A stretch of 64,000 nucleotides of DNA. It comes from Pseudomonadota bacterium. GTDB lineage: Bacteria; Chloroflexota; UBA6077; JAJPGT01. The DNA lies in assembly GCA_021325655.1 (NCBI GenBank), contig JAJPGT010000043.1, forward strand, positions 207,959 through 271,958, written 5' to 3'. The position numbers were made by a program, and so were the translations under genes. Position 1 is the first letter of the stretch. Every line of letters starts with the position of its first letter. Below the pieces are notes generated by a model, which saw only the letters and a program-made list of their open reading frames with translations, was not told the DNA's origin and made no database searches. Positions 1 through 64,000 of the stretch are shown piece by piece.

Positions 1-395
1 GTGCCAGCCCAGCGGTCGTAGACCACCTTTCCCGTCAGGTAGGTGACCCCGACCAGCCCGATGCCGGCGAGGGCGGAGGGGAGACGCGCCGCGAACTCGG
101 TCACCTCGAACAGCAGGTACGCGCAGGCGGTAAGCCACAGCAGCAGGGGCGGTTTGTTGAAGTAGAGCTCGTAGCCCCAGTGCAGCGTCAGCCAGTCCCC
201 ACTCTGCACGATCTCCCGAGCAACCTGGGCAAAGATCGCTTCGTCCCAGTCGGCCAGCGGCTCCCGACCAAGGTCCAGCAGCAGCATTAGCGCCGCGGCC
301 AGGCACAGGATGGGCAGCGGCCAATCCGCGGCGAGCCAGGCTGGAAGCGCCAGCCGTGGCGACGGCGCAGCCGGCCGGCGCAGGGTCGGTAGCAT
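1..395 (-). CDS. Membrane glycosyltransferase, GT39/ArnT-PMT-like (N-terminal ~131 codons; rest lies outside the window)
   Basis: Reverse-strand ATG at 393-395. Translation MLPTLRRPAAPS...LGREPLADWDEAIFAQVAREIVQSGDWLTLHWGYELYFNKPPLLLWLTACAY matches the conserved first TM/loop of ArnT/PMT_2-type polyprenyl-phosphate-sugar transferases. Confidence 0.7.
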   Translation of the reverse strand, partial: MLPTLRRPAAPSPRLALPAWLAADWPLPILCLAAALMLLLDLGREPLADWDEAIFAQVAREIVQSGDWLTLHWGYELYFNKPPLLLWLTACAYLLFEVTEFAARLPSALAGIGLVGVTYLTGKVVYDRWAG

Positions 396-442
396 GTCGA
401 CTCCCTCCGTCAGGACAGCAGGCGTCATCCAGTATGGTCGAA

Positions 443-1336
443 TCACAGCCTCTCCGGCCCGCAGCGCTCGCCAGCGCGCGTCTCGCCCATGTGGTCCGGC
501 GGTGGGCCCGCGTGTATCGGCTGGCAGCGCGGGCAGACGTGCGTGCCCCGTTGCCCCAGCCAGCGCTTCTCGATCGGCGCCCCGCAGCGCGGGCAGGGCG
601 CGCCCGCGCGCCCGTATACTGCCAGGAAGCGCTGGTTGTCGCCGCGCTCCCCGTCGGAGTCCCGGTAGTCACGCAGCGACGTCCCGCGCCGCTCGATGGC
701 TGCGAGCAGGACGTCTCGTATCGCGTCGGCCAGTCGCCCGATCTCCGCGGGCGCAAGGCTGTCCGCCCGACGCTCCGGGTGCAGCCCGGCGGTCCAGAGG
801 ATCTCGTCGGCGTAGATGTTGCCGATCCCGGCCAGGAAAGTCTGGTCGAGCAGCAGCGGCTTGAGCCGGCCACGGCGGCGAGCGAGCAGCGCCGCCAGGC
901 GCTGCGGGGTGAGGTCCTCAAGTGGCTCTGGACCAGCCACCTGGGCGAAGAACGCCGCGAGCGCCGCCTGGTCACGATGGTAGCTGGCCCGCCCGAACTT
1001 CCGAATGTCCACGAAACGCAGCTCGCTGCCATCGTCGAACCGCAGGGTCAGCCGCGTGTACGGCTCGGTGGGGGCACCAGGAGGCCGGACGAGCAAGTTA
1101 CCGGTCATGCGACGGTGAACCGCCAGCGCCGCGCCGTCAGCGAAGTGGAGCACGACGTGCTTGCCGCGGCGGGTGACGTCGGCGATCGTCACCCCCGCCA
1201 GCGCCGCGCCCAGCTCCGCGGGGCTGGCGTTGGCCAGGGTGCGCTCCCAGGTGACCTCCACCTCGCGAACACGCCGGCCAACGATCGCCTCCTTGAGGCC
1301 GCGCACGGTGGTTTCGACCTCCGGGAGCTCGGGCAC
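443..1336 (-). CDS. mutM: Formamidopyrimidine-DNA glycosylase (Fpg/MutM)
   Basis: N-terminal MPELPEVETTVRGL catalytic motif, H2TH region, and C-terminal zinc finger CPRCGAPIEK...THVCPRCQ. Confidence 0.93.
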   Translation of the reverse strand: MPELPEVETTVRGLKEAIVGRRVREVEVTWERTLANASPAELGAALAGVTIADVTRRGKHVVLHFADGAALAVHRRMTGNLLVRPPGAPTEPYTRLTLRFDDGSELRFVDIRKFGRASYHRDQAALAAFFAQVAGPEPLEDLTPQRLAALLARRRGRLKPLLLDQTFLAGIGNIYADEILWTAGLHPERRADSLAPAEIGRLADAIRDVLLAAIERRGTSLRDYRDSDGERGDNQRFLAVYGRAGAPCPRCGAPIEKRWLGQRGTHVCPRCQPIHAGPPPDHMGETRAGERCGPERL

Positions 1337-4116
1337 TAGACCGTCTGCGGCAGTGGGGTCATCTCTTCCCAGTTCGACCCCACCTTCACGTCGACTCGAA
1401 CCGGCACGCTCAGCTCGAAGGCGTGGACCATCGTGTCGCGTACCACCTCCGCCAGCTCGTCCACCTCGTCCTCAGGCACCTCGAACACCAGCTCGTCGTG
1501 GACCTGGAGAATCATCCGGGCCCGGCTGCGCGACTCGCGCAGGTAGCGCTGGATGCGGATCATCGCCAGCTTAATGATGTCCGCCTGCGTTCCCTGGATC
1601 GGGTGGTTGATCGCGGCGCGCTGGGCTGCCTGGCGCACCGCATAGACCGGACTCTTCAGCTCCGGGATGTAGCGCCGCCGGCCGAGCAGCGTGGTGACGT
1701 AGCCCCGCCGCTCCGCTTCACGCAGCACCTGGTCCTGGTAGCGCTTGATCGTCGCGAAGCGGCTGAAGTAGCGGTCGATGAAGGCGCCCGCCTCGTACTG
1801 CGGCAGATCGGTCCGGGCGGCCAGGCCATACTCGGACATTCCGTACAGCACCCCGAAGTTCACCATCTTGGCCAGCCGGCGCTGGTCGGCCGTCACCTGG
1901 CTGATCGGAATGCCCAGCACCTCCGCCGCCGTCGCCGCATGGATATCCTGGTCTTCCTCGAACGCCTGCACCAGCGTCGGGTCGCCGGTGATATGCGCCA
2001 GAATGCGCAGCTCGATCTGGGCATAGTCGGCGCTCAGCAGCCGCAGCTGTGGTCCGCCGGCGACGAAGGCGCGCCGCACTCGCCGCCCGAGCTCGGTGCG
2101 GATGGGGATGTTCTGCAGATTCGGGTCGCTGGAGGACAGGCGTCCTGTCGCCGTCATCGTCTGGTTGAACGAGGTGTGCACCCGCCCGGTGCGCGGGTTG
2201 ATCAGCGCCGGCAGCGCATCCACGTAGGTGCCGATTAGCTTCTGAAGCTGGCGGTGCTCCAGGATCAGGTCCACCACCGGGTGGATGCCGCGCAGCTCTT
2301 CCAGCACCTCCGCGCCGGTGGACACCTGGCCGGTGCGGGTGCGCTTCGACTTCGGCAGGTGCAGCTCCTCGAAGAGCACATGCGACAACTGTGAGGGCGA
2401 GGCGACGTTGAACTGGTGGCCGACGGCGCGATAGATCTCCGCCTCGATCTCGCCCAGCCGGGCATGCAGCTCCTGGCTGAGCGTGCGCAGGTAGGCGGTG
2501 TCGATCGCCACTCCGGCCTGCTCCATGCTCGCCAGGACCGGGACCAGTGGCAGCTCGACCTCGCAGAAGAGCCGCTGCTGGTCGTTGTCATCCAGCTCGC
2601 GCTTCAGGATCGGCACCAGCCGTCGCACCAGGTCTGCCTCCTGCCGGGCGTACTCCCCGGCCGCGGCCGGGTCGACCTGGGCCATGGTGATCGCCCTCTT
2701 GCCGGACCCCAGCAGCGCGGTCGCGGCCGGCAGCTCCACCTGGAGCTTTCGCCAGGCGAGATCGCGCAGCGCAAAGGTTCGCTGCGTCGATTCCAGTAGG
2801 TAGGCGGCGATCATGGTGTCGAAGTCGAGCCCTTCCACCGGGACGCCGTGCTGTTCCAGGATGATGATCGAGTACTTGGCGTTATGCATCAGCTTCGGGA
2901 TCGACTCGTCGCCCAGGAATGGCCGCAGCCGCGCCAGCGCCTCCTGAACCGGAAGCTGCTCTCCCTCGGCGTGGCCGAGCGGCAGGTAGCGCGCCGGATG
3001 GTCGTCCACCGCAATCCCGATCCCCACCAGCGCTGCTCGCATCGGGTCCAAGCTGGTCGCCTGGACGTTGAAGGCGATCCGCTGCGCCGACTGGAGCTCG
3101 GCCACCAGCGCCTCCAGCGACGCCTGATCGTGCACCAGCCCGTCCGTGGCGCGCGGCGCCGCTGGCGTCACGCCGTCGGGCTCGGCGGGCCTGCCCTCGA
3201 ACAGGCTCAACTGTGCCGACGCCTGCTCGCGCTCGCTGCCGGCGCCCGCACCCAGTACACTCGGGAGCCGGTCCAGCAGACTGCGGAAGCCCAGCTCGTG
3301 GAAGGTGGACAGCAGCCGGGCGCGATCGTAGCTGCGGAGCTCGGCACGCTCCAGCTCGAGCTGGACCGGGAGATCCGTCACAATGGTGGCCAGCCGACGA
3401 GATTGGTAGACCTGGTCGCGGAAGAGCTCCAGCGGCTCGCGCAGCTTGGGTGGCACCTGGTCCAGGTGCGCATAGAGCTCGTCGAGCGTCCCGAAGTCAC
3501 GCAGCAGCCTGGCCGCCGTCTTCTCGCCGATCCCCGGCACGCCCGGGATGTTGTCCGAAACGTCGCCCCGCAGCGCTTTGAAGTCGACGAGCTGATCCGG
3601 CTCCAGCCCGTAGCGCTCGCGCACCGCCTCTTCGTCGTACAGCACGGTGTCCGATACGCCCTGGCGCGGCGCGAGCACCTTCACCCGCGGCCCGACAAGC
3701 TGCAGCATGTCCAGGTCGCCGCTGATGATGATCGCCTCCAGGCCGCGGCGCGCCGCTTCCTTGGAGAGGGTGCCGACCAGATCGTCCGCCTCGAAGCCGT
3801 CGAGGCGATAGATAGGGATGTTGAGCGCGTCGAGCACCTGGTAGGCCAGGGGGAACTGCTCGTGCAGCCCTTCCGCCGCCGGCTGGCGCGTTGCCTTGTA
3901 GTCGGCCGACTCGATGTGGCGGAAGGTGGGGGCCGAGGTGTCGAAGGCGGCGACGGCGTAGCGTGGCTGCAGCTCGGCGCAGGCTTTGAGCAGCATGGAG
4001 GTGAAGCCAAACACCGCGTTGGTGAGCTGGCCGCTCGGGCTGGTGAGGCTGCGAATCGCGTGGAAGGCGCGGTGCATCAGGGAATGGCCGTCGAGAATGA
4101 TGATCCGGTCGGTCAT
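1336..4116 (-). CDS. polA: DNA polymerase I
   Basis: 5'-3' exonuclease N-terminus (MTDRIIILDGHSLMHRAF) and family-A polymerase motifs (SADYAQIELRILAH, QVHDELVFE). Start placed at ATG 4114-4116, which has GGAGG just upstream. The extra 112 upstream codons of the tracked ORF overlap rimI and are Arg/Ala-rich. Confidence 0.95.
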   Translation of the reverse strand: MTDRIIILDGHSLMHRAFHAIRSLTSPSGQLTNAVFGFTSMLLKACAELQPRYAVAAFDTSAPTFRHIESADYKATRQPAAEGLHEQFPLAYQVLDALNIPIYRLDGFEADDLVGTLSKEAARRGLEAIIISGDLDMLQLVGPRVKVLAPRQGVSDTVLYDEEAVRERYGLEPDQLVDFKALRGDVSDNIPGVPGIGEKTAARLLRDFGTLDELYAHLDQVPPKLREPLELFRDQVYQSRRLATIVTDLPVQLELERAELRSYDRARLLSTFHELGFRSLLDRLPSVLGAGAGSEREQASAQLSLFEGRPAEPDGVTPAAPRATDGLVHDQASLEALVAELQSAQRIAFNVQATSLDPMRAALVGIGIAVDDHPARYLPLGHAEGEQLPVQEALARLRPFLGDESIPKLMHNAKYSIIILEQHGVPVEGLDFDTMIAAYLLESTQRTFALRDLAWRKLQVELPAATALLGSGKRAITMAQVDPAAAGEYARQEADLVRRLVPILKRELDDNDQQRLFCEVELPLVPVLASMEQAGVAIDTAYLRTLSQELHARLGEIEAEIYRAVGHQFNVASPSQLSHVLFEELHLPKSKRTRTGQVSTGAEVLEELRGIHPVVDLILEHRQLQKLIGTYVDALPALINPRTGRVHTSFNQTMTATGRLSSSDPNLQNIPIRTELGRRVRRAFVAGGPQLRLLSADYAQIELRILAHITGDPTLVQAFEEDQDIHAATAAEVLGIPISQVTADQRRLAKMVNFGVLYGMSEYGLAARTDLPQYEAGAFIDRYFSRFATIKRYQDQVLREAERRGYVTTLLGRRRYIPELKSPVYAVRQAAQRAAINHPIQGTQADIIKLAMIRIQRYLRESRSRARMILQVHDELVFEVPEDEVDELAEVVRDTMVHAFELSVPVRVDVKVGSNWEEMTPLPQTV

Positions 4117-4769
4117 CCTGCCTCCGTGAGCCGCTGCCGCAGCGCGGCCCGGTTCTGCTCCAGCACGCGCCGGAAGTGCTCCGAGTCCAGCGGGTCGGTC
4201 CACATGATGAGCGCATCCTCGCCGTTGTCGCTGTAATAGCGTCGGCGCACGCCCATCTCCTTGAAGGTGTATTTCCGGTACAGCGCCTGCGCGACCTCGT
4301 TGCTCACCCGCACCTCCAGTGTTACCCAGCGGGCCCCGACCGAGATCGCGTGGTCGATCAGGTGCAGCAGCAGCAGCTCCCCGACGTGCTTGCCTCGGTA
4401 CTGCGGGTGCACCGCGATCGTCGTCACGTGCGCCTCGTCGGTCATCAGCCACAGCCCGGCGTAGCCGACCACGCCCCGGTCCTCAGCCCCTCCGCTGGTC
4501 GGGTCGGCGCTGGCGCGGAGCAGCCGCTGGAGCTTGCCGAACAGTCCATCCTCCGTCCGATCCGCCGACTGGGGTTGTGGCTCGGGCGCGGACGCGCGTA
4601 CCGGCGCGGGTGCGTCCAGCACGCGGGCGACCACGTAGTGCGCCATGCGGTTCTCGAGAATTTCGCGGCGGTAGGCGCTCTGCGGCCACGGCTGGGGAAA
4701 CGACAGCCGCTCGATCGCGCTGACCGTCGGAATATCACCCAGGCGCATCGGCTCGACGACGAATCGCAT
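4113..4769 (-). CDS. rimI: Ribosomal-protein-alanine N-acetyltransferase (GNAT) carrying a ~45-aa low-complexity insert
   Basis: GNAT core (TIAVHPQYRGKHVGELLLLHLI) and position after tsaB, as in tsaE-tsaB-rimI clusters. Start at ATG 4767-4769 (MRFVVEPMRLGDIP). Confidence 0.8.
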   Translation of the reverse strand: MRFVVEPMRLGDIPTVSAIERLSFPQPWPQSAYRREILENRMAHYVVARVLDAPAPVRASAPEPQPQSADRTEDGLFGKLQRLLRASADPTSGGAEDRGVVGYAGLWLMTDEAHVTTIAVHPQYRGKHVGELLLLHLIDHAISVGARWVTLEVRVSNEVAQALYRKYTFKEMGVRRRYYSDNGEDALIMWTDPLDSEHFRRVLEQNRAALRQRLTEAG

Positions 4770-4774
4770 CTGGC

Positions 4775-5431
4775 TCACCTGGCTACGTAGACCGCGTCGA
4801 CCAGGCCCGGATCGCCGCTGGCGCCAGCCTGCAAGAGGCGCAGGCCGCGTTCCGCCAGGTACGCTGAGCGGCGGAGCCCCGCGGCCGGACTCGCCACACG
4901 CACCGCATCGCCATAGCGCTCGGCGAGCGCCTGGCGCGCCTGCGGGCTCAGCTCGCCACAAAACAGCGCCGGCTCCGCCCCGAGCGCCACGAGCCCAGCC
5001 AGATCGACGTTCCGATACTCCCCCTGCCGCTCCATGCCGTTCGGACCACCGCGAAACAGCGCGGTGAGCCAGCGCCCCCGCCCGGCCTCGACGACCGGGC
5101 GGACCGGGAGCGGAGCCGCCGCGAACGCGTCCGCCAGCGCGTCCAGCGATTCTACCCCGACCAGCGGGATGCCCCGCCCCAGCGCCAGCCCCTTAGCGAC
5201 CGACAGCCCCACCCGCACCCCGGTGAATGAGCCCGGCCCGCGCGCTACCGCGACCGCCCCCAGCGCTTGCACCGAGCAGCCGACAAGCTCGAACAGACGC
5301 GACATCTGCTCCAGGAGCTGCTCGTTATGGTGCCGGCCCGACCACCAGGTCTGCTCCGCCCAGACGCGCTCACCATCGTGGAGTGCCAGGCCGGCGTAGC
5401 TCGTTGACGTGTCGATCGCCAGCAGCAGCAC
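4775..5431 (-). CDS. tsaB: tRNA t6A37 biosynthesis protein TsaB (YeaZ)
   Basis: MLLLAIDTSTSYAGLAL N-terminal ASKHA motif, GPGSFTGVRVG motif, and cluster context with tsaE and rimI. Confidence 0.88.
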   Translation of the reverse strand: MLLLAIDTSTSYAGLALHDGERVWAEQTWWSGRHHNEQLLEQMSRLFELVGCSVQALGAVAVARGPGSFTGVRVGLSVAKGLALGRGIPLVGVESLDALADAFAAAPLPVRPVVEAGRGRWLTALFRGGPNGMERQGEYRNVDLAGLVALGAEPALFCGELSPQARQALAERYGDAVRVASPAAGLRRSAYLAERGLRLLQAGASGDPGLVDAVYVAR

Positions 5432-5953
5432 CTAGCTCTGCCCCTGCCGCGCCGACACGCCCACGCTCGCCGCCTGGCGAATCGCCCACTCAAGGCGCGC
5501 ATTCGCCGGGGCGAACGTGAAACGGCGCCGACGCTCGCCAAGCGGCTCGATCGCCACTCGGGTCACCGCGAGATCCGGCGGGACCGGCAGCCGCTCAGGC
5601 CATTCAATCGCGCACACCGCGTCGCTCTCCAGATACTCGTCCAGGCTCGCCAGCAGCGCCGGCTCGATCGACTCCAGCCGAAACAGATCGATGTGCACCA
5701 GCGGCAGCCGCCCCTGGTGCTCGCTGGCCAGGACGAAGGACGGGCTTGACACCGGCGTGGGCACCTCCAGCCCTCGCGCCAGCCCCTGGACGAATACGGT
5801 CTTCCCCGCCCCGAATGGACCAGCGAGTAGGAAGACATCGCCCGGCTCGACCGTACGACCGAGCGCCGCGCCGAGGGCGAACGTCTCCTCGGGGCTGGCC
5901 GTCTCGACCACCACAGGCGGCGCCGCTTCCAACTGTCCGTCCCGCTGGCTCAC
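5432..5953 (-). CDS. tsaE: tRNA t6A37 biosynthesis ATPase TsaE (YjeE)
   Basis: P-loop LAGPFGAGKTVFVQGLARGL, size about 170 aa, adjacent to tsaB. Confidence 0.88.
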   Translation of the reverse strand: MSQRDGQLEAAPPVVVETASPEETFALGAALGRTVEPGDVFLLAGPFGAGKTVFVQGLARGLEVPTPVSSPSFVLASEHQGRLPLVHIDLFRLESIEPALLASLDEYLESDAVCAIEWPERLPVPPDLAVTRVAIEPLGERRRRFTFAPANARLEWAIRQAASVGVSARQGQS

Positions 5954-7002
5954 AGCGGATGCTCCCAGGAACGGAGCCGCGGGGTATAGCGTTCGCCGCG
6001 GCTGTCCAGCACTCCTACCTCCTCCGCGCCCTCGCTGCGCTCACGTACCTGGCCGACCAGCGAGAGCGGCGCCAGACCTGCTGTCCGCAGCCGCTCCGCC
6101 GCGGCCCGGAGCACCTCTGCTCGCCCGGTGACCAGCAGCTCGTAGTCCTCGCCGCCGGCGAGCGCGATCTCGGCGGCCTCCTCGCCAAATACCTCGCGGA
6201 GCGCTGCGCTGACCGGCACGGCGTCGAGTCTCAGCTCGATCTGCACCCCACTCGCCCGCGCCAGCCGGGCGCAGTCGCCGAGCAGCCCATCGCTCAGGTC
6301 CATTCCACACCGGACGCCGCTATCCCGCAGCAGCGCCGCCTCCGGGACGCGCGGCTCAGGACGGTTATGGCGCCTAACCAGCTCCCGCTCCGCTTCGGTG
6401 CGCGGCTGGCGGCCGGCGAGCAGCAGCCGGAGCCCGCCCGCGGCATCGCCCAGCGTCCCCGTCACGGCCACCTGGTCGCCCGGCCGCGCCGCGTCGCGCC
6501 GCAGCAGGTGCGCGCCTGCTTCGGCCAGCAGCGCCACGCTCAGGAACGTCGTAGGAGAGGAGACCACGTCGCCGCCCACCACCTGGACCGCGAAGCGGGC
6601 GGCGTGGTCGGCCAGCCCGTGGTACAGCGACTCCAGCTCCTCCAGGGATCGTCCCCGACTCAGTCCGAGCGTGACCAGGGCGAAGCGAGGGGTGGCGCCC
6701 ATCGCTGCCGCATCGCTCACGTTCACCGCGAGCGCCTTCCAGCCCAGGTCACGCCAGCTCGTGAAGCGAAGGTCGAAGTGAACACCCTCGACGAGCGCGT
6801 CCGTGGTCGCGACGACCCGCGTACCCGGTGTCGGCGTCCAGACGGCGGCGTCGTCGCCAATTCCGAGCAGTAGCCCACCTGCGCCGGGGAGCGCCGGCGC
6901 GGACGGCATGGGGGTAACGATCTGGGCAAGTCGCTCGATCAGCCCGAACTCGCCCAGCGCCGACAGGCTCGACATGACGGTACGGAACGGCTCCTGCTGC
7001 AT
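5950..7002 (-). CDS. thiL: Thiamine-monophosphate kinase
   Basis: GEFGLIERL...GIGDDAAV N-terminal AIR-synthase-like motifs with a PurM-like C-domain. Start is ambiguous (TTG 7011, ATG 7002 or ATG 6975). Confidence 0.85.
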   Translation of the reverse strand: MQQEPFRTVMSSLSALGEFGLIERLAQIVTPMPSAPALPGAGGLLLGIGDDAAVWTPTPGTRVVATTDALVEGVHFDLRFTSWRDLGWKALAVNVSDAAAMGATPRFALVTLGLSRGRSLEELESLYHGLADHAARFAVQVVGGDVVSSPTTFLSVALLAEAGAHLLRRDAARPGDQVAVTGTLGDAAGGLRLLLAGRQPRTEAERELVRRHNRPEPRVPEAALLRDSGVRCGMDLSDGLLGDCARLARASGVQIELRLDAVPVSAALREVFGEEAAEIALAGGEDYELLVTGRAEVLRAAAERLRTAGLAPLSLVGQVRERSEGAEEVGVLDSRGERYTPRLRSWEHPL

Positions 7003-7085
7003 TGTATCCAAACGCCAGCGCCGGCCGGTCCGGGCCTCGCCGGCCCCGGCTGCGCCTTGAGCCGCTTCCGGTGTACCGTCGTAGT

Positions 7086-7823
7086 GTGCGGATCGCGGTG
7101 CTCTCCGACATTCATAGCAACCTCGTGGCGCTCGAGCAGGTGCTGCGCGACTGCGGCACGGTCGACGCGGTCTGGTGCCTGGGCGATGTCGTCGGCTACG
7201 GGCCGCGGCCGAACGAGGTGGTGGCGCGGCTCCAGGCAGTCGGCGCGGTTGCCGTGGCCGGGAACCATGACTGGGCGGCGATCGGGCGGATCGACACCGA
7301 CGACTTCAACCCGGACGCGGCTGCGGCGGCGCAGTGGACGGCGCGCATGCTGCTGCACGAGGCGAGCGCCTATCTCGCCGGCCTGCCCCAGGTTCGGGTG
7401 CACGACCAGCAGCGCGCAACCCTGGTGCACGGGAGTCCGCGTGACCCGCTCTGGGAATACCTGCTGGACGCGCACCGCGCCGCGGCGAACCTCGCCCACT
7501 TCGCCACCCAGCTCTGCCTGTTCGGCCACACCCACATTCCGAGCCGCTTCGTGGACCGCGGCGACGGCCGCCTGCGCGCGGAATACGCCGAACCGGACGA
7601 CGTGCTCGATCTCCAGCAGCTCCAGGGGAAGCTGCTGCTGAACCCGGGCAGCGTCGGCCAACCGCGCGACGGCGATCCCCGCGCCGCCTACCTGCTGCTC
7701 GACCTCGGCCAGGGCACCGCTACCTGGCGCCGGGTGGAGTATGACGTGTGGGAGACCCAGCAGCAGATGATCGAAGCGAAGCTGCCGCGCTGGCTGGTCG
7801 AGCGGCTGGCGCTCGGCCGTTAG
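7086..7823 (+). CDS. Calcineurin-like metallophosphoesterase (YfcE/MJ0936-like)
   Basis: Motifs VLSDIHSN, GDVVGYGP, GNHD, GHTH. Start placed at GTG 7086 (VRIAVLSDIH). Confidence 0.8.
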   Translation: MRIAVLSDIHSNLVALEQVLRDCGTVDAVWCLGDVVGYGPRPNEVVARLQAVGAVAVAGNHDWAAIGRIDTDDFNPDAAAAAQWTARMLLHEASAYLAGLPQVRVHDQQRATLVHGSPRDPLWEYLLDAHRAAANLAHFATQLCLFGHTHIPSRFVDRGDGRLRAEYAEPDDVLDLQQLQGKLLLNPGSVGQPRDGDPRAAYLLLDLGQGTATWRRVEYDVWETQQQMIEAKLPRWLVERLALGR

Positions 7824-8401
7824 GCGGAGGCCTCTTCTTCCGTGGAGGTCGGCTCGTCCTTGGGCGAGATCATGTGGGTACGGTTCGAGACCACCTCGGC
7901 AACGACCATGGAGTTCGGGATGCGGATCTCCACGTTCGAACGGGTCCGGAGCACCATGGTGCGGAAGCCGACGTGCTCCACCACTCCCTCGTGCTCCTTC
8001 ACCTGGATGGTGTCGCCCAGCCGGAACGGCCGCTCGAACAGCAGGTAGATCCCGGCGAAGAAGTTCCGGAGCAGGTCCTGGAGCGCCAGGCTGACCGCCA
8101 GACCGACCACCCCGATGGCAGCGACGAGCGTGCTGGGTGGAACGCCGAACAGGTCGAGCAGGATCGACGCGGCGAGGATGAGCACACCCAGGTGGATGAG
8201 GCGGGCGCCGAGCAGGATGATGCTCGGATCGACAGAGCTGCGGCGGGCGGCGGCGCGGAAGGCGCTGCTGGCCCGCCGCCCAACGTAGAACGTCAGGAGC
8301 AGGACCACGAGCGCCTTCATCAGCGTCGGAAGCGCCGACGCCAGGAAGGGAATCGCAGCCGCGGACCACTCCTGCAGGCCGGCCTCACGCAGGATATCCA
8401 T
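7820..8401 (-). CDS. Small-conductance mechanosensitive channel family protein (short MscS-like)
   Basis: Three TM helices followed by the MscS pore/beta-domain signature LALQDLLRNFFAGIYLLFERPFRLGDTIQV. Confidence 0.8.
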   Translation of the reverse strand: MDILREAGLQEWSAAAIPFLASALPTLMKALVVLLLTFYVGRRASSAFRAAARRSSVDPSIILLGARLIHLGVLILAASILLDLFGVPPSTLVAAIGVVGLAVSLALQDLLRNFFAGIYLLFERPFRLGDTIQVKEHEGVVEHVGFRTMVLRTRSNVEIRIPNSMVVAEVVSNRTHMISPKDEPTSTEEEASA

Positions 8402-8457
8402 GCAGGCGAGTGTAGGCGAGCGGGCAGCGCGTTCGCAGCCAGCCGGGCCGCCGAGCG

Positions 8458-8736
8458 TCAGTTACTCGGCTGCTCTCGCTGCAAGATCTCCTTGGCCGCC
8501 TGCTCAACGCCCGCCGCGACGCAGTCGCGGTAGGTGGAATACAGCGCCTTGTTGAGCAGCCGCATCCGCCAGTCGCTCGGATGCAGGACATTGATGCACT
8601 CGCGACGCTGCTTCTGCAGCCAGGCCAGACGTTGCAGGAAGAAGAGCTGCGAGGCCGTCATCGGGGACTGAGGAGTATTGGTCGGGCTCGAGCTCACGCC
8701 TCCATCCCCATCCTGCTCGCTCTGCATCATCGTCAC
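8458..8736 (-). CDS. Hypothetical protein (92 aa)
   Basis: ORF with ordinary, non Arg/Ala/Pro-biased composition (LFFLQRLAWLQKQRRECINVLHPSDWRMRLLNKALYSTYRDC), divergent from the PPIase gene. I recognise no family. Confidence 0.5.
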   Translation of the reverse strand: MTMMQSEQDGDGGVSSSPTNTPQSPMTASQLFFLQRLAWLQKQRRECINVLHPSDWRMRLLNKALYSTYRDCVAAGVEQAAKEILQREQPSN

Positions 8737-8818
8737 ACCTGCCTGCGCATCTTTGGCACACCCCCAGCGGCGCGCCCGCTATAGTGTACCAACTTCGTCT
8801 GACCGAGTTGAGAACCGA

Positions 8819-9496
8819 ATGCCTCGATTCCCCCTCTGGCTGCTGCCCCTGTCGATGACGATCCTGCTGGCGACTGCCTGCTCGTCACCCGGGGGCAGCG
8901 CGGCGCAGCCGACTCGGCCCGCCGCCCCCACTCCGCAAGGCGCGCCGACCCGACCTGCGGCCGGCGGGGCGACCGGGAAGCAGTGGCCCAGCCCGCCGCC
9001 GATGACGATCGACCCGAACAAGCAGTACAGCGCGACGCTGAAGACCGACAAGGGCGAGGTGGTCGTCGCGCTGCTGCCCAAGGAAGCGCCGATTGCGGTC
9101 AACAACTTCGTCTTCCTGGCACGCCAGGGCTTCTACGACAACGTCCCGATCCACCGCATCGTCCAGGGCTTCGTCATCCAATCGGGCGATCCGACTGGCA
9201 CCGGGACGGGCGGCCCCGGGTACACGATTCCAGACGAGAAGGTCAGCCTGGACTACAAGCGGGGCGCGGTGGCGATGGCCCGCACACCGGCGCCGAACTC
9301 GGCTGGCAGCCAGTTCTTCATCTGCCTGCAAGATATCCAGCTCCCCAAGCAGTACGTCATCTTCGGGCAGGTGACCAGCGGGATGGACGTAGTGGACCAG
9401 ATCGCGCAGACGCCAGTCAAGGCCGGCCCGAGCGGCGAGCGGTCGACCCCGATCACCCCGGTCATGATCCAGAGCGTGACGGTGAGCGAACGCTAG
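8819..9496 (+). CDS. Peptidyl-prolyl cis-trans isomerase, cyclophilin type, lipoprotein
   Basis: Lipoprotein signal MPRFPLWLLPLSMTILLATAC and cyclophilin core (FYDNVPIHRIVQGFVIQSGDP, NSAGSQFFI). ATG at 8819. Confidence 0.9.
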   Translation: MPRFPLWLLPLSMTILLATACSSPGGSAAQPTRPAAPTPQGAPTRPAAGGATGKQWPSPPPMTIDPNKQYSATLKTDKGEVVVALLPKEAPIAVNNFVFLARQGFYDNVPIHRIVQGFVIQSGDPTGTGTGGPGYTIPDEKVSLDYKRGAVAMARTPAPNSAGSQFFICLQDIQLPKQYVIFGQVTSGMDVVDQIAQTPVKAGPSGERSTPITPVMIQSVTVSER

Positions 9497-9576
9497 CTGG
9501 CCCGGGCCAGCGCTCAGCCAGCAGCGCCCGGCTCACCTCTCTCGAACGGGACAGCGGGGCGATACCGAGACGCGCC

Positions 9577-10554
9577 CTACCGCCGCAGCACCTTGGGGTT
9601 GACGCAATGGACCGGCTGGCCGCCGGTCAGGACCGCGACCACGTTTTCCGCCGCCAGGCGCGCCATCGCCTGGCCGGACTCGCGGGAGATGCCGGCGCAG
9701 TGCGGGGCGAGGATCACGTTGTCCATCCCGCGCAGCGGGCTATCGTCCGGGAGCGGCTCGACCTCGAACACGTCCAGCCCCGCTCCGGCGATCCAGCCCT
9801 CCTGGAGCGCCCGGATCAGCGCCTGCTCATCGATCAGCGGGCCACGCGCGGTGTTCACCAGGTACGCGGTAGGCTTCATCGCCCGCAGCTCCCGCTCCCC
9901 GATGAGGTGGCGCGTCTCCGCGGTGAGCGGGGCGTGCAGGGTGATGAAGTCCGACTCCGCGAGCAGCGTCGCCAGCGGGACGTAGCGGATGCCGTAGCGC
10001 TCGGCGTACGGGAGGTCCTGGACGACGTCATAGGCGAGGACGCGGCACTCGAAGCCGTGGGCGCGGCGGGCGACGTGCTTACCGATCGCTCCGAGTCCAA
10101 CGATGCCCACCACCTTGTCGCGCATGTCCACCGCCTCCGGGCGGACCCAGAGCCCGGCACGAACGGATTGGTCCGCCTCGAACAGCCGGCGGGCGAGCGC
10201 CAGGATCAGGGCCATCGCGAAGTCGGCCACGGTGCGGTCGTTCGCGCCCGGGGTAGTGGTGACCGCCACACCATGCTGCGTGGCAGCGGCAACGTCCACC
10301 GAGTCGTAGCCGACCCCGGTCCGGGAGATCACCCGCAGCTCCGGGGCGCGGGCGAACACCTCCTCCGTGTAGCGCTCGGTGCTGGCGATCACCGCCGGGG
10401 CATCGCCGAGCGCCGCCACCACCTCGTCCACGCTCCAGGTTGGGGACGAGTGGCGGATATCTGGAGTCAGCCCGGCAGCCTTCAGGATCTCCAGCGCGGT
10501 CGGATCGTGCTGCGCCAGGGAGGAGGTAATCAGCACTCGGCGCGGCGCGCTCAT
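9577..10554 (-). CDS. D-isomer-specific 2-hydroxyacid dehydrogenase (phosphoglycerate dehydrogenase-like)
   Basis: NAD fold GIVGLGAIGKHVARRA and the catalytic-domain layout of the family. ATGA overlap with the upstream FAH gene. Confidence 0.85.
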   Translation of the reverse strand: MSAPRRVLITSSLAQHDPTALEILKAAGLTPDIRHSSPTWSVDEVVAALGDAPAVIASTERYTEEVFARAPELRVISRTGVGYDSVDVAAATQHGVAVTTTPGANDRTVADFAMALILALARRLFEADQSVRAGLWVRPEAVDMRDKVVGIVGLGAIGKHVARRAHGFECRVLAYDVVQDLPYAERYGIRYVPLATLLAESDFITLHAPLTAETRHLIGERELRAMKPTAYLVNTARGPLIDEQALIRALQEGWIAGAGLDVFEVEPLPDDSPLRGMDNVILAPHCAGISRESGQAMARLAAENVVAVLTGGQPVHCVNPKVLRR

Positions 10555-11438
10555 TCCGCCGCCACCACCCGGTTACGCAGCACCCCGATGCCCTCGATCT
10601 CTGCCTCGACCATGTCGCCGGGCTGAAGGAACTCTGGTGGAACGCGGGCAACACCCACGCCCGAGGGCGTCCCGGTAAGGATGACGTCGCCGGGCTCGAG
10701 CGTCAGCCCAGCCGCCAGCGTCTCGATGATGGTCGGCACGTCGAAAATCAGCTCGCTGGTGCTGCTGTCCTGCTTGGTGACGCCGTTGACCCGCAGCGTG
10801 ATCCGCAGCGCGTGCGGATTCGGGATCTCGTCGCGGGTGACCAGCCAGGGGCCGAGCGGGCAGAAGGTGTCCAGGCTCTTGCCGCGGAAGAACTGCTGGT
10901 GGGCGAACTGCAGGTCACGGGCGGAGACGTCGTTGGCCACGGTGTAGCCGGCGACGTAGCCGAGCGCATCAGCGGCCTTGACCCGCTTGGCGCGGGCCCC
11001 GATCACTACCGCCAGCTCCACCTCCCAGTCGGCCTTGGTCGTGACGTCATAGGGCACCACGATCTCCGCCTCCGGGCCGATTACGCTGGTCGACGCCTTG
11101 GTGAAGATCACCGGCACCTCCGGGAAGACTACCTGCTCGCCCCTGGCCCGGGCGCTCTCGATGGCGTGCTCGCGGTAGTTCAGCCCCAGCGCCATCACAT
11201 TCTTGGGCGGCCGCGGGACCGGTGCCAGCAGGGTCACCTGGCTCAACGGCACCCCCTGGTCCTGCGCCTGCGCCAGCACCCGGCGCGCCCGCTCCATGCC
11301 AGCATCGCCCTGGGCGAGCAGCTCCAGCATCGTCGCCGGCACCTCGCCATTCGACGCTGCGTGCAGGTCGACGACACGGTCGCCCATAACCGCCCCGACA
11401 CGCTCGACCCCTCCGAGGCGAAACGTCACCAGTCGCAT
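10551..11438 (-). CDS. Fumarylacetoacetate hydrolase family protein
   Basis: FAH C-terminal domain pattern (NYREHA..., VANDVSARDLQ, GTPSGVG). Confidence 0.85.
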   Translation of the reverse strand: MRLVTFRLGGVERVGAVMGDRVVDLHAASNGEVPATMLELLAQGDAGMERARRVLAQAQDQGVPLSQVTLLAPVPRPPKNVMALGLNYREHAIESARARGEQVVFPEVPVIFTKASTSVIGPEAEIVVPYDVTTKADWEVELAVVIGARAKRVKAADALGYVAGYTVANDVSARDLQFAHQQFFRGKSLDTFCPLGPWLVTRDEIPNPHALRITLRVNGVTKQDSSTSELIFDVPTIIETLAAGLTLEPGDVILTGTPSGVGVARVPPEFLQPGDMVEAEIEGIGVLRNRVVAAE

Positions 11439-11507
11439 CTCCGCTCCTTCCCGGCGAAAACGGCGCCACAGCGGCGCCGTCCCTCTGATCTGCCTGACTG
11501 CGGGCCG

Positions 11508-12674
11508 TCAGCCCGCCACGGCGGGCTGCAGCTCGCGCACCCGTTTCACGATGCCCGGCAGCAGCTCGAGCACGGTGTCGACATCCTCGTCAGTGTTGCA
11601 GATTCCGGTGGTCAGCCGCAGACTCCCGGCGGCGAGCGTGTTGGGAAGGCGCAGCGCGCGCAGCACGTGGGACACCTCGAGCGAGCCTGAGGTGCAGGCC
11701 GAGCCACTCGAGGCGCAGATGCCATGCTGGTCCAGATTGAGCAGAATGGACTCCCCGTCCGCCCCCTCGAACACGAAGCTAGCGTTGTTCGGCAGCCGCT
11801 CAGTGGGATGGCCCGTCAGTCGGGCCCGGTCAATGGAGCCAAGGATGCCGTGCACCAGCCGGTCGCGCAGCCGCCGGGCGTGGGCCACACGGGTGTCGAG
11901 CGCCTCGTACGCCAGCCGGAGCGCCCGGGCGAAGCCGACGATGCCAGCTACGTTCTCCGTCCCGGAGCGCAGCCCGCGCTCCTGGCCGCCGCCGTGGAGC
12001 AGCGGGGTGATCGGGGTGCCGCGGCGAACGTAGAGCGCCCCGACGCCCTTCGGACCATAAAACTTGTGCCCGCTCATCGACAGCAGGTCGACGCCCAGTC
12101 GGCCCACATCCAGGTCCAGCGCCCCGGCCGCCTGAACCGCGTCGGTATGGACCAGGACACCGCGGTCGCGGCAGAGCCGGGCGATCTCGGCCACCGGCTG
12201 GATCGTCCCGATCTCGTTATTGGCCAGCATGACGGAGACAAGCGTGGTATCCGGACGGAGCGCCGCAGCGACGGTGGCGGGGTCGACCCGGCCATATTCG
12301 TCGACGTCGAGGTAGGTCACCGCGAAGCCCTGATGCCGCTCCAGCCACTCGAAGGTGTGGAGCACCGCGTGGTGCTCGATCTTCGTGGTTACCAGGTGCT
12401 TGCCGCGGGAGGCCAGCCGGAGCGCCACGCCGCTGATGGCGAGATTATCGCTCTCCGTGCCGCCGCCGGTGAAGACAATCTCGTTCGCCCGGCAGCCGAG
12501 CACTTCGGCGACAGTGTCTCGGGCGTCATCCAGCCCGCGCCGGGCCTCGCGCCCCAGCGCATACACGCTGGAGGGATTACCCCAGTGCTCTCGGTAATAG
12601 GGGAGCATGGCCTCCACCACCTCCGGCAGGACGTAGGTGGTGGCTGCGTGATCCAGGTAGATAAAGCGCTCCAT
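11508..12674 (-). CDS. Cysteine desulfurase (NifS/IscS class V aminotransferase)
   Basis: PLP-lysine motif SGHKFYGPKGVGALY and active-site loop SSGSACTSG. Confidence 0.9.
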   Translation of the reverse strand: MERFIYLDHAATTYVLPEVVEAMLPYYREHWGNPSSVYALGREARRGLDDARDTVAEVLGCRANEIVFTGGGTESDNLAISGVALRLASRGKHLVTTKIEHHAVLHTFEWLERHQGFAVTYLDVDEYGRVDPATVAAALRPDTTLVSVMLANNEIGTIQPVAEIARLCRDRGVLVHTDAVQAAGALDLDVGRLGVDLLSMSGHKFYGPKGVGALYVRRGTPITPLLHGGGQERGLRSGTENVAGIVGFARALRLAYEALDTRVAHARRLRDRLVHGILGSIDRARLTGHPTERLPNNASFVFEGADGESILLNLDQHGICASSGSACTSGSLEVSHVLRALRLPNTLAAGSLRLTTGICNTDEDVDTVLELLPGIVKRVRELQPAVAG

Positions 12675-12881
12675 CGCCGAGCCTCCCTGCCGAGGAGAGG
12701 ACGCTGGATTCTAGGGACGCCGAAAGAAGGGCGTCAAGCAGCACGACTTTGTGACACGGGCAAAGCGTGGCGCGGCCGAGGTTGACAACTGGCCGCTGTT
12801 CGTGTTTGCTCAAGGAGTAGGGCCCTGCGCCTCACCGCTGGGTGCTGGCGTCTCGCACCACTGCTCGCGAAGGAGTCGACC

Positions 12882-13961
12882 ATGAGTGCTCAAGCCCCTG
12901 CTCTTGCGCGTCCATCCCGGTCCTGGGGTGAGTGGAGCTGGCTGAGCAGCCCTGGCTGGGATACCCGCTTCATTCTGGCCTCCGCCGCGCTCATCCCGAT
13001 CCCGCTCCTGCTCTTCCACGGGGCGGGCCTGTCTGTCGCCGCGGTCAATCTTATCGTCGCCGCCCTTGTCGGCGGGCCGCACATGTACTCAACCTACACG
13101 CTCACGTTCCTGGAGCGGCGCTTCTGGCTACGCTACCCGCTGCTGACCCTCGGGGCGCTGGCCGTCCCGGTCGCTGTCGTGGTGCTGGCAGTGGTCGACC
13201 TGACCTTGCTGCTGACGCTGTTCCTCGCCTGGGCCTCGTTCCATGTCTTGCAGCAGGCGGCCTTCCTCAGTGACTCGTACCGAGTTCGGGGGCCGGCAGA
13301 GCCCTCGCGCTGGGCGCGGGTGATCGACTACGCGGTGCTCTTTAGCAGTATGTACCCATTTGCGATCGACAAGCTGATCCACGATCGGTTCATCATCGAG
13401 AACCATGTGCTGCGACTGCCGGCCATTCTGCGGAGCGAGGCGCTGGTGACGCTGGCCTGGCTCGCCTTCGCGGTCGCGCTGGCGCTGTTCACTGCAAAGT
13501 CAATCGTCGAGGCGCGCGAAGGCCGACTGAACTACACCAAGACCGTCCTGATCGCGCTAACCGTCTCGGTCGCGTTTGTGATCCCCTCCTTCCATCAGCT
13601 CGATGTAGCGTTCCAGGGGATCAATGTCTGGCACTCATTTCAGTACCTGGCGATCATCTGGCTGGTCAACAAGCAGCGGAAAGAGCGCGGGCTGATCTCG
13701 AACCGGGCGGTGGCCAAGCTATCCGGGGCGGACAACACCCTGCGGTTCTATGCCACACTGGTGGGGATTACCGCGCTGGGTGGTGTGGTTGTCCTGGCGC
13801 TCGAGCTGCTCACCTCTCTATCCACGGAGCAGTGCTACTACATCGTGGTACTGGGCTGCCTACTGGTCCACTACTACTTCGACACGTTCCTGTTCACTCG
13901 GGCGGGCCTGGTGATCCGCGAGCAGCTCGCGCCGCTGACGGGAGTGTGGGAGTGGCCGTAG
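12882..13961 (+). CDS. Polytopic membrane protein of unknown family with four His-containing motifs
   Basis: AAGGAG RBS then ATG 12882; roughly 8 hydrophobic helices. Motifs GGPHMYSTY, WASFHVLQQ, NVWHSFQYL, LVHYYFD. Sits directly upstream of the SPT-like gene. Confidence 0.7.
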   Translation: MSAQAPALARPSRSWGEWSWLSSPGWDTRFILASAALIPIPLLLFHGAGLSVAAVNLIVAALVGGPHMYSTYTLTFLERRFWLRYPLLTLGALAVPVAVVVLAVVDLTLLLTLFLAWASFHVLQQAAFLSDSYRVRGPAEPSRWARVIDYAVLFSSMYPFAIDKLIHDRFIIENHVLRLPAILRSEALVTLAWLAFAVALALFTAKSIVEAREGRLNYTKTVLIALTVSVAFVIPSFHQLDVAFQGINVWHSFQYLAIIWLVNKQRKERGLISNRAVAKLSGADNTLRFYATLVGITALGGVVVLALELLTSLSTEQCYYIVVLGCLLVHYYFDTFLFTRAGLVIREQLAPLTGVWEWP

Positions 13962-14146
13962 GGATGGACGCTCCTCCTCTCGGTGTTGGGCGCCTGTGGT
14001 CGCGCCTGGAGGCCTGGGCTCGCCTGTTAGTGCTACACTCCAGCCCGATGGGCGGACCTGGGAAGCGGTCTCGGGTATCCGCGCGGCTGACGGGCCTGTC
14101 GAGCCTCGTCTGACCCGCCGATCCATCTGCCGCTGGAGGCCTTCCT

Positions 14147-15342
14147 GTGGACCCGTTTGACAAGGTCAGATCGTTCACTCGGCCGCGCCAGGTCGCCGCG
14201 CTCGGCCTGTACCCCTATTTCATCCCGATCTCGTCGCAGGCTGGGGCCGAGGTCATCGTGAACGGCCGCGCGATGCTCATGTTCGGGTCGAACAACTACC
14301 TCGGCCTGACCCAGGATCCGCGGGTAAAGGAAGCGGCGATCCGGGCGCTGGAGCAGTTCGGCACCTCCTGCACCGGATCGCGCTTCCTGAACGGGACGCT
14401 CGACCTGCACATTGAGCTGGAGCAGCGCCTGGCGACGTGGACCCAGAAGGAGTCGGCGCTTGTCTTCACCACCGGCTACCAGGCAAATCTCGGCGCGGTC
14501 TCGGCGCTGGCCGGTCGGCACGATCTGATTATCGTCGACCGGGCCGACCACGCGAGCATCATCGATGGTGCCCGGCTGAGCTACGCCGAAGTGGCGAAGT
14601 TCAAGCACAACGACCTGGAGCAGCTCGAGCAGATCCTGGCTGAGAACCAGGGTAAGAAGGGGCTGCTGATCGTTGTCGACGGTGTATTCAGCATGGAGGC
14701 GACCTGGCCGACCTGCCCGGGATCGTGGCGCTGAAGAAGAAGTACGGCGCCCGGTTGATCCTGGACGATGCCCACGGGGTGGGGGTGTTCGGCGAGCAGG
14801 GCCGCGGCACCGCGGCGCATTTCGGGCTCCAGGACGAGGTGGACGTCATCATCGGGACGTTCTCGAAGTCCTTCGCCTCCACCGGCGGCTTCGTCGCCGC
14901 GGATGAGCAGGTGATCAGCTACATCAAGCACCACGGGCGCTCGATGGTTTTCAGCGCCGCGATCCCGCCGGCCAGCGCCGGGGCGGCGCTGGCGGCGCTG
15001 GAGATTATCGAGCGCGAGCCGGAGCGTCGGGAACGCCTCTGGCGCAACGTCGAGCGCTGGCGCAACGGGTTGCTCGCGCTCGGATTCGACCTGGGCACGA
15101 GCTGCACCCAGATCGTCCCGATCATCATCGGCGAGGACATGCGGCTGGCCGTGGTCTGGCGCCGGCTGTTCGACGCTGGCCTATTCACCAACCCGGCGGT
15201 CGCTCCGGCGGTGGAGCCCGGGCGGGCGCTGCTGCGCACAAGCTGTATCGCCACGCACACCGACGCGCACATCGACCAGGCCCTGGAGATCATCGCCCAG
15301 GTTGGCGAGAAGACCGGCGTGCTACCGCAGCGAGTCGGGTAG
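14147..15342 (+). pseudogene. Alpha-oxoamine synthase, serine-palmitoyltransferase-like (PLP-dependent acyltransferase), split by an apparent 1-nt deletion near 14698
   Basis: Two abutting ORFs (14147-14734 and 14725-15342) together give a full-length AOS: GSNNYLGL, GTSCTGSRFLNGT, VDGVFSME|GDLADLPGIVALKKKYGARLILDDAH, PLP-lysine GTFSKSFASTGGF. The frame changes inside GAGG(G)C at 14696-14700. Confidence 0.85.
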
Positions 15343-15485
15343 CCGGAGCCAGGCTCCGAGGACCGGCCTCCTCGCGGGTGTACGCTGGCGATGGTCGCTG
15401 CGATGTCCAGGCGCACGGGCCTTCTGCGGCGCCACGGTAGACCCTCCCGGCCTGCTGGTCGGCGTCCCAGGGGGAGCGTCGTGAG

Positions 15486-16655
15486 ATGAGTCGCTCGCGA
15501 CGGGTGCTGATCGCCATGTCCGAAGCCGGCGGGGGCCACCGCGCCGTCTCGGGGGCGCTCGCCCGCGCCCTTGAGCAGCACCACCAGGCGGAGGTTCGGA
15601 TCGCCGACCTGATCGCGCTGGACCCGCGGAGCTGGCAGCACCGCATGGTCCGCCTCTACCCCTGGATCATCCGCCACGCGCCACTGCTCAACGGCCTGGC
15701 CTACCACACCACCAACCGCCGGCGGGTCTACGGCGCGCTCGCCAGCCGAGCCAAGGAGCGGCTGGTGCCGCGGATCGCTCGGGAGCTGCAAGCCTGGGAG
15801 CCGGCGGTCGTGGTGACGACACACCCGTTCTGCAATCGGGTCGTGCTCGACGCACTCGACGCGGTCGGACTGTCGATCCCGGTCGTTGCCGCGGTGACCG
15901 AGCTGGTTTCGGTACACGTGAGCTGGATCGATCCGCGCCTCAGCCGCTACACGGCGGCGACCGAGGAGGCGCGCCTGGCGGTGCTGCGGCACGGGGCGCC
16001 CCCGGAGCGGGTGACACTGACTGGCCTGCCGGTGAACGCCGCGTTCGGGCGGGTGGCGCGCCCACCGGCCGAGATTCGCCGCGAGCTGGGGCTCGATCCG
16101 GACCGGTTCACAGCGCTGCTGGTCGGTGGAGGCGAGGGTGCCGGCCGCCTGGCAGCCCAGGTGTGCGCCCTGGACGGTAGCCCGCTGAACCTCCAGCTTA
16201 TCGTGGTCTGCGGCCGTAACGCCCGGTTACGCGCCCGGCTGCTCCGCGCCCCGCCCCGCCATCCGGCGGCCATCCTCGGCTTCGTAGACACCATGCCACA
16301 ACTGGTGCACGCCGCGGATATCGTGGTGACCAAGGGCGGCCCGACGACGATCGCGGAAGCGCTGGTCTCCGCGCGCCCGGTGCTCGTCACCTCGGTGCTG
16401 CCTGGCCAGGAGGAGGGGAACGACACGTTCGTCGAGCGCCATGGCGCCGGGTACAGGGTGGGCTCGCTGTCCGCGCTGGTCCGGGCGGTGGCCCGCCTGG
16501 TAGAGGACGAACCCCAGCGCCAGGTCATGGCAGAGCGGGCGGCGCGCCTGCTGCGGCGGGACGCGGCGGAGGCGGTGGCCGACACCGTCGTCGCCGAGGC
16601 GGACCGCCTCGGTCGCTGGGAGGCGGCTGCCGGCGCGGCCCCGCAGCGGTCCTGA
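15486..16655 (+). CDS. GT28-type glycolipid synthase (MGDG synthase/UgtP-like glycosyltransferase)
   Basis: N-terminal RRVLIAMSEAGGGHRAVSGALARAL (MGDG_synth-like) and C-terminal VTKGGPTTIAEAL...PGQEEGNDTFV (Glyco_tran_28_C-like). Confidence 0.85.
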   Translation: MSRSRRVLIAMSEAGGGHRAVSGALARALEQHHQAEVRIADLIALDPRSWQHRMVRLYPWIIRHAPLLNGLAYHTTNRRRVYGALASRAKERLVPRIARELQAWEPAVVVTTHPFCNRVVLDALDAVGLSIPVVAAVTELVSVHVSWIDPRLSRYTAATEEARLAVLRHGAPPERVTLTGLPVNAAFGRVARPPAEIRRELGLDPDRFTALLVGGGEGAGRLAAQVCALDGSPLNLQLIVVCGRNARLRARLLRAPPRHPAAILGFVDTMPQLVHAADIVVTKGGPTTIAEALVSARPVLVTSVLPGQEEGNDTFVERHGAGYRVGSLSALVRAVARLVEDEPQRQVMAERAARLLRRDAAEAVADTVVAEADRLGRWEAAAGAAPQRS

Positions 16656-16658
16656 GCG

Positions 16659-17642
16659 ATGGCCGGCCAGCCGCAGCGGGTCCTGGTCACCGGCGCCACC
16701 GGCTTCATCGGCGGGCACCTGGCCGAGGCGCTCCAGCGCCGTGGCGCTGAGGTGCGAGTGCTCGCGCGCGACCCGCGCCGCTTGCAAGCCCGGTTCGGGG
16801 AGGTCGTCCGCGGCGACCTGGCGGACCCGGCAGCGCTCACGGCTGCTGTGCAAGGCGTCGACGTCGTTTACCACGTTGCGGGGCTGACCAAGGCGCGGCG
16901 CGAGTCGGACTACTTCGCGGTCAACCACGTGGGCACGGTGCACCTGCTGGACGCCTGCCGCCGCTCCAACAGCGCGCTGCGGCGCTTCGTCCTGGTCAGC
17001 AGCCAGGCGGCGGCAGGACCGAGCTGCGAGGGGCGGCCGGTCCGCGAGTCGGACCCGCCCCACCCGGTGAGCGCCTACGGGCTGAGCAAGCTCAAAGCAG
17101 AGCAGGCCGCGCTCGCCTGCTCCGGGCTGTTCCCGGTCACGATCGTCCGTCCGCCGGTGGTCTACGGCCCGCGCGACCGCGACACGCTGCTGTTCTTCCG
17201 GGTGGCGCGCTACGGTCTGGTACCGCGGCTGGCGGTGATCCGCGCCCTGAGCATCGTCCACGTCGCCGACCTGGTGCGGGGCATTCGGCGCGCAGCGGAG
17301 ACGCCGGCCGCCGCCAACCGGGTCTACTTCCTGGCCAACGAGCAGCCGGTAAGCCTGCCGGAGCTGGCCGAGCCGATCGCCCGGGCGCTCGGGGCCCGGC
17401 CGATCCCGGTGCCGGTGCCGGTCACGTCCCTGTTCGCCGTCGCCGCACTGGCGGAGCTGCTCGCCCGCCTGACGGGCCGGATCACCCCGATCACCCGCAA
17501 CAAGGTCCGCGAAGCGACCCAGCGCGAATGGGTGTGCGATCCCTCGCGTGCGGCGCGGGAGCTCGGCTGGCGGGCGGAGATTCCACTGCTGGACGGACTG
17601 CGCGAGACGGCGGCGTGGTATCGTCAGGCGGGGTGGCTCTAA
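16659..17642 (+). CDS. NAD(P)-dependent epimerase/dehydratase-family (extended SDR) oxidoreductase
   Basis: VLVTGATGFIGGHL Rossmann motif and YGLSK catalytic YxxxK. It starts 3 nt after the GT28 gene, and its TAA overlaps the next ATG (TAATG). Confidence 0.88.
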   Translation: MAGQPQRVLVTGATGFIGGHLAEALQRRGAEVRVLARDPRRLQARFGEVVRGDLADPAALTAAVQGVDVVYHVAGLTKARRESDYFAVNHVGTVHLLDACRRSNSALRRFVLVSSQAAAGPSCEGRPVRESDPPHPVSAYGLSKLKAEQAALACSGLFPVTIVRPPVVYGPRDRDTLLFFRVARYGLVPRLAVIRALSIVHVADLVRGIRRAAETPAAANRVYFLANEQPVSLPELAEPIARALGARPIPVPVPVTSLFAVAALAELLARLTGRITPITRNKVREATQREWVCDPSRAARELGWRAEIPLLDGLRETAAWYRQAGWL

Positions 17643-19135
17643 TGCCAGGCGGGCTGCTGGCGGACCTGCGGGCGCTGCTCGGCGCCGATCGGGTGGTGGA
17701 GGCCGAGAACGATCGCCGCACCTACGCCTACGACGCTTCCTTTCTCTCGCACCTGCGCACCTGTGTCCCGGACGCCGTGGTGGTCGCCCGCGAGCCGGAC
17801 GACGTGGTCAAGACGCTCCGCTACGCTCAGGAGCACGAGATCCCGGTCGTGCCGCGCGGAGCCGCCAGCGGCCAGGCGGGCGGCACCATCCCGACCCGCG
17901 GCGGGATCGTCCTGGCGCTGAACCGGATGAACCGGGTGCTGGAGATCGACGCTGCCAACCTGCAGGCGATCGTCGAGCCCGGCGTCATCCACGCCCGCTT
18001 GAACCAGGCGCTGGCGCCCCACGGTCTGATCTTTCCTCCGGATCCGGGCAGCAGCCGGATGTGTACCGTCGGCGGGATGGCAGCGACGAACGCGCACGGG
18101 ATGCGCGCAGTCAAGTATGGCCCCACCGCGGACTGGGTGCTCGGGCTGGATGTGGTGCTGGCCGGGGGGCGAAGGCTCACCACGGGCTGCGCCAGCTCCC
18201 GCGCCCGCCAGACCTCCTCTGGCCTGGAGCTGACCAAGCTCTTCGTCGGGTCCGAGGGCTCGCTCGGGGTCATCACTCGACTGCGGCTGAAGCTGCTCCC
18301 GACTCCGGCTGCCCGAGCAGCGGTGCTGGCGCTGTTCGATCGCCTCGAAGCGGCCGGGCGGGCGGTGAGCGCGGTGTTCCGAGCCGGGATCCTCCCCGCC
18401 GCCGCCGAGATCCTGGACCGCGGCGCGATCCGGGCGGTGAACCTGTACCGGCCGCGACTCGGCCTGCCAGACTGCGAGGCGATGCTGCTGTTCGAGGTGG
18501 ACGGCAACCCGCCGGGGGTCGAGTTCGACGCGCGCCGGATCGTCGAGGCTGTCTCCGACCTGGCGGTCCAGGCCGACTGGTCCACGGACCCCAAGCGCAT
18601 CGCCGCGCTCTGGGAGGGGCGGAGCGTGGTCGGGGCCGCCGCGGCCATGGTGCGCCCGGGCGGCTTTCGGGCGTTCTGTGGCGAAGACCTCTGCGTCCCG
18701 CTGGACCGCGTCCCCGAGGCGCTGGCAGAGATTCGCGCCATCGGCGCCCGCCACGGCATCCCGGTGGTCACCTACGGCCACATCGGCGGCGGTGGGCTGC
18801 ACCCGGGCCATCTGATCGATCCGTTGAGCCCGGCCGACGTCGCCGCAGTGCAGGCGGTGGCGGACGAGATCCATCGGCTGGCGATCCGGCTCGGTGGGAC
18901 TACCACCGGCGAGCACGGCGTCGGCCTGGCGCGCGCCCCCTACATGGCCCAGGAGCACGGCGAAGCGCTGGAGGTGATGCGGCAGATCAAGGCGGCGCTG
19001 GACCCGAAGGGCATCATGAACCCCGGCAAGGTGATCCCGCTGCCAGACGAGCCAGCGCTGGACGCTCTCGACCTGGCAGCGGCGCCAGCCGACGAGCGCC
19101 CGGCTCTTGGCGCCGCCTACGAAGACCTCGGCTGA
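17642..19135 (+). CDS. FAD-linked oxidase (GlcD / alkyl-DHAP-synthase-like fold)
   Basis: FAD_binding_4 pattern (VVVAREPDDVVKTLRYAQEHEIPVVPRGAASGQAGG) with an FAD-oxidase C-domain. Start at ATG 17642; the earlier part of the tracked ORF overlaps the SDR gene. Confidence 0.85.
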   Translation: MPGGLLADLRALLGADRVVEAENDRRTYAYDASFLSHLRTCVPDAVVVAREPDDVVKTLRYAQEHEIPVVPRGAASGQAGGTIPTRGGIVLALNRMNRVLEIDAANLQAIVEPGVIHARLNQALAPHGLIFPPDPGSSRMCTVGGMAATNAHGMRAVKYGPTADWVLGLDVVLAGGRRLTTGCASSRARQTSSGLELTKLFVGSEGSLGVITRLRLKLLPTPAARAAVLALFDRLEAAGRAVSAVFRAGILPAAAEILDRGAIRAVNLYRPRLGLPDCEAMLLFEVDGNPPGVEFDARRIVEAVSDLAVQADWSTDPKRIAALWEGRSVVGAAAAMVRPGGFRAFCGEDLCVPLDRVPEALAEIRAIGARHGIPVVTYGHIGGGGLHPGHLIDPLSPADVAAVQAVADEIHRLAIRLGGTTTGEHGVGLARAPYMAQEHGEALEVMRQIKAALDPKGIMNPGKVIPLPDEPALDALDLAAAPADERPALGAAYEDLG

Positions 19136-19150
19136 CGGCCGGGCCGGGCG

Positions 19151-20338
19151 CTACCCGATCACGCCTGCCTCGCGCAGGCGCTCCTGCTCTGCCCGATCGT
19201 AGCCTAGCTCGTCCAGCACTTCCGCGGTGTGGGCCCCCAGCGGCGGGCCGGCCCAGTCCAGCCGCGGCGGCGTCTCGGCCAGCCGCAGCGGGGAGCCAAC
19301 CACCTCAACCAGCCCCAGCTCCGGGTGCGGGAGCCGCGCCAGCACCCCGCGCGCCTGGATCTGCGGCGCTGCCACCACCTGGTCGTAGCGCCGGAGCACG
19401 CCGCAGGGGATACCGGCCGCGTCCAGCCGCGCCATCCACACCGCGGTCGGCGCCAGCACCATCGTCCGCTCGACCTCGTCCGCCAGCTCCGCCCGGTTGC
19501 GGGTTCGGGAGGCGTTGTCGGCGAAGCGCGGTTCCGCCAGCAGGTCGGGCCGCTCCAGGACCTGGCAGAACCGCTCCCACAGGCGCGGCGTGGTGGCGCC
19601 GAGCGTGACGTAGCCGTCGGCCGTGCGGTACGCCTGGTAGGGCGCCGCGCCCCGGTGCGCCGAGCCGATCGCGGTGGGAATCTCGCCGCTCGCCAGGTAG
19701 CCGCTCACCTCCCAGACGGCGAGCGACAGCGCACTCTCCAGCATGCTGATATCGATGTACTGGCCCCGCCCAGCGCGGAGACGGTGAATGAGCGCACTCT
19801 GGATCGCATTGGCAGCGTACAGCGCGGCGGTCAGGTCGGCGATCGGCACCCCCACCTTGGCCGGCGGCTGGTTCGGGTGCCCGTTTACGCTCATCAGCCC
19901 GGACTCCGCCTGGACGACCAGGTCCAGCCCCGGCCGCTCCGCCTCCGGCCCGGTCTGCCCGAAGCCCGACACCGAGCAGTAGATGATCTCCGGGCGAACC
20001 CGGCGCACCGCCTCGTAGTCGATCCCCAGGTCGCGCACCGTCCCCGGGCGGTAGTTCTCCAGGACGACGTCGGCGGTGCGGGCCAGCCGGAGGAAGATCT
20101 CGCGGCCCTCCTCTCGCTTCAGATTCACCACCACGCTGCGCTTGTTGCGGTTGAGAGTGAGGAAGCCCGCGGCGTGACCGCGCAGGTGCGGCGGCGTGGC
20201 GCGGGTATGGTCGCCCGTGCCCGGCGGCTCGACCTTGACGACGTCCATGCCAAGGTCGGCCAGCACCATGCCGGCGAAGGGGGCGGCCATGAAGTTGCCC
20301 AGCTCGATCAGGCGGAAGCCGGAAAGCGGCGCGGACAT
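19151..20338 (-). CDS. CoA-transferase family III (CaiB/BaiF/formyl-CoA transferase-like)
   Basis: N-terminal RLIELGNFMAAPFAGMVLADLGMDVVKVEPP and ENYRPG motifs typical of the family. Confidence 0.88.
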   Translation of the reverse strand: MSAPLSGFRLIELGNFMAAPFAGMVLADLGMDVVKVEPPGTGDHTRATPPHLRGHAAGFLTLNRNKRSVVVNLKREEGREIFLRLARTADVVLENYRPGTVRDLGIDYEAVRRVRPEIIYCSVSGFGQTGPEAERPGLDLVVQAESGLMSVNGHPNQPPAKVGVPIADLTAALYAANAIQSALIHRLRAGRGQYIDISMLESALSLAVWEVSGYLASGEIPTAIGSAHRGAAPYQAYRTADGYVTLGATTPRLWERFCQVLERPDLLAEPRFADNASRTRNRAELADEVERTMVLAPTAVWMARLDAAGIPCGVLRRYDQVVAAPQIQARGVLARLPHPELGLVEVVGSPLRLAETPPRLDWAGPPLGAHTAEVLDELGYDRAEQERLREAGVIG

Positions 20339-20344
20339 GGAACC

Positions 20345-21130
20345 TCAGCGTCCAATGAATCGCGGGGGCCGCTTCTCGAGGAAGGCGCGCACTCCCTCAC
20401 GGAAATCCTCGGTTCCGAAAAATCCGGCCTGCTCGCGCTGCGTGTCTCCGACGCCGCTGAGCGAGGGATCGTCCAGCACCGTCTCGACCGCGCGTTTGGC
20501 CCAGCGGACCGACAGCGGCGCGGCCGCCAGAATCGCCTGGACCAGCCGTTCCGCCTCGGCCTCCAGCCGCTCCGCCGGATAGACCGCGTTCACCAGCCCG
20601 GTGCGCAGCGCCCAGGCGGCGTCGAAGCGGCCGGCGCTGAATAGCATCTCCTTGGCCGCGGCCGGCCCCACCGCCCGCACCAGGCGGCGCACCTCGTCGT
20701 AGCCGATGGTGATCCCGAGCCGGGCGGAGGGAATGCCAAACACCGCGTCCTCGGAGGCGAGGCGCAGGTCGGCCATGAGCGCCAGCTCACAGCCGCCGCC
20801 AAGGCAGAAGCCATGAATTACCGCGATCAGCGGCTGTGGCAGCGAGGCGAGCGCATCGAGCGCCTGCTGCACGATCCGGTTGTATTCGAGCGCGAGCTCC
20901 GGGGTCGAGCGGCGGGTTTCGAACTCGGAGATGTCCGCGCCAGCGCAGAAGGCGCGCTCACCCGCGCCGCGCACGACCACCACCCGAACCGCGCTCTCGC
21001 CGGCCAGCTCCCGTGCCACCTGCCCGAGCCGCTCCCAGCCGGCAACTTTCAGGGCGTTATGTCGAGCTGGCTGGTCGAGAATAATCGTCCCAACCGCTCC
21101 CGCCCGCTGAAGCTGCACCCCGGCGTCCAC
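20345..21130 (-). CDS. Enoyl-CoA hydratase/isomerase (crotonase) family protein
   Basis: Crotonase signatures FCAGADI and IAVIHGFCLGGGCELALMAD. Confidence 0.88.
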   Translation of the reverse strand: MDAGVQLQRAGAVGTIILDQPARHNALKVAGWERLGQVARELAGESAVRVVVVRGAGERAFCAGADISEFETRRSTPELALEYNRIVQQALDALASLPQPLIAVIHGFCLGGGCELALMADLRLASEDAVFGIPSARLGITIGYDEVRRLVRAVGPAAAKEMLFSAGRFDAAWALRTGLVNAVYPAERLEAEAERLVQAILAAAPLSVRWAKRAVETVLDDPSLSGVGDTQREQAGFFGTEDFREGVRAFLEKRPPRFIGR

Positions 21131-21216
21131 TGGCAGCCTGCCTCCCGTTCAGCGGCAATGATACGCCGGGCGGGCGCGGGGATGGCGGCCATGGAGCCTG
21201 GATCGCGGGCGCGGCG

Positions 21217-21555
21217 CTACGCGGAGCGACGGGCGCGTCGTCTGGGCGCCACGGAGACCGGCGGCGCCTGCGGTGCGAGCACCACTGGGGCCGGAGGAGC
21301 GGCCTTACGAGCCTCCCTGGCTCGCGGCTGAGCGGCGAACAGCGACTCGTCGCGGCCCACCAGGAAGTGGTGCGGGAGCATGCTCGGGCTGCCGATGACG
21401 ACTACCGTGGGATGCTCGAACGCTTCCCCTGGGGCGACGTGGCAGCAGTTGGCCTCTACCCCGAAGCGATCGCGGTAGCGCCTGAGTGCATCTTCGAGCC
21501 GGGCCTGGGGCGGACGTCTCGGATCGGGATCGAACCAGAGCAAGCCCTCGCGCAT
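21217..21555 (-). CDS. Hypothetical protein (112 aa): compact ~70-aa N-domain plus Ala/Pro/Arg-rich basic tail
   Basis: ATG 21553-21555 with [10 protein letters not shown] (21561-21567) and a perfect LexA-type box immediately upstream. I recognise no family. Confidence 0.6.
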   Translation of the reverse strand: MREGLLWFDPDPRRPPQARLEDALRRYRDRFGVEANCCHVAPGEAFEHPTVVVIGSPSMLPHHFLVGRDESLFAAQPRAREARKAAPPAPVVLAPQAPPVSVAPRRRARRSA

Positions 21556-21567
21556 CCGCGCACCTCC

Positions 21568-21581
21568 AGAACGTTTGTTCT
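21568..21581. promoter_or_regulatory. LexA (SOS) operator candidate, AGAACGTTTGTTCT
   Basis: Perfect GAAC-N4-GTTC palindrome with symmetric A/T flanks in the 95-bp divergent region between the 112-aa ORF and tsaD. It abuts the RBS of the 112-aa ORF. Confidence 0.6.
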
Positions 21582-21650
21582 ATTGTAGCACGGGTTGCTG
21601 CGCGGCGGCTGGGCACGGCGCTTATACTCTTCTGAGTGAGGGAGCCCACG

Positions 21651-22712
21651 GTGAGACGCAGCCAGACCCGCATCCTTGGAATCGAAACCTCCTGCGACGA
21701 GACTGCCGCCGCCGTTGTCGTCGACGGCGAGCTGCTCGAGTCGAACGTCGTCGCCACCCAGATCGAGATGCACCAGCGCTATGGGGGCGTCGTTCCAGAA
21801 GCCGCGGCGCGGGGACATCTTACCGGCCTGGTGCCGGTGATCGAGGCAGCGCTGCAACGCGCCGGCTGCGACTGGGGCGATCTGGACGCGGTCGCGGTTA
21901 CCCGCGGGCCCGGACTGGCCCCGGCGCTACTGGTGGGGCTGAACGTCGCCAAGGGGCTCTCCTTCGCCCGCGGTCTGCCGCTCGTCGGAGTGAACCATCT
22001 GGAGGGCCACGTCTACGCGAACTGGCTGCATACGCACGGCGGTCCGACCAGCGCCGAGGATGGCCGGGCCCGGGCGCTGCCGCCGGTGGCCGCCGCTCCA
22101 GCGGCGCAGTTTCCGCTGGTGGCGCTGATCGTCTCGGGCGGCCACAGCGACCTGGTGCTGATGGAGGACCAGCTCCGCTACCGCCGGCTGGGGCGGACAG
22201 TAGACGATGCCGCGGGCGAGGCGTTCGACAAGGTAGCCCGCATGCTGGGGCTGGGCTTTCCGGGGGGGCCGCAGATTCAGCGCGTCGCCGCGCAGGGCGA
22301 CCCCACCCGCTTCCCACTGCCCCGCGCCTGGATGCGCGACAGCTATGACTTCAGCTTCAGCGGGCTGAAGACGGCGGTGCTGCGCGAGATCGAGCGGCTG
22401 AAGGAGCCGCTTCCCGTCTCCGACCTAGCCGCCTCGTTCCAGGAGGCGGTGGTGGACGTCCTGGCGACCAAGACCCTCCAGGCGGTGCACGAGTTCGGCG
22501 CCCGGCAGGTCGCCCTGGCCGGCGGGGTAGCCGCAAACGCTCGCTTGCGGGAGCGGCTGCAGCGGGAGAGCCCGGTGCCGGTACTCATCCCGCCGGTCTG
22601 GCTCTGCACGGACAACGCGGCGATGATCGCCGCCGCCGGCTATCGGCGCTTCCAGGCTGGCGAGCGAGGCGGCCTGGACCTGGATATCGCCCCGGTCTGG
22701 CCGATCGCGTAG
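21651..22712 (+). CDS. tsaD: tRNA N6-adenosine threonylcarbamoyltransferase TsaD (Kae1/Gcp)
   Basis: ILGIETSCDETAAAVV, GVNHLEGH and VSGGHS motifs. Start at GTG 21651, six nt after GAGGGAG. Contains a ~25-aa lineage-specific insert. Confidence 0.92.
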   Translation: MRRSQTRILGIETSCDETAAAVVVDGELLESNVVATQIEMHQRYGGVVPEAAARGHLTGLVPVIEAALQRAGCDWGDLDAVAVTRGPGLAPALLVGLNVAKGLSFARGLPLVGVNHLEGHVYANWLHTHGGPTSAEDGRARALPPVAAAPAAQFPLVALIVSGGHSDLVLMEDQLRYRRLGRTVDDAAGEAFDKVARMLGLGFPGGPQIQRVAAQGDPTRFPLPRAWMRDSYDFSFSGLKTAVLREIERLKEPLPVSDLAASFQEAVVDVLATKTLQAVHEFGARQVALAGGVAANARLRERLQRESPVPVLIPPVWLCTDNAAMIAAAGYRRFQAGERGGLDLDIAPVWPIA

Positions 22713-22766
22713 CACGCCGGCCACGGCCAGCGCGAGGAGGCTGGCCGCTCCCGAGCGCCCGTGGCG

Positions 22767-23291
22767 CTAATGGACGACCAGCACCGGGCAGGGAGCGCCG
22801 TGGACGACGGCGCTGGAGACGCTCCCGAGCAGCAGCGCCTTGAGCTCACTGTGGCCGCGGCTGCCGATTACCAGCAAGTCCACCCCTTCCTCCGCGGCCA
22901 GGGTGCACAGGCGGCTGCCCGGCTGGCCGGTCTCGACCCGCCAGGTGACCGGGATACCGGCCTGCTCGAACGGCTCGCTTGAGCGGCGAAGCAGCTCCCG
23001 CTCTGCCTGCGCTACCTCGTCCGCCATCTCCAGGCTGCCCGCCGGCGGCCCCGCGGCCGGGCCGACCGCCGCGGGCAGGCGGGGGCGCACGTACACCACG
23101 CTCACGGTCGTCTCCGGCACGTGCCGGAGCAGCCCGGCGGCGTACGCCGCCGCCTTCAGCGCCGCCTTCGAGCCATCAGTGCCGAGGATCACGCGGTACA
23201 CGGCGGCAGTATCAGCCGGGCGCGGTCGCGCGTCAACTGTCTGCCCTGAGGCGAGCCCTGGCGCCCAGCCTGGCCACGCAGCGACTTGCAT
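22767..23291 (-). CDS. Universal stress protein (UspA family)
   Basis: RVILGTDGS...LLVIGSRGHSELKALLLGSVSSAVVHGAPCPVLVV. Start uncertain. Confidence 0.8.
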   Translation of the reverse strand: MQVAAWPGWAPGLASGQTVDARPRPADTAAVYRVILGTDGSKAALKAAAYAAGLLRHVPETTVSVVYVRPRLPAAVGPAAGPPAGSLEMADEVAQAERELLRRSSEPFEQAGIPVTWRVETGQPGSRLCTLAAEEGVDLLVIGSRGHSELKALLLGSVSSAVVHGAPCPVLVVH

Positions 23292-23324
23292 ACTGCGCGG
23301 CGCTGCACTAAGATAAGCACGAAC

Positions 23325-23351
23325 TTAGCACTCGCGCCCCAAGAGTGCTAA
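23325..23351. promoter_or_regulatory. CIRCE element (HrcA operator)
   Basis: TTAGCACTC-N9-GAGTGCTAA, a perfect match to the CIRCE consensus, 49 bp upstream of groES. Confidence 0.9.
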
Positions 23352-23399
23352 CACTGAAGCCGCCGCGCGCGGCGACACGGAGTGTAGAGGAGGTCAGAG

Positions 23400-23702
23400 A
23401 TGGCGCTCAACCTGCGTCCCCTGGGTGACCGGGTGGTGGTCCGCCCATTGGCACGCGAGGAGGTTACCAAGAGTGGCATTGTGCTGCCCGACACCGCTAA
23501 GGAGAAGCCACAGCAGGGTGAGGTCCTGGCCGTGGGCCCCGGCCGCACGCTGGACAACGGGCAGCGCGTGGCGATGGAGCTCAAGACCGGGGACCGCGTC
23601 CTCTTCGCCAAGTACTCCGGCACCGAGTTCAAGGAGGGCGAGGACGAGTACCTCATCCTCCGCGAGTCCGACATTCTGGCGATTGTCGAAAACGGCAAGT
23701 AA
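23400..23702 (+). CDS. groES: Co-chaperonin GroES
   Basis: 100 aa, [10 protein letters not shown]...GEVLAVGPG...KYSGTE. Strong RBS. Confidence 0.97.
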
Positions 23703-23715
23703 GCCTCATTGCTAA

Positions 23716-25362
<1,647 letters not shown>

Positions 25363-25386
25363 TCCGAGTACTCGGAAGATGCAGTT

Positions 25387-25413
25387 GGGGCGGGGCCATT
25401 TGCGGCCCCGCCC
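25387..25413 (+). terminator. GC-rich hairpin downstream of groEL (intrinsic terminator candidate)
   Basis: GGGGCGGGGCC-loop-GGCCCCGCCC, followed by the T-containing tract TGTCTTATCT. Confidence 0.5.
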
Positions 25414-25504
25414 TGTCTTATCTGCCCCTCACCCCTCCCACAGTGTGGACACAGGGAGATGAGCGCAGTGAGCCGAGGGTGAGGGCAGCCAGGAGCAAGC
25501 CAGG

Positions 25505-25804
25505 CTAATGCCACAGCCGGCTCACGAGTGACTGGAGCCCAGCGACGAGCGGCGTCGCCGCGATACTCGCCCCCAGCCCGGTTAGCACACCGGAGAGAAT
25601 CAGCCGCAGGGCGCGCTCGTTTTCTAATCCCTGCTGGAACAGGACGATCTCGATGAATGAGCCCTCGGTGGAGTCCGCGAGCCGAACGTCGTGGACGAGG
25701 GCTCTGCCGCCCACCCCGCCCAGGTCGCCAGAGCTCGGCCATTGCGTTGCCCGGGAGATCGTCCAGTCCAGCGTGCGGACGCTCACGCGATAGGTATCGG
25801 CCAA
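25505..25804 (-). CDS. Hypothetical ORF, probably the C-terminal continuation of 25859-26620
   Basis: Same frame as the upstream ORF, separated only by one TAG and 18 open codons. It has no RBS and only a TTG start, and ends with a hydrophobic helix. Confidence 0.35.
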   Translation of the reverse strand: MADTYRVSVRTLDWTISRATQWPSSGDLGGVGGRALVHDVRLADSTEGSFIEIVLFQQGLENERALRLILSGVLTGLGASIAATPLVAGLQSLVSRLWH

Positions 25805-25858
25805 GTTCGGCTGCAGCAGGAGATCTGACCGGGTAGCCGGTGAGGCGTTGTCGAACGC

Positions 25859-26620
25859 CTACGCGCCGAACAGTGGCAGGGTGAGTGCTCGCTCGGAGAA
25901 GCTCCTCCGGGTCAGTCCGCCGATCCAGAGGCCATCGAAACGCGGCTGGCCGGCCGAGCCGTCGGAGGTGGTATCCGGGGTGATCGCCCCGGTGACCACA
26001 GTGAGGCCCGAGCGCGGCGGTTCAGCGCCCGGCGCCTGACACTCCACGGGCTGGTCGAAGCGAATGACGTTCGCCAGCGGCAGAAACAGTACGGGAGGGG
26101 AGACATCGGCCACGCAGTCAACGCGGACGCGCGCCTGGCCGCCGACGACGAGACGCCCGGGGAACAGCAGGCTGAAGCGCACCTCGGGGCTCAGGTCCGC
26201 CGGGTAGTCGCCAAGGAGGAAGGTGAGCGGGACGTCCCGCTCACGGTCGAACCCGGGCCACTCCAGCGCTCCGCCATCGTCATCGCCCAGCGCCAGGACG
26301 AGCCCCTCGCGGGTGAAGCTGACCATCGGTTGGAGCACGAGCTCCGGTTCGGTTGGCGGCAAGCGGTCGTAGGCCAGCAGGAGCCCGCCGTTCGGTTCGA
26401 GCTGAACGTCGACGCGCACCGCGTCCAGCCCGAGGCGGACGCCAGCATAGGCGATCGCGGCGCCGCAGAGCAGCGCCACCGCGCCCGGCAGCCAGCCGGC
26501 GCGGCGCCCGACCCCGCGGCTATTCGGAGTCGGCAACGGCGTCGGGCGAGTGCGGCGACCATCCGCCCAGACGACGGCGGCAAGGAAGACAAGGAGCGCG
26601 ATGCAGCCGAGTCTGCTCAT
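25859..26620 (-). CDS. Hypothetical membrane-anchored protein (253 aa) ending at an in-frame TAG
   Basis: Two N-terminal hydrophobic segments (CIALLVFLAAVVWA, LPGAVALLCGAAIAYAGV). The same reading frame stays open past TAG 25859-25861. Confidence 0.55.
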   Translation of the reverse strand: MSRLGCIALLVFLAAVVWADGRRTRPTPLPTPNSRGVGRRAGWLPGAVALLCGAAIAYAGVRLGLDAVRVDVQLEPNGGLLLAYDRLPPTEPELVLQPMVSFTREGLVLALGDDDGGALEWPGFDRERDVPLTFLLGDYPADLSPEVRFSLLFPGRLVVGGQARVRVDCVADVSPPVLFLPLANVIRFDQPVECQAPGAEPPRSGLTVVTGAITPDTTSDGSAGQPRFDGLWIGGLTRRSFSERALTLPLFGA

Positions 26621-26893
26621 TCCACGCGCCGGAAGAGGCGGGGATGAGTCTACCTCACCCCGCCTCCTCCGGCGTCAGCCCCTCCAGTCCAGCACGCCGC
26701 CGTCCAATGTCGTGCAGTCGGCATCAGCCTGCCCACGAAACATGACCGAGCACCTGACCTCGGGACGTGGACGCAACGCGAGGGAGAGGAAGCGAACGGC
26801 CATTCGTGGGACGCGGGAGGGCGCGACAGCGTCCGGGAGGCTCGCCTGGTTCCTCACCAGGGCAGAGCGCAGGCCGATGGAGCGCTGCGCGGG

Positions 26894-28735
26894 CTAATCC
26901 ACCTGGACGACCAGGTCGACCGTCCTGGTGATCCCGCCGCCGTCCAATCGCAGCGTCACGAAGTGGATTCCTGGCGCCACGTTCGGCGCGGTCTGGATCA
27001 CCGCGGTGATCGAGTCGCCCGGGTTGGCCGAACCGGGGACATCCAGTGAGAGCGTGCCCGGCAGGCTCGCCACCGGGTTCGGATCACGCTGTGTGCTGTA
27101 CTCTTTGAAGCTAAGCGACACCGGATCGCTGAAGCCCTCGAAGCCGCGGATGTCGAGCGTGAACTGCGCCGCCTGCCCAGGGGTAATCTTCTGGCCGTTC
27201 GCCGGGCTCACGAACGCCTTGAATTCGCGGGCCTGGCTGCCCGGATCGCCCAAGCCGGGACCGGCCACGGGGGTCCCGGCCGGCATCCCATTCTGGACGA
27301 TGATGACCGGGTCACCGCCAATAAAGAAGTATCCATTCGGGTCCTGCGGGCCGCGCGCCGAGGCGGGGCCAAGGTCTACCACGTACCAGCCGTCGACGTC
27401 CTCCAGCGGCTGCTGGTTGCCCAGCTTGTCGATCCGCACCGTGCTGCTGCCCACCTTGGGGATGCGGGCGCGCAGTGGGGCCCCGTCGGCATTCCAGAGG
27501 ATGCTGATACGCTGGTCTCCCCGATCGGCGACGACCTGGTAGACCTCCCAGTTGGGATAGTAGGAATCCGGATTGACCGGCCAGGGAGTTCCCCATGCCT
27601 GAGTCTCACGGTCATAGGGGACGAACTTCACGTTCTGCGCTCCGTTGAGCCATTGCACCGCGGTCTTGAAGGCGGTGTAGGCCGGGCGCAGACTGCCGTC
27701 ATCGCGGGCCAGGCCCCAGATGGCTGACTCGGCGCAGGAATCGCTATCGGTCATCTGGTACCAGCCGATGCGGTCCCAGCCAGCCGCCAGCGCCATGGCG
27801 AGCGCCTGGACGACGTAGGCCGCCTGCACATCCAGGCTGACGTTGGAAGGATTGTTGGCGAACCGCTCAGCGCAGGGAACGGCCGGGTCGAACGGCATCG
27901 CGTTCGTCTCGGTGAGCCAGAGTGGCTTGTCGATGCCGTACTTGCGCATCAGCCGCTTCATCTCGACGGGAATCCGATAGATGTCGTCGGGGGCACGGTA
28001 GATGTTGAAGGCGACGGCGTCGAAGTAGAAGTTGCTGTCGCGCGCGGTGCTGTCGCTCTTGTAGGCATCTAGCACTCGCTGGAAGAACTGCTCGCGGCCG
28101 GCGTTCTTGTCCGCCCAGTACGCGGTACCGGCGAAGATGACCTTGGCGCTGGGATTGGCCAGCTTGATGTTCTTGTACGCGACGCGCAGTAGCTGGAGAT
28201 AGTCCTCTGGTCCGCCAGCCCAGGTCCACGCTGGCCCATTGCCGTTATCGGAGGGGCGAATCTCTGGCTCGTTCCAGATGATCCAGGTGTCGATCGCGCC
28301 GGCGTAGTGTGCGGCCATCTGGCGGGTGAACTGGCCCCAGTAGTTGTTCGGATCATCCCAGGCCAGGTTCAGGTTCTTCGGAACGGAGCGCTGCCCATCG
28401 CTCGGGTTGGACTGCGCCCAGGGCGGGGTGAACTCCAGCAATCCCACCACCTGCACGCCGCTATTCAGCTCGGCGGCAAGCTGCTGTGGGGTGAAGACGA
28501 GATCGGCCCGGAAATCCGTCGGGCCGTTAGGCTGGATGGCGCTCCAGGAGAACGTCAGTCGCTCCCAGCCGATGCCCGTATCTTTCGACGCCTGGTTCTT
28601 CTCACCCTCGTCGATTCCGAAGCGGGGATCCCGCGGTGGCGCAGCCAGCCGTTCGGCTCCCGCTGCCGTTCCGACCAGCGAGCTCGCCAGCGCCAGCGCC
28701 GCTAATGCCGCCGAAACACTTCGCCATCCCCACAC
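26894..28735 (-). CDS. Secreted clan GH-A (TIM-barrel) glycoside hydrolase with a C-terminal beta-sandwich domain
   Basis: Signal peptide after GTG 28735 (WGWRSVSAALAALALASSLVGTAAG). Acid/base WIIWNEPE and nucleophile LWLTETN motifs. C-terminal NPGDSITAVIQTAPNVAPGIHFVTLRL resembles a CARDB/NEW3-type domain. Confidence 0.75.
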   Translation of the reverse strand: MWGWRSVSAALAALALASSLVGTAAGAERLAAPPRDPRFGIDEGEKNQASKDTGIGWERLTFSWSAIQPNGPTDFRADLVFTPQQLAAELNSGVQVVGLLEFTPPWAQSNPSDGQRSVPKNLNLAWDDPNNYWGQFTRQMAAHYAGAIDTWIIWNEPEIRPSDNGNGPAWTWAGGPEDYLQLLRVAYKNIKLANPSAKVIFAGTAYWADKNAGREQFFQRVLDAYKSDSTARDSNFYFDAVAFNIYRAPDDIYRIPVEMKRLMRKYGIDKPLWLTETNAMPFDPAVPCAERFANNPSNVSLDVQAAYVVQALAMALAAGWDRIGWYQMTDSDSCAESAIWGLARDDGSLRPAYTAFKTAVQWLNGAQNVKFVPYDRETQAWGTPWPVNPDSYYPNWEVYQVVADRGDQRISILWNADGAPLRARIPKVGSSTVRIDKLGNQQPLEDVDGWYVVDLGPASARGPQDPNGYFFIGGDPVIIVQNGMPAGTPVAGPGLGDPGSQAREFKAFVSPANGQKITPGQAAQFTLDIRGFEGFSDPVSLSFKEYSTQRDPNPVASLPGTLSLDVPGSANPGDSITAVIQTAPNVAPGIHFVTLRLDGGGITRTVDLVVQVD

Positions 28736-29011
28736 GCCCACCCTCCGAACATTCCTGCTCGACGGCGGCGCCCTGAACGGGAACGCCCCGGAATTCAGCC
28801 GCCTGCGATGGTATCGACGCGGTCGAGCCGCGGGCAAGCAAAATGACACAGTTCGGGAACAATGGGCGGAGCGCCCGGTACCATTGGGAAACATTGCCGC
28901 AACAAATGGCAGGGCGCAACCCGCGGCTCGCCGAAGGGGACTCGCCACACCAGGGCGACCATCGGTACGCTAGAGGAGGCCGCGGCGCGACGCCGAGGGA
29001 GGAGGAGCGAC

Positions 29012-29185
29012 GTGCTGGACGAGGAGCTGTTGCAGATTCTGGCCTGCCCGGTGGATAAGGAGCCGGTGCGGCAGGAGGGCGATCGGCTGGTCTGCACTGC
29101 CTGTGGCCGGCGCTACCCGATCCGCGACGGGATTCCGGTGATGCTGGTGGACGAGGCGGAGCTCCCGCCGCCGGCCCACACCTGA
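29012..29185 (+). CDS. Trm112/YcaR-family small zinc-ribbon protein (57 aa)
   Basis: LLQILACPVDKEPV...LVCTACGRRYPIRDGIPVMLVDEA. GTG 29012 is preceded by GGGAGGAGGAG. Confidence 0.85.
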   Translation: MLDEELLQILACPVDKEPVRQEGDRLVCTACGRRYPIRDGIPVMLVDEAELPPPAHT

Positions 29186-29249
29186 GCGGAGCTTAGCGCC
29201 GTGCTGTAATCCGGCGCGCCGCTCCCTGCGGACGCGGTGGCCGCGCCGA

Positions 29250-31340
29250 TCAGCGCGCCGGGACAGTGCCTTCAGCTATCGCTCGCAGTGCCTGTTCGCC
29301 GGCGGGGGTCGTGATCACCATCAGCAGATCGCCCGCTTCCAGCCGGGTGCTCGCCCGCGGAAAGACTGCCTCGCCATCGCGGGTGATCGCCACCACCAGC
29401 GTGTCCCTGGGCAGCCCGGCTTCCTGTAGCGTCCGGCCGGCCAGCGGTGAGGCGGACGGGAGAAGCACTTCGAGCAGGGTGGTGCCTTCCGGCAGCGCGC
29501 GCGCCCGGCGGATGCCGCGGCCGAGCGCGCGCTTGTAGGTGGCGATTACGTCGCGCCCGCTCAGCCCGCCCACCTGCCTTCTTCCTTCTACCACCGGGGC
29601 CCAGCGCAGCCCGTGCTCCACCAGGTACTCCTGAGCGGTGTCCAGCGTCTGCTCCGGCGCCAGAGGCGAGATGAACGAGCCGGCCAGCGCCTGCACGGTC
29701 TGGCTCGACCGCTGGGTTGGCGGAATCTGCCCAAGCGCCGCGGGGGTCAGCACGCCGACCACCGCGCCGTGCTCGCCGATAACCACTGCGCTGCCCTGGC
29801 TTGTCAGCAGGTTCGCCGCTTCCGGAAGCGGCGTCTCCAGGCGCAGCGCTGTCCCTGGCGGCCCCATCGCGTCGCGGACCTGGAGTGCAGACAGCAGTGG
29901 GAAGCTGAAGCGCAGCCGGTGCGCCGGGGAGCTGGCCCGATTGGAGAGCTGGCTGCGGTAGATGGTGGTGTCGCCGACGAGTGCCGTCGAAACCGCCACC
30001 GCGATCATCGCCGGCGCAAGCAGCGACAGGTTGCCGGTCATCTCAGCAACCATCAACATCACTGCCAGGGGCGCATGCGCGATCCCGCCGAACAGCGCCA
30101 TCATCCCGACGATGACAAATGGCGCCGGGCTGGCCGGCAGGTTGGGCAGCACCCCGTAGCCCAGACGCCAGAACGAGGCCCCAAGCATCCCCCCGATCAC
30201 CATCCCCGGGCCGAAGATGCCGCCCGAGCCCCCGGAGCCGATCGAGAGCGAGGTGGCCAGGATCTTGGCGAACGGGAGTGCCACGACCATCCAGAGCGGG
30301 AGATCGAGCAGCTCCCGGCTCATCCCGAGCTGCACCCAGCCGTAGCCCATGTGCAGCGTCCCCGGAATCAGAAGGCCCAGCGCTCCAACCAGTAGCCCAC
30401 CCAGGGCCGGCTTCAGCCAGGCCGGCAGCGCCAGATGGTGGAACAGGCGGCCCACGGCGGAGAAGCAGCGCGCGTAGAGCATACCAACCAGGCCGGAGAC
30501 GACGCCGAGCGCGGCATAGTACAGCAGTTGAACCGGCGAATCGAGCCCGAGGTCGGGCTGAGCGCCGAAGATGGGCACAAAGCCAAAATAGGCGCCATAA
30601 ACGCTGTAACCGACGATCGAGGCGATAAGCGCCGGGATAATCGCTTCGACCTCCAGGTCGTGCAGGTACAGGATCTCCGCGGCCATCACCGCCCCGCCCA
30701 GCGGTGCCCGGAAGATTGCGCCGATGCCCGCGCCCATGCCGGCCGCCACTGCGATCCGGCGATCCTGCGTTCCCAGTTGGAGCCAGTCGGCCAGCAGCGA
30801 GCCAAAGCCGGCCGAGATCTGCGCCGACGGTCCCTCACGGCCGCCAGAGCCGCCGGAGCCGATCGTAATGGCTGAAGCGATCAGCTTGATCGGGGGAATG
30901 CGGGCGCGGATCTGCCCGCGCCGGTGGTGAATCGCGGCGATCGCCGCGTCCGTCCCGTGGCCTTCGGCCTCCGGGGCGAGGGTGAAGACGATCAGGCCCG
31001 AGATCAGCCCGCCGAGCGCAACCACCAGCGGCAGCAGCCAGGGGCGGGCGATCGGGATGAGCGCGGGTGTCCCTTCGCCAACCGGCGCGGGCGGTAGGTA
31101 GCCGACCAGACGGCCGAGGCAGAGCTGCGTTGCCAGCCCGATGGCGGTAGAGAACGCGATCGCCCCAACGCCCGCCACCAGGCCAATAAGCGTACCCAGC
31201 AGGAGCCACTTGGTCAGGTAGCGGGTGCTTTCGAACCCCGTGCCGGTCAGCAGCGGCCCACCTGGCCAGCGCAGCCAGCCGAGTCCAGGTCGGCGGTTGG
31301 CGCGGCTGCCCCATGGTAGCCACTCCGAGAGACGGGGCAT
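29250..31340 (-). CDS. ClC-family chloride channel/antiporter with CBS pair and TrkA-C domain
   Basis: ClC motifs GSGGSGGREGP, GIFGPG and GGIAHAPL. C-terminal CBS-like repeats and an RCK-C-like segment (LVVAITRDGEAVFPRASTRLEAGDLLMVI). Start placed at ATG 31340. Confidence 0.9.
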   Translation of the reverse strand: MPRLSEWLPWGSRANRRPGLGWLRWPGGPLLTGTGFESTRYLTKWLLLGTLIGLVAGVGAIAFSTAIGLATQLCLGRLVGYLPPAPVGEGTPALIPIARPWLLPLVVALGGLISGLIVFTLAPEAEGHGTDAAIAAIHHRRGQIRARIPPIKLIASAITIGSGGSGGREGPSAQISAGFGSLLADWLQLGTQDRRIAVAAGMGAGIGAIFRAPLGGAVMAAEILYLHDLEVEAIIPALIASIVGYSVYGAYFGFVPIFGAQPDLGLDSPVQLLYYAALGVVSGLVGMLYARCFSAVGRLFHHLALPAWLKPALGGLLVGALGLLIPGTLHMGYGWVQLGMSRELLDLPLWMVVALPFAKILATSLSIGSGGSGGIFGPGMVIGGMLGASFWRLGYGVLPNLPASPAPFVIVGMMALFGGIAHAPLAVMLMVAEMTGNLSLLAPAMIAVAVSTALVGDTTIYRSQLSNRASSPAHRLRFSFPLLSALQVRDAMGPPGTALRLETPLPEAANLLTSQGSAVVIGEHGAVVGVLTPAALGQIPPTQRSSQTVQALAGSFISPLAPEQTLDTAQEYLVEHGLRWAPVVEGRRQVGGLSGRDVIATYKRALGRGIRRARALPEGTTLLEVLLPSASPLAGRTLQEAGLPRDTLVVAITRDGEAVFPRASTRLEAGDLLMVITTPAGEQALRAIAEGTVPAR

Positions 31341-31557
31341 GTCTCCCTTTCCCACGTCATGCAGGATCCGCGCAAGAGGGTACCAGGATTGCACCCACCT
31401 GGGGACCGCGCCCTGGTCCCGCCGAACCGCGAGCTTGCCTCACCTCGTCGCCAGGCGCATGATCGGGCCGTTGCACGGGCCCGCGAAATCCTCCCATTCT
31501 CCGAGCGCCGCTCCCCGGGGCTGCTACACTCCTCCCGGAAGGAGTCGCCGCCTGCCG

Positions 31558-32025
31558 ATGTCATCCAGCCGCCTGATCTGCGACGCCTGCGGGCTCCGTT
31601 TCGACGAGCCCCTGGCCGGCAGCGCCGTCTGCCCGGAGTGCGGCGGCCGAGTGCGCGAGATGGCGCGTCTGGAGCGCCTGCTCGATCGCTGGGTGGCGCC
31701 ACCGCCGCAGGTCGCCTCGGCCATGTACCGGCGCCACCGGCAGCTCGTGGAGCTGCTCTGGACGGCGGACGGTCGCGGCCGACAGCTCTACGAGCTGGCC
31801 CAGCCCAGGCGGGTGTCGTACGACCGCTTCGTCGACCGCGTCACCGACATCATCTGCCATGGCCTGGCGGAGGGCTGGATCGTGGCCCACCTTCCCAGCG
31901 CCCCCGTCCCCGACGACCGCGCCTACAGCCTGGAGTTCCTCGACCCCGACCGCTTCGCGGCCGCAGTGCTGGAGGCGTTCCAGCCCCCGGATGGCTCACA
32001 CAGCCCGAACGGAACCTCCAGCTAG
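31558..32025 (+). CDS. Hypothetical protein with N-terminal CxxC...CxxC zinc ribbon (155 aa)
   Basis: GGAAGGAG RBS then ATG 31558. MSSSRLICDACGLRFDEPLAGSAVCPECGG. I recognise no family. Confidence 0.55.
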   Translation: MSSSRLICDACGLRFDEPLAGSAVCPECGGRVREMARLERLLDRWVAPPPQVASAMYRRHRQLVELLWTADGRGRQLYELAQPRRVSYDRFVDRVTDIICHGLAEGWIVAHLPSAPVPDDRAYSLEFLDPDRFAAAVLEAFQPPDGSHSPNGTSS

Positions 32026-32336
32026 CCTCGACTGCTTTCCAGGCGCGGGGCGTGGGAGCGAGGCCTGAACATTCCAGCCGCCGTCCCGCGTCGCCTCAAT
32101 ACAGCGCCGACAGCGCCGCTGACCCAGCCTTCGCCAGGTAAGGTCCTTTCGTCGTTGGCGGGTCGTGGAAGAGTGCGTCCAGGGCCAACTCCGGTCCTCG
32201 CGCCGCCTGGCGGCGGCTCGGACCTCCCGCTCTCGGAACAACGCAGAGCCCCTTCCGCGGCCAGCCAGCGTGACCACGTCCGTGGGGCTCGGCCATGGCA
32301 GGCAAGCGCTAGCCCGGAGGATTGGGCATGCTGTCG

Positions 32337-32368
32337 CCCGCACTCGGGCGGCGCCGCCCGAGTGCGGG
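32337..32368. terminator. Perfect 15-bp-arm hairpin between convergent genes
   Basis: CCCGCACTCGGGCGG-CG-CCGCCCGAGTGCGGG, 17 bp downstream of the permease stop. Confidence 0.55.
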
Positions 32369-32384
32369 GACGTGAACCTGGCTG

Positions 32385-33833
32385 CTAGAGCCCGAAGCGC
32401 TCCATCTCCGTGCGCAGTCGCTCCAGCGTCTCCGGGCGGCGGATGCGCAGGTAGACGTAGAACGCCAGCCCGATCAGGAACCAGGCCAGCACGATCCAGG
32501 GGCCGTAACTGAACGGCGGATCGGGGTTGTACACGATGGAGGCCCAGATTGGGAGCAGCAGCAGGATCGATGCGACCAGCGGAATGGCCCCGTGCTTGAG
32601 CCAGTTGAACTCCTCAGGGAAGCGGCGCGAGTAGACGGTGAAGACGGCGACGTTCGACATGATGTAGATGACACAGAGCGCGAAGGTGAACAGCAGCCCG
32701 GCCATGCCGAAGGCGTTGTCCTTGCCGAACACGTAGCCGAGGACGAGCCCGGCGAGGATCGTGATGCCCGCCTCGAGGTAGATCGCGGCGCGCGGCGTCT
32801 GGCTCCCGGGGTGGACTGTGCCAATCACCTTTGGGAAGATACCCGCCCGGCCCAGCGCATAGTACACGCGCGTGGTCGCGTTGGACCCGGCGATAGAGCA
32901 GGCCAGCGAGCTGTTGAGAATCGCCAGGAATACCAGCCAGGGTCCAAGCGTGCCGAACGCCCGGGTGGCCAACGTCGAGCCATAGGGATCCGCGGCGCCG
33001 CTGAAGTCCTGGGCGAACTTGGCCGGATCGTGCGTGCCGCCGAACCCGACCGCGGTGGCGTACCCGAGGAAGACGTAGAAGATCCCGATGAGCAGCGTCG
33101 AGAGCACGACCGAGAACGTCAGCGCCTTGCCCGCCTCCCGTGTCTCCTCCGCCAGCGGAATCCCGCTTTCGAAGCCGGTGAACGAGAGCAGAGCGAAGAT
33201 CATCGCGAAGATCACGCCGCCCCAGCCGTTCGGCGAGGAGGCCGGGGTAAAGGTGCTCAGATCCTGGCCATCCGGTGCGTTGGCCACAAGCAGGATGCCC
33301 AGCAGCAGCATGATCAGCACTTCCAGCGCCCCGAGGGCAATCGTCCAGTCGGACGAGATCCGCACCCCGCGGGCAGTCAGATAGGTTAGCACGATGGTGC
33401 CGACGACCAGGGTGAGCTGCCAGGGGATCGTAAAGCCGAAGTGCGCGGCGCTGAACGGCTCCAGCACGATCCCGCCGAACGCCAGATACAGCGCGGCGGG
33501 GACGAGCGGATCGTACAGGAAGTACAGCCAGCTCGTGACGAAGCCGACGCCATGGCCGAGCGCAATGCTGTGGATCGTGAAATAGCCGCCCGCGCTGTGG
33601 ATCTTGGCAACGAGCACCCGCAGGCAGTACGCCGCAAGCAGCGCTGCCACAGTGGCGAGCGCCCAGGCCAGAGGGTGGGAGGCGCCACCCTGCGTCGCCA
33701 TGTACTGCGCGCTGAAGATCACCCCAGCCGCCGGGGCCATGTGGGTGATCGCCTGAAAGAGCTGATTGACCAGCCCCAGGGCGTTGGCATCGAGTCTCGC
33801 TTCACCGGCCGCTCGAGCCTCCGCGTGTGCCAT
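32385..33833 (-). CDS. Amino acid/polyamine/organocation (APC) family permease
   Basis: 482 aa, about 12 TM helices, APC-type pattern (FTGFESGIPLAEETREAGK). Confidence 0.85.
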   Translation of the reverse strand: MAHAEARAAGEARLDANALGLVNQLFQAITHMAPAAGVIFSAQYMATQGGASHPLAWALATVAALLAAYCLRVLVAKIHSAGGYFTIHSIALGHGVGFVTSWLYFLYDPLVPAALYLAFGGIVLEPFSAAHFGFTIPWQLTLVVGTIVLTYLTARGVRISSDWTIALGALEVLIMLLLGILLVANAPDGQDLSTFTPASSPNGWGGVIFAMIFALLSFTGFESGIPLAEETREAGKALTFSVVLSTLLIGIFYVFLGYATAVGFGGTHDPAKFAQDFSGAADPYGSTLATRAFGTLGPWLVFLAILNSSLACSIAGSNATTRVYYALGRAGIFPKVIGTVHPGSQTPRAAIYLEAGITILAGLVLGYVFGKDNAFGMAGLLFTFALCVIYIMSNVAVFTVYSRRFPEEFNWLKHGAIPLVASILLLLPIWASIVYNPDPPFSYGPWIVLAWFLIGLAFYVYLRIRRPETLERLRTEMERFGL

Positions 33834-34050
33834 CCGTTCCTCCCCATATCATGCTACGGTGATGCAGCCCGAATCCGCTGTTCCAAACACCTGGAATCCC
33901 AGCCTCGCCTGGCAGATCGCGGGTCAGTATGGCCCGCCCGGGCAACGCGCTCTGCACCTCCCTCCCACCCGCAGCCGGGGCCGCGGACCTTTATGACGGG
34001 GTGAGCCTACTCTCACCCTGGAAGCATGTCAACGATCGACAATCCCGAGT

Positions 34051-34077
34051 ACTGCGCGAGCGCAGCGCTCGCGCAGT
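34051..34077. promoter_or_regulatory. 27-nt perfect palindrome (unknown operator or hairpin)
   Basis: ACTGCGCGAGCGC-A-GCGCTCGCGCAGT, lying over the expected -35 position of the Rad52-like gene promoter. Confidence 0.4.
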
Positions 34078-34092
34078 GACTGCGCTATAATT

Positions 34093-34106
34093 AGAACATC
34101 TGTTCT
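34093..34106. promoter_or_regulatory. LexA (SOS) operator candidate, AGAACATCTGTTCT
   Basis: Perfect GAAC-N4-GTTC palindrome starting 1 nt after a TATAAT (34086-34091) and 54 nt before the Rad52-like start codon. Confidence 0.65.
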
Positions 34107-34159
34107 AGTCAGCGGTTGTCTGGCCGCTGGCGGGGGCGGCCCAATAAGGAGGAGCAGCA

Positions 34160-34945
34160 GTGGACGCAGCAGTTGTAGTAAAGGATGAGGTGGTGGCCCC
34201 TGAGCAGCAGCGGAGCGGCGCGGGCCGTTCGCTCCAGCCGCCCGAGCGGCGCTCGGTGAAGCGCGCGGAGGCGCAGGAGCCGGCCGCGGAGTTCGCTGAT
34301 CTGTACCAGCGCCTGGCGGCGCCGTTCGATTCCACCTTCAAGGATATCCGCGGCGGGGTAGAGCTGGAGTACATCACCGGCGAGCAGTGCGTCTCACGCC
34401 TGAACGAGGTGCTCGGCGTTGCCGGCTGGTCTTTCCGGATCCTGGAACACGGGATTCACGCCGAAGCCGACGAAGCCTGGGTTCTGGGCGAGCTCACCGC
34501 GAGCTTCGGCGGCGCCCTGGTCACGCGGCAGCAGTTCGGGAGCCAGAAGATCAAGCGGTCGCGCAGCAGCGGCACCCCGCTGGACATCGGGTTCGACCTG
34601 AAGGGCGCGGCGACGGACGCGCTCAAGAAGTGCGCCTCGCTGCTGGGCGTGGGGTTGTACCTGTCGCGCAAGGAGGCGCCCGAGGCGGCGAACGGCGCGA
34701 CCAACGGCCACGCTCATGGCCAGGCCAATGGCGTCACGGCGGCCGAGCCGGAGCGGCTGGTCTGCGACGTGTGCGGCGAGGAGCTGCGTGAGACCCGCTT
34801 CCGCGATGGCACCGTCTGGACCCCGCTGCAGCTCGCTGGCTACGGCCGGCGCAAGCACAGCCGGACGCTGTGCATGACCCATTACCGCGAAGCCAACGAC
34901 GCCCGCAGGCGTGCCGAGGTGACGCTGGAGGAGATGCCCTTCTAA
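34160..34945 (+). CDS. Rad52/Rad22-superfamily single-strand annealing protein (DdrA/Sak-like) with C-terminal zinc-ribbon-like extension
   Basis: AAGGAGG RBS then GTG 34160. [41 protein letters not shown] and [21 protein letters not shown] match the two signature blocks of the Rad52 annealing domain. C-terminus reads CDVCGEEL...LCMTHY. Confidence 0.75.
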   Translation: [261 protein letters not shown]

Positions 34946-35193
34946 GGGTGTGATTTCAGCGCGGGCAGCCGGGCGAAGCTGCATGTCGCCTGTCTGCCCG
35001 CGCCTGTTCAGCACCGGGGCTGGGGCAGCTTTCCACGCAGCAGGCGCATCCGCTCCGGGTTCCTCGTGCCACCACTGGCGATCAGGGCCGGGACGTCGCC
35101 GAGATTCGGAAGGTGGTCGCTGGGGAATCCCGCATCCCGGGCGGCCCTCTTGTCGCCCACGGGACGCTCCACTACGCTTGAGTGGGGGCTGCC

Positions 35194-35442
35194 ATGGACG
35201 ACGCGGCAATCAAGGCGTTTGTGTTGGAGAAGCTCGGCCGCTGGAAGCGGCTGACGCTGAGTGACCTGAGCACCATGCTCCCGCCCGTCGACCGGCCGCG
35301 CCTGCGCCGGTCGCTGCTGGACGAGCTGGCTGGCGAGGGGCGGGTCACGGTGCGCTGGCTGGGCGACGAGCCCGTCGTCGCCTTGCTGGAGGGCTCCGGC
35401 GAGGCGCCGCGCACAGCCAGCCTGACCGAGGAGGTCCAATGA
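35194..35442 (+). CDS. Hypothetical small protein (82 aa), winged-helix-like
   Basis: ATG 35194. IKAFVLEKLGRWKRLTLSDLSTML...LLDELAGEGRVTVRW resembles a wHTH. ATGA overlap with the next ORF. Confidence 0.5.
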   Translation: MDDAAIKAFVLEKLGRWKRLTLSDLSTMLPPVDRPRLRRSLLDELAGEGRVTVRWLGDEPVVALLEGSGEAPRTASLTEEVQ

Positions 35443-35717
35443 CGCCGCTCGGGGGGGACGTCCAGGGCCGCGTCGACGCACTGATTCGTGACCTCGCCAC
35501 CGGCCTCGCCCCGGCAGAGGAGACGTACCTGCTGGCGGTTCTGGCGAACCGGGCAGCGAGCGAACTGCACCGGGTGGCGCGCGCCGAGGCGAGTGCGCGC
35601 AAGGGCGCCGACGACTGGGGGAACTGGGCCGCGCTGCAGAACGCTGCGCGCACGCTGGTGCTGCAATCCAGCACCTGCCGCGACTACGCCGCCCGAGTGA
35701 GCAGCCGCCCCCGCTGA
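35439..35717 (+). CDS. Hypothetical small protein (92 aa), predicted all-helical
   Basis: Start overlaps the preceding stop (ATGA). I recognise no family. Confidence 0.45.
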   Translation: MTPLGGDVQGRVDALIRDLATGLAPAEETYLLAVLANRAASELHRVARAEASARKGADDWGNWAALQNAARTLVLQSSTCRDYAARVSSRPR

Positions 35718-36147
35718 CGCCTCAAGGGCACAGCTCCCCGGGCATGATGAGCCGCACCTCGTATGGCGTGCCCGTCAGCTCCTCGATCGCCTCCTCCAGC
35801 AGCACCTGCCGGTATCGTACCCGGGCTCAGGTGTGGCGCTCGCGCAGCGGCGCATCCACCTCCACCACGTGGTCCTGGACCCGGCGCGGCCAGCACCAGC
35901 GCGCCCAGGCGCCGTGCACCGGGTCGCGGGCGGAGACAGAGGCGGCGACCTGCTCCCAGTGCTCGCGGAGCAGATCCAGGGTGGAGGCAGCAGCGGTCAC
36001 CAGCGGCATTCCCGAAAGCACCAGGCCTTCGACACCAGAGTGTACGCGCTGGGGCACCCGAACGTCCGCGAGCGAAGCAACAGCCGTGGGCAGAGTGGCG
36101 GCGACAAGACGACCATCTGGCTCGATGAATCAGCAGGGATGGCGGCG

Positions 36148-36909
36148 TCAGCGCTCCGCGCTCGAGGCGCCCTGGCCCGACAGCGCCGCGAGGTCCGTGG
36201 CGTGCACAGGATGCGCCTGGTCGAGCACGTACCAGGTGGCGACGCCGCCCAGGAGGCGCGGGACGGTCTCGGCGAGCGCCTGGCAGGCGCGCTCCACCTG
36301 CTCGGGTGTCGTCGGTGGCAGGCCGTGGACGTTGAGCACCACCGCGCGGGTGGCCGGGGTGATCTTCGTCCGTTCCCCCTGACGCCAGCACCAGCGCCGG
36401 CAGAGAACGGTCACCTCGTCAGCGTAGATCACCTCGCCGGGCTCGGGCGGGTCCGGCTCGCGCTCCCCCAGCGGCAGGTAGTCCTCGTCGCCACGGGCGA
36501 AACGAAGCGCGGTCCCACCTGTTACCAGGTCCAGGTCGTCGCCGCCAATAGGGAGCAGGAGCTCCAGCGAGACAGCGTTGTAGAGGTCCACCAGCGCATT
36601 GATTGCCGGTAGCTCGTCGCCGCGCCGCACCCGGCGCACCAGCGCTTCGATGGATGACTGGTACTTGCTCGGGCGGGCACCGAACTGGCTGAACGCGGCG
36701 CGCCAGGCGGCGATGGCCGGGTGGGCGACGACGTCACCGCTGCCGAAGCTGGCCCGCAGCGTCGCCTCGGCGGCCCGCTGCCGGGCCCGGATCTCGGGAG
36801 GAGCAGCGCTGTTGTCGACGCCGAGGGCGATCACCTTGCCCCAGCGGTAGCCGGGGAAGCGGGCAAAGATCGCGGGGGCGATCTGGTCCTGGAAGCTGTG
36901 GGTGGGCAC
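36148..36909 (-). CDS. B3/B4 tRNA-binding-domain protein (PheT-beta related)
   Basis: RPSKYQSSIEALVRRVRRGDELPAINALVDLYNAVSLELLLPIGGDDLD is typical of the B3_4 domain. Start is GTG 36909 or GTG 36933. Confidence 0.75.
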   Translation of the reverse strand: MPTHSFQDQIAPAIFARFPGYRWGKVIALGVDNSAAPPEIRARQRAAEATLRASFGSGDVVAHPAIAAWRAAFSQFGARPSKYQSSIEALVRRVRRGDELPAINALVDLYNAVSLELLLPIGGDDLDLVTGGTALRFARGDEDYLPLGEREPDPPEPGEVIYADEVTVLCRRWCWRQGERTKITPATRAVVLNVHGLPPTTPEQVERACQALAETVPRLLGGVATWYVLDQAHPVHATDLAALSGQGASSAER

Positions 36910-36952
36910 GCCGCCTATAATGGCTGGCCGCACTCGCGGCCAGCAAGGACCA

Positions 36953-39280
36953 ATGCCCGTCGCCGCAGCCCGCCCGCTCGCCCTGTCGCTCGCGCTGGCG
37001 CTGTTCTCGCTCTACCTGCTGTCCAGCAGTCTGAGCATTCGCGTCGGTGGGGACGAGAGCATCCTGTTCGGCACCGTTGACAGCCTGGTCAAGCGAGGGA
37101 GCTTCGAGGTCGATCAGCTCGCCAGCATCCCCAAGGGCGATCCGGATGCGAAGAGCGCGGACTGGGATTACGGCTTCTACGGGCGAGACGGGCGGCAGTA
37201 CGGCAAGTCGGGCCTGGGGCACGTGCTACTCCTGGCCCCGCTCGAAGCGCTGGCGCTGCGGCTCCCCGGGGTCGGGCTGCTCAACGTGGCGATGCTGTTC
37301 AGTCCGCTCGTCACCGCGGCGACGGCGGCGCTGCTCTGTCTGCTCGCCGCCCGGCTCGGCTACCGTCCGCGGGTGGGGCTGGCGCTCGGGCTGCTCTACG
37401 GTGTGGCGACCTTCGCCTGGCCGTTCGCCAAGACGCTGTTTCCCGAGCCGCCCAGTGCGCTGCTCCTGCTGCTCGCGCTCTGGTTCACGCTGGCGTTCGG
37501 AGAGCGGCCGCGGTACGGCGCCGCCTTTGGCGTCGCGGTCGCGCTCGGCCTCGCCTTCTGGGTCAAGGGGACGAACCTGGTGGTCGGCCCGGTGCTAGCG
37601 GTGTTCATGGCCTGGCGGCTGTACCGGGGCCGGGCGCCGCTCCACCGCTGGCTCGCCTGCGCGCTGGCGGCGCTCGCCCCGCTTACGCTGGCGGCGCTCG
37701 TCTGGGGCGCGTTCAATGTCTACCGCTTCGGTGATCCACTCCAGGCCGGGTATGACTTCGGCTTCACCACCCCGCTGCTCCACGGGCTCTACGGGCTGCT
37801 GCTCAGCCCGGGGAAGGGGTTCTTCTGGTACTCGCCGATCCTGCTCGCGGCGCTCGTCGCCGCCCCGGCGTTCATCCGCCGCCACGGCGCCGTCGCCTGG
37901 CTGGTGGTCGCCTGCGCGCTCGCGCAGCTCCCGGTGTACGCCACCTGGCGCGTCTGGACGGGCGGCTGGGCCTGGGGCCCTCGCTTCCTGCTCCCCGCTA
38001 CCCCGTTCGTCGCGCTCCTGCTGCTCCCCCTGCTCGACGCCTGGGCGCACCCGGCGGCTGGCTGGCGCGGCCGGGCGCTGGCGGCCCTCACCGGGCTGAG
38101 TCTCGCCCTCCAGCTCGAGGGTGTGGCAGTGCACTACGCGCTCTACCTCCAGCAGATGGTGCCGCTGGACCGGGTCTCGAACAGCGTGGTGGTCTTCCAG
38201 CTCTGGGCCTCACCCTTGCTCGGCCAGACCGCCTATCTGCAGCCGCGCTACCTGGACCTCGCCTGGCTCGGGGTGGACGACGACGGCCAGGTAGCGATCC
38301 ACTGGGCGATTCTGGCGCCGCTGCTGGTGGCCACACTCGTCACGCTCACCCTGCTGGCGCTGCACGTGCGCGCAGCGGGACCATCGTGCTCCCCTGCCTC
38401 CCCGGCGGGGCGTCTCGGACGGCTCGGCCTACCCTTGGCGGCGCTGGTGGTGCTGTGCGGCACCGTGGCGGCGCTGCGCGCGGCCTTCGACGCCGAGGAT
38501 CCGAGCTACCGCCGGCTGGTGCGCGACCTGGCAGAGCAGCGGGCGGCGGGGTACGTGTTCAGCAACTACGCCAACGAGGCGAGCTTCCTGAATCTCAACC
38601 GCTCGCCGCTTCCCGGGCTCGGGCTGCCCGACGCTCCCAGGCTGAGTCGCCGCGCCCAGCTCCTGCTGGCAGCCTTCGATCAGCGCACCCGCCCGACGGA
38701 GGGCGCGCCCCGCTGGCTGGTGCAGGTTGCGCAGGCGCGCCCGGGCGACCCGGACACCGCGGTCGAGCGCTGGCTCGCCAGCCACGGATTCCCCACGGCG
38801 CCGAAGTGGTACGGAACGATCCGCCTCAACCGCTTTCTGTTCCTGTCCGCGCCATTGGCCGAGTCACGCGATCTGTCGACCCGCTTCGGGAGCGTGCTGG
38901 TGCTGCGCCGCGTCGCCTGGTCGGCTCCGCTCGACTGGCAGGGACAGCACCTGCTCCCAGTGTCGCTGCTGTGGAGCCGCGACGGCAGCGTGGATGGCTC
39001 CTATCGGATCAGTGTGCAGCTCCTCGATGGCCGTGGCACGCTCCTAGCTGAGGAGGATGGCGTCCCGGTCGGCGGAGCCTATCCGACGACGGCGTGGAGG
39101 AAGGGGGAGATGGTGGCGGACAACTGGCTACTGGCGCTGCCGGCAGCACTCGACCCGGGCGAGTGCCGCCTGGCAGTGAGCGTGTCTGACCCGCGCACCG
39201 GTGCCCGGCTGGCCGTCGTGGGCGGCGAGCCGGGGCCAGAGACGGATAGCGCGTTGGTGGCGCGGCCGCGGCTGCCGTAG
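36953..39280 (+). CDS. Large polytopic membrane glycosyltransferase (GT39/ArnT-PMT-like) with C-terminal extracytoplasmic domain
   Basis: About 12 TM helices and an early-loop motif (VGGDESILFGTVDSLVKRGSFEV). Architecture is that of polyprenyl-phosphate-dependent transferases; family assignment is tentative. Confidence 0.65.
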   Translation: MPVAAARPLALSLALALFSLYLLSSSLSIRVGGDESILFGTVDSLVKRGSFEVDQLASIPKGDPDAKSADWDYGFYGRDGRQYGKSGLGHVLLLAPLEALALRLPGVGLLNVAMLFSPLVTAATAALLCLLAARLGYRPRVGLALGLLYGVATFAWPFAKTLFPEPPSALLLLLALWFTLAFGERPRYGAAFGVAVALGLAFWVKGTNLVVGPVLAVFMAWRLYRGRAPLHRWLACALAALAPLTLAALVWGAFNVYRFGDPLQAGYDFGFTTPLLHGLYGLLLSPGKGFFWYSPILLAALVAAPAFIRRHGAVAWLVVACALAQLPVYATWRVWTGGWAWGPRFLLPATPFVALLLLPLLDAWAHPAAGWRGRALAALTGLSLALQLEGVAVHYALYLQQMVPLDRVSNSVVVFQLWASPLLGQTAYLQPRYLDLAWLGVDDDGQVAIHWAILAPLLVATLVTLTLLALHVRAAGPSCSPASPAGRLGRLGLPLAALVVLCGTVAALRAAFDAEDPSYRRLVRDLAEQRAAGYVFSNYANEASFLNLNRSPLPGLGLPDAPRLSRRAQLLLAAFDQRTRPTEGAPRWLVQVAQARPGDPDTAVERWLASHGFPTAPKWYGTIRLNRFLFLSAPLAESRDLSTRFGSVLVLRRVAWSAPLDWQGQHLLPVSLLWSRDGSVDGSYRISVQLLDGRGTLLAEEDGVPVGGAYPTTAWRKGEMVADNWLLALPAALDPGECRLAVSVSDPRTGARLAVVGGEPGPETDSALVARPRLP

Positions 39281-39299
39281 CGGCACGAGCGGAGGGCTG

Positions 39300-39704
39300 G
39301 TGGAGGCGGCGGACGAGCGGGCCAGGCTGGAAGAGCAGACGCGGCGCAATCTGCGCGGGATGGAGCTGGAGCGCGCGGGCGACCTGGAGGGGGCGATTGC
39401 GCTGTACGAGCAGAACGTCGCCGAGGGCTTCGAGGCCGATTGGCCCTACGGGCGGCTGGTAAGCATCTACGAGCGCCTGGGCCGTCCCGAAGAGGCGATC
39501 CGCGTCCTGGAGCAGGGGATCGCGGCGTTCAGGGCGAGCAGCCGCCGGACGCCGCAGGACCGCCGGGCAGTGATCGCCATCTTTCGGAACCGCATCCGGG
39601 AGCTACAGCGGAAACAGCGCGCCGCCAAGCGGGAGATGTCCAGACAGCAGCGAGCAGCGCGGCGGGGCCGTCAACCCGACAGCCGCTCCTCCAGTGGCGG
39701 GTAG
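39300..39704 (+). CDS. Hypothetical TPR-like protein with basic tail
   Basis: GDLEGAIALYEQNVAEG...YGRLVSIYERLGRPEEAIRVLEQGI is TPR-like. Start uncertain (GTG 39300 or the later ATG). Confidence 0.5.
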   Translation: MEAADERARLEEQTRRNLRGMELERAGDLEGAIALYEQNVAEGFEADWPYGRLVSIYERLGRPEEAIRVLEQGIAAFRASSRRTPQDRRAVIAIFRNRIRELQRKQRAAKREMSRQQRAARRGRQPDSRSSSGG

Positions 39705-40738
39705 AGCGGGAATGGCGCGTGCGGCTCGGCCTGATACCAGAAGGCGACACTGGAATAGTCGTCCCAGCGGCGGTTCGCGTGCCCGTGCTCGAACGTGACC
39801 CGGATCGAGCGCTGGAAGTAGATCGGGTCGTCCAGGTGAAAGCGGTAGAAGCTCCAGCGCCCGGACCAGTTGGGTCCACCGGCCAGGGAGAGGCCGTGGT
39901 AGGGGCCATTGTAGACGGTCTGGGGGCACCAGGCGAGATTGAAATAGTCCTCCTGGCCAGTTCCGTGCAGCGAAGGCGGGAACGGCTCATCGTCGACAAA
40001 GATCATGTCGTCGCCCTCGCCGAACCAGTCCCACTCGGCGGCGCCGCGGCGGTTCTCGACGTTGAGCACGCAGCCCACGTAGTGTCCTCGGCCGCGGGCC
40101 TCCAGCGCCACATAGTTGTCCCGCCCGTCCAGGTTCACCCCGCCGAATTGAAACTCCTGGTTGGTCATCCCCTGGTCGTTGGTCCCGGGCAGGGCCGCAC
40201 GGCGCCACTGGGCGTGGAAGCGGCCCCAGTGTGGCCCGAGCGCGGGATAGACCTCGTAGTCCACGTGGAAGTACACCAGGGTTGGGCCACTCTCGGTCTC
40301 GGCCTGGAGCTCCATCCGCGCGCCGTTGGAGAACGGCATCGGGAAGTAGCAGGCGAGGCCCCGGCCGCTGTCCGGGCCGCGCTGGATCGGCAGGCTGACC
40401 AGCTCGCGGGTGGCGGCGAAGCCGACGCCGAAGAAGTCGCCCAGCGGCACCTCGACGCTCGGCGTCGCCTCGCCGTCCCACCAGGCGCGCAGCGTACAAC
40501 GGCGGAGCAGCCCGGGCTCATCGCGGCCGACCGTGATCCAGAGGTGGCGGACGCAGCCGGCGCCGGCCGCCTCGAGCAGGATGGCGCGCTCGCCCGGCTG
40601 GAGCTCGCAGCGGTCGCGGTTCCCACCCGTGCGGTCCCAGCTCGATGATCGGCGGGAGCTGACAGCGCGAAGCAGCGGCAGACGGCCGAGCGGCCCGGCG
40701 CCCCAGGCCGGATCCGGGGTCGGCTCAGGCATCGACAC
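39671..40738 (-). CDS. DUF2961 / GH172-family protein
   Basis: SSWDRTGGNRDRCELQPGERAILLEAAGAGCVRHLWITV and a double jelly-roll-sized body match my recollection of DUF2961. Confidence 0.75.
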   Translation of the reverse strand: MSMPEPTPDPAWGAGPLGRLPLLRAVSSRRSSSWDRTGGNRDRCELQPGERAILLEAAGAGCVRHLWITVGRDEPGLLRRCTLRAWWDGEATPSVEVPLGDFFGVGFAATRELVSLPIQRGPDSGRGLACYFPMPFSNGARMELQAETESGPTLVYFHVDYEVYPALGPHWGRFHAQWRRAALPGTNDQGMTNQEFQFGGVNLDGRDNYVALEARGRGHYVGCVLNVENRRGAAEWDWFGEGDDMIFVDDEPFPPSLHGTGQEDYFNLAWCPQTVYNGPYHGLSLAGGPNWSGRWSFYRFHLDDPIYFQRSIRVTFEHGHANRRWDDYSSVAFWYQAEPHAPFPLYPPLEERLSG

Positions 40739-41537
40739 CGGTGCGGGGGCGCAGCGGCAGGCAGATGTACACGGTGGTGCCCAGCCCCGGACCGGGGCTG
40801 TGCGCCCAGATCCGGCCGTGGTGCAGGGCGATCAGGCCGCGGGCGACGTACAGCCCCAGCCCCATGCCCTCCACCCCCGCCGCATTCGGCGAGCGATAGA
40901 AGCGATCGAACACACGCTCCAGCTCATCCGCCGGAATTCCTATCCCCTGATCCTGCACCGTAATCTCTACCTGCTGGCGCTCGTCGCGCGGAGCGGCTGG
41001 ATCGTCGACGCGCCGGAGCGAGACGATGACGCGGGAATCGCTGGGCGAGTACGCCAGGGCATTGTCGAGCACATGGCCGAGGGCGGTGGCGAGCTGCTTG
41101 CGGTCCCAGGACCCCACGGTCGGAGTGTCGGGCAGGAGGCAGTCGACGGGTCGGTTGCGGACCGACTGCGCCCCATCCACCACCTCGGCGATGAGACTAT
41201 TCAGGTCAAGCTCGGTGAGCTGGAGCGAGGCCCGGCCGGACTCGATCCGGCCAGCGTCGAGTGCCATCTGAAGCATCCGCGCCATCTTGTTGACTTCGCG
41301 GTCGATAACGTGCAGCGCCTGGCGCACTGCATCGTACTGGCCACGGTCGAGCCGCCGCTCGGCCAACTGGGCATAGCCCTTGACGCTCGTCAGCGGCGTC
41401 TTCAGATCATGGACGACGGTGTTCAGGAACTGCTCGCGCCGAACGAGCGACTCCCGCCGCTGCTTGTGGAGACGATCGAACGGCTCATTGGGCGCTTCAA
41501 CCGATGGGCCACCGTCTCCGTTGAACACACTGCTCAA
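40725..41537 (-). CDS. Soluble orphan sensor histidine kinase (HisKA + HATPase_c only)
   Basis: H-box FLNTVVHDLKTPLTSV, N-box LGHVLDNALAY, G-boxes DQGIGI and GMGLGLY. No TM or sensor domain, and no response regulator nearby. Confidence 0.88.
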   Translation of the reverse strand: MSSVFNGDGGPSVEAPNEPFDRLHKQRRESLVRREQFLNTVVHDLKTPLTSVKGYAQLAERRLDRGQYDAVRQALHVIDREVNKMARMLQMALDAGRIESGRASLQLTELDLNSLIAEVVDGAQSVRNRPVDCLLPDTPTVGSWDRKQLATALGHVLDNALAYSPSDSRVIVSLRRVDDPAAPRDERQQVEITVQDQGIGIPADELERVFDRFYRSPNAAGVEGMGLGLYVARGLIALHHGRIWAHSPGPGLGTTVYICLPLRPRTGVDA

Positions 41538-41740
41538 CGGTCCACTCCTCGATCCGCGACACCCGCCGCCGGCAGTATCCGTACCACGACCCTGCTCAGC
41601 CTGCTGTCCTGGACAGAGACAAGGGTAGCAATATGTGCGGACCGGCGTATGAATCGATGGTAACCCAGGCGGCGGGAGACGAGAAGGGGCAGGCGATACA
41701 GGCCGGTCACAGAGGGCCGGGCGGGAGAGCAGGAGCGGGG

Positions 41741-41812
41741 TCGGGGCGGCCAGGATCGAACTGGCGACCTCGCGGTCCCAAACCGCGCGCGCTACCGCTG
41801 CGCTACGCCCCG
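41741..41812 (-). tRNA. tRNA-Pro (anticodon UGG)
   Basis: Reverse complement CGGGGCGTAGCGCAGCGGTAGCGCGCGCGGTTTGGGACCGCGAGGTCGCCAGTTCGATCCTGGCCGCCCCGA folds as a cloverleaf: 7-bp acceptor stem, anticodon loop TTTGGGA, T-loop TTCGATC. CCA is not encoded. Confidence 0.9.
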
Positions 41813-41824
41813 TATGCGTCTCTC

Positions 41825-41830
41825 ATTATA
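41825..41830 (-). promoter_or_regulatory. -10 element (TATAAT) for tRNA-Pro
   Basis: The reverse strand reads TATAAT 13-18 nt upstream of the tRNA 5' end. Confidence 0.35.
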
Positions 41831-41939
41831 GGCGGCAGGGACGCCGCGGGGCGATGAGCCGATCTATCCTGGCTCTCGGCGGCCGCCGCTCCCTGGTCGG
41901 GCACGCCACCTGTCCTCCCGGCGAACCGCTGGTAGCCCG

Positions 41940-42596
41940 CTACGCCTGGCACGGCGGGGCGGCCGCGAGGATGGCGCGCACGCAGCGCGCGGCGCGGGCC
42001 CGATGGCTGATCGCGTGCTTCTCGGCTGGGGACAGCTCGGCCATCGTCCGCCCCTTGCTCGGGACGAAGAACAGCGGGTCATAGCCGAAGCCGCCGCTGC
42101 CCCGCGGCTCCAGGGCGATTCGGCCGCGCACCTCGCCGCGACAGCGGTGGACGGTTCCCTCCGGCGCGATCAGCGTCACCGCACAGACGTAGCGGCAGCC
42201 ACGCTCCCGCTCGGGCACGTCCCGCAGGCGCTCGAGCAGCAGCCGCATTTTCACCCCGTAGTTGCTCGTCCCGCCCCAGCGCGCCGACCAGACGCCCGGC
42301 TCGCCGCCGAGCGCCGCGACCTCCAGGCCGGAGTCCTCGGCCAAGGTCCAGATCCCCGCCTGCTCGCCGAGCGCGGCGTGGTAGGCGCGGGCCTTGAGGT
42401 CGGCGTTGGCGCGGAAAGTCGTGCCCGTTTCCTCCACCTCCAGGACAATCCCGAGGTCCGCTGGCAGCAGCAGCTCGACCGGCAGCCCGGCGAGCAGCTC
42501 GCGCCACTCGCGGACCTTGCCTCGACTCGTCGTCGCCAGCAGGACCTTTGGTCCCGGATCAGGCTGGCGGAGGGGATGCTGCGCGGGCATCATCAT
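41940..42596 (-). CDS. rdgB: dITP/XTP pyrophosphatase (RdgB/HAM1)
   Basis: KVLLATTSRGKVRE, EETGTTFRANA and FGYDPLF...MAELSPAEKHAISHRARA. Start at ATG 42596; the upstream part of the tracked ORF is junk. Confidence 0.88.
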   Translation of the reverse strand: MMMPAQHPLRQPDPGPKVLLATTSRGKVREWRELLAGLPVELLLPADLGIVLEVEETGTTFRANADLKARAYHAALGEQAGIWTLAEDSGLEVAALGGEPGVWSARWGGTSNYGVKMRLLLERLRDVPERERGCRYVCAVTLIAPEGTVHRCRGEVRGRIALEPRGSGGFGYDPLFFVPSKGRTMAELSPAEKHAISHRARAARCVRAILAAAPPCQA

Positions 42597-42665
42597 CGCT
42601 GGGATGCATCGTACCTCGGAAGGACCAGCGTCGGGCGCTGCGCCCGCGAACTTGGAAGCCACCCG

Positions 42666-43421
42666 GTGAACGATCTCGACCCGTTCCTGCGTGAGGCAGT
42701 ACCGCCGGCGGGCTGGCAGGTGGTGTACGAGCCCGTCGTCGGTTCGACCAACGACCTGGCCCGCCAGGCGGCAGAGCGGGGCTGGCCTGGGCGGAGCGTC
42801 TTCGTCGCCGATGAGCAGCGCGCCGGCCGCGGCCGCCAGGGGCGGCAGTGGCTGGCCCCGCCCGGCTTCGGGCTGCTGTTCTCGCTGCTGCTCCGGCCGG
42901 GCCAGGAGCGCCTGCCACCGCTGCACTACACCATGCTCGCCTCGGTGTCGCTGGCCGAGGTGCTAGAGCAGCTTGGTCTTCAGCCAGCGATCAAGTGGCC
43001 GAACGACCTGCTTCTGGATGACCGCAAGGTAGCGGGGATCCTCGCCGAGTCGTTCCTGGCGGCCGGCGCCCCGGCGCTGGTTGTCGGCTGTGGCGTCAAC
43101 GTTGGCCTCAGCCATGATCTCCCCGTGGGCCTGCCGCCAACGGCGACGACCCTCTTCGCCAGCGCCGGCCGGCGCATCCACCGCGGCGACCTGCTACTGC
43201 GGATACTCCAGCGCCTGGACGCCTGGCTGGCCGAGCCGCCCGCGCGGCTACGCCGCGCCTGGCACGCGCGGCTCTGGCACAAGCACCAGGTGATCCGCGC
43301 GGTGGAGGGTGGCCAGGAGCTGGTCGGGACGATCGAAGCGGTCGCGGACGATGGCACGCTCACCCTGCGGCTCCTGGACGGCACCACCCGGCGACTGGTC
43401 AGCGGAGAGCTGCTGCTCTGA
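42666..43421 (+). CDS. birA: Biotin--[acetyl-CoA-carboxylase] ligase (group I, no HTH)
   Basis: VVGSTNDLA and the GRGRQGRQW biotin-binding loop, then KWPNDLLL. Start at GTG 42666. Confidence 0.88.
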   Translation: MNDLDPFLREAVPPAGWQVVYEPVVGSTNDLARQAAERGWPGRSVFVADEQRAGRGRQGRQWLAPPGFGLLFSLLLRPGQERLPPLHYTMLASVSLAEVLEQLGLQPAIKWPNDLLLDDRKVAGILAESFLAAGAPALVVGCGVNVGLSHDLPVGLPPTATTLFASAGRRIHRGDLLLRILQRLDAWLAEPPARLRRAWHARLWHKHQVIRAVEGGQELVGTIEAVADDGTLTLRLLDGTTRRLVSGELLL

Positions 43422-43468
43422 GCCATCCCCCCGGCGCGTCTCATTGCCGACACAACACGCCTCCGGGC

Positions 43469-43484
43469 TAGAACACGTGTGCTA
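43469..43484. promoter_or_regulatory. Imperfect LexA-type box, TAGAACACGTGTGCTA
   Basis: GAAC-N4-GTGC has one mismatch to GAAC-N4-GTTC. It overlaps a TATACT -10 element upstream of the 77-aa ORF. Confidence 0.3.
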
Positions 43485-43534
43485 TACTGGAGGCCTGGAA
43501 GGGCTCCGGCGGGAGAGCACTGGGGAGTTGAGCA

Positions 43535-43768
43535 ATGGCCGTTGCGATGCGAGAGCCGCTGAGCGCCGACACTGCCGAGCGCACCTGGAGCCGCGCCGAC
43601 CTCCGGCGCGCGCTCGCCCGATTGGAAGAGTGGCTGCATCGCGAGGGCAGGCAGATCCGGGCGCTGCGCGCCGCGGGTGAGGAGGTGCGCCAGCGCGAGC
43701 GCATCTGGCATGAGCGCCTGCGGCAGTACGAGCGGCTCGCCACCCTGCTCCGCTCCTCGGCCCGTTAG
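43535..43768 (+). CDS. Hypothetical coiled-coil protein (77 aa)
   Basis: ATG 43535; Arg/Glu-rich helical sequence. I recognise no family. Confidence 0.45.
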   Translation: MAVAMREPLSADTAERTWSRADLRRALARLEEWLHREGRQIRALRAAGEEVRQRERIWHERLRQYERLATLLRSSAR

Positions 43769-43813
43769 CATGAGGGGCGCCCCCATCAAGACTCGCAGAG
43801 GAGGAAACCTGCC

Positions 43814-44283
43814 ATGACGGACACGCAGCAGTCCGCCAAGAGAACCACCGGCAAGGGGTCCAAGCGATTCACGGCCGAGGAACGAGCCGCGATGAGGAGC
43901 GCGCCCAGGAGCTGGCAGCGGAGGCGCGCCACGGCCCACACACGGACAAGGCGGACGGGGAACACGCCGTGCTCGCGAAGATCGCCGAGCTGCCGGAACC
44001 GGATCGCGCCATGGCCGAGCGGCTCCATGCGATCATTAAGGCCAGCGCGCCAGACCTCTCGCCGAAGACCTGGTACGGAATGCCCGCGTACGCCAAGGAG
44101 GGCAAGGTCGTCTGCTACTTCACACCGGCGTCGAAGTTCAAGGAGAGGTACGCGACGTTCGGCTTCACCGCCACGGCAAACCTCGATGAAGGCAGCATGT
44201 GGCCAACCGCCTTCGCGCTGCAGAAGCTGACTGCCACCGAAGAGGCACGGATCGCCGCGCTCGTGAAGCAAGCAGTGAGCTGA
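43814..44283 (+). pseudogene. DUF1801 (YdhG-like) protein, interrupted by an apparent 1-nt deletion near 43895
   Basis: Frame 1 gives [27 protein letters not shown]. Frame 2 continues [48 protein letters not shown]...[17 protein letters not shown]. Together they resemble full-length DUF1801 proteins. Confidence 0.7.
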
Positions 44284-44684
44284 GGACTGCGCTCGCCACT
44301 GGGCCCGTTCTAGCGTAGATCTGACAGTTCGCGTTGCAGTCGGGTTGTAGCGAGCACGAGAATCGGTCTCCTGGGCAAGCATTCCACATGCGCCGGCCCA
44401 GCACCAATGTCACCTGCCCTGGACACACCAAACCGTCCGCTACGCCGCTTGGAACCGAAAGTGTCGCATCTACGCTCGCTGGCTGCCCATAAAGGCGAGT
44501 CCGGGGGCGGGCTGCTTGCTGGCCTTTCCCAATCGCCTTGCGCTGCGCCGCCTCTCCGGGCACGCATGGAGCCGGCGCCCTGAGCAGCCGCCAGGGGGCG
44601 GCGCGGTTCGGTAGAATGCCGCGTGCTCCACGTGTACGTACACTCCCACGGCCCGCTCAGCCTGAGCCGCTGCCGTCCCCCACG

Positions 44685-45509
44685 ATGATCGTCGAGGTCG
44701 CCGTCCTGCCCATCGCCGCGATCGCGGTCGAGCGCAAGGTGTGCGTGATGGTCGACGCGCTGCGCGCCTCGGCAACGATGGTGGCGATGCTCGACGCCGG
44801 CGCGGCGGAGATTACCCTGGCGTCGAGTGTGGACGATGCCCGGCAGATGGCGGCGGCCGATCGGGCCAACACCTGGCTGGCAGGCGAGGTTGGCGGGCTG
44901 CCGCCCGAGGACTTCGATCTGGGCAACTCGCCGACGGAGATCCTCGCCACCCCGCTCGGAACCCGCCGCATCATCTACGCTACCTCCAACGGCACCCGCG
45001 CGCTCGCCCACGTCGCTCACTCGCCCTGCGTGCTGGTCGGAAGCCTGGTCAATGCCAGCGCAGTGGCCCAGTACGCCCGTGCCCAGGCCGTTACGCGGGG
45101 GCTGGGCCTGTGCATTGTCTGCGCGGGCGACGAGGGCGGCACCCTGCTGAGCCTGGAGGACCTGGTATCCGCCGGAGTGCTGGTGGAGCTGCTGCTGGCG
45201 AGCATTCCGACCCAGGTGTGGCCGGAGGATGAGGGCTCGGAGACGCCCAATGTGATCGCGCTCGACGAGGCGGCCAAGGCGGCGCTGCGGGTATACCGCT
45301 CCTACCTACCGCCCGGCGCGCCGCCGCTGCCGCCCAACCCCGAGGCGCTCGACGCGGCGTTCAAAGACGCCCGCCATGGACGCGACCTGCTGCGGATCAA
45401 CTTCCCGCTCGACTTCGTGCACTGCCAGCGCGCGGACAGCAGCCATAGGGTGCCGCTCCTCGCCCGGCGCGGCGAGCGATTGGTCGTCGTCCCTGCCCCG
45501 TTCCGGTGA
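44685..45509 (+). CDS. 2-phosphosulfolactate phosphatase (ComB) family protein
   Basis: VMVDALRASATMVAMLDAGA and NSPTEI...YATSNGTRAL fit the ComB family. Start at ATG 44685 (alternative ATG 44616). Its stop overlaps the next start (GTGA). Confidence 0.75.
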   Translation: MIVEVAVLPIAAIAVERKVCVMVDALRASATMVAMLDAGAAEITLASSVDDARQMAAADRANTWLAGEVGGLPPEDFDLGNSPTEILATPLGTRRIIYATSNGTRALAHVAHSPCVLVGSLVNASAVAQYARAQAVTRGLGLCIVCAGDEGGTLLSLEDLVSAGVLVELLLASIPTQVWPEDEGSETPNVIALDEAAKAALRVYRSYLPPGAPPLPPNPEALDAAFKDARHGRDLLRINFPLDFVHCQRADSSHRVPLLARRGERLVVVPAPFR

Positions 45510-47056
45510 TCCAACGCCTGGCGCAGCCGCGCATCATCCTCGCCGTCCTGGTCCTGGCCGGCCTAGTGCTGCGGATCGCCATTCTGCTCAGCCCGCTGGG
45601 GGCGCTGGAAGCGGACGAGGCGGTGGTCGGGCTGATGGCTCGCCACATCCTGGAAGGCGACCGGCCGCTGTTCTACTGGGGCCAGGCATACCTGGGAACG
45701 CTGGAGGCGTTCACCGCTGCCGCGGTGTTCGCGGTCGTCGGCGCGTCCACCCTGGCGCTCAAGGCGGTACCCACGGCGTACTCGCTCCTGTACCTGCTGC
45801 TCAGCTACCTGGTCGCTCGACGGCTGTTCGGGACCGGCCCGGCCCTGCTCACCGCCGGCTACCTGGCCCTGCCGCCGCTGTTCCTGGCGCTCTGGAGCAC
45901 CAAGCCGCGCGGCGGCTACATCGAGTTTCTGACCCTGGGCGAGGCGGCGCTGCTGGCCGCGCTCTGGACCACCCGGGCGTCGCGGCTCCTGCCCGGGGCG
46001 CTGCTCACCCTGGCGCTGGCCGGGCTGAGCGTCTGGACCCACCCGCTGGGGGTGGTATACGGGCTCCTGGCCATGGCCTACGTCGCCACGCGTCGCCACC
46101 GCGACATCCCGCTCTGGGCGGCGCTGGCGGTGGCGCTGGCTGTCCTGGCCGGGCTGGGACTGTTCCTGCGCGCGTACCTCGCCAACCGATTGCCTGACGC
46201 GCCGGGGCCGCTGGAGGGCCTGGCGTTGGCGGAGGGGCCGGCAAACCTGGCGCGGCTGCTGCAGATCGGCGGCGCGGTGCTGGTGGGGCTGGCGCAGGGG
46301 AGCACCTCACGGGAGCTGTTCGAGGCCGACTGGCCGTCGCGCCCCGGCTCGTCACACCTGGTTACGACGCTGCTCGGGCTGCTAGCCGCCTGGCTGCTCC
46401 TGCGCTACGGTCGCTCCGTGGTCGCGCTGTTCCGTCCCGATGCCTCTGAGTCGGCCAGCGGCCCGGCACTGCTGGTCGGGGTGCTGGTGCTCACCCCGCT
46501 CGTCGTCGCATTCACCTCGTTCGGCCAGCGGCTGCTCATCATCGAGCCGCGCTACGCGCTGCCGCTGTACAGCGCCGTTCCGCTGGTGGCGAGGGAGCTC
46601 TGGCGCCTGCGACGCGCCCCGGCGGCCCTCGCCGCCGCCTGCATCGCGGTCCTGGCGATCAACGCCTGGAGCTGGCTCAGCGCCGATCCCCGGCTGGCCT
46701 TCCCGGCGACGATCGGGCCGACCACCCCCCAGACCCGCGCCGCGCTGCTGGCCGCGCTGGAGGCAGAGAACCTCCGCTACATCTACACGAACTACTGGCT
46801 CGCCTACCCGCTGGCGTTCGAGAGCGGCGAGTGGGTGATCCCCTCGGTCATCTCCGACGGCTTCAATCGCTATATCCCCTACGCCTACTGGGTCTCGGTC
46901 GCCGATCGGCCGGCCTGGGTCTTTGTGGCAGACGGGGCGGAGGAGCGCGCCTTTCAAGCGAAGCTGGCGCAGGCGCGGGCCTCGTGGCATACCCTGCGGG
47001 TATCGATCTACCGCGTGTACTACGACGTGGACCCGGTGCAGCCGCTGCGCCCGTAG
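45506..47056 (+). CDS. Membrane glycosyltransferase, GT39/ArnT-like
   Basis: LEADEAVVGLMARHILEGDRPLFYWGQAYLGTLEAF first-loop motif, followed by about 11 TM helices. Confidence 0.75.
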   Translation: MIQRLAQPRIILAVLVLAGLVLRIAILLSPLGALEADEAVVGLMARHILEGDRPLFYWGQAYLGTLEAFTAAAVFAVVGASTLALKAVPTAYSLLYLLLSYLVARRLFGTGPALLTAGYLALPPLFLALWSTKPRGGYIEFLTLGEAALLAALWTTRASRLLPGALLTLALAGLSVWTHPLGVVYGLLAMAYVATRRHRDIPLWAALAVALAVLAGLGLFLRAYLANRLPDAPGPLEGLALAEGPANLARLLQIGGAVLVGLAQGSTSRELFEADWPSRPGSSHLVTTLLGLLAAWLLLRYGRSVVALFRPDASESASGPALLVGVLVLTPLVVAFTSFGQRLLIIEPRYALPLYSAVPLVARELWRLRRAPAALAAACIAVLAINAWSWLSADPRLAFPATIGPTTPQTRAALLAALEAENLRYIYTNYWLAYPLAFESGEWVIPSVISDGFNRYIPYAYWVSVADRPAWVFVADGAEERAFQAKLAQARASWHTLRVSIYRVYYDVDPVQPLRP

Positions 47057-47071
47057 CGCCGCGGGCGGCGC

Positions 47072-47734
47072 TCAGGGGTGCGCCGCCCCGTTGCTGAACG
47101 GCGCGCCCCAGCCTTCGGCGCCGATCAGCGGGACGAAGCGGACCGGCCCCAGGCGAGTGCGGCGAAGGCCGTGGCCGCGGCGTACCAGCAGTACCAGCTC
47201 CTGCCCCTCGGCCGGCCCGACCGGGAGCACCAGCCGCCCGCCCTCATCGAGCTGCCGCACCAGCGCGTCCGGCACGTAGGGGGCACTGGCCGAGACGACG
47301 ATCGCCTGGTACGGCGCCGCGGCCGGCCAGCCGAGGCTGCCATCGGCCTGGAAGACACGGACGCGCGGAACGCCCAGCTCCGCCAACAGTGCTGTCGCGG
47401 CGGCGGCCAGACGCGGCGAGCGCTCCAGCGAGATCACCTCCACGGCAAGTTGTGCCAGGAGCGCTGTCTGGTACCCGGAGCCGGTCCCCACCTCCAGCAC
47501 CCGCTCCCGCCCGGTCAGCTCCAGCGCCTGGAGCATCAGTGCGACGACGAACGGCTGGGAGATCGTCTGCCCCTCGCCGATCGGCAGCGGCTCATCGCGG
47601 TAGGCGCGCTCGCGCTGCTCCGGCGGGACGAACCGCTCACGGGGCACGTGGTCGAACGCGGCGAGCACCCGCTCATCTCGGATGCCCTCCCGCCGCAGCA
47701 TCCGCGTCAGCTCGTGACGGGCCTCGTCGTACAT
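47072..47734 (-). CDS. pcm: Protein-L-isoaspartate O-methyltransferase
   Basis: TISQPFVVALMLQAL and the VLEVGTGSGYQTA SAM motif. Confidence 0.92.
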   Translation of the reverse strand: MYDEARHELTRMLRREGIRDERVLAAFDHVPRERFVPPEQRERAYRDEPLPIGEGQTISQPFVVALMLQALELTGRERVLEVGTGSGYQTALLAQLAVEVISLERSPRLAAAATALLAELGVPRVRVFQADGSLGWPAAAPYQAIVVSASAPYVPDALVRQLDEGGRLVLPVGPAEGQELVLLVRRGHGLRRTRLGPVRFVPLIGAEGWGAPFSNGAAHP

Positions 47735-47820
47735 CCGCTGCCTCGCTCCATTGTACGCAGCGTGGCGGGAACGTCCGGCCCGCCGCGCGCGTCTACCGGG
47801 GAGGAGGCCGAGCAGCGGGC

Positions 47821-48288
47821 ATGGCGAGGCGTTTCGCAGCGGAACCGTTTCAGTCGGATCGGCGGCTCGGGTGGTCGTTGTCTACCATGGCCTGTCTGGC
47901 GCTGTGGAGCGCCGCGGCGTTGGGCGGGTGCAGCGCGGCCTCCGAGCCGCCGCGCCCGCGCCTCGCCCCCACCCCACCGCCCGCGGCGGTCCCTGTGCCG
48001 ACATCTGCCCAGGCGGCGCCGCTCACTTCGGCCGCGGCCGAAGTGGACGCGTCGGAAGCGGTCCAGCGGGTCGTCAGCGAGGCCGCACGGCGCCAGGGTG
48101 TGCCAGCAAGCGAGATCCAGGTGGTGTCGGTCGAGCCACGCCGCTGGCCGGACACCTCGCTCGGCTGCGGCATGCGCGGCCACGCCTATGCCCAGGTGCT
48201 AACGCCGGGCTTCGCGGTCCTGATCCGGGCGCGCGGGATGGCGGCCGAGTACCACGTGGACCGGCGCCACGTGGTCCGCTGCTCCTAG
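47821..48288 (+). CDS. Hypothetical lipoprotein
   Basis: Lipobox LWSAAALGGC followed by a Pro/Ala linker and a ~70-aa domain. Start is ATG 47821 or 47887. Confidence 0.55.
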   Translation: MARRFAAEPFQSDRRLGWSLSTMACLALWSAAALGGCSAASEPPRPRLAPTPPPAAVPVPTSAQAAPLTSAAAEVDASEAVQRVVSEAARRQGVPASEIQVVSVEPRRWPDTSLGCGMRGHAYAQVLTPGFAVLIRARGMAAEYHVDRRHVVRCS

Positions 48289-48481
48289 CGCGGGGCCAGC
48301 GCCCCGACGCCCGATCACGGGCCGCGGCCCGTTGCCCGCCACCCAGAAATCGGGCTGCTGGCGCTCCTGCCTCGGGATTGCTAGCAGCTTCCTGGTATAC
48401 TTTCGCCGCCCGAAGTGTTAACCTCGTCAGCAGCCGCTGGCGGGCGTAGCGAGCATGGTCCGCCACGGGGAGGAATGAGCG

Positions 48482-48805
48482 TTGCCGATCTATACCTATC
48501 AATGCCAGCAGTGCGGGAACTCTCTCGAGGCTCGGCAGAGCTTCAACGCCGAGCCGCTGACGGTGTGCGAGGCGTGCGGCGGCGCGTTGCGGCGCACCCT
48601 CCATTCCGTTGGGATCATTTTCAAGGGTAGCGGGTTTTACAACACCGATTACAAGCGCTCCACGAGCGTGAACGGCGAAAGCGGCGCCAACGGCGCCAAG
48701 GAGAACGGCAAAGCATCCGACTCCAAGCAGAGCGCTTCGGCCGAGTCCAAGCCGGCCGAGGCGAGCTCGTCCACTGTCGGCTCTTCATCGTCCAAGGACG
48801 TGTAA
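48482..48805 (+). CDS. FmdB-family zinc-ribbon protein
   Basis: PIYTYQCQQCGNSLE...LTVCEACGG...GSGFY. TTG start 48482, 11 nt after a GGAGG. Confidence 0.85.
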   Translation: MPIYTYQCQQCGNSLEARQSFNAEPLTVCEACGGALRRTLHSVGIIFKGSGFYNTDYKRSTSVNGESGANGAKENGKASDSKQSASAESKPAEASSSTVGSSSSKDV

Positions 48806-48844
48806 CCCGGCTGGCGGAGCGCGGCGGGGCCACGCCCCGCCGCG

Positions 48845-49072
48845 TTACCGTGTTCGCCGGGTCCAGCGGACCACCAGCGGCACGGCCGCGGAGGCGAGGC
48901 AGAGCGCCCACCCGCCCCAATAGGGAAGCGGCTGCGTCGCGACGTCGCCGGCGATGATGCCCGCTGCACCGAGCAGGGCGAGCGTCAGGGCGATGATCGT
49001 CGCTCGGCCTACTCCGCTCTCTGGCTGCCGAGGAGCCGCTCTGCCACCGGTGGCCCAGTTCGGCTCGGTCAC
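48845..49072 (-). CDS. Hypothetical small membrane protein (75 aa)
   Basis: Two hydrophobic helices. 4-nt overlap with the upstream ORF. Confidence 0.4.
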   Translation of the reverse strand: MTEPNWATGGRAAPRQPESGVGRATIIALTLALLGAAGIIAGDVATQPLPYWGGWALCLASAAVPLVVRWTRRTR

Positions 49073-49704
49073 GGTCGCCCGTTCACCATCAGCGAGAGCA
49101 CCTCGACGCGCCGAACCTCGATCCCGTCGGTGGTCTCCACCATCCGCAGGGGGATCTGCGCGTCCTGGCGGAAGGTGATCTCCTCGCGGTGCCGGGCCAT
49201 TGGGACATCGTGGACCAGCGTCGCGAGCCCATCGCCCAGTAGCCTCAGCTCATAGCCCCGCTGGGCCAGCATCTGGCTGATCGCGCCCGGCACCAGCCAG
49301 TCGGCCGGCGCCGGCTGGTAGGTGTCGGTGGTAACCTCGCTCACGGTGTCCTGGCCGGCCGGGTCGTGCGTCAGAACGCGGTGGCCGTCGACGATGGTCG
49401 TGAACCCAACCGCCCGGGGCATCGTCTGATTCTCCAGCAGCGTGACCCGGAAATGGCGGCGGTCGGTGTAGTCGACCCGGTAGACCCGCGTCTCGTCGAC
49501 GCCGCCCACGCCCACACCCCGCCGGGTATCGCGGTAGGTCATGGTGAACGGCGGCCACGGCCAGGCGAGCGACGCCGTCACATCCGGTGAGCGCAACGTC
49601 GAGTCCGCGAATCGCGCAAACAGCACCGCCAGAGCCAGGAGCTGCGCCGCGACGAAGAGGAGCGCCGCCGCCAGGAAGAGCTGCCGCCCCGCGATGCGTC
49701 TCAT
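49069..49704 (-). CDS. Hypothetical membrane-anchored protein (211 aa)
   Basis: N-terminal anchor LFLAAALLFVAAQLLALAVLFA followed by a non-biased ~170-aa domain. Confidence 0.55.
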   Translation of the reverse strand: MRRIAGRQLFLAAALLFVAAQLLALAVLFARFADSTLRSPDVTASLAWPWPPFTMTYRDTRRGVGVGGVDETRVYRVDYTDRRHFRVTLLENQTMPRAVGFTTIVDGHRVLTHDPAGQDTVSEVTTDTYQPAPADWLVPGAISQMLAQRGYELRLLGDGLATLVHDVPMARHREEITFRQDAQIPLRMVETTDGIEVRRVEVLSLMVNGRP

Positions 49705-49837
49705 GCTCGCAGTCTACGGGTCGGCGCGCCCGGTGTCGAGCACCAGGCCCCGTTCCCGGGGCCTGGTATTGTCTGCGATGGCCGACGCCGCCCGGTACCA
49801 TTGACCGAGCGACACGAGTGATGGAGCGACCTACCAG

Positions 49838-50287
49838 GTGCGAGCGGTACTACAGCGGGTTCGGCGCGCCCGGGTGGTGGTGGACGGCGCCGAGATTGGG
49901 GCGATTGGCCTGGGCTGGATGATTCTGCTCGGGGTCGGCCGCGACGACAACGCGGCGATCGCCGCCAAGCTGGTGGACAAGGTGGTCGGCCTGCGCGCCT
50001 TCGAAGACGCGGAGGGGAAGACGAATCTCTCCGCGGCCGATGTGAACGCCGAGTTCCTGGTCGTCAGCCAGTTCACCCTGTACGCCGACCTCTCGCGCGG
50101 CCGCCGCCCGGGCTTCGCCTACGCTGCCCCGCCGGAGCTGGCGGAGCCGCTGGTCCAGCACTTCGCCGAGCTGCTCCGCGCCCGGGGCTTCCGGGTCGCC
50201 ACCGGACAGTTCGGGGCGAACATGGACGTGGAGCTCACGAACCAGGGCCCATTCACCCTCGTCCTGGCCACTGATCCCTGGACGTGA
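49838..50287 (+). CDS. dtd: D-aminoacyl-tRNA deacylase
   Basis: MRAVLQRV... and SQFTLYAD...GRRPGF motifs. GTG start. Confidence 0.92.
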   Translation: MRAVLQRVRRARVVVDGAEIGAIGLGWMILLGVGRDDNAAIAAKLVDKVVGLRAFEDAEGKTNLSAADVNAEFLVVSQFTLYADLSRGRRPGFAYAAPPELAEPLVQHFAELLRARGFRVATGQFGANMDVELTNQGPFTLVLATDPWT

Positions 50288-50333
50288 TGGCACACCCGCC
50301 CACGCCTCCCCTCCGGCTCGGCCGCGCCCGGCG

Positions 50334-50705
50334 ATGATCGAGTTCGTCCACCAGCGGATCGCCTACGCCACGATGCTCTACATGCTGGTCGTCGGCCTCT
50401 GGGGGCTGGCCAGCTACGTCCGCAAGAGCAGCCTGCCGCCGAGCTACCTCGGCGCGCTCGTGCTGGGCGAGGCGCTGGTCGTCGTCCAGGCGCTGGTCGG
50501 GGCGCTGCTCCTCGGCGAGGGGCTGGCGCCGGGCAATCCGATGCACTACCTGTACGGCTTCACCGCGCTGATCGCACTTCCGCTGGCGTACAGCTATAAC
50601 CAGGGGCGGACGGACCGCCGGGCGCTGCTGATCTACGCCATCGTCGCGCTGTTCGTCTTCGGCGCCGCGGTGCGGGCGACCACTACCGCGTTCGGCGGCG
50701 CTTGA
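50334..50705 (+). CDS. Hypothetical membrane protein (4 TM, 123 aa)
   Basis: Four hydrophobic helices with unbiased composition. Confidence 0.55.
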   Translation: MIEFVHQRIAYATMLYMLVVGLWGLASYVRKSSLPPSYLGALVLGEALVVVQALVGALLLGEGLAPGNPMHYLYGFTALIALPLAYSYNQGRTDRRALLIYAIVALFVFGAAVRATTTAFGGA

Positions 50706-50757
50706 CCACGCCCGCGCGGGCAGCCCAGGGGATGGCGGGACGGAGCGTGGCGGGTGG

Positions 50758-52056
50758 TCAGCCGAGTGCCGCCGCCTGCTCGACCGGCTCACCCTGGAGC
50801 GACCAGGGGCCGGCATGGGTAATCCGCACCCGGACCAGGCGGCCGGTGGGGTCCTCGGGGCTCTGGAAGTGGACCAGGCGGTTGGTGCGGGTGCGCCCGT
50901 ACCAGGCCCCCCTGGCCGAGCCTTCGCCCAGCACCTCTACCTCCCGCCCAACCAGCCGCTGGTGCTTGGCGAGCGAGATCTCCCGCTGCACCTCCTCCAC
51001 CAGGTGCAGCCGGCGCTTCTTCTCCTCCTGCGGCACCTGGTTCGGCCAGGTGGCGGCGGGCGTGCCCGGCCGCGGCGAGTAGGCAGCGACGTGGACCTTG
51101 TCGAACTCGATCTGGCGCAGCGCCTCGAGTGTGTGCTCGAATTGCGCTTCGGTCTCGCCCGGGAAGCCGACGATGATGTCGGTCTGGATCCCGATACCCG
51201 GGATCGCCGCCCGGATGCGGTCCACCAGCTCTTTGTAGAAGCCGAAGGTGTAGCCCCGGCGCATCGCCCGCAGCACCTCGTCGTCGCCGGATTGCAGCGG
51301 GAGGTTGATGTCCTCGCACACCTTGGGCAGCCGGGCAATGGCGTCGATCAGGTCGCGCCCGAAGTCGCCGGGGTAGGAGGTGAGGAAGCGGATCCGATAC
51401 AACCCCTCCACCTCGGCGTCCAGCCGGGCGAGCAGCTCGGCCAGGCTGGTGCGCGGCCGCAGGTCGCGCCCGTAGCGCTCGACGATCTGGCTCAGCAGAA
51501 CGATCTCCCGCGCCCCGCGGCGGACCAGGTCGCGCGCCTCGGCGACGATCGCCTCCGGCTGGCGGCTCCGCTCGCCGCCGCGGGTGGAGGGGACGATGCA
51601 GAAGGTGCAGGAGCGGTTGCAGCCCTGGTGAATGGTGATCCCCTCGGAGACGCCGCGCGCCCGCACCGCGCCCTCGGGCTCGACGCGGTAGTACTCCTGC
51701 AGCTCCAGCAGATCGCGAAGCTGGTTCTTGACCGTTAGGTCCTGGCCGGGCTGCAGGAAGTAGTCAACCCAGGGATAGCGCTGGCGCCAGTAGTCCGGAT
51801 CGCCGATGCAGCCGGCGAGGACAACCTTCTTGCTCGGCCGCTCGCGCTTCATCCGCCGCAGCGCCCCGAGCTCCGAGTGGACCTTGTCCTCGGCGTGCTG
51901 CCGGACCATGCAGGAGTAGAGGACGACCAGGTCCGCCCCCTCCGGCCCGTCGGAGGCGGAGTAGCCGATGCCCTGCAGCTCCTCCGCAAGCCGACGCGAG
52001 TCGGCAGTATTCATCTGGCAGCCGATCGTCCAGATATGAAACGAACTCACAGCCAC
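50758..52056 (-). CDS. miaB: tRNA-i6A37 methylthiotransferase (radical SAM, MiaB type)
   Basis: UPF0004 N-domain (TIGCQMNTADS), radical-SAM motif CNRSCTFC, and C-terminal TRAM domain. Confidence 0.88.
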   Translation of the reverse strand: MAVSSFHIWTIGCQMNTADSRRLAEELQGIGYSASDGPEGADLVVLYSCMVRQHAEDKVHSELGALRRMKRERPSKKVVLAGCIGDPDYWRQRYPWVDYFLQPGQDLTVKNQLRDLLELQEYYRVEPEGAVRARGVSEGITIHQGCNRSCTFCIVPSTRGGERSRQPEAIVAEARDLVRRGAREIVLLSQIVERYGRDLRPRTSLAELLARLDAEVEGLYRIRFLTSYPGDFGRDLIDAIARLPKVCEDINLPLQSGDDEVLRAMRRGYTFGFYKELVDRIRAAIPGIGIQTDIIVGFPGETEAQFEHTLEALRQIEFDKVHVAAYSPRPGTPAATWPNQVPQEEKKRRLHLVEEVQREISLAKHQRLVGREVEVLGEGSARGAWYGRTRTNRLVHFQSPEDPTGRLVRVRITHAGPWSLQGEPVEQAAALG

Positions 52057-52115
52057 ACCCCGGGTATCGCGACAAGTATACCTGAGGCTCCTGGCACCCC
52101 CTGAAGGAAAGGGCA

Positions 52116-52150
52116 GGGGCAGGCCGCGCTCTGCACCGTGGGCCTGCCCC
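52116..52150 (-). terminator. Hairpin downstream of the cupredoxin gene
   Basis: GGGGCAGGCC-N15-GGCCTGCCCC; on the reverse strand it is followed by a T/C-rich tract. Confidence 0.45.
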
Positions 52151-52174
52151 TCTCGGAAAAGGCGCGCTGGTCCC

Positions 52175-52990
52175 TTACGGTGTAGTCAGCGTCACGTCGT
52201 CGAACGTCGCCGTACCCGTCTGCCTCTGGTACAGCGCCGCTACCGACACTGCTCGGAACGCCTTGGGCGCCATCACCGTCAGCGCCGTGCGCTGGTAGCC
52301 ATGGGTGCTCTTGCTGAACGGGGCGACGAAGATGGAGGTGGTTCCGTCGGTATTCTCGAAGCGGAGCGCCACCCCGTAGCTGCCGCCGCTGCTCGACGCG
52401 CCGGTGTCCTTGCTCCAGCCACTGATGGTGAAGCTCTGGCCGGCCGAGCCGCTCCGCACCAGCCGCTGGAACAGCACCTTGGTCGCCGTACTGGAGCCGT
52501 TGATCTGGAACGCCCGGCTGCCGGTGTTCGGGTCGTTGACCAGCGTATCCACGCCGGTCAGCCCACTGCGCGACCAGCCATCCGGGGTGCCGTCGCCATT
52601 GGCGTCGATCTCGAACGAGGTGTTGCTGTTCAGCGGGGCGACGATGATCGAGCCGACCATACCCAGATTGACGTGGAAGGTGCAGTGGTACAGATACGTG
52701 CCAGGGGCCGTGAACGTGTGCGAAAACGTGGCCCCGGGGTTCATCGTCCCAGAGTCCCAGAGCCCGGTGTCGCTCGTGGTAGTATGAGGGATCCCGGTGC
52801 TGGTGTTGGTCCACATCACCGTATCGCCCACGTTGATGACGATCGTGTCTGGCTGGAACGTCAGCGAGTTCGTTTCGCTGACGTTGGCTGTCGCTGCCAT
52901 GACGACGCTCGCCAGCGGTGCGAGCGCCGAGACGACGAGGGCCAGCCCCGCGCACAGACCCAGGGCCGGGGAACGCTGCCAACGCTTCAT
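52175..52990 (-). CDS. Secreted type-1 copper (plastocyanin/amicyanin-like) protein fused to a C-terminal jelly-roll (CBM-like) domain
   Basis: Signal peptide, then copper ligands H...C..H....M within HTFTAPGTYLYHCTFHVNLGMVG. The C-terminal 140 aa end in ATFDDVTLT, which is typical of CBM4_9/galactose-binding-like folds. Confidence 0.75.
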   Translation of the reverse strand: MKRWQRSPALGLCAGLALVVSALAPLASVVMAATANVSETNSLTFQPDTIVINVGDTVMWTNTSTGIPHTTTSDTGLWDSGTMNPGATFSHTFTAPGTYLYHCTFHVNLGMVGSIIVAPLNSNTSFEIDANGDGTPDGWSRSGLTGVDTLVNDPNTGSRAFQINGSSTATKVLFQRLVRSGSAGQSFTISGWSKDTGASSSGGSYGVALRFENTDGTTSIFVAPFSKSTHGYQRTALTVMAPKAFRAVSVAALYQRQTGTATFDDVTLTTP

Positions 52991-53090
52991 CCGCTCCTCC
53001 TGATGCGGTCGGGTGAACGAATATACGCGGCAGCCTCACGGATGGATTGCAGGCGGCAGCGGCTCCCCCGGCAATGGCCGGAGGGTCGGA

Positions 53091-54647
53091 CTACGCCTCG
53101 ACGTGCACCTGGGGCATGCTCGCCGCGGCGGCCGGGCGACGCAGCAAGAGCGCAGGCAGCACGCCGACGAGACAGGCCGCGGCGGCGGCGATGAAGCAGT
53201 CATCGAAGCCGCGCACCGATGCGGCGAGCTGCACGTAGCCGGTGAGCTGCGCCAGGACGAGCTGGCGCGCCTGCTCCAGTGGCATGCCCCGGCTGAGCGC
53301 GAGCTGCTGTGCCTGGCCGAGCGCCCGCAGCACCGCCGGCGAGTCGGGCGTCACGAACATCGCCAGCGTAGCGTAGTGGAAGGTGATGCGGCTCTGGAGC
53401 AGCGTCGAGAAGCCAGCGGTGGAGAACGCGCCGAAGAGCTGGCGGCAGACGTTCTGAATCGACGAGGCGGCGGAGGTCTGGCTGGCGGGGGCGGCGGCGA
53501 GCCAGGTGGTCATCGCTGGCATCATCACCAGCCCGATCGCCGCGCCACGGAGCAGCAGCACCTGGCGGATCGTGCTGTCAGGGGTGGTGAGATCCAGCCC
53601 GCTCAGGAGCCAGGTCGCGAGCCCCAGCACCAGCAGCCCGGCCACGATCAGCGGCCGGGCGCCGACCCGGTCGTACAGGCGGCCACCGAGCGACACTGAG
53701 ACCGCCATCGCCAGCGCCTGGGGGAACAGCAGTAAGCCAGTCTCCATTGCCCCCAGCCCGCGCAGGTTCTGCAAGAACAGCGGGAGCAGGAAGATCGCGC
53801 CGAACAGGGCAGCGGTAGCCACCAGGTTCACCAGCGCTCCAAGCGCGAACGCCGGGATGGCGAACAGCCGCAGATTCAGCAGCGGATGAGACGTGCGCAG
53901 CTCCCACCCGATGAAGATGGGCAGCGTCACCGCGGCGAGCGCGAGCTTGAGCACCACCCCGGTGTCATCCCAGCCCTTGTCCGGGGCATCGGTCGCGCCG
54001 AGCAGCGCCGAGCCGAAGCAGACCGCGCCGACTATGAAGCCGACCAGGTCGAACGGCGTCCCGCGCGTGGTGGGTGACTCACGGAGCAGCAGCAGCCCCA
54101 GCAGCAACCCGAGGGCGCCGGCCGGGACGTTCAGGTAAAAGACCCAGCGCCAATCGACGTACTCCACCAGGTAGCCGCCCAGGGTCGGGCCGAGGATGGG
54201 CGCAACCATCACCGGCAGCGCGTACAGCCCCATCACCTTGCCGCGCTGGTTCGGCGGCGTCACTCGGAACAGCAGCGCCATCCCGAGGGGCTGGATCATC
54301 CCGCCCCCCAGCCCCTGGAGCACCCGAGCAATGACCAGGGTGGGGATGCTCCAGGATAGCCCGCACAGCATCGAGCCCAGGGTGAACAGGGCCAGGATCA
54401 CCAGGTACACGCGCTTGGTGCCGTAGCTCTGGCTGAGATAGGTGGTGGCCGGCATGATCGTCGCCAGCGCCAGCATGTACCCGGTGATCACGAGCTGCGC
54501 CTGGTCGAAGGAGGAGCCGAACACGGTGATGATGCGAGGCAGGGCGATGTTGACAATCGTGGTGTCGAGCACGACCATGAACGTCCCGACGGAGACGACC
54601 ATCAGGACCTGCCACTTGTAGTCGAGCCCGTGGAGCCGGCCGCGCAT
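53091..54647 (-). CDS. MFS drug efflux transporter, EmrB/QacA (DHA2, 14-TM) family
   Basis: 518 aa. WQVLMVVSVGTFMVVLDTTIVNIALP N-terminal signature. Follows a HlyD-family gene. Confidence 0.9.
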   Translation of the reverse strand: MRGRLHGLDYKWQVLMVVSVGTFMVVLDTTIVNIALPRIITVFGSSFDQAQLVITGYMLALATIMPATTYLSQSYGTKRVYLVILALFTLGSMLCGLSWSIPTLVIARVLQGLGGGMIQPLGMALLFRVTPPNQRGKVMGLYALPVMVAPILGPTLGGYLVEYVDWRWVFYLNVPAGALGLLLGLLLLRESPTTRGTPFDLVGFIVGAVCFGSALLGATDAPDKGWDDTGVVLKLALAAVTLPIFIGWELRTSHPLLNLRLFAIPAFALGALVNLVATAALFGAIFLLPLFLQNLRGLGAMETGLLLFPQALAMAVSVSLGGRLYDRVGARPLIVAGLLVLGLATWLLSGLDLTTPDSTIRQVLLLRGAAIGLVMMPAMTTWLAAAPASQTSAASSIQNVCRQLFGAFSTAGFSTLLQSRITFHYATLAMFVTPDSPAVLRALGQAQQLALSRGMPLEQARQLVLAQLTGYVQLAASVRGFDDCFIAAAAACLVGVLPALLLRRPAAAASMPQVHVEA

Positions 54648-55498
54648 CAGTCGACGACCCGGATCTTCACTTCGACCGAGGTGCCAAGGGTGAGATGCGG
54701 ATCAGGGTGGTCGAACGCGATCTTCACCGGCACGAGTTGCGTCTGCTTGGTGAAGTTGCCAGAGACGTTCTGGGTGGGCAGGAGCGAGAAGGTCGCCGCG
54801 CTTGCCTGGCGCACCGCGACCACGTGGCCCGGCAGGTCGGCATTGAGCGCATCCACGTGGATAGTCACGGGCTGGCCCGGGCGCACCAGGCGGATGTACG
54901 TCTCTTCGATGTTCGCGTTCACCCAGAGCTGCTGCGGATCCACCACGGTGAGCAGCGACTGCCCGGCCGGCACCGTGTCGCCGGGATTGGCGTTTCGGGC
55001 GACAACCACGCCACTGATCGGCGACTTCACCTCGACCTCGCTATCCTGCGTGTTGGTGAACTCCAGCCGCGGCGTCCCGCTGCTGGTTGTCCCCACCGGC
55101 ACCGGCACCTGGAGCGTCGCCACTACCTCGTTCTGCTCGACGTGTGCCCCCACGTCGTACTGCACGCTGGCGACACGCCCGGCTTCCAGCCCACCTACCT
55201 GGACCAGGTAACCGGCGATCATCGCGTTGTCGGTACTGACGTAGTGGACACTGTCGTACCACCAGCGATAGCCGACGATGCCGCCCGCGCCGAGCGCGAT
55301 GACGGCCAGAACCGCCAGCGCCAGCAGCCGCGCCCAGCGCGTCCGCCCGCGCGCCGCCTTGGGCGGCACCGCGCCATGCGCCGCGCCAGCGCCGTTGGGT
55401 TCCGGCGGCGCGCCCGTTCGGGGTACGCCAGCCGGAGGCCCTTCTGGCCGCGGCGCTACCGGCGCGGGCGCTCCATGAGTCTGCCTCTGCTCCGCCAT
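54647..55498 (-). CDS. HlyD/EmrA-family membrane fusion protein
   Basis: Single N-terminal TM then biotinyl-lipoyl-like and beta-barrel segments (VVARNANPGDTVPAGQSLLTVV). TGATG overlap with the MFS gene. Confidence 0.85.
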   Translation of the reverse strand: MAEQRQTHGAPAPVAPRPEGPPAGVPRTGAPPEPNGAGAAHGAVPPKAARGRTRWARLLALAVLAVIALGAGGIVGYRWWYDSVHYVSTDNAMIAGYLVQVGGLEAGRVASVQYDVGAHVEQNEVVATLQVPVPVGTTSSGTPRLEFTNTQDSEVEVKSPISGVVVARNANPGDTVPAGQSLLTVVDPQQLWVNANIEETYIRLVRPGQPVTIHVDALNADLPGHVVAVRQASAATFSLLPTQNVSGNFTKQTQLVPVKIAFDHPDPHLTLGTSVEVKIRVVD

Positions 55499-55619
55499 GT
55501 CAGCCCGTCTCCCTCAGCGTTTTGCCAGCCAGCCCAGTCGCGAGAACAGACCACGCTGCGCAATCCGGTCACGAGCATGTACTTATCCAAACACGCCGCT
55601 CCGCAGGAAACATTCCCGT

Positions 55620-56111
55620 TCACCGGTGCAGTCCGCAAATCCGGCACAGCAGCGTCCGCAACGCCACGCGCTCCTCAGGCGAGAGCGGTGCCAGGAGCTG
55701 CTCCTCCGCCTCGTTGACCACGGCGCAGGCCTCAGCGAGCCGCTCCTCGCCATACCGGGTGAGCTGCACCCGATAGGCGCGGCGATCAGCCGGATCGTCC
55801 TGCCGCTCGGCCAGACCGAGCCGCTCCAGGTCATCGACGACCGAGACCATCGTGGTCCGGTCGATCCGCAGCCGCTCGCAGAGTGCGTGCTGCGAGTGCG
55901 GCCCCTCCGCGGCGAGCACGCGCATCACCCCCACATGGCGCGGACGCAGCCCGAGCGGCTCCAGCCGCTCCTCGACCCGATCGTGGACCCGCTGCGCCGC
56001 CTTGTGGAGCAGAAAGCCGGTCCAGACGGTGAGCGACTCCGGCAGCTCCACCCCCGGCGCGGCCAGGGCCCGACCACTCACGCACGGGCGCCCGCTCTCA
56101 GCCCGCGCCAT
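55620..56111 (-). CDS. MarR-family transcriptional regulator
   Basis: wHTH pattern (LCERLRIDRTTMVSVVDDLERLGLAERQDDPADRRA). First gene of the marR-emrA-emrB-like operon. Confidence 0.88.
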   Translation of the reverse strand: MARAESGRPCVSGRALAAPGVELPESLTVWTGFLLHKAAQRVHDRVEERLEPLGLRPRHVGVMRVLAAEGPHSQHALCERLRIDRTTMVSVVDDLERLGLAERQDDPADRRAYRVQLTRYGEERLAEACAVVNEAEEQLLAPLSPEERVALRTLLCRICGLHR

Positions 56112-56269
56112 CAGCGCTCCCCCTCACCGCGCCGCGGAAGATCCGCGGCGCTCCACGCCGCAGCGCCGCCCCGCGGTTCCCCACTCGCTCGGCCGCCCGC
56201 GCGATTCGTCTGCCGCCCGGCATCCTGCTCCAATCGTCAGTTCTAGTGATGATCAGTATCCATGATTTC

Positions 56270-57235
56270 CTAAGATTGCGCAAGCGGGGCGCCGCTCGCC
56301 GCGCGCGCCAGGCTGCCGGCAGCCTGGCGCCGTCCCTCCCGCTGGATCAACCAGATCGCAGCCAGGATCAGCGCCGCGCCCACCAGCCGCGCCGGACCGA
56401 GCGATTCTCCAAACAGCAAGGCGCCGAGCGTGACCGAGACGACGACTTCCAGCATCGAGCCGACCGCGGCGACCGAGGCGCCGACGCGGCGCATTCCGGC
56501 GAAGAGCGCGGTCATGCCAACGACGTTGCCAAGCAGCGCCACCGCCGCGATTCCGAGCGACGCTTGTGCCGACAGCCGCAGGTCCAGCCCGCCGAAGAGC
56601 GCCGCCACCACCAGCAGTGAGAACGCGGTGCCGGCTTGCAGGTGAGCGGCGGCAACCAGCGGGTTCACCCTGACCAGCAGCCGGTCACCGATCAGGACGT
56701 AGGAGGCGGCGCCGAGCGCGGAGAGTGCGGCGAAGCCGACCCCAGCCAGGTCGAACCGCTCCTCGCCCAGGCTGCCGACGACCAGCGCGCAGCCGGCCAG
56801 TGCCGCCAGCACCGCCAGCGCTCGGCCGCGCGTGAGCGGCTCGCGGCCGCTGAGGGCTAGCACCGCCACAACCAGCGCCGGGTAGGTGTAAAGCAGCAGC
56901 ACCGTGGCGCCGACCGAGAGCGTTCGCAGCGCGGCGTTGAAGCCGAACACGCCGACAGCGTGCGGGATCGCCCCGAGCAGCACAAACCCCAGCGCGTGGC
57001 TGCCGGGCAGCCGCATCCGCAGTCCGGCCAGCGGCAGCGCCAGCCAGAGCAGCGCCGCCGCGACCGTGTACCGTATCAGCAGGATGGTCAGGATCGTCGC
57101 GCCGCCCTCGACGGCGTACTTGCTCCCGATTCCGATCGAGCCGAACGCAACCCCGCCAAGCGCAATCAATGCCAGCCCGCGGCCGTACGCCCCCGCGCGC
57201 CCCCGCCCTCCGCCTGCCTGCACCGCCTCCCTCAC
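56270..57235 (-). CDS. DMT-superfamily (EamA) transporter
   Basis: 10 TM helices arranged as two EamA-like repeats. Confidence 0.8.
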
Positions 57236-57354
57236 CCTTCACCTCACGCGCCGAGATGGTACCCTGTTGCGCCTCCCGACCGGGGACAGGCGGTTGCCAC
57301 GGGCCTCTCTCTGGCACCCCGACCGCCCTTCCCCTCAGGTATACTTGGGTGCTC

Positions 57355-57366
57355 AAACAGGTGTTC
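57355..57366. promoter_or_regulatory. Imperfect LexA-type box, AAACAGGTGTTC, upstream of uvrB
   Basis: One mismatch to GAAC-N4-GTTC. It lies between a TATACT (57340-57345) and the uvrB ATG (57375). Confidence 0.4.
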
Positions 57367-57374
57367 TATTCGCG

Positions 57375-59402
57375 ATGGCCCCCTTCCAGCTCGTCAGCGA
57401 CTTCCTCCCTACTGGCGATCAGCCTCAGGCGATCCGCGCCCTGGTCGACGGGATCGAGCGCGGCGACCGGATGCAGACGCTGCTCGGCGTGACCGGCTCC
57501 GGCAAGACGTTCACCATGGCGAATGTGATCGCCGAGGTGAACCGGCCGACGCTGGTGATGGCGCACAACAAGACGCTCGCCGCCCAGCTCTGCGCCGAAT
57601 TCAAGGAGTTTTTCCCCCACAACGCGGTCGAGTATTTCGTCTCCTACTACGACTACTACCAGCCCGAGGCGTATGTGCCGCGCACGGACACGTTCATCGA
57701 GAAGGACATGCTGATGAACGAGGACATCGACCGCCTGCGCCACTCCGCAATGCAGGCGGTGCTGACTCGGCGCGACGTGATCGTGGTCGCCTCGGTTTCC
57801 TGCATCTTCGGTCTGGGCGCCCCGGAGGAGTATGGCCAGGCGGTGATTACGCTGCGTCGCGGGGAGGTCCGCAAGCGGGACAAAGTGCTCCGCCACCTGA
57901 CCGACATCTACTACGAGCGCAACGACTACGACTTCGGTCGGGGCAAGTTTCGCGTCCGCGGCGACACCCTGGAGATCCACCCCGCGGGCCAGGAGATCGC
58001 GGTGCGGGTGGAGTTCTGGGGTGACGAGATCGAGCGCATCACCGAGGTGGACCCGCTGACCGGCGAGATCCTCGCCGAGCGCGAGGTGGTAGACATCTAC
58101 CCGGCCAAGTACTTCGTGACTACTCGCGACAAGCTGGAGGTCGCACTCCGCGACATCGAGGCCGAGCTGGAGGCGCGGGTGAAGGAGCTGGAGGCGCAGG
58201 GGAAGATCCTGGAGGCGGCCCGGCTCCGCCAGCGCACGCTGTACGATCTGGAGTCGCTGCGCGAGCTCGGCTTCTGCCCCGGCGTCGAGAACTACTCGAT
58301 GCACCTGCAACGGCGCACCTTCGGCAGCACTCCCTGGACGCTACTGGATTACTTCCCGGACGACTTCCTGCTGTTCATCGACGAGTCGCACATGTCGATC
58401 CCGCAGATCCGCGGGATGTACGGCGGCGACCACTCGCGCAAGGAGACGCTGGTCGAATACGGCTTCCGCCTCCCCTCGGCGATGGAGAACCGGCCGCTCC
58501 AATGGCACGAGTTCGAGCGGCACATCCATCAGGCGATCTTCGTCTCCGCCACCCCTGGGCCGTACGAGCTGGCCCACAGCCAGCAGGTGGTCGAGCAGCT
58601 CATCCGCCCCACCGGGCTGCTGGACCCGAGCATCGAGGTGAAGCCGACCCGGGGGCAGGTGGACGACCTGATCGGCGAGATCAATGCCCGGGTGCGCCGC
58701 GGCGAGCGGGCGCTGGTGACGACGCTCACCAAGCGGATGGCGGAGGACCTCGCGGACTACCTGCGCGAGATGGGGATCCGGGTCCACTATCTGCACTCCG
58801 AGGTGGACACGCTGGAGCGGATCGAGATCCTGCGCGACCTGCGCCTGGGCGTGTACGACGTGGTGGTGGGAATCAACCTGCTCCGCGAAGGGTTGGATCT
58901 TCCAGAAGTCTCGCTCGTGGCGATCCTCGACGCGGACAAGGAGGGCTACCTGCGCTCGGAGAGCGCGCTGATCCAGACTATTGGTCGGGCAGCGCGGCAC
59001 GTGGATGGCCACGTGATCATGTACGCCGACCGCGTCACCGACTCGATGCAGCGAGCGATCGACGAGACGTACCGCCGCCGGCGGGCACAGCAGGCGTACA
59101 ACGAGCAGCACGGGATCACCCCGGTCGGAATCCGCAAGGCGATCCGCGACATCTCTAACCGCTTCAAGCAGGTGGCGGAGGCGGCCGAGGAGTACACGGT
59201 CGGCCCGGCGACGATGCCGAAGGACGAGATCCACCGCCTGATTACCGACCTGGAGTTCCAGATGAAGCAGGCGGCGAAGGAGCTGGCGTTCGAGCGGGCG
59301 GCGCTGTATCGCGACCAGATCGTCGAACTACGCAAACTGCTGGTCGACGCGGAGGGAACCGAGGCCGCCATTCCCAGAGAATGGGTGCGGGCGAAGCGAT
59401 GA
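57375..59402 (+). CDS. uvrB: Excinuclease ABC subunit B
   Basis: GDQPQAI...GVTGSGKTF Walker A, helicase motifs, and a C-terminal UVR domain ([11 protein letters not shown]). ATG 57375. Confidence 0.97.
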
Positions 59403-59522
59403 GGGCTGGGCCCCGGCTGGCGGCGCCTGGCGCCGCGCGGCGGCGATCGTGACGCGGTTGTGTCGCGCTCGTGCCCGGCCAGCCGGTAGCCTCCCCGTAG
59501 CGTGACGGGATCGCAATAGGCT

Positions 59523-62474
59523 ATGCCACTCGAGAGCATCGTCGTCCAGGGCGCTCGCCAGCACAACCTGAAGAACATCGACGTCGCCATCCCGCGCGAC
59601 AAGCTGGTGGTGATCACCGGCCTATCCGGCTCGGGTAAGTCGTCGCTCGCGTTCGACACCATCTACGCCGAGGGGCAGCGGCGTTATGTCGAGTCGCTGA
59701 GCGCCTACGCCCGCCAGTTCCTCGGCCAGATGGACAAGCCGGACGTGGATCTGATCACCGGGCTGTCTCCGGCGATCTCGATCGACCAGAAGGGCGCCAG
59801 CCACAACCCACGCTCGACGGTCGGCACCGTGACCGAGATCTACGACTACCTGCGGCTCCTGTACGCCCGGGTGGGCAAGCCGCACTGCCCGCGCTGCTTC
59901 CGCCCGGTCCAGCAGCAGACGGCGGAGCAGATCGTGGACGCGATCCTGGCGCTCCCGGCGGGCAGCCGCATCCTCCTGCTCGCCCCGCTCATCAGCGGCC
60001 GCAAGGGCGAGTACAAGGACGTGTTCGAGGACATCCGCAAGGCCGGCTTTGTTCGGGTGCGGGTGGATGGCGAGGTGCGCGACCTGAGCGAGGAGATCGA
60101 CCTCGAGAAGTACAAGAAGCACACCATCGAGGTCGTGGTGGACCGCCTGGTCGTCCCCGAGCGGACGCCGGGGGCCGGGCCAGATGCCGATACCAGCCGC
60201 GTCGCCGACTCGGTCGAGACAGCGCTGAAGCTGGGCAGCGGGAAGATGATCGCCGCGGTGGTCGGCGGCGAGGAGCACCTGTACTCCGAGCAGTTCGCCT
60301 GCGTCTACTGCAACATCAGCCTGGCCGAGCTTGAGCCGCGCTCGTTCTCGTTCAACAGCCCGCATGGCGCCTGCCCCACCTGTAGCGGGCTCGGGGCGCG
60401 GCTAGAGGTGGACCCGGAGCTGGTGATCGGCAACCCGAACCTGTCGCTGGCCGACGGGGCGATCGCCCCCTGGGGCAAGGCCGGCTGGAACGGCAACTCG
60501 TTTTACCGCCAACTGCTGGAGTCGCTCGCTCGCGAGCGCGGCTTCTCGATGCGCACGCCCTGGAAGGAGCTGCGCCCGGCGGATCGCCAGCTCATCCTGT
60601 ACGGGAGCGGGGACGAGCGGATCACCGTCCGCCACACTCCCAAGGGCGGCGGCCGGGCGCACGAGTACAAGATCAAGTTCGAGGGAGTGCTCCCCAACCT
60701 GGAGCGGCGCTACAAGGAGACGGAGTCCGACTGGATCCGGGCAGACATCGAGCGCTACATGTCCAGCCAGCCCTGCCCGGATTGCCAGGGAGCGCGGCTG
60801 AAGCCGGAGAGTCTGGCGGTCACGATCGCCGGCCGGCCGATCCACCACGTCACCGCGATGTCCATTGCCCGCGCCGCGGCGTTCTTCCGGGCGCTGGAGG
60901 CGCGCGTCCCCTTCGAGGAGCGAGCCAATGGCAAAGCGCCCAGCCGCTTCGCTGACGAGTACGGCCAGGTCCTCAGCGACCGCGAGTTCGCCATCGCTCG
61001 CCAGGTGCTCAAGGAGATCCGCGCCCGCCTCGGCTTTCTGGTCGACGTCGGCCTGGACTATCTAACGCTCGACCGAGCGACCGCGACGCTCTCCGGCGGC
61101 GAGGCGCAGCGGATCCGGCTGGCCACCCAGATCGGCTCCGGGCTGATGGGGGTGCTGTACATCCTGGACGAGCCGAGCATCGGGCTGCACCAGCGCGACA
61201 ACGCCCGGCTGATCCGCACTCTGATGCGGCTGCGCGACCTCGGCAACACCCTGCTCGTGGTCGAGCACGACGAGGAGACCATCCGCAGCGCCGACTGGAT
61301 CATCGACATCGGCCCGGGTGCGGGCGAGCATGGCGGCGAGGTGGTGGTCAGCGGAACGCTCGACGAAGTGATGGCCTGCGAGCGCTCGCTGACCGGCCAG
61401 TACCTCACCGGCAAGCTCCGCATTCCCGTGCCCGAGCGGCGCCGGCCCGGCAACGGCAAGTCGCTGCTGATCACCGGCGCCCGCGAGAACAACCTGAAGA
61501 ACATCGACGTGCGCATCCCCCTCGGGATGTTCGTCTGCGTCACCGGTGTCTCCGGCTCGGGCAAGAGCACCCTGGTGAGCGACATCCTGTACCGCTCGCT
61601 GGCGCAGGCGCTGAACCGGGCCAGGGAGCGGCCGGGCAAGCACGACCAGGTGCTCGGGCTGGAGTACCTGGACAAGGTGATCGAGATCGACCAGTCGCCG
61701 ATCGGCCGCACCCCGCGCTCCAACCCGGCCACGTACACCGGCCTGTTCACCCCGCTGCGGGAGCTGTTCGCGAACGTCCCCGAGGCGCGGCTACGGGGCT
61801 ATCAGCCCGGCCGCTTCTCGTTCAACGTCAAGGGTGGGCGCTGCGAGGCATGCGAGGGCGACGGCATCCTGAAGATCGAGATGCAGTTCCTGCCCGACGT
61901 CTACGTCCCCTGCGAGGTCTGCAAGGGCAAGCGCTACAACCGCGAGACGCTGGAGGTGCGCTATCGGGGCAAGACCATCGCCGATGTGCTGGAGATGACG
62001 GTGGACGAGGCGCTGGAGTTCTTCCAGAACATCCCGCCGATCAAGAACAAGCTCCAGACGCTGCACGACGTCGGGCTGGGCTACATCCACCTCGGCCAGC
62101 CCGCCACCACGCTGAGCGGCGGCGAGGCGCAGCGGGTCAAGCTGGCCGCCGAGCTCTCCCGGCGCGCCACCGGCCGAACGATCTATATCCTGGACGAGCC
62201 GACCACCGGCCTCCACTTCGCCGACGTCAGCCGGCTGCTGGACGTGCTCAACCGCCTGGTAGACGCCGGCAACACGGTGGTGGTGATCGAGCACAACCTG
62301 GACGTGATCAAGACGGCCGACTGGATCCTGGACCTCGGCCCCGAGGGCGGCGACGCCGGCGGGGAGCTAGTCGCCAGTGGCACCCCGGAGGAGGTGGCGG
62401 CAAACGCTGCCAGCTACACCGGCCAGTTCCTCCGCCACGCGCTCCGACAGGAGCTCACTGCCGCGCCAGCATAG
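59523..62474 (+). CDS. uvrA: Excinuclease ABC subunit A
   Basis: 983 aa with two ABC modules ([18 protein letters not shown]), zinc-finger cysteines and LSGGEAQR signatures. Confidence 0.98.
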
Positions 62475-62536
62475 CCCTCGCCCCGGCCACCTCCCCCGCG
62501 GCTCGTGGCCCCGGGAGACGAAGCGCCGCTTCGGGT

Positions 62537-63550
62537 TTACGCCGCGCCTTCGCCGGGCACCGGCGCTTCCGCGGGGATCAGCCGCTCAGCCCGCAACTCC
62601 TCCCACAGTGCCGCCGGGATCTCCCAACGGAACATCCGCGCGTTCTCCTCCACCTCCGCGACCGAGCGGGCGCCGGTGAGCACCGTGGCGACCGCCGGGT
62701 GGCCGGTGGGGAACTGGATCGCCGCCGCCTTCAGCGGCACGCCGTGGCGCGCGCAGACCGCCTCCAGCCGCTGCGCCCTGCTGAGGAGCTCGGGCGGTGC
62801 TGGGATGTAATTGTAGGTGGCGCCGGGGCGCGGGTTGGCCAGGATCCCGCTGTTGTAGACTCCGCCAATGATGACGGCGATGCGCTTCTGCAGGCACAAC
62901 GGCAGCAGTTCCGCCAGCGCCGGCTGGTCGAGCAGGGTGTAGCGACCGGCGACGAGAAAGCAGTCGAAGTCCGCCTCGCGGGCGAAGCGGGCGAGCATCT
63001 CCGCCTGGTTCATCCCGGCACCGACGGCCTTGATGACCCCCTCGCTCCGCAGCCGGTCCAGCGCTCGGTAGGCGCCGGCCAGCGCCTGCTCGTAGTACTC
63101 GTCGGGGTCGTGGATCAGCAGGATGTCGATCCGGTCGAGGCCGAGCCGTTGCAGGCTCTCCTCGAACGAGCGCAGCACCCCGTCGTAGCTGAAGTCGAAC
63201 ATCGGGTTCAGCGGTGGGGTGTTCTTGAAGAACGGCTCGCCCTGGTAGAACATCCCCGCTTCCGGGGGCGCATCCGGCCGCAGCAGTCGGCCCACCTTGG
63301 TGGACAGCACGTACTCGTCGCGCGGGTGCTGGGCGAGGTTGCGCCCCAGGCGCTGCTCGGCCAGTCCAGAGCCATAGAGCGGCGCAGTGTCGAAGAAGCG
63401 GACGCCCAGGGCGTAGGCGCGCTGGATGGTAGCGTCCGCCTCCGACTCTGGCACCGGCTGGAACAGGTTGCCGAGCGGAGCCGTGCCAAGCCCGAGCCGG
63501 GTCACGCTGAGTCCGGTCTTGCCGAATGGGACGCGATCAGCCGGATGCAT
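62537..63550 (-). CDS. Aldo/keto reductase
   Basis: AKR pattern (FFDTAPLYG, IHDPD...). 337 aa. Confidence 0.88.
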   Translation of the reverse strand: MHPADRVPFGKTGLSVTRLGLGTAPLGNLFQPVPESEADATIQRAYALGVRFFDTAPLYGSGLAEQRLGRNLAQHPRDEYVLSTKVGRLLRPDAPPEAGMFYQGEPFFKNTPPLNPMFDFSYDGVLRSFEESLQRLGLDRIDILLIHDPDEYYEQALAGAYRALDRLRSEGVIKAVGAGMNQAEMLARFAREADFDCFLVAGRYTLLDQPALAELLPLCLQKRIAVIIGGVYNSGILANPRPGATYNYIPAPPELLSRAQRLEAVCARHGVPLKAAAIQFPTGHPAVATVLTGARSVAEVEENARMFRWEIPAALWEELRAERLIPAEAPVPGEGAA

Positions 63551-63735
63551 GTCATACCTCCCGGGGAGCGAGCCACTGGCGCGCCGAGCCGCGAGCGCTC
63601 GGCCGCAAGCGGCGTGGCGCCATTGTAGCGAGCCAGGCTGCCCGGGGCGGCCAGCAGCGCGGTGGTCGAATGCGCCCCGCGGACCAGCCGTAGCGGCCCA
63701 TTTGGCCCTTCCCTGGTGGCGGCAGCAGGACGCTA

Positions 63736-64000
63736 GAGTGGCGCCGTGCTCAGCTCGCTCGCCACCGTCCGGGTTCGCCCGCTGCCCAGCCCGCGCGCCG
63801 TGGCGCTGCTGGCGCTGACCTGCGGCTCGCTGACGGTTGGCCTCGCCTCCTCGCTCCCGTCACCTCGGCGGCAGGCCGACCTCGGCGCCTTCCTGGTCGC
63901 CGGCCGCGCCGCGGCTCACGGGCTCAACCCCTACGGCGACTACCAGTCCATCCTGGGCCAGCCGCTCGACGGCACGGACGTTGCCCCCGTCAACCTGAAT
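63736..64000 (+). CDS. Membrane protein, possibly DUF2029/GT87-like glycosyltransferase (N-terminal fragment; continues beyond the window)
   Basis: Open frame from GTG 63736 to the window edge. TM helix then DLGAFLVAGRAAAHGLNPYG, which resembles the first loop of DUF2029 proteins. Confidence 0.45.

Follow-up and report, generated by a model that had tools for sequence, protein, structure and literature searches.

Five adjacent genes from an uncultured, Chloroflexota-like soil bacterium most likely form an operon for a predicted sugar-capped, ceramide-type membrane lipid. The cluster most likely represents a variant of the bacterial ceramide route already known, to which a glycosyltransferase of a new type and a widespread but uncharacterised membrane protein are attached. 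In the window, by which we mean the whole 64-kb stretch of DNA analysed, all five of these + strand ORFs stand at the coordinates given in the initial annotation:

12882..13961, + strand: MEM, a polytopic membrane protein of 359 aa, from an uncharacterised family and linked to ceramide genes
14147..15342, + strand: alpha-oxoamine synthase (AOS) of predicted Spt type (HMM, PDB, tree), 398 aa once a frameshift is repaired
14147-14734 and 14725-15342, + strand: the two ORFs into which the frameshift splits the AOS
14696..14700, + strand: where a 1-nt deletion (GAGG instead of GAGGG) breaks the Spt gene in two
15486..16655, + strand: GT28 lipid glycosyltransferase, inverting, MGD1/UgtP-like (Pfam, PDB, synteny), with ceramide as putative acceptor
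16659..17642, + strand: extended SDR of the NAD-dependent epimerase/dehydratase family, putative CerR-type 3-keto reductase (Pfam, synteny)
17642..19135, + strand: FAD-linked oxidase of the D-lactate dehydrogenase/glycolate oxidase type (Pfam, PDB)

The shared strand, tight spacing and frameshift described in the initial annotation are all borne out by the sequence. The GT28 and SDR genes are separated by a 3-nt gap (stop TGA, then GCG, then the SDR ATG), and a TAATG is common to the SDR stop and the start of the oxidase, whose true start is the ATG at 17642.

We consider it reasonably likely that these genes cover most of a bacterial glycosphingolipid pathway, predicted as follows. Spt would join L-serine to a long-chain acyl thioester to give 3-ketosphinganine, the step with strong sequence evidence. 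An amide-linked fatty acid would be added by a bCerS-type GNAT N-acyltransferase, presumably encoded elsewhere in the genome and outside the window, as in Proteobacteria. The CerR-type SDR, as its conserved synteny suggests, would reduce the 3-keto group of either the long-chain base or its N-acylated form, and the inverting GT28 would use a UDP-sugar to attach a hexose at the C1 hydroxyl, so that a beta-hexosyl-ceramide results, a step proposed from synteny. The upstream MEM would be an accessory sphingolipid protein, and the FAD oxidase a lineage-specific passenger gene. The cluster had been annotated as a candidate pathway to sphingoid or long-chain diol glycolipids; the sphingoid half stands, since the AOS is SPT-like, the SDR accompanies Spt and the GT28 is linked to these genes across relatives, while the diol half found no support.

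Published work describes Spt-like genes in 218 Chloroflexota species, along with their correlation with ceramides and glycosylceramides (PMC11334938, PMC12619533), and glycosylceramides correlate with the Spt-carrying Chloroflexota (Ding et al. 2024, PMC11334938), so that the novelty for the phylum initially claimed had already been overtaken by work published in 2024-25. At the phylum level, with predicted ceramides and glycosylceramides, our reading is like these reports; the parts of them cited here give the Spt gene and lipid correlations, and name neither a glycosyltransferase gene nor MEM.

The Spt-type synthase

Pfam Aminotran_1_2 (PF00155) is found on both halves of the AOS. Among NCBIfam models the AOS scores 529.9 bits with Spt of the CFB group, against 396 with bioF and 372 with KBL. 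It lies below every NCBIfam Spt equivalog cut-off, including the 640 bits of the CFB-group model NF047600, a clade-specific assignment that we do not apply to the AOS and whose shortfall has no bearing on SPT activity. The best PDB match is the Sphingobacterium SPT 3A2B (419 bits), compared with 250 to 258 for KBL and no more than 225 for BioF.

Alignment with Sphingobacterium multivorum SPT (SmSPT; PDB 3A2B, 8GUH) is gapless over 384 residues, with 49.7% identity, and places K241 of the AOS on the PLP-binding Lys244, the Schiff-base lysine in its GTFSKS context. We compared the SmSPT residues that keep L-serine and PLP in place (PMC10196870), namely Asn52, Gly80, Ser81, Phe83, Leu84, His138, Ser185, Asp210, Ala212, His213, Thr241, Ser243, Lys244, Met271 and Phe272. 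Fourteen of these 15 are identical in the AOS; the sole exception is Met271, replaced by Val, and its contact in SmSPT is made via the main chain (PMC10196870). The AOS therefore differs from SmSPT in this one active-site residue and in a score under the CFB-group cut-off, and its activity is predicted from sequence. The motifs GTSCTGSRFLNGT and GTFSKSFASTGGF, which the initial annotation had quoted, are present in the translation. In the phylogenetic placement that it had proposed, Kbl and BioF split from the rest in 99/100 bootstraps, in a tree with two outgroup sequences only; ALAS and CqsA were ranked by score only. The HMM and PDB rankings, the active-site match and the bootstrap split agree with the earlier view of the AOS as SPT-like rather than KBL or BioF, and provide strong sequence evidence for a serine palmitoyltransferase-type enzyme.

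The glycosyltransferase and its proposed acceptor

Assignment of the glycosyltransferase to the MGDG-synthase/UgtP type was upheld. Pfam MGDG_synth (65.6 bits, cut-off 25) and Glyco_tran_28_C (41.8 bits, cut-off 22) both match, a GGGH motif lies at the N-terminus, and the best PDB match is Arabidopsis MGD1 (181 bits), followed by processive diacylglycerol glucosyltransferase. MGD1, the closest solved enzyme, uses diacylglycerol, which counts against a ceramide reading. MGD1-type enzymes are common in Chloroflexota. The top NCBIfam match is diglucosyl-DAG synthase, with no curated cut-off reached by any family.

These relationships would suit an arrangement in which Spt and the SDR make sphingoid lipids while the GT28 is an ordinary monoglycosyl-diacylglycerol synthase, a neighbour only through the co-regulation of phosphate-free membrane lipids. 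We judge this unlikely, as seven other loci (L002, L083, L084, L088, L089, L092 and L093) have GT28 homologues, of 39-53% identity, beside Spt or bCerS-like genes. The gene orders in relatives vary: MEM-Spt-AT-GT28-SDR in L088, Spt-AT-GT28-SDR in L083, MEM-Spt-GT28-SDR in L002, Spt-GT28 in L084 and L089, and AT-GT28-GT4, without Spt, in L092, where AT is a GNAT N-acyltransferase of a bCerS-like family. Adjacency on this scale exceeds a chance neighbourhood, and the family scores that favour a diacylglycerol enzyme are all under their curated cut-offs. The linkage of the GT28 to the Spt/SDR cluster is thus seen beyond the window, and makes a hexosyl-ceramide the best reading of the product; we infer, on the basis of synteny only, that the acceptor is ceramide rather than diacylglycerol.

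The GT28 shares its MGDG_synth and GT28 C-terminal domains and its GGGH motif with the MGD1-type MGDG synthases of plants and Chloroflexota and with UgtP/YpfP of Firmicutes, but differs from them in a conserved context of sphingolipid, not glycerolipid, genes. The proposed role, placing a sugar onto ceramide, is that of the Bacteroides fragilis alpha-GalCer synthase and the Zymomonas GlcA transferase, which are retaining GT4 enzymes (PMC9692976), whereas an inverting GT28 of the MGD1/UgtP type would give a beta linkage. If this is correct, bacteria would have in the GT28 their first described ceramide glycosyltransferase of the inverting, MGD1 type, and this step would be carried out by a different family.

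The reductase, N-acylation and the membrane protein

The SDR matches Pfam Epimerase (PF01370, 130 bits) and carries TGATGFIG, the NAD(P)-binding GxxGxxG motif, and YGLSK, the catalytic YxxxK; its best NCBIfam match is HpnA, at 152 bits under a cut-off of 368. It shares 39-51% identity with its counterparts in the Spt-GNAT-SDR triads of L083, L088 and the Rubrobacter and Streptomyces plasmids, in which the Spt-AT-SDR triad also occurs. Among the matches listed for 80 bCerS-type metagenome loci, Spt adjoins in 57 and a window-like SDR, with 34-51% identity, in 42; such SDRs also adjoin in L083, L088, L085 and L086. Bacterial ceramide clusters do indeed pair Spt with an epimerase-family reductase of this kind, as initially noted, and the SDR would seem to be a CerR-type reductase, its orthology to Caulobacter CerR resting on synteny.

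The AT family carries a GNAT domain. On a Roseomonas mucosa megaplasmid its gene comes after a sterol-desaturase-family gene and two permease genes of the LptF/LptG family; ACP, Spt, a DAG-kinase-family gene and a CDP-alcohol phosphatidyltransferase belong to the locus as well. Since this locus matches the Caulobacter CC_1168 to CC_1152 locus, in which CC_1154 is cerS (PMC11324152), and since the GNAT domain is present, we take the AT family to be bCerS, its orthology to Caulobacter bCerS resting on synteny. The cluster resembles the Caulobacter system of Spt, bCerS and CerR (CC_1162, CC_1154 and CC_1164; Stankeviciute et al. 2022, Olea-Ozuna et al. 2021; summarised in PMC11324152 and PMC11087976) in its Spt-type AOS and epimerase-family reductase, between which relatives have a GNAT bCerS-type gene. 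It differs in that the cluster lacks genes for ACP and acyl-ACP synthetase and the window lacks bCerS, in the GT28 and the new membrane protein built into the operon, and in its Chloroflexota-like host.

The absence of an N-acyltransferase from the cluster had been overlooked by the initial annotation. A tblastn search of the 64-kb window with three family members gave nothing better than E 0.6, and the bCerS scan of metagenome loci had no contig from the window's own sample among the matches listed. The end product could therefore be a long-chain base with a sugar attached and not a ceramide: if no N-acyltransferase took part in this lineage, the lipid would be a glycosylated free, psychosine-like base, or MEM would supply a non-homologous acylation step. 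Consistent with this, the bCerS-like gene found between Spt and GT28 in L088 and L083 has no counterpart there in the window or L002, both of which retain MEM. We nevertheless regard a pathway lacking acylation by bCerS as decidedly unlikely. As a rule, cerS is not in the operon that carries spt and cerR (PMC11324152), and the ability of cerS to sit outside the spt operon is a likeness to the proteobacterial pathway. MEM shows no acyltransferase signature in Pfam, NCBIfam or PDB fold searches, and stands side by side with the bCerS-like gene in L088, Solirubrobacteraceae and Eisenbacteria, so it is not simply a bCerS replacement.

Of all parts of the cluster MEM is the one least understood, a point missed by the initial annotation, which called it His-rich, wrongly, as it has 8 His in 359 residues. 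Eight positions are invariant in 34 homologues (H67, H121, Q125, D149, H251, Q254, H330 and D334), four of them His. There is no Pfam or NCBIfam match to MEM, no PDB fold match (best E 0.098, TM ≤0.3) and no relation by hhalign to the sterol-desaturase-family protein. The AF2 model (pLDDT 89, pTM 0.86) reads as ~8-9 membrane-spanning helices. Because the four invariant His lie in predicted transmembrane helices, MEM probably either modifies lipids as a metal-dependent enzyme or transports lipids or metal; an HMA (heavy-metal-associated) domain at the N-terminus of one distant homologue also hints at metal.

The family is large, with ~1,100 clusters at 50% identity and 567 matches among GTDB species genomes. 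In most genomes MEM is not beside sphingolipid genes. It does stand beside ceramide genes in three phyla: it is directly upstream of Spt in L001, L002, L087, L088 and the P0011 contig, adjoins both bCerS-like and Spt genes in Solirubrobacteraceae and Eisenbacteria, and adjoins AT or Spt in 27/80 genome loci of Actinomycetota and Eisenbacteria. We suggest, tentatively, that MEM founds a new family of metal-dependent integral-membrane proteins in bacterial sphingolipid metabolism. If so, it might modify long-chain bases or ceramide, carry out an acylation or head-group step not yet recognised, or be the sphingolipid flippase that is still missing.

The frameshift and the FAD-linked oxidase

The frameshift is one G missing at ~14698, where GAGG stands for the GAGGG needed. 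A JGI contig matches window positions 4147-25342 over 21,197 bases, with this single gap the only difference, and encodes an intact 398-aa AOS; in all, 18 contigs carry the intact gene and one NCBI contig (324,632 bp) a truncated 195-aa ORF. Most likely the missing base is a mistake or a rare variant in a single assembly and does not characterise the organism. That the deletion and truncated ORF mark an Spt pseudogene, and a dead cluster, in the host is highly improbable given these intact copies, the absence of other lesions and the strong Pfam scores of both AOS halves.

The oxidase carries Pfam FAD_binding_4 and FAD-oxidase_C and matches glycolate oxidase (263 bits) and D-LDH (260 bits) in the PDB over its full length. 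Against the glcD model (TIGR00387) it scores 364.9 bits, under the cut-off of 567.9, and by sequence it is placed in the wider D-2-hydroxyacid dehydrogenase group only, not as a GlcD equivalog. An analogy with alkyl-DHAP synthase (ADPS) had been drawn and is rejected, the match being 90 bits over the FAD domain only against ~260 for glycolate oxidase and D-lactate dehydrogenase.

The oxidase had also been proposed as a pathway step, in a route where AOS condensation, ketoreduction and FAD-dependent oxidation or deamination lead to Thermomicrobium-type long-chain 1,2-diols that are then glycosylated. The biosynthesis of Thermomicrobium 1,2-diols is unresolved (PMC2615216), and the overlap of the oxidase gene with the SDR stop codon suggests co-translation. 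This route is scarcely credible, however, as the oxidase is absent beside the SDR in L002, L083 and L088, all three relatives with readable DNA downstream of the reductase, and occurs near only one of the 80 bCerS-type loci among the matches listed, there with 31% identity. It is, moreover, of the D-lactate dehydrogenase/glycolate oxidase type and not of an amine oxidase or alkyl-DHAP synthase type, and the known ceramide pathway fully explains the rest of the cluster. The oxidase, probably not part of the lipid pathway, is probably co-transcribed with the cluster.

Gene cluster and its predicted serine palmitoyltransferase

The window has a G+C content of ~70%. The five consecutive plus-strand genes of the initial annotation, including the 3-nt gap between the glycosyltransferase and reductase genes and the TAATG overlap between the reductase and oxidase genes, are borne out by ORF listing and Pfam scans:

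12882–13961, plus strand: MEM, a 359-aa membrane protein (ORF listing)
14147–14734 and 14725–15342, plus strand: alpha-oxoamine synthase (AOS), split in two (ORF listing and Pfam)
15486–16655, plus strand: GT28 glycosyltransferase (ORF listing and Pfam)
16659–17642, plus strand: epimerase-family reductase (SDR) (ORF listing and Pfam)
17642 (ATG) to 19135, plus strand: FAD-linked oxidase (ORF listing and Pfam)

The AOS gene is broken by a single missing G at about position 14698 (site 14696–14700). A JGI metagenome contig (sample 3300005529) equals window positions 4147–25342 over 21,197 bases, that one gap excepted, and encodes an intact 398-aa AOS. The intact protein is found on 18 contigs of the same or a near-identical organism, and the truncated 195-aa ORF in one public record only, the NCBI contig of 324,632 bp. 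Contigs bearing the protein are up to 685 kb long. In our reading the frameshift reflects either a mistake in assembly or a rare variant. Promoter and terminator scans gave nothing informative, the MEM-AOS intergenic region, checked for a conserved regulatory element, shows conservation of the ribosome-binding site alone, and the single Rfam match is a tRNA-Pro unrelated to the cluster.

Comparison of the AOS with NCBIfam models places the CFB-group serine palmitoyltransferase (Spt) first at 529.9 bits, a score that reaches no Spt equivalog cut-off, ahead of BioF (396), KBL (372), ALAS (254) and CqsA (223). The top matches in the PDB are all SPTs, with 419 bits for the Sphingobacterium multivorum enzyme (SmSPT) and 292–310 bits for sphingomonad SPTs, compared to 262 bits for cysteate acyltransferase, 237–258 for KBL and at most 225 for BioF. 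The SmSPT alignment extends over 384 residues at 49.7% identity with zero gaps. Fourteen of the 15 residues named in the serine and PLP complexes of SmSPT (PMC10196870) are identical in the AOS, including Lys244, His138, Asn52, Gly80, Ser81, Phe83 and Leu84, the sole change being Met271 to Val. In a neighbour-joining tree (supports expressed as split counts), E. coli Kbl and BioF fall apart from all other sequences, the AOS included, in 99/100 bootstraps. The AOS groups with three Chloroflexota-like relatives in 100/100 bootstraps, and these sequences together with Sphingobacterium SPT form a group that is separated from the alphaproteobacterial SPTs in 69/100. The proposal that the AOS is SPT-like rather than KBL- or BioF-like is upheld by the HMM and PDB rankings, the active-site residues and the tree, and on these sequence grounds the AOS is a predicted Spt.

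Reductase, putative ceramide synthase and the ceramide gene triad

The gene content of high-GC relatives was read by tblastn together with called genes. Loci carrying relatives of the AOS show the orders MEM-AOS-GNAT-GT28-SDR (L088, AOS 70% identical to that of the window), MEM-AOS-GT28-SDR (L002, 69%), AOS-GNAT-GT28-SDR (L083, 66%) and AOS-GT28 (L084 and L089, 63–65%), where GNAT is a protein of ~375 aa with an Acetyltransf_1 domain. The predicted synteny holds for the Spt-GT28-SDR core, which recurs in L002, L083 and L088, but not for the FAD oxidase, whose place 3' of the SDR is taken in relatives by unrelated genes.

A GNAT homologue (39% identical) on a Roseomonas mucosa megaplasmid lies 3' of two LptF/LptG-family permease genes and a sterol-desaturase-family gene, in a locus that also contains an ACP, Spt, a DAG-kinase-family gene and a CDP-alcohol phosphatidyltransferase. 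Since this layout is that of the Caulobacter sphingolipid locus CC_1168 to CC_1152, in which CC_1154 is cerS (PMC11324152), we equate the GNAT family with the bacterial ceramide synthase bCerS. The R. mucosa locus (NZ_CP025062.1, 286931–312046, on a 424-kb megaplasmid) is a full Caulobacter-like sphingolipid locus that also includes an NTP transferase gene; sister records label its bCerS-like gene 'dATP pyrophosphohydrolase', and the megaplasmid record itself says no more than 'hypothetical protein'.

With GNAT as query, 80 metagenome loci were retrieved, of which at least 57 have a window-like AOS next to GNAT and at least 42 a window-like SDR, both counts being lower bounds because many contigs are short. 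AOS-GNAT-SDR triads are also found on plasmids of Rubrobacter radiotolerans and one Streptomyces strain, with SDRs 39–41% identical to that of the window. AOS-GNAT-SDR corresponds to the module of Spt, bCerS and CerR known from the literature, and the window SDR is a predicted ceramide-cluster reductase. A bCerS homologue was not found within the 64-kb window, nor was any contig of the window's sample among the bCerS matches listed from the protein search and metagenome scan. The lack of a linked bCerS is not unusual, since proteobacterial cerS belongs to an operon other than that of spt and cerR (PMC11324152).

The complete triad of R. radiotolerans (5701–9068 of locus L086, from the 191-kb plasmid 1, NZ_CP007515.1) has an Spt 53% identical to that of the window and is followed by an LTA-synthase-family gene; this cultured actinobacterium could provide a culturable test organism for such a pathway. 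In Streptomyces sp. NBC_01001 the plasmid-borne triad (L085, 5769–10295) precedes a gene for a condensation-domain protein, and its product may be a sphingoid-derived secondary metabolite and not a membrane lipid.

Glycosyltransferase, oxidase and the predicted product

The GT28 protein contains MGDG_synth and GT28 C-terminal domains, carries a GGGH motif at its N-terminus and is closest in the PDB to Arabidopsis MGDG synthase MGD1 (181 bits), followed by a processive diacylglycerol glucosyltransferase (103 bits), in line with its initial assignment to the MGDG-synthase/UgtP type. A protein with these matches could be read as an ordinary MGDG synthase. Genes of the same subfamily (39–53% identity) adjoin Spt or bCerS-like genes in seven loci (L002, L083, L084, L088, L089, L092 and L093), and because this linkage recurs in differing gene orders we propose ceramide as the likely acceptor. 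In two of these loci (L092, 9001–12727; L093, 2049–5775), which come from another uncultured organism, a bCerS-like gene, a GT28 gene (46% identical to that of the window) and a GT4 gene follow one another in this order with no Spt nearby, which suggests a diglycosyl-ceramide module. Yeast-expressed Staphylococcus YpfP was reportedly found by Jorasch et al. in 2000 to glucosylate ceramide. An inverting GT28 enzyme acting on ceramide would yield β-hexosyl-ceramide, whereas the bacterial ceramide glycosyltransferases known so far are retaining GT4 enzymes (PMC9692976).

The FAD oxidase matches glycolate oxidase (263 bits) and D-lactate dehydrogenase (260 bits) over its full length; its score against the GlcD family model lies below the cut-off of that model. 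The analogy drawn initially with alkyl-DHAP synthase does not hold up, as that match reaches 90 bits and covers the FAD domain only. Nor does the oxidase appear to be a step of the lipid pathway: besides being missing 3' of the SDR in relatives, it has a weak homologue near only one of 80 triad loci. It is probably co-transcribed with the cluster, but is not counted as a pathway member, and the 1,2-diol hypothesis is thereby deprived of its sole specific support. Biosynthesis of 1,2-diols is described as unresolved (PMC2615216), and the present findings do not speak to how the 1,2-diol lipids of Thermomicrobium type arise. On the minus strand, at 19151–21130, family III CoA-transferase and enoyl-CoA hydratase genes run convergently to the oxidase gene; they are possible metabolic partners of the D-2-hydroxyacid-type oxidase rather than of the lipid genes.

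Of the glycolipid interpretation, then, the sphingoid part stands and the diol and oxidase part does not. The cluster would be best explained as an operon for β-hexosyl-ceramide (or a hexosyl long-chain base), with no linked bCerS and with an uncharacterised accessory membrane protein. Such a pathway would not be novel for the phylum, contrary to what had been suggested: two reports describe Spt-like genes in 38 phyla, including 218 Chloroflexota species, so that sphingolipid potential in Chloroflexota is not new, and correlate the Chloroflexota genes with ceramides and glycosylceramides (PMC11334938, PMC12619533). The phylum of the window's organism is deduced only from its nearest named relatives, which carry the labels Chloroflexota or Dehalococcoidia. 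Chloroflexota have been correlated with the ceramides and glycosylceramides of anoxic waters and sediments, and the passages searched name no glycosyltransferase gene for these lipids. The conserved Spt-GT28 pairing offers a concrete, testable gene candidate for these glycosylceramides. In the literature searched, neither the MEM family nor an operon that joins Spt and CerR to a GT28 glycosyltransferase appears to have been described.

The membrane protein MEM

MEM, a polytopic protein with no match in Pfam or NCBIfam, belongs to a family of 1,098 clusters at 50% identity (E up to 0.001), with 567 confirmed matches in GTDB species genomes from phyla including Chloroflexota, Actinomycetota, Acidobacteriota, Bacteroidota/Ignavibacteria, Entotheonella, Zixibacteria and Eisenbacteria. 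No MEM in GTDB species-representative genomes is more than about 50% identical to that of the window, so its lineage seems not to be closely represented there; metagenome contigs reach 54–72%. The MEM carriers encountered are all metagenome-assembled genomes. The AlphaFold model is all-helical and confident (pLDDT 89, pTM 0.86), and a Foldseek search of the PDB matched it to no solved structure (best E 0.098, TM ≤0.3). Relationship to TLC/Lag1-type ceramide synthases, alkaline ceramidase/PAQR, PAP2, MBOAT or SRD5A/ICMT-like proteins was rejected on that search (nothing with E <0.09 or TM >0.3), and to fatty-acid hydroxylases/sterol desaturases on an hhalign probability of 0.2%.

The invariant motifs are GGPH, WASxHVxxQ, DY, FQGxNxWHSxQY and HYxxD. 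With 8 His in 359 residues the protein hardly merits its initial description as 'His-rich'; four of its His are invariant across the family. Among the best 150 representatives the only fusions are one to a heavy-metal-associated (HMA) domain, at the N-terminus of a distant 438-aa homologue (P0424), and one doubtful case, P0404, joined to a CobW/HypB/UreG GTPase domain fragment, which may be a gene-calling artefact. The HMA and CobW fusions and the four invariant His hint that MEM may bind metal.

Within the clade of the window (L001, L002, L087, L088 and the contig of protein P0011) MEM immediately precedes Spt. It lies directly downstream of the bCerS-like gene and opposite a divergent Spt in ~25 Solirubrobacteraceae-type loci, and at the end of an Spt-bCerS-SDR run in two Eisenbacteria loci. 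A bCerS-like gene adjoins MEM in 27/80 genome loci; in one complete Chloroflexota chromosome MEM is ~0.9 Mb from the Spt-GT28 pair. Five Bacteroidota/Ignavibacteria loci (L045, L048, L055, L064 and L078, about 7000–10100) tie MEM to lipid metabolism a second time and independently: in them it is directly 3', on the same strand, of an AMP-binding gene whose 605-aa product resembles long-chain acyl-CoA synthetases. We conclude that MEM is lipid-associated, and predict that it is probably sphingolipid-associated and metal-binding. For a widespread protein with no recognisable fold or annotation, the link to ceramide genes in three phyla provides a first functional clue.

Follow-up and report, generated by a model that had tools for sequence, protein, structure and literature searches.

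What does a small gene do in an uncultured soil Chloroflexota bacterium when its ribosome-binding site directly adjoins a perfect LexA-type palindrome? The gene lies in a window of 64,000 nucleotides, which is the whole stretch of DNA analyzed here and was taken from a 5.23-Mb draft genome of 111 contigs with a GC content of 69.7%. To our knowledge, SOS regulons have been little explored beyond Proteobacteria, Firmicutes, and Actinobacteria, and a literature search for the Chloroflexota SOS regulon found no description beyond the LexA box. On the comparative sequence evidence presented below, the small gene probably encodes a conserved, LexA-controlled damage-response protein, a reading to which we assign a probability of about 80%.

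The open reading frame occupies positions 21217-21555 of the reverse strand, with its ATG at 21555-21553 and its stop codon at 21217-21219, and its 112 codons are translated into a protein of 112 amino acids. The ribosome-binding site, GGAGGTG (21561-21567, reverse strand), is located 5 nt upstream of the ATG and is directly preceded on that strand, with no gap, by the palindrome AGAACGTTTGTTCT (21568-21581, no strand assigned). Its sequence, the genome-wide enrichment of its 14-mer, and its conservation identify this palindrome as a LexA-type operator of the Cheo or Gram-positive type. On its other side the operator abuts a putative -10 element, TACAAT (21582-21587), which is preceded by TGc and with it would form an extended -10 (21582-21590, reverse strand), and the operator sits between this element and the ribosome-binding site. 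A consensus promoter scan did not find a full sigma-70 -35/-10 promoter upstream of the frame, and for this reason we infer the -10 element from the sequence. In the aligned orthologues its position is filled by TACAAT, TATAAT, or TAGAAT, and GGAG or GGGG is kept at the position of the ribosome-binding site. An earlier, sequence-only reading of the locus had described a perfect LexA-type box abutting the ribosome-binding site of a 112-residue frame with a basic tail rich in alanine, proline, and arginine; the coordinates and the translation agree with that description, and the tail comprises residues 73-112 and ends in RRRARRSA. Downstream of the frame, no terminator is predicted in the interval 21131-21216, which separates the stop codon from a same-strand enoyl-CoA hydratase gene 86 nt downstream. 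Read-through co-transcription of the two genes is possible, and the hydratase neighbor is not conserved in relatives.

The frame is a real gene. A word-indexed search returned 15 close homologues of 82-158 amino acids with 41-68% identity, one of which, from a Chloroflexota metagenome-assembled genome, is annotated just as "hypothetical protein", and the gene is encoded in eleven genomes of the same order. An exhaustive profile search recovered 1783 clusters at E-values up to 1e-3, including 439 at E-values up to 1e-10, and a profile scan of Chloroflexota genomes placed the family in 67 of 301 genomes, covering 35 of 168 genera. The term "orphan", which the sequence-only reading had applied to the gene, is refuted by these numbers. 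That reading had also left the proposal to stand or fall with conservation and a coding signal in relatives; homologues are abundant, and in the window's gene the GC content of the conserved domain at the three codon positions (0.74/0.47/0.82) is gene-like (tsaD, 0.77/0.49/0.87). The corresponding values of the tail (0.85/0.75/0.72) are atypical of genes in this genome. Related loci were retrieved with an alignment of the close homologues, and the 40 loci that could be named all belong to Chloroflexota, where they are distributed over Anaerolineae, Caldilineaceae, Thermoflexia, and Ktedonobacterales.

Within the protein, conservation spans residues 1-70. G4, L6, W7, D9, A23, and R26 are invariant throughout the family, and M1, E3, L5, K19, C38, and G67 are nearly so. 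Residue C38, which is near-invariant among close relatives, is valine in the Chloroflexia-type homologues, which argues against a catalytic site built on cysteine. Neither the small protein nor nine diverse relatives gave a meaningful match in Pfam, NCBIfam, PHROG, or PADLOC, and the first three of these scans agree with the initial impression that the protein belongs to no recognized family. A literature search likewise found no paper describing the family. Searches of phage and plasmid collections with tblastn found no homologue, and thus the small gene is not an obvious mobile-element gene.

AlphaFold models the conserved domain (residues 1-72; 21340-21555, reverse strand) with a pLDDT of 88.5 and a pTM of 0.74. 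The predicted order of elements is a strand at residues 4-8, a helix at 16-31, and strands at 37-40, 52-55, and 63-67, giving an α/β domain of about 70 residues. The structure prediction of the N-terminal domain that the sequence-only reading had proposed thus yields a confident strand-helix-strand-strand-strand model, and Foldseek searches with both the full-length and the domain-only models found no fold match in the PDB (best E-value 1.7). A Foldseek search of BFVD gave no useful match either, the best (E-value 0.065) being to an unnamed viral protein. No hydrophobic or membrane segment is visible in the sequence of the small protein.

The tail (residues 73-112; 21220-21339, reverse strand) is predicted to be disordered, with a pLDDT of approximately 50-60. 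Tail length varies widely across homologues, the shortest tails having a few residues and the longest several hundred. Its end, RRRARRSA (21220-21243, reverse strand), is a basic motif which we take to resemble the MuA-type recognition signal of ClpX, RRKKAI. The MuA signal itself is reportedly a degron of the ClpX C-motif-2 type, which combines a basic cluster with small or aliphatic C-terminal residues and confers degradation by ClpXP. A similar end, in which a basic cluster is followed by x-A, is found in 23 of 163 family proteins, and 20 of the 163 end in SA. One Caldilineae-type homologue has a huge low-complexity tail. The homologue at locus L065 (G199:C1, ~1620550-1620675) carries a large domain insertion and a low-complexity tail of several hundred residues with KSATPAT-like repeats, and it too ends in a basic motif, RRKRSA.

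The properties of the palindrome can be assessed at the level of the window and of the genome. A pattern scan of the 64-kb window finds two perfect GAAC-N4-GTTC sites, at 21569 and 34094, compared to an expected 0.46, and 8 of 100 shuffled windows reach two sites. The same two had been found when the window was scanned by eye, and none had been missed. In the genome as a whole, the bare 12-mer shows no enrichment (38 observed versus 32-41 expected), whereas the 14-mer AGAAC-N4-GTTCT is enriched about ninefold (8 versus 0.9) and the 16-mer TAGAAC-N4-GTTCTA more than 300-fold (7 versus 0.02). The operator signal resides in the A...T and TA...TA flanks and not in the 12-mer core. The A...T flanks are also what the two perfect boxes in the window had been noted to have in common.

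The genome has a single lexA gene (TIGR00498, 177.7 bits), the promoter of which, TTGACA-17-TAACAT, is followed by TAGAACGTGCGTTCTA and then by the lexA start. This lexA gene forms a transcription unit of its own and faces, in convergent orientation, a gene that was named holA by eye. In a scan with a weight matrix built from ten extended sites, the AGAACGTTTGTTCT site ranks 7th among the sites of the genome, with 30.4 bits, and matches the organism's own box as defined from the lexA promoter. The extended palindrome itself precedes lexA, and versions of it with one mismatch precede recA and uvrB, which bears out the first identification of the box as a LexA-type operator. The second perfect box in the window, TAGAACATCTGTTCTA (34093-34106), is located after a TATAAT and upstream of a gene of the Rad52/22 family (34160-34945; PF04098, E-value 7.5e-10), and further sites from the matrix scan precede genes named by eye as radical-SAM SplB-like, DUF790-like, and helix-hairpin-helix genes. 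Taken by their sequences, the sites at lexA, recA, uvrB, and the Rad52-like gene appear to be those that an SOS regulon with a Gram-positive/Chloroflexi-type box should have. Such regulons, for which the Cheo box CGAAC-N4-GTTCG is the reference, have in common with the present one the core GAAC-N4-GTTC, a putative overlap of box and promoter, and the presence of the same motif at lexA (autoregulation), recA, and uvrB; the difference is that the flanks here reach TAGAAC-N4-GTTCTA. The intermediate form AGAAC-N4-GTTCT has reportedly been assigned to the LexA of Dehalococcoides. A further difference is that the small-protein family is in none of the described SOS regulons found by the literature search.

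Several other sites deserve mention in their own right. The uvrB box GCTCAAACAGGTGTTCTATT (57351-57370), with its one mismatch, is located just after a TATACT and 4 nt before the uvrB ATG, and a ribosome-binding site is absent, so that the uvrB mRNA made under SOS control may have almost no leader or none at all. A box-like site, GCTAGAACACGTGTGCTATA (43467-43486, 20.0 bits), is found 48 nt upstream of a 77-residue open reading frame (43535-43768), the product of which begins with MAVAMREPLSADTAERTW, is rich in arginine and glutamate, and is probably helical, making it a candidate small SOS gene. The best box of the genome, AATAGAACATTTGTTCTATT (C91:39393-39412, 40.7 bits), lies outside the window, between a divergent open reading frame of about 100 residues with its own GGAGGA ribosome-binding site and a gene for a 395-residue protein with a C-terminal membrane domain. 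Finally, strong boxes at C22:11343 and C73:39567 are directly upstream of prophage-like genes (named by eye), namely a terminase-like open reading frame, apparently containing an intein, and a portal-like open reading frame. This suggests that the genome contains LexA-controlled prophages or phage-derived elements.

The link between box and small gene extends well beyond this genome. In the 11 orthologous loci of the same order, the box is always found between the -10 element and the ribosome-binding site; it is perfect in 10 of them and has one mismatch in the remaining one. Its columns are invariant in the 11-locus alignment while the flanking intergenic columns diverge (mean column identity 46%). 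Among 54 further loci, 65 perfect boxes occur in 144.6 kb of upstream sequence, distributed over 42 loci, compared to none in 148.8 kb of downstream sequence. The 12 loci without a perfect upstream box mostly lie on contigs that end early or have a box with one mismatch in or beside a promoter element, and no convincing box was found at L027, L032, and L064. In phylogenetically spread genomes, a perfect box is present upstream of the small gene in 13 of 14, mostly within a TTGACA-box-TAnnAT promoter. Since 297 of the 301 Chloroflexota genomes contain lexA, the mere co-occurrence of the small gene and LexA is uninformative. What is informative is the co-occurrence of the open reading frame and the box, which the sequence-only reading had proposed to look for and which these loci display. 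The operator and the small gene thus travel together across the phylum. From this position and conservation we infer that the small gene is repressed by LexA and induced by DNA damage.

The neighborhood of the gene in relatives gives an indication of its possible function. In Anaerolineae, Caldilineaceae, and Thermoflexia, the small gene is the final gene of a conserved LexA-boxed operon (loci L023-L055; for example, L047:182-3249). In this operon, one or two LexA boxes are followed by lexA, a gene for an ATPase of about 400 amino acids, a gene for a membrane protein of about 135 amino acids, sometimes a DUF6504 gene, and the small gene. As read from the locus maps, the approximately two dozen loci in which the 5′ end is covered all have boxes before lexA or the ATPase gene. 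The ATPase, which is present in 31 of the 40 loci, is soluble and contains FtsK alpha and motor domains (PF17854 and PF01580), and its best NCBIfam similarity is to PRK10263 (region 887-1267). It shares the FtsK alpha and beta motor domains with translocases of the FtsK/SftA type and differs from them in that it is only about 400 amino acids long, has no N-terminal membrane domain, and would be under LexA control. In one genome the arrangement is reduced to tandem boxes, a 277-residue P-loop ATPase, and the small gene.

In 12 Anaerolineae loci, the DUF6504 gene (PF20114) is found directly upstream of the small gene and shares its LexA box. The same holds for two Chloroflexia-type genomes, where the order is box, DUF6504, and small gene. 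A Caulobacter control genome contains a single DUF6504 match, which is consistent with DUF6504 being ImuB-C-like, assuming that this match is ImuB. ImuB-C is a β-barrel with DnaE2 and ImuA as binding partners, and some proteins consist of it alone (Timinskas et al., NAR 2026, PMC12926913). The DUF6504 gene beside the small gene, under a common LexA box, resembles these stand-alone proteins. Unlike polymerase modules with ImuB-C, the operons here are without PolY or DnaE2 and instead contain the FtsK-like ATPase and the membrane protein. A literature search did not find the operon of lexA, ATPase, membrane protein, DUF6504, and small gene described.

Searches of the window's genome found no short FtsK-like ATPase, no counterpart of the operon's membrane protein, and no DUF6504. 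The sole FtsK-like gene of this genome encodes the 754-residue housekeeping FtsK, from which the partner ATPase of the operons is distinct. Given the absence of these partners, this lineage would have to do without any partner-dependent function or put it to another use. Because the ATPase and the ImuB-C-like protein persist as neighbors elsewhere, the most likely role of the domain, tentatively held and based on gene neighborhood, would be to serve damage-induced DNA-handling machinery as a binding or accessory module rather than as an enzyme.

The main rival to an accessory role in DNA handling is that the small protein tunes the SOS circuit itself, acting on RecA filaments or on the cleavage or DNA binding of LexA, as do DinI, RecX, and gp7 of phage GIL01. 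Co-transcription with lexA in many lineages would fit such a role, as would a small, soluble protein with an invariant surface-type motif at its extreme N-terminus and the fact that lineages without the ATPase partner have kept its gene as a solitary SOS gene. Against it, the protein resembles neither DinI nor RecX nor any PDB entry in sequence or fold (no Pfam match, and no PDB fold match at E-values below 1), and the argument in its favor is drawn from context only. We consider this role unlikely.

Less likely still is that the small protein is an SOS checkpoint inhibitor of division or replication, that is, a functional analogue of SulA, YneA, SidA, or ChiZ. The sequence-only reading had leaned toward such an effector, and the likeness is real in several respects, as SulA, YneA, ChiZ, SidA, and DinI are also small, LexA-repressed, and restricted to particular phyla. 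The genes yneA and chiZ adjoin lexA in Bacillus and Mycobacterium, and the frequent position of the small gene beside lexA or in its operon parallels this arrangement. However, the small protein has no homology to these proteins, and the Pfam, NCBIfam, and PHROG scans found no SulA-family similarity, the absence of a Pfam match applying equally to the SulA and the DinI models. Its soluble α/β model also contains neither a membrane anchor nor a LysM domain, unlike YneA, ChiZ, SidA, and DidA. The family differs further in being large (the 1783 clusters mentioned above) and usually encoded in a four- or five-gene operon. Within that operon, the small membrane protein and the FtsK-like motor fit a septum-directed role better, and a function in division or segregation could be assigned to them at least as well. 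A checkpoint role is therefore not favored, given the solubility of the small protein and the presence of a small membrane protein in these very operons.

It is very improbable that the small protein is a diverged Cas2- or VapD-like nuclease of the ferredoxin fold, with the invariant Asp9, which closes its first strand, as the residue used. This idea comes from a sequence-profile search in which five Cas2 chains were among eight weak PDB matches (E-values 0.1-1.1), and from the N-terminal LLWYD, which resembles the (V/I)YD motif of Cas2 in a register with which hhalign agrees. When hhalign compared it with 16 aligned Cas2 proteins from Chloroflexota, however, the family scored a probability of 2.3% over 40 columns, Foldseek found no Cas2 with the two confident models, and the second half of the domain is predicted to be strand-strand compared to the helix-strand of Cas2. 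The Cas2-like identity was rejected on the hhalign result. The Cas2 of the genome itself (PF09827, E-value 3.6e-15) is encoded at C70:19501-19713, which places a CRISPR-Cas locus elsewhere in the genome, outside the locus of the small gene.

The weakest alternative holds that the open reading frame is outside LexA control and that the box either serves the divergent tsaD gene or arose as a palindrome by chance. It can be set aside as scarcely credible, although tsaD is indeed divergent from the small gene here and in G015 and the bare 12-mer is not enriched. The box is located about 55-67 nt upstream of the putative TATACT start region of tsaD, above any -35 element, which would be an unusual place for repression; it accompanies the small gene into wholly different contexts across the phylum, and the extended motif is strongly enriched in the genome. 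The tsaD promoter carries no box in 15 genomes, all from the same order or class, in which the small gene is missing. The single match in these 15 tsaD loci (L076) is inside the coding sequence of an ammonium transporter and has a GC-rich spacer, and G020, in which tsaD is directly beside the ammonium transporter, resembles an empty site. Control of tsaD by the box, which had been raised on the basis of a TATACT near 21621, is thereby ruled out, and the lack of a promoter box at these tsaD loci assigns the box to the small gene and not to tsaD.

Returning to the reading of the gene as a LexA-controlled damage-response gene, the following course of events can be proposed. LexA would bind AGAACGTTTGTTCT directly downstream of the TACAAT -10 element and cover the transcription start and the leader of about 20 nt, so that the small gene would be shut off until DNA damage leads to RecA-stimulated cleavage of LexA and to derepression. 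The product would be a small cytosolic protein with the 70-residue strand-helix-strand-strand-strand domain as its working part. In the lineage of the window, the partners are absent and the gene stands alone with its own operator; it would also have gained a disordered, arginine-rich tail. Speculatively, this tail may be a non-specific extension for nucleic-acid binding or may, as a C-terminal degradation tag, ensure that the protein is removed once repair is complete. A broader proposal, which we regard as more conjectural than the accessory role itself, is that the 70-residue domain founds a fold family that has not been modeled before and was ancestrally a core SOS component of the lexA operon. 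As an SOS regulator or effector of a new type, it would either cooperate with the damage-induced FtsK-type motor and the ImuB-C-like protein or have RecA or LexA as its direct target, and the basic degron would limit its activity in time.

For the organism, the analysis yields a defined operator, TAGAAC-N4-GTTCTA, and a first sketch of the regulon of an uncultured soil Chloroflexota genome. For the family, it yields a large group of uncharacterized proteins and links them to LexA about as firmly as is possible by comparative genomics, together with a conserved operon of lexA, FtsK-like ATPase, membrane protein, ImuB-C-like protein, and small protein. The small protein would thus add to the lineage-specific small proteins under LexA control.
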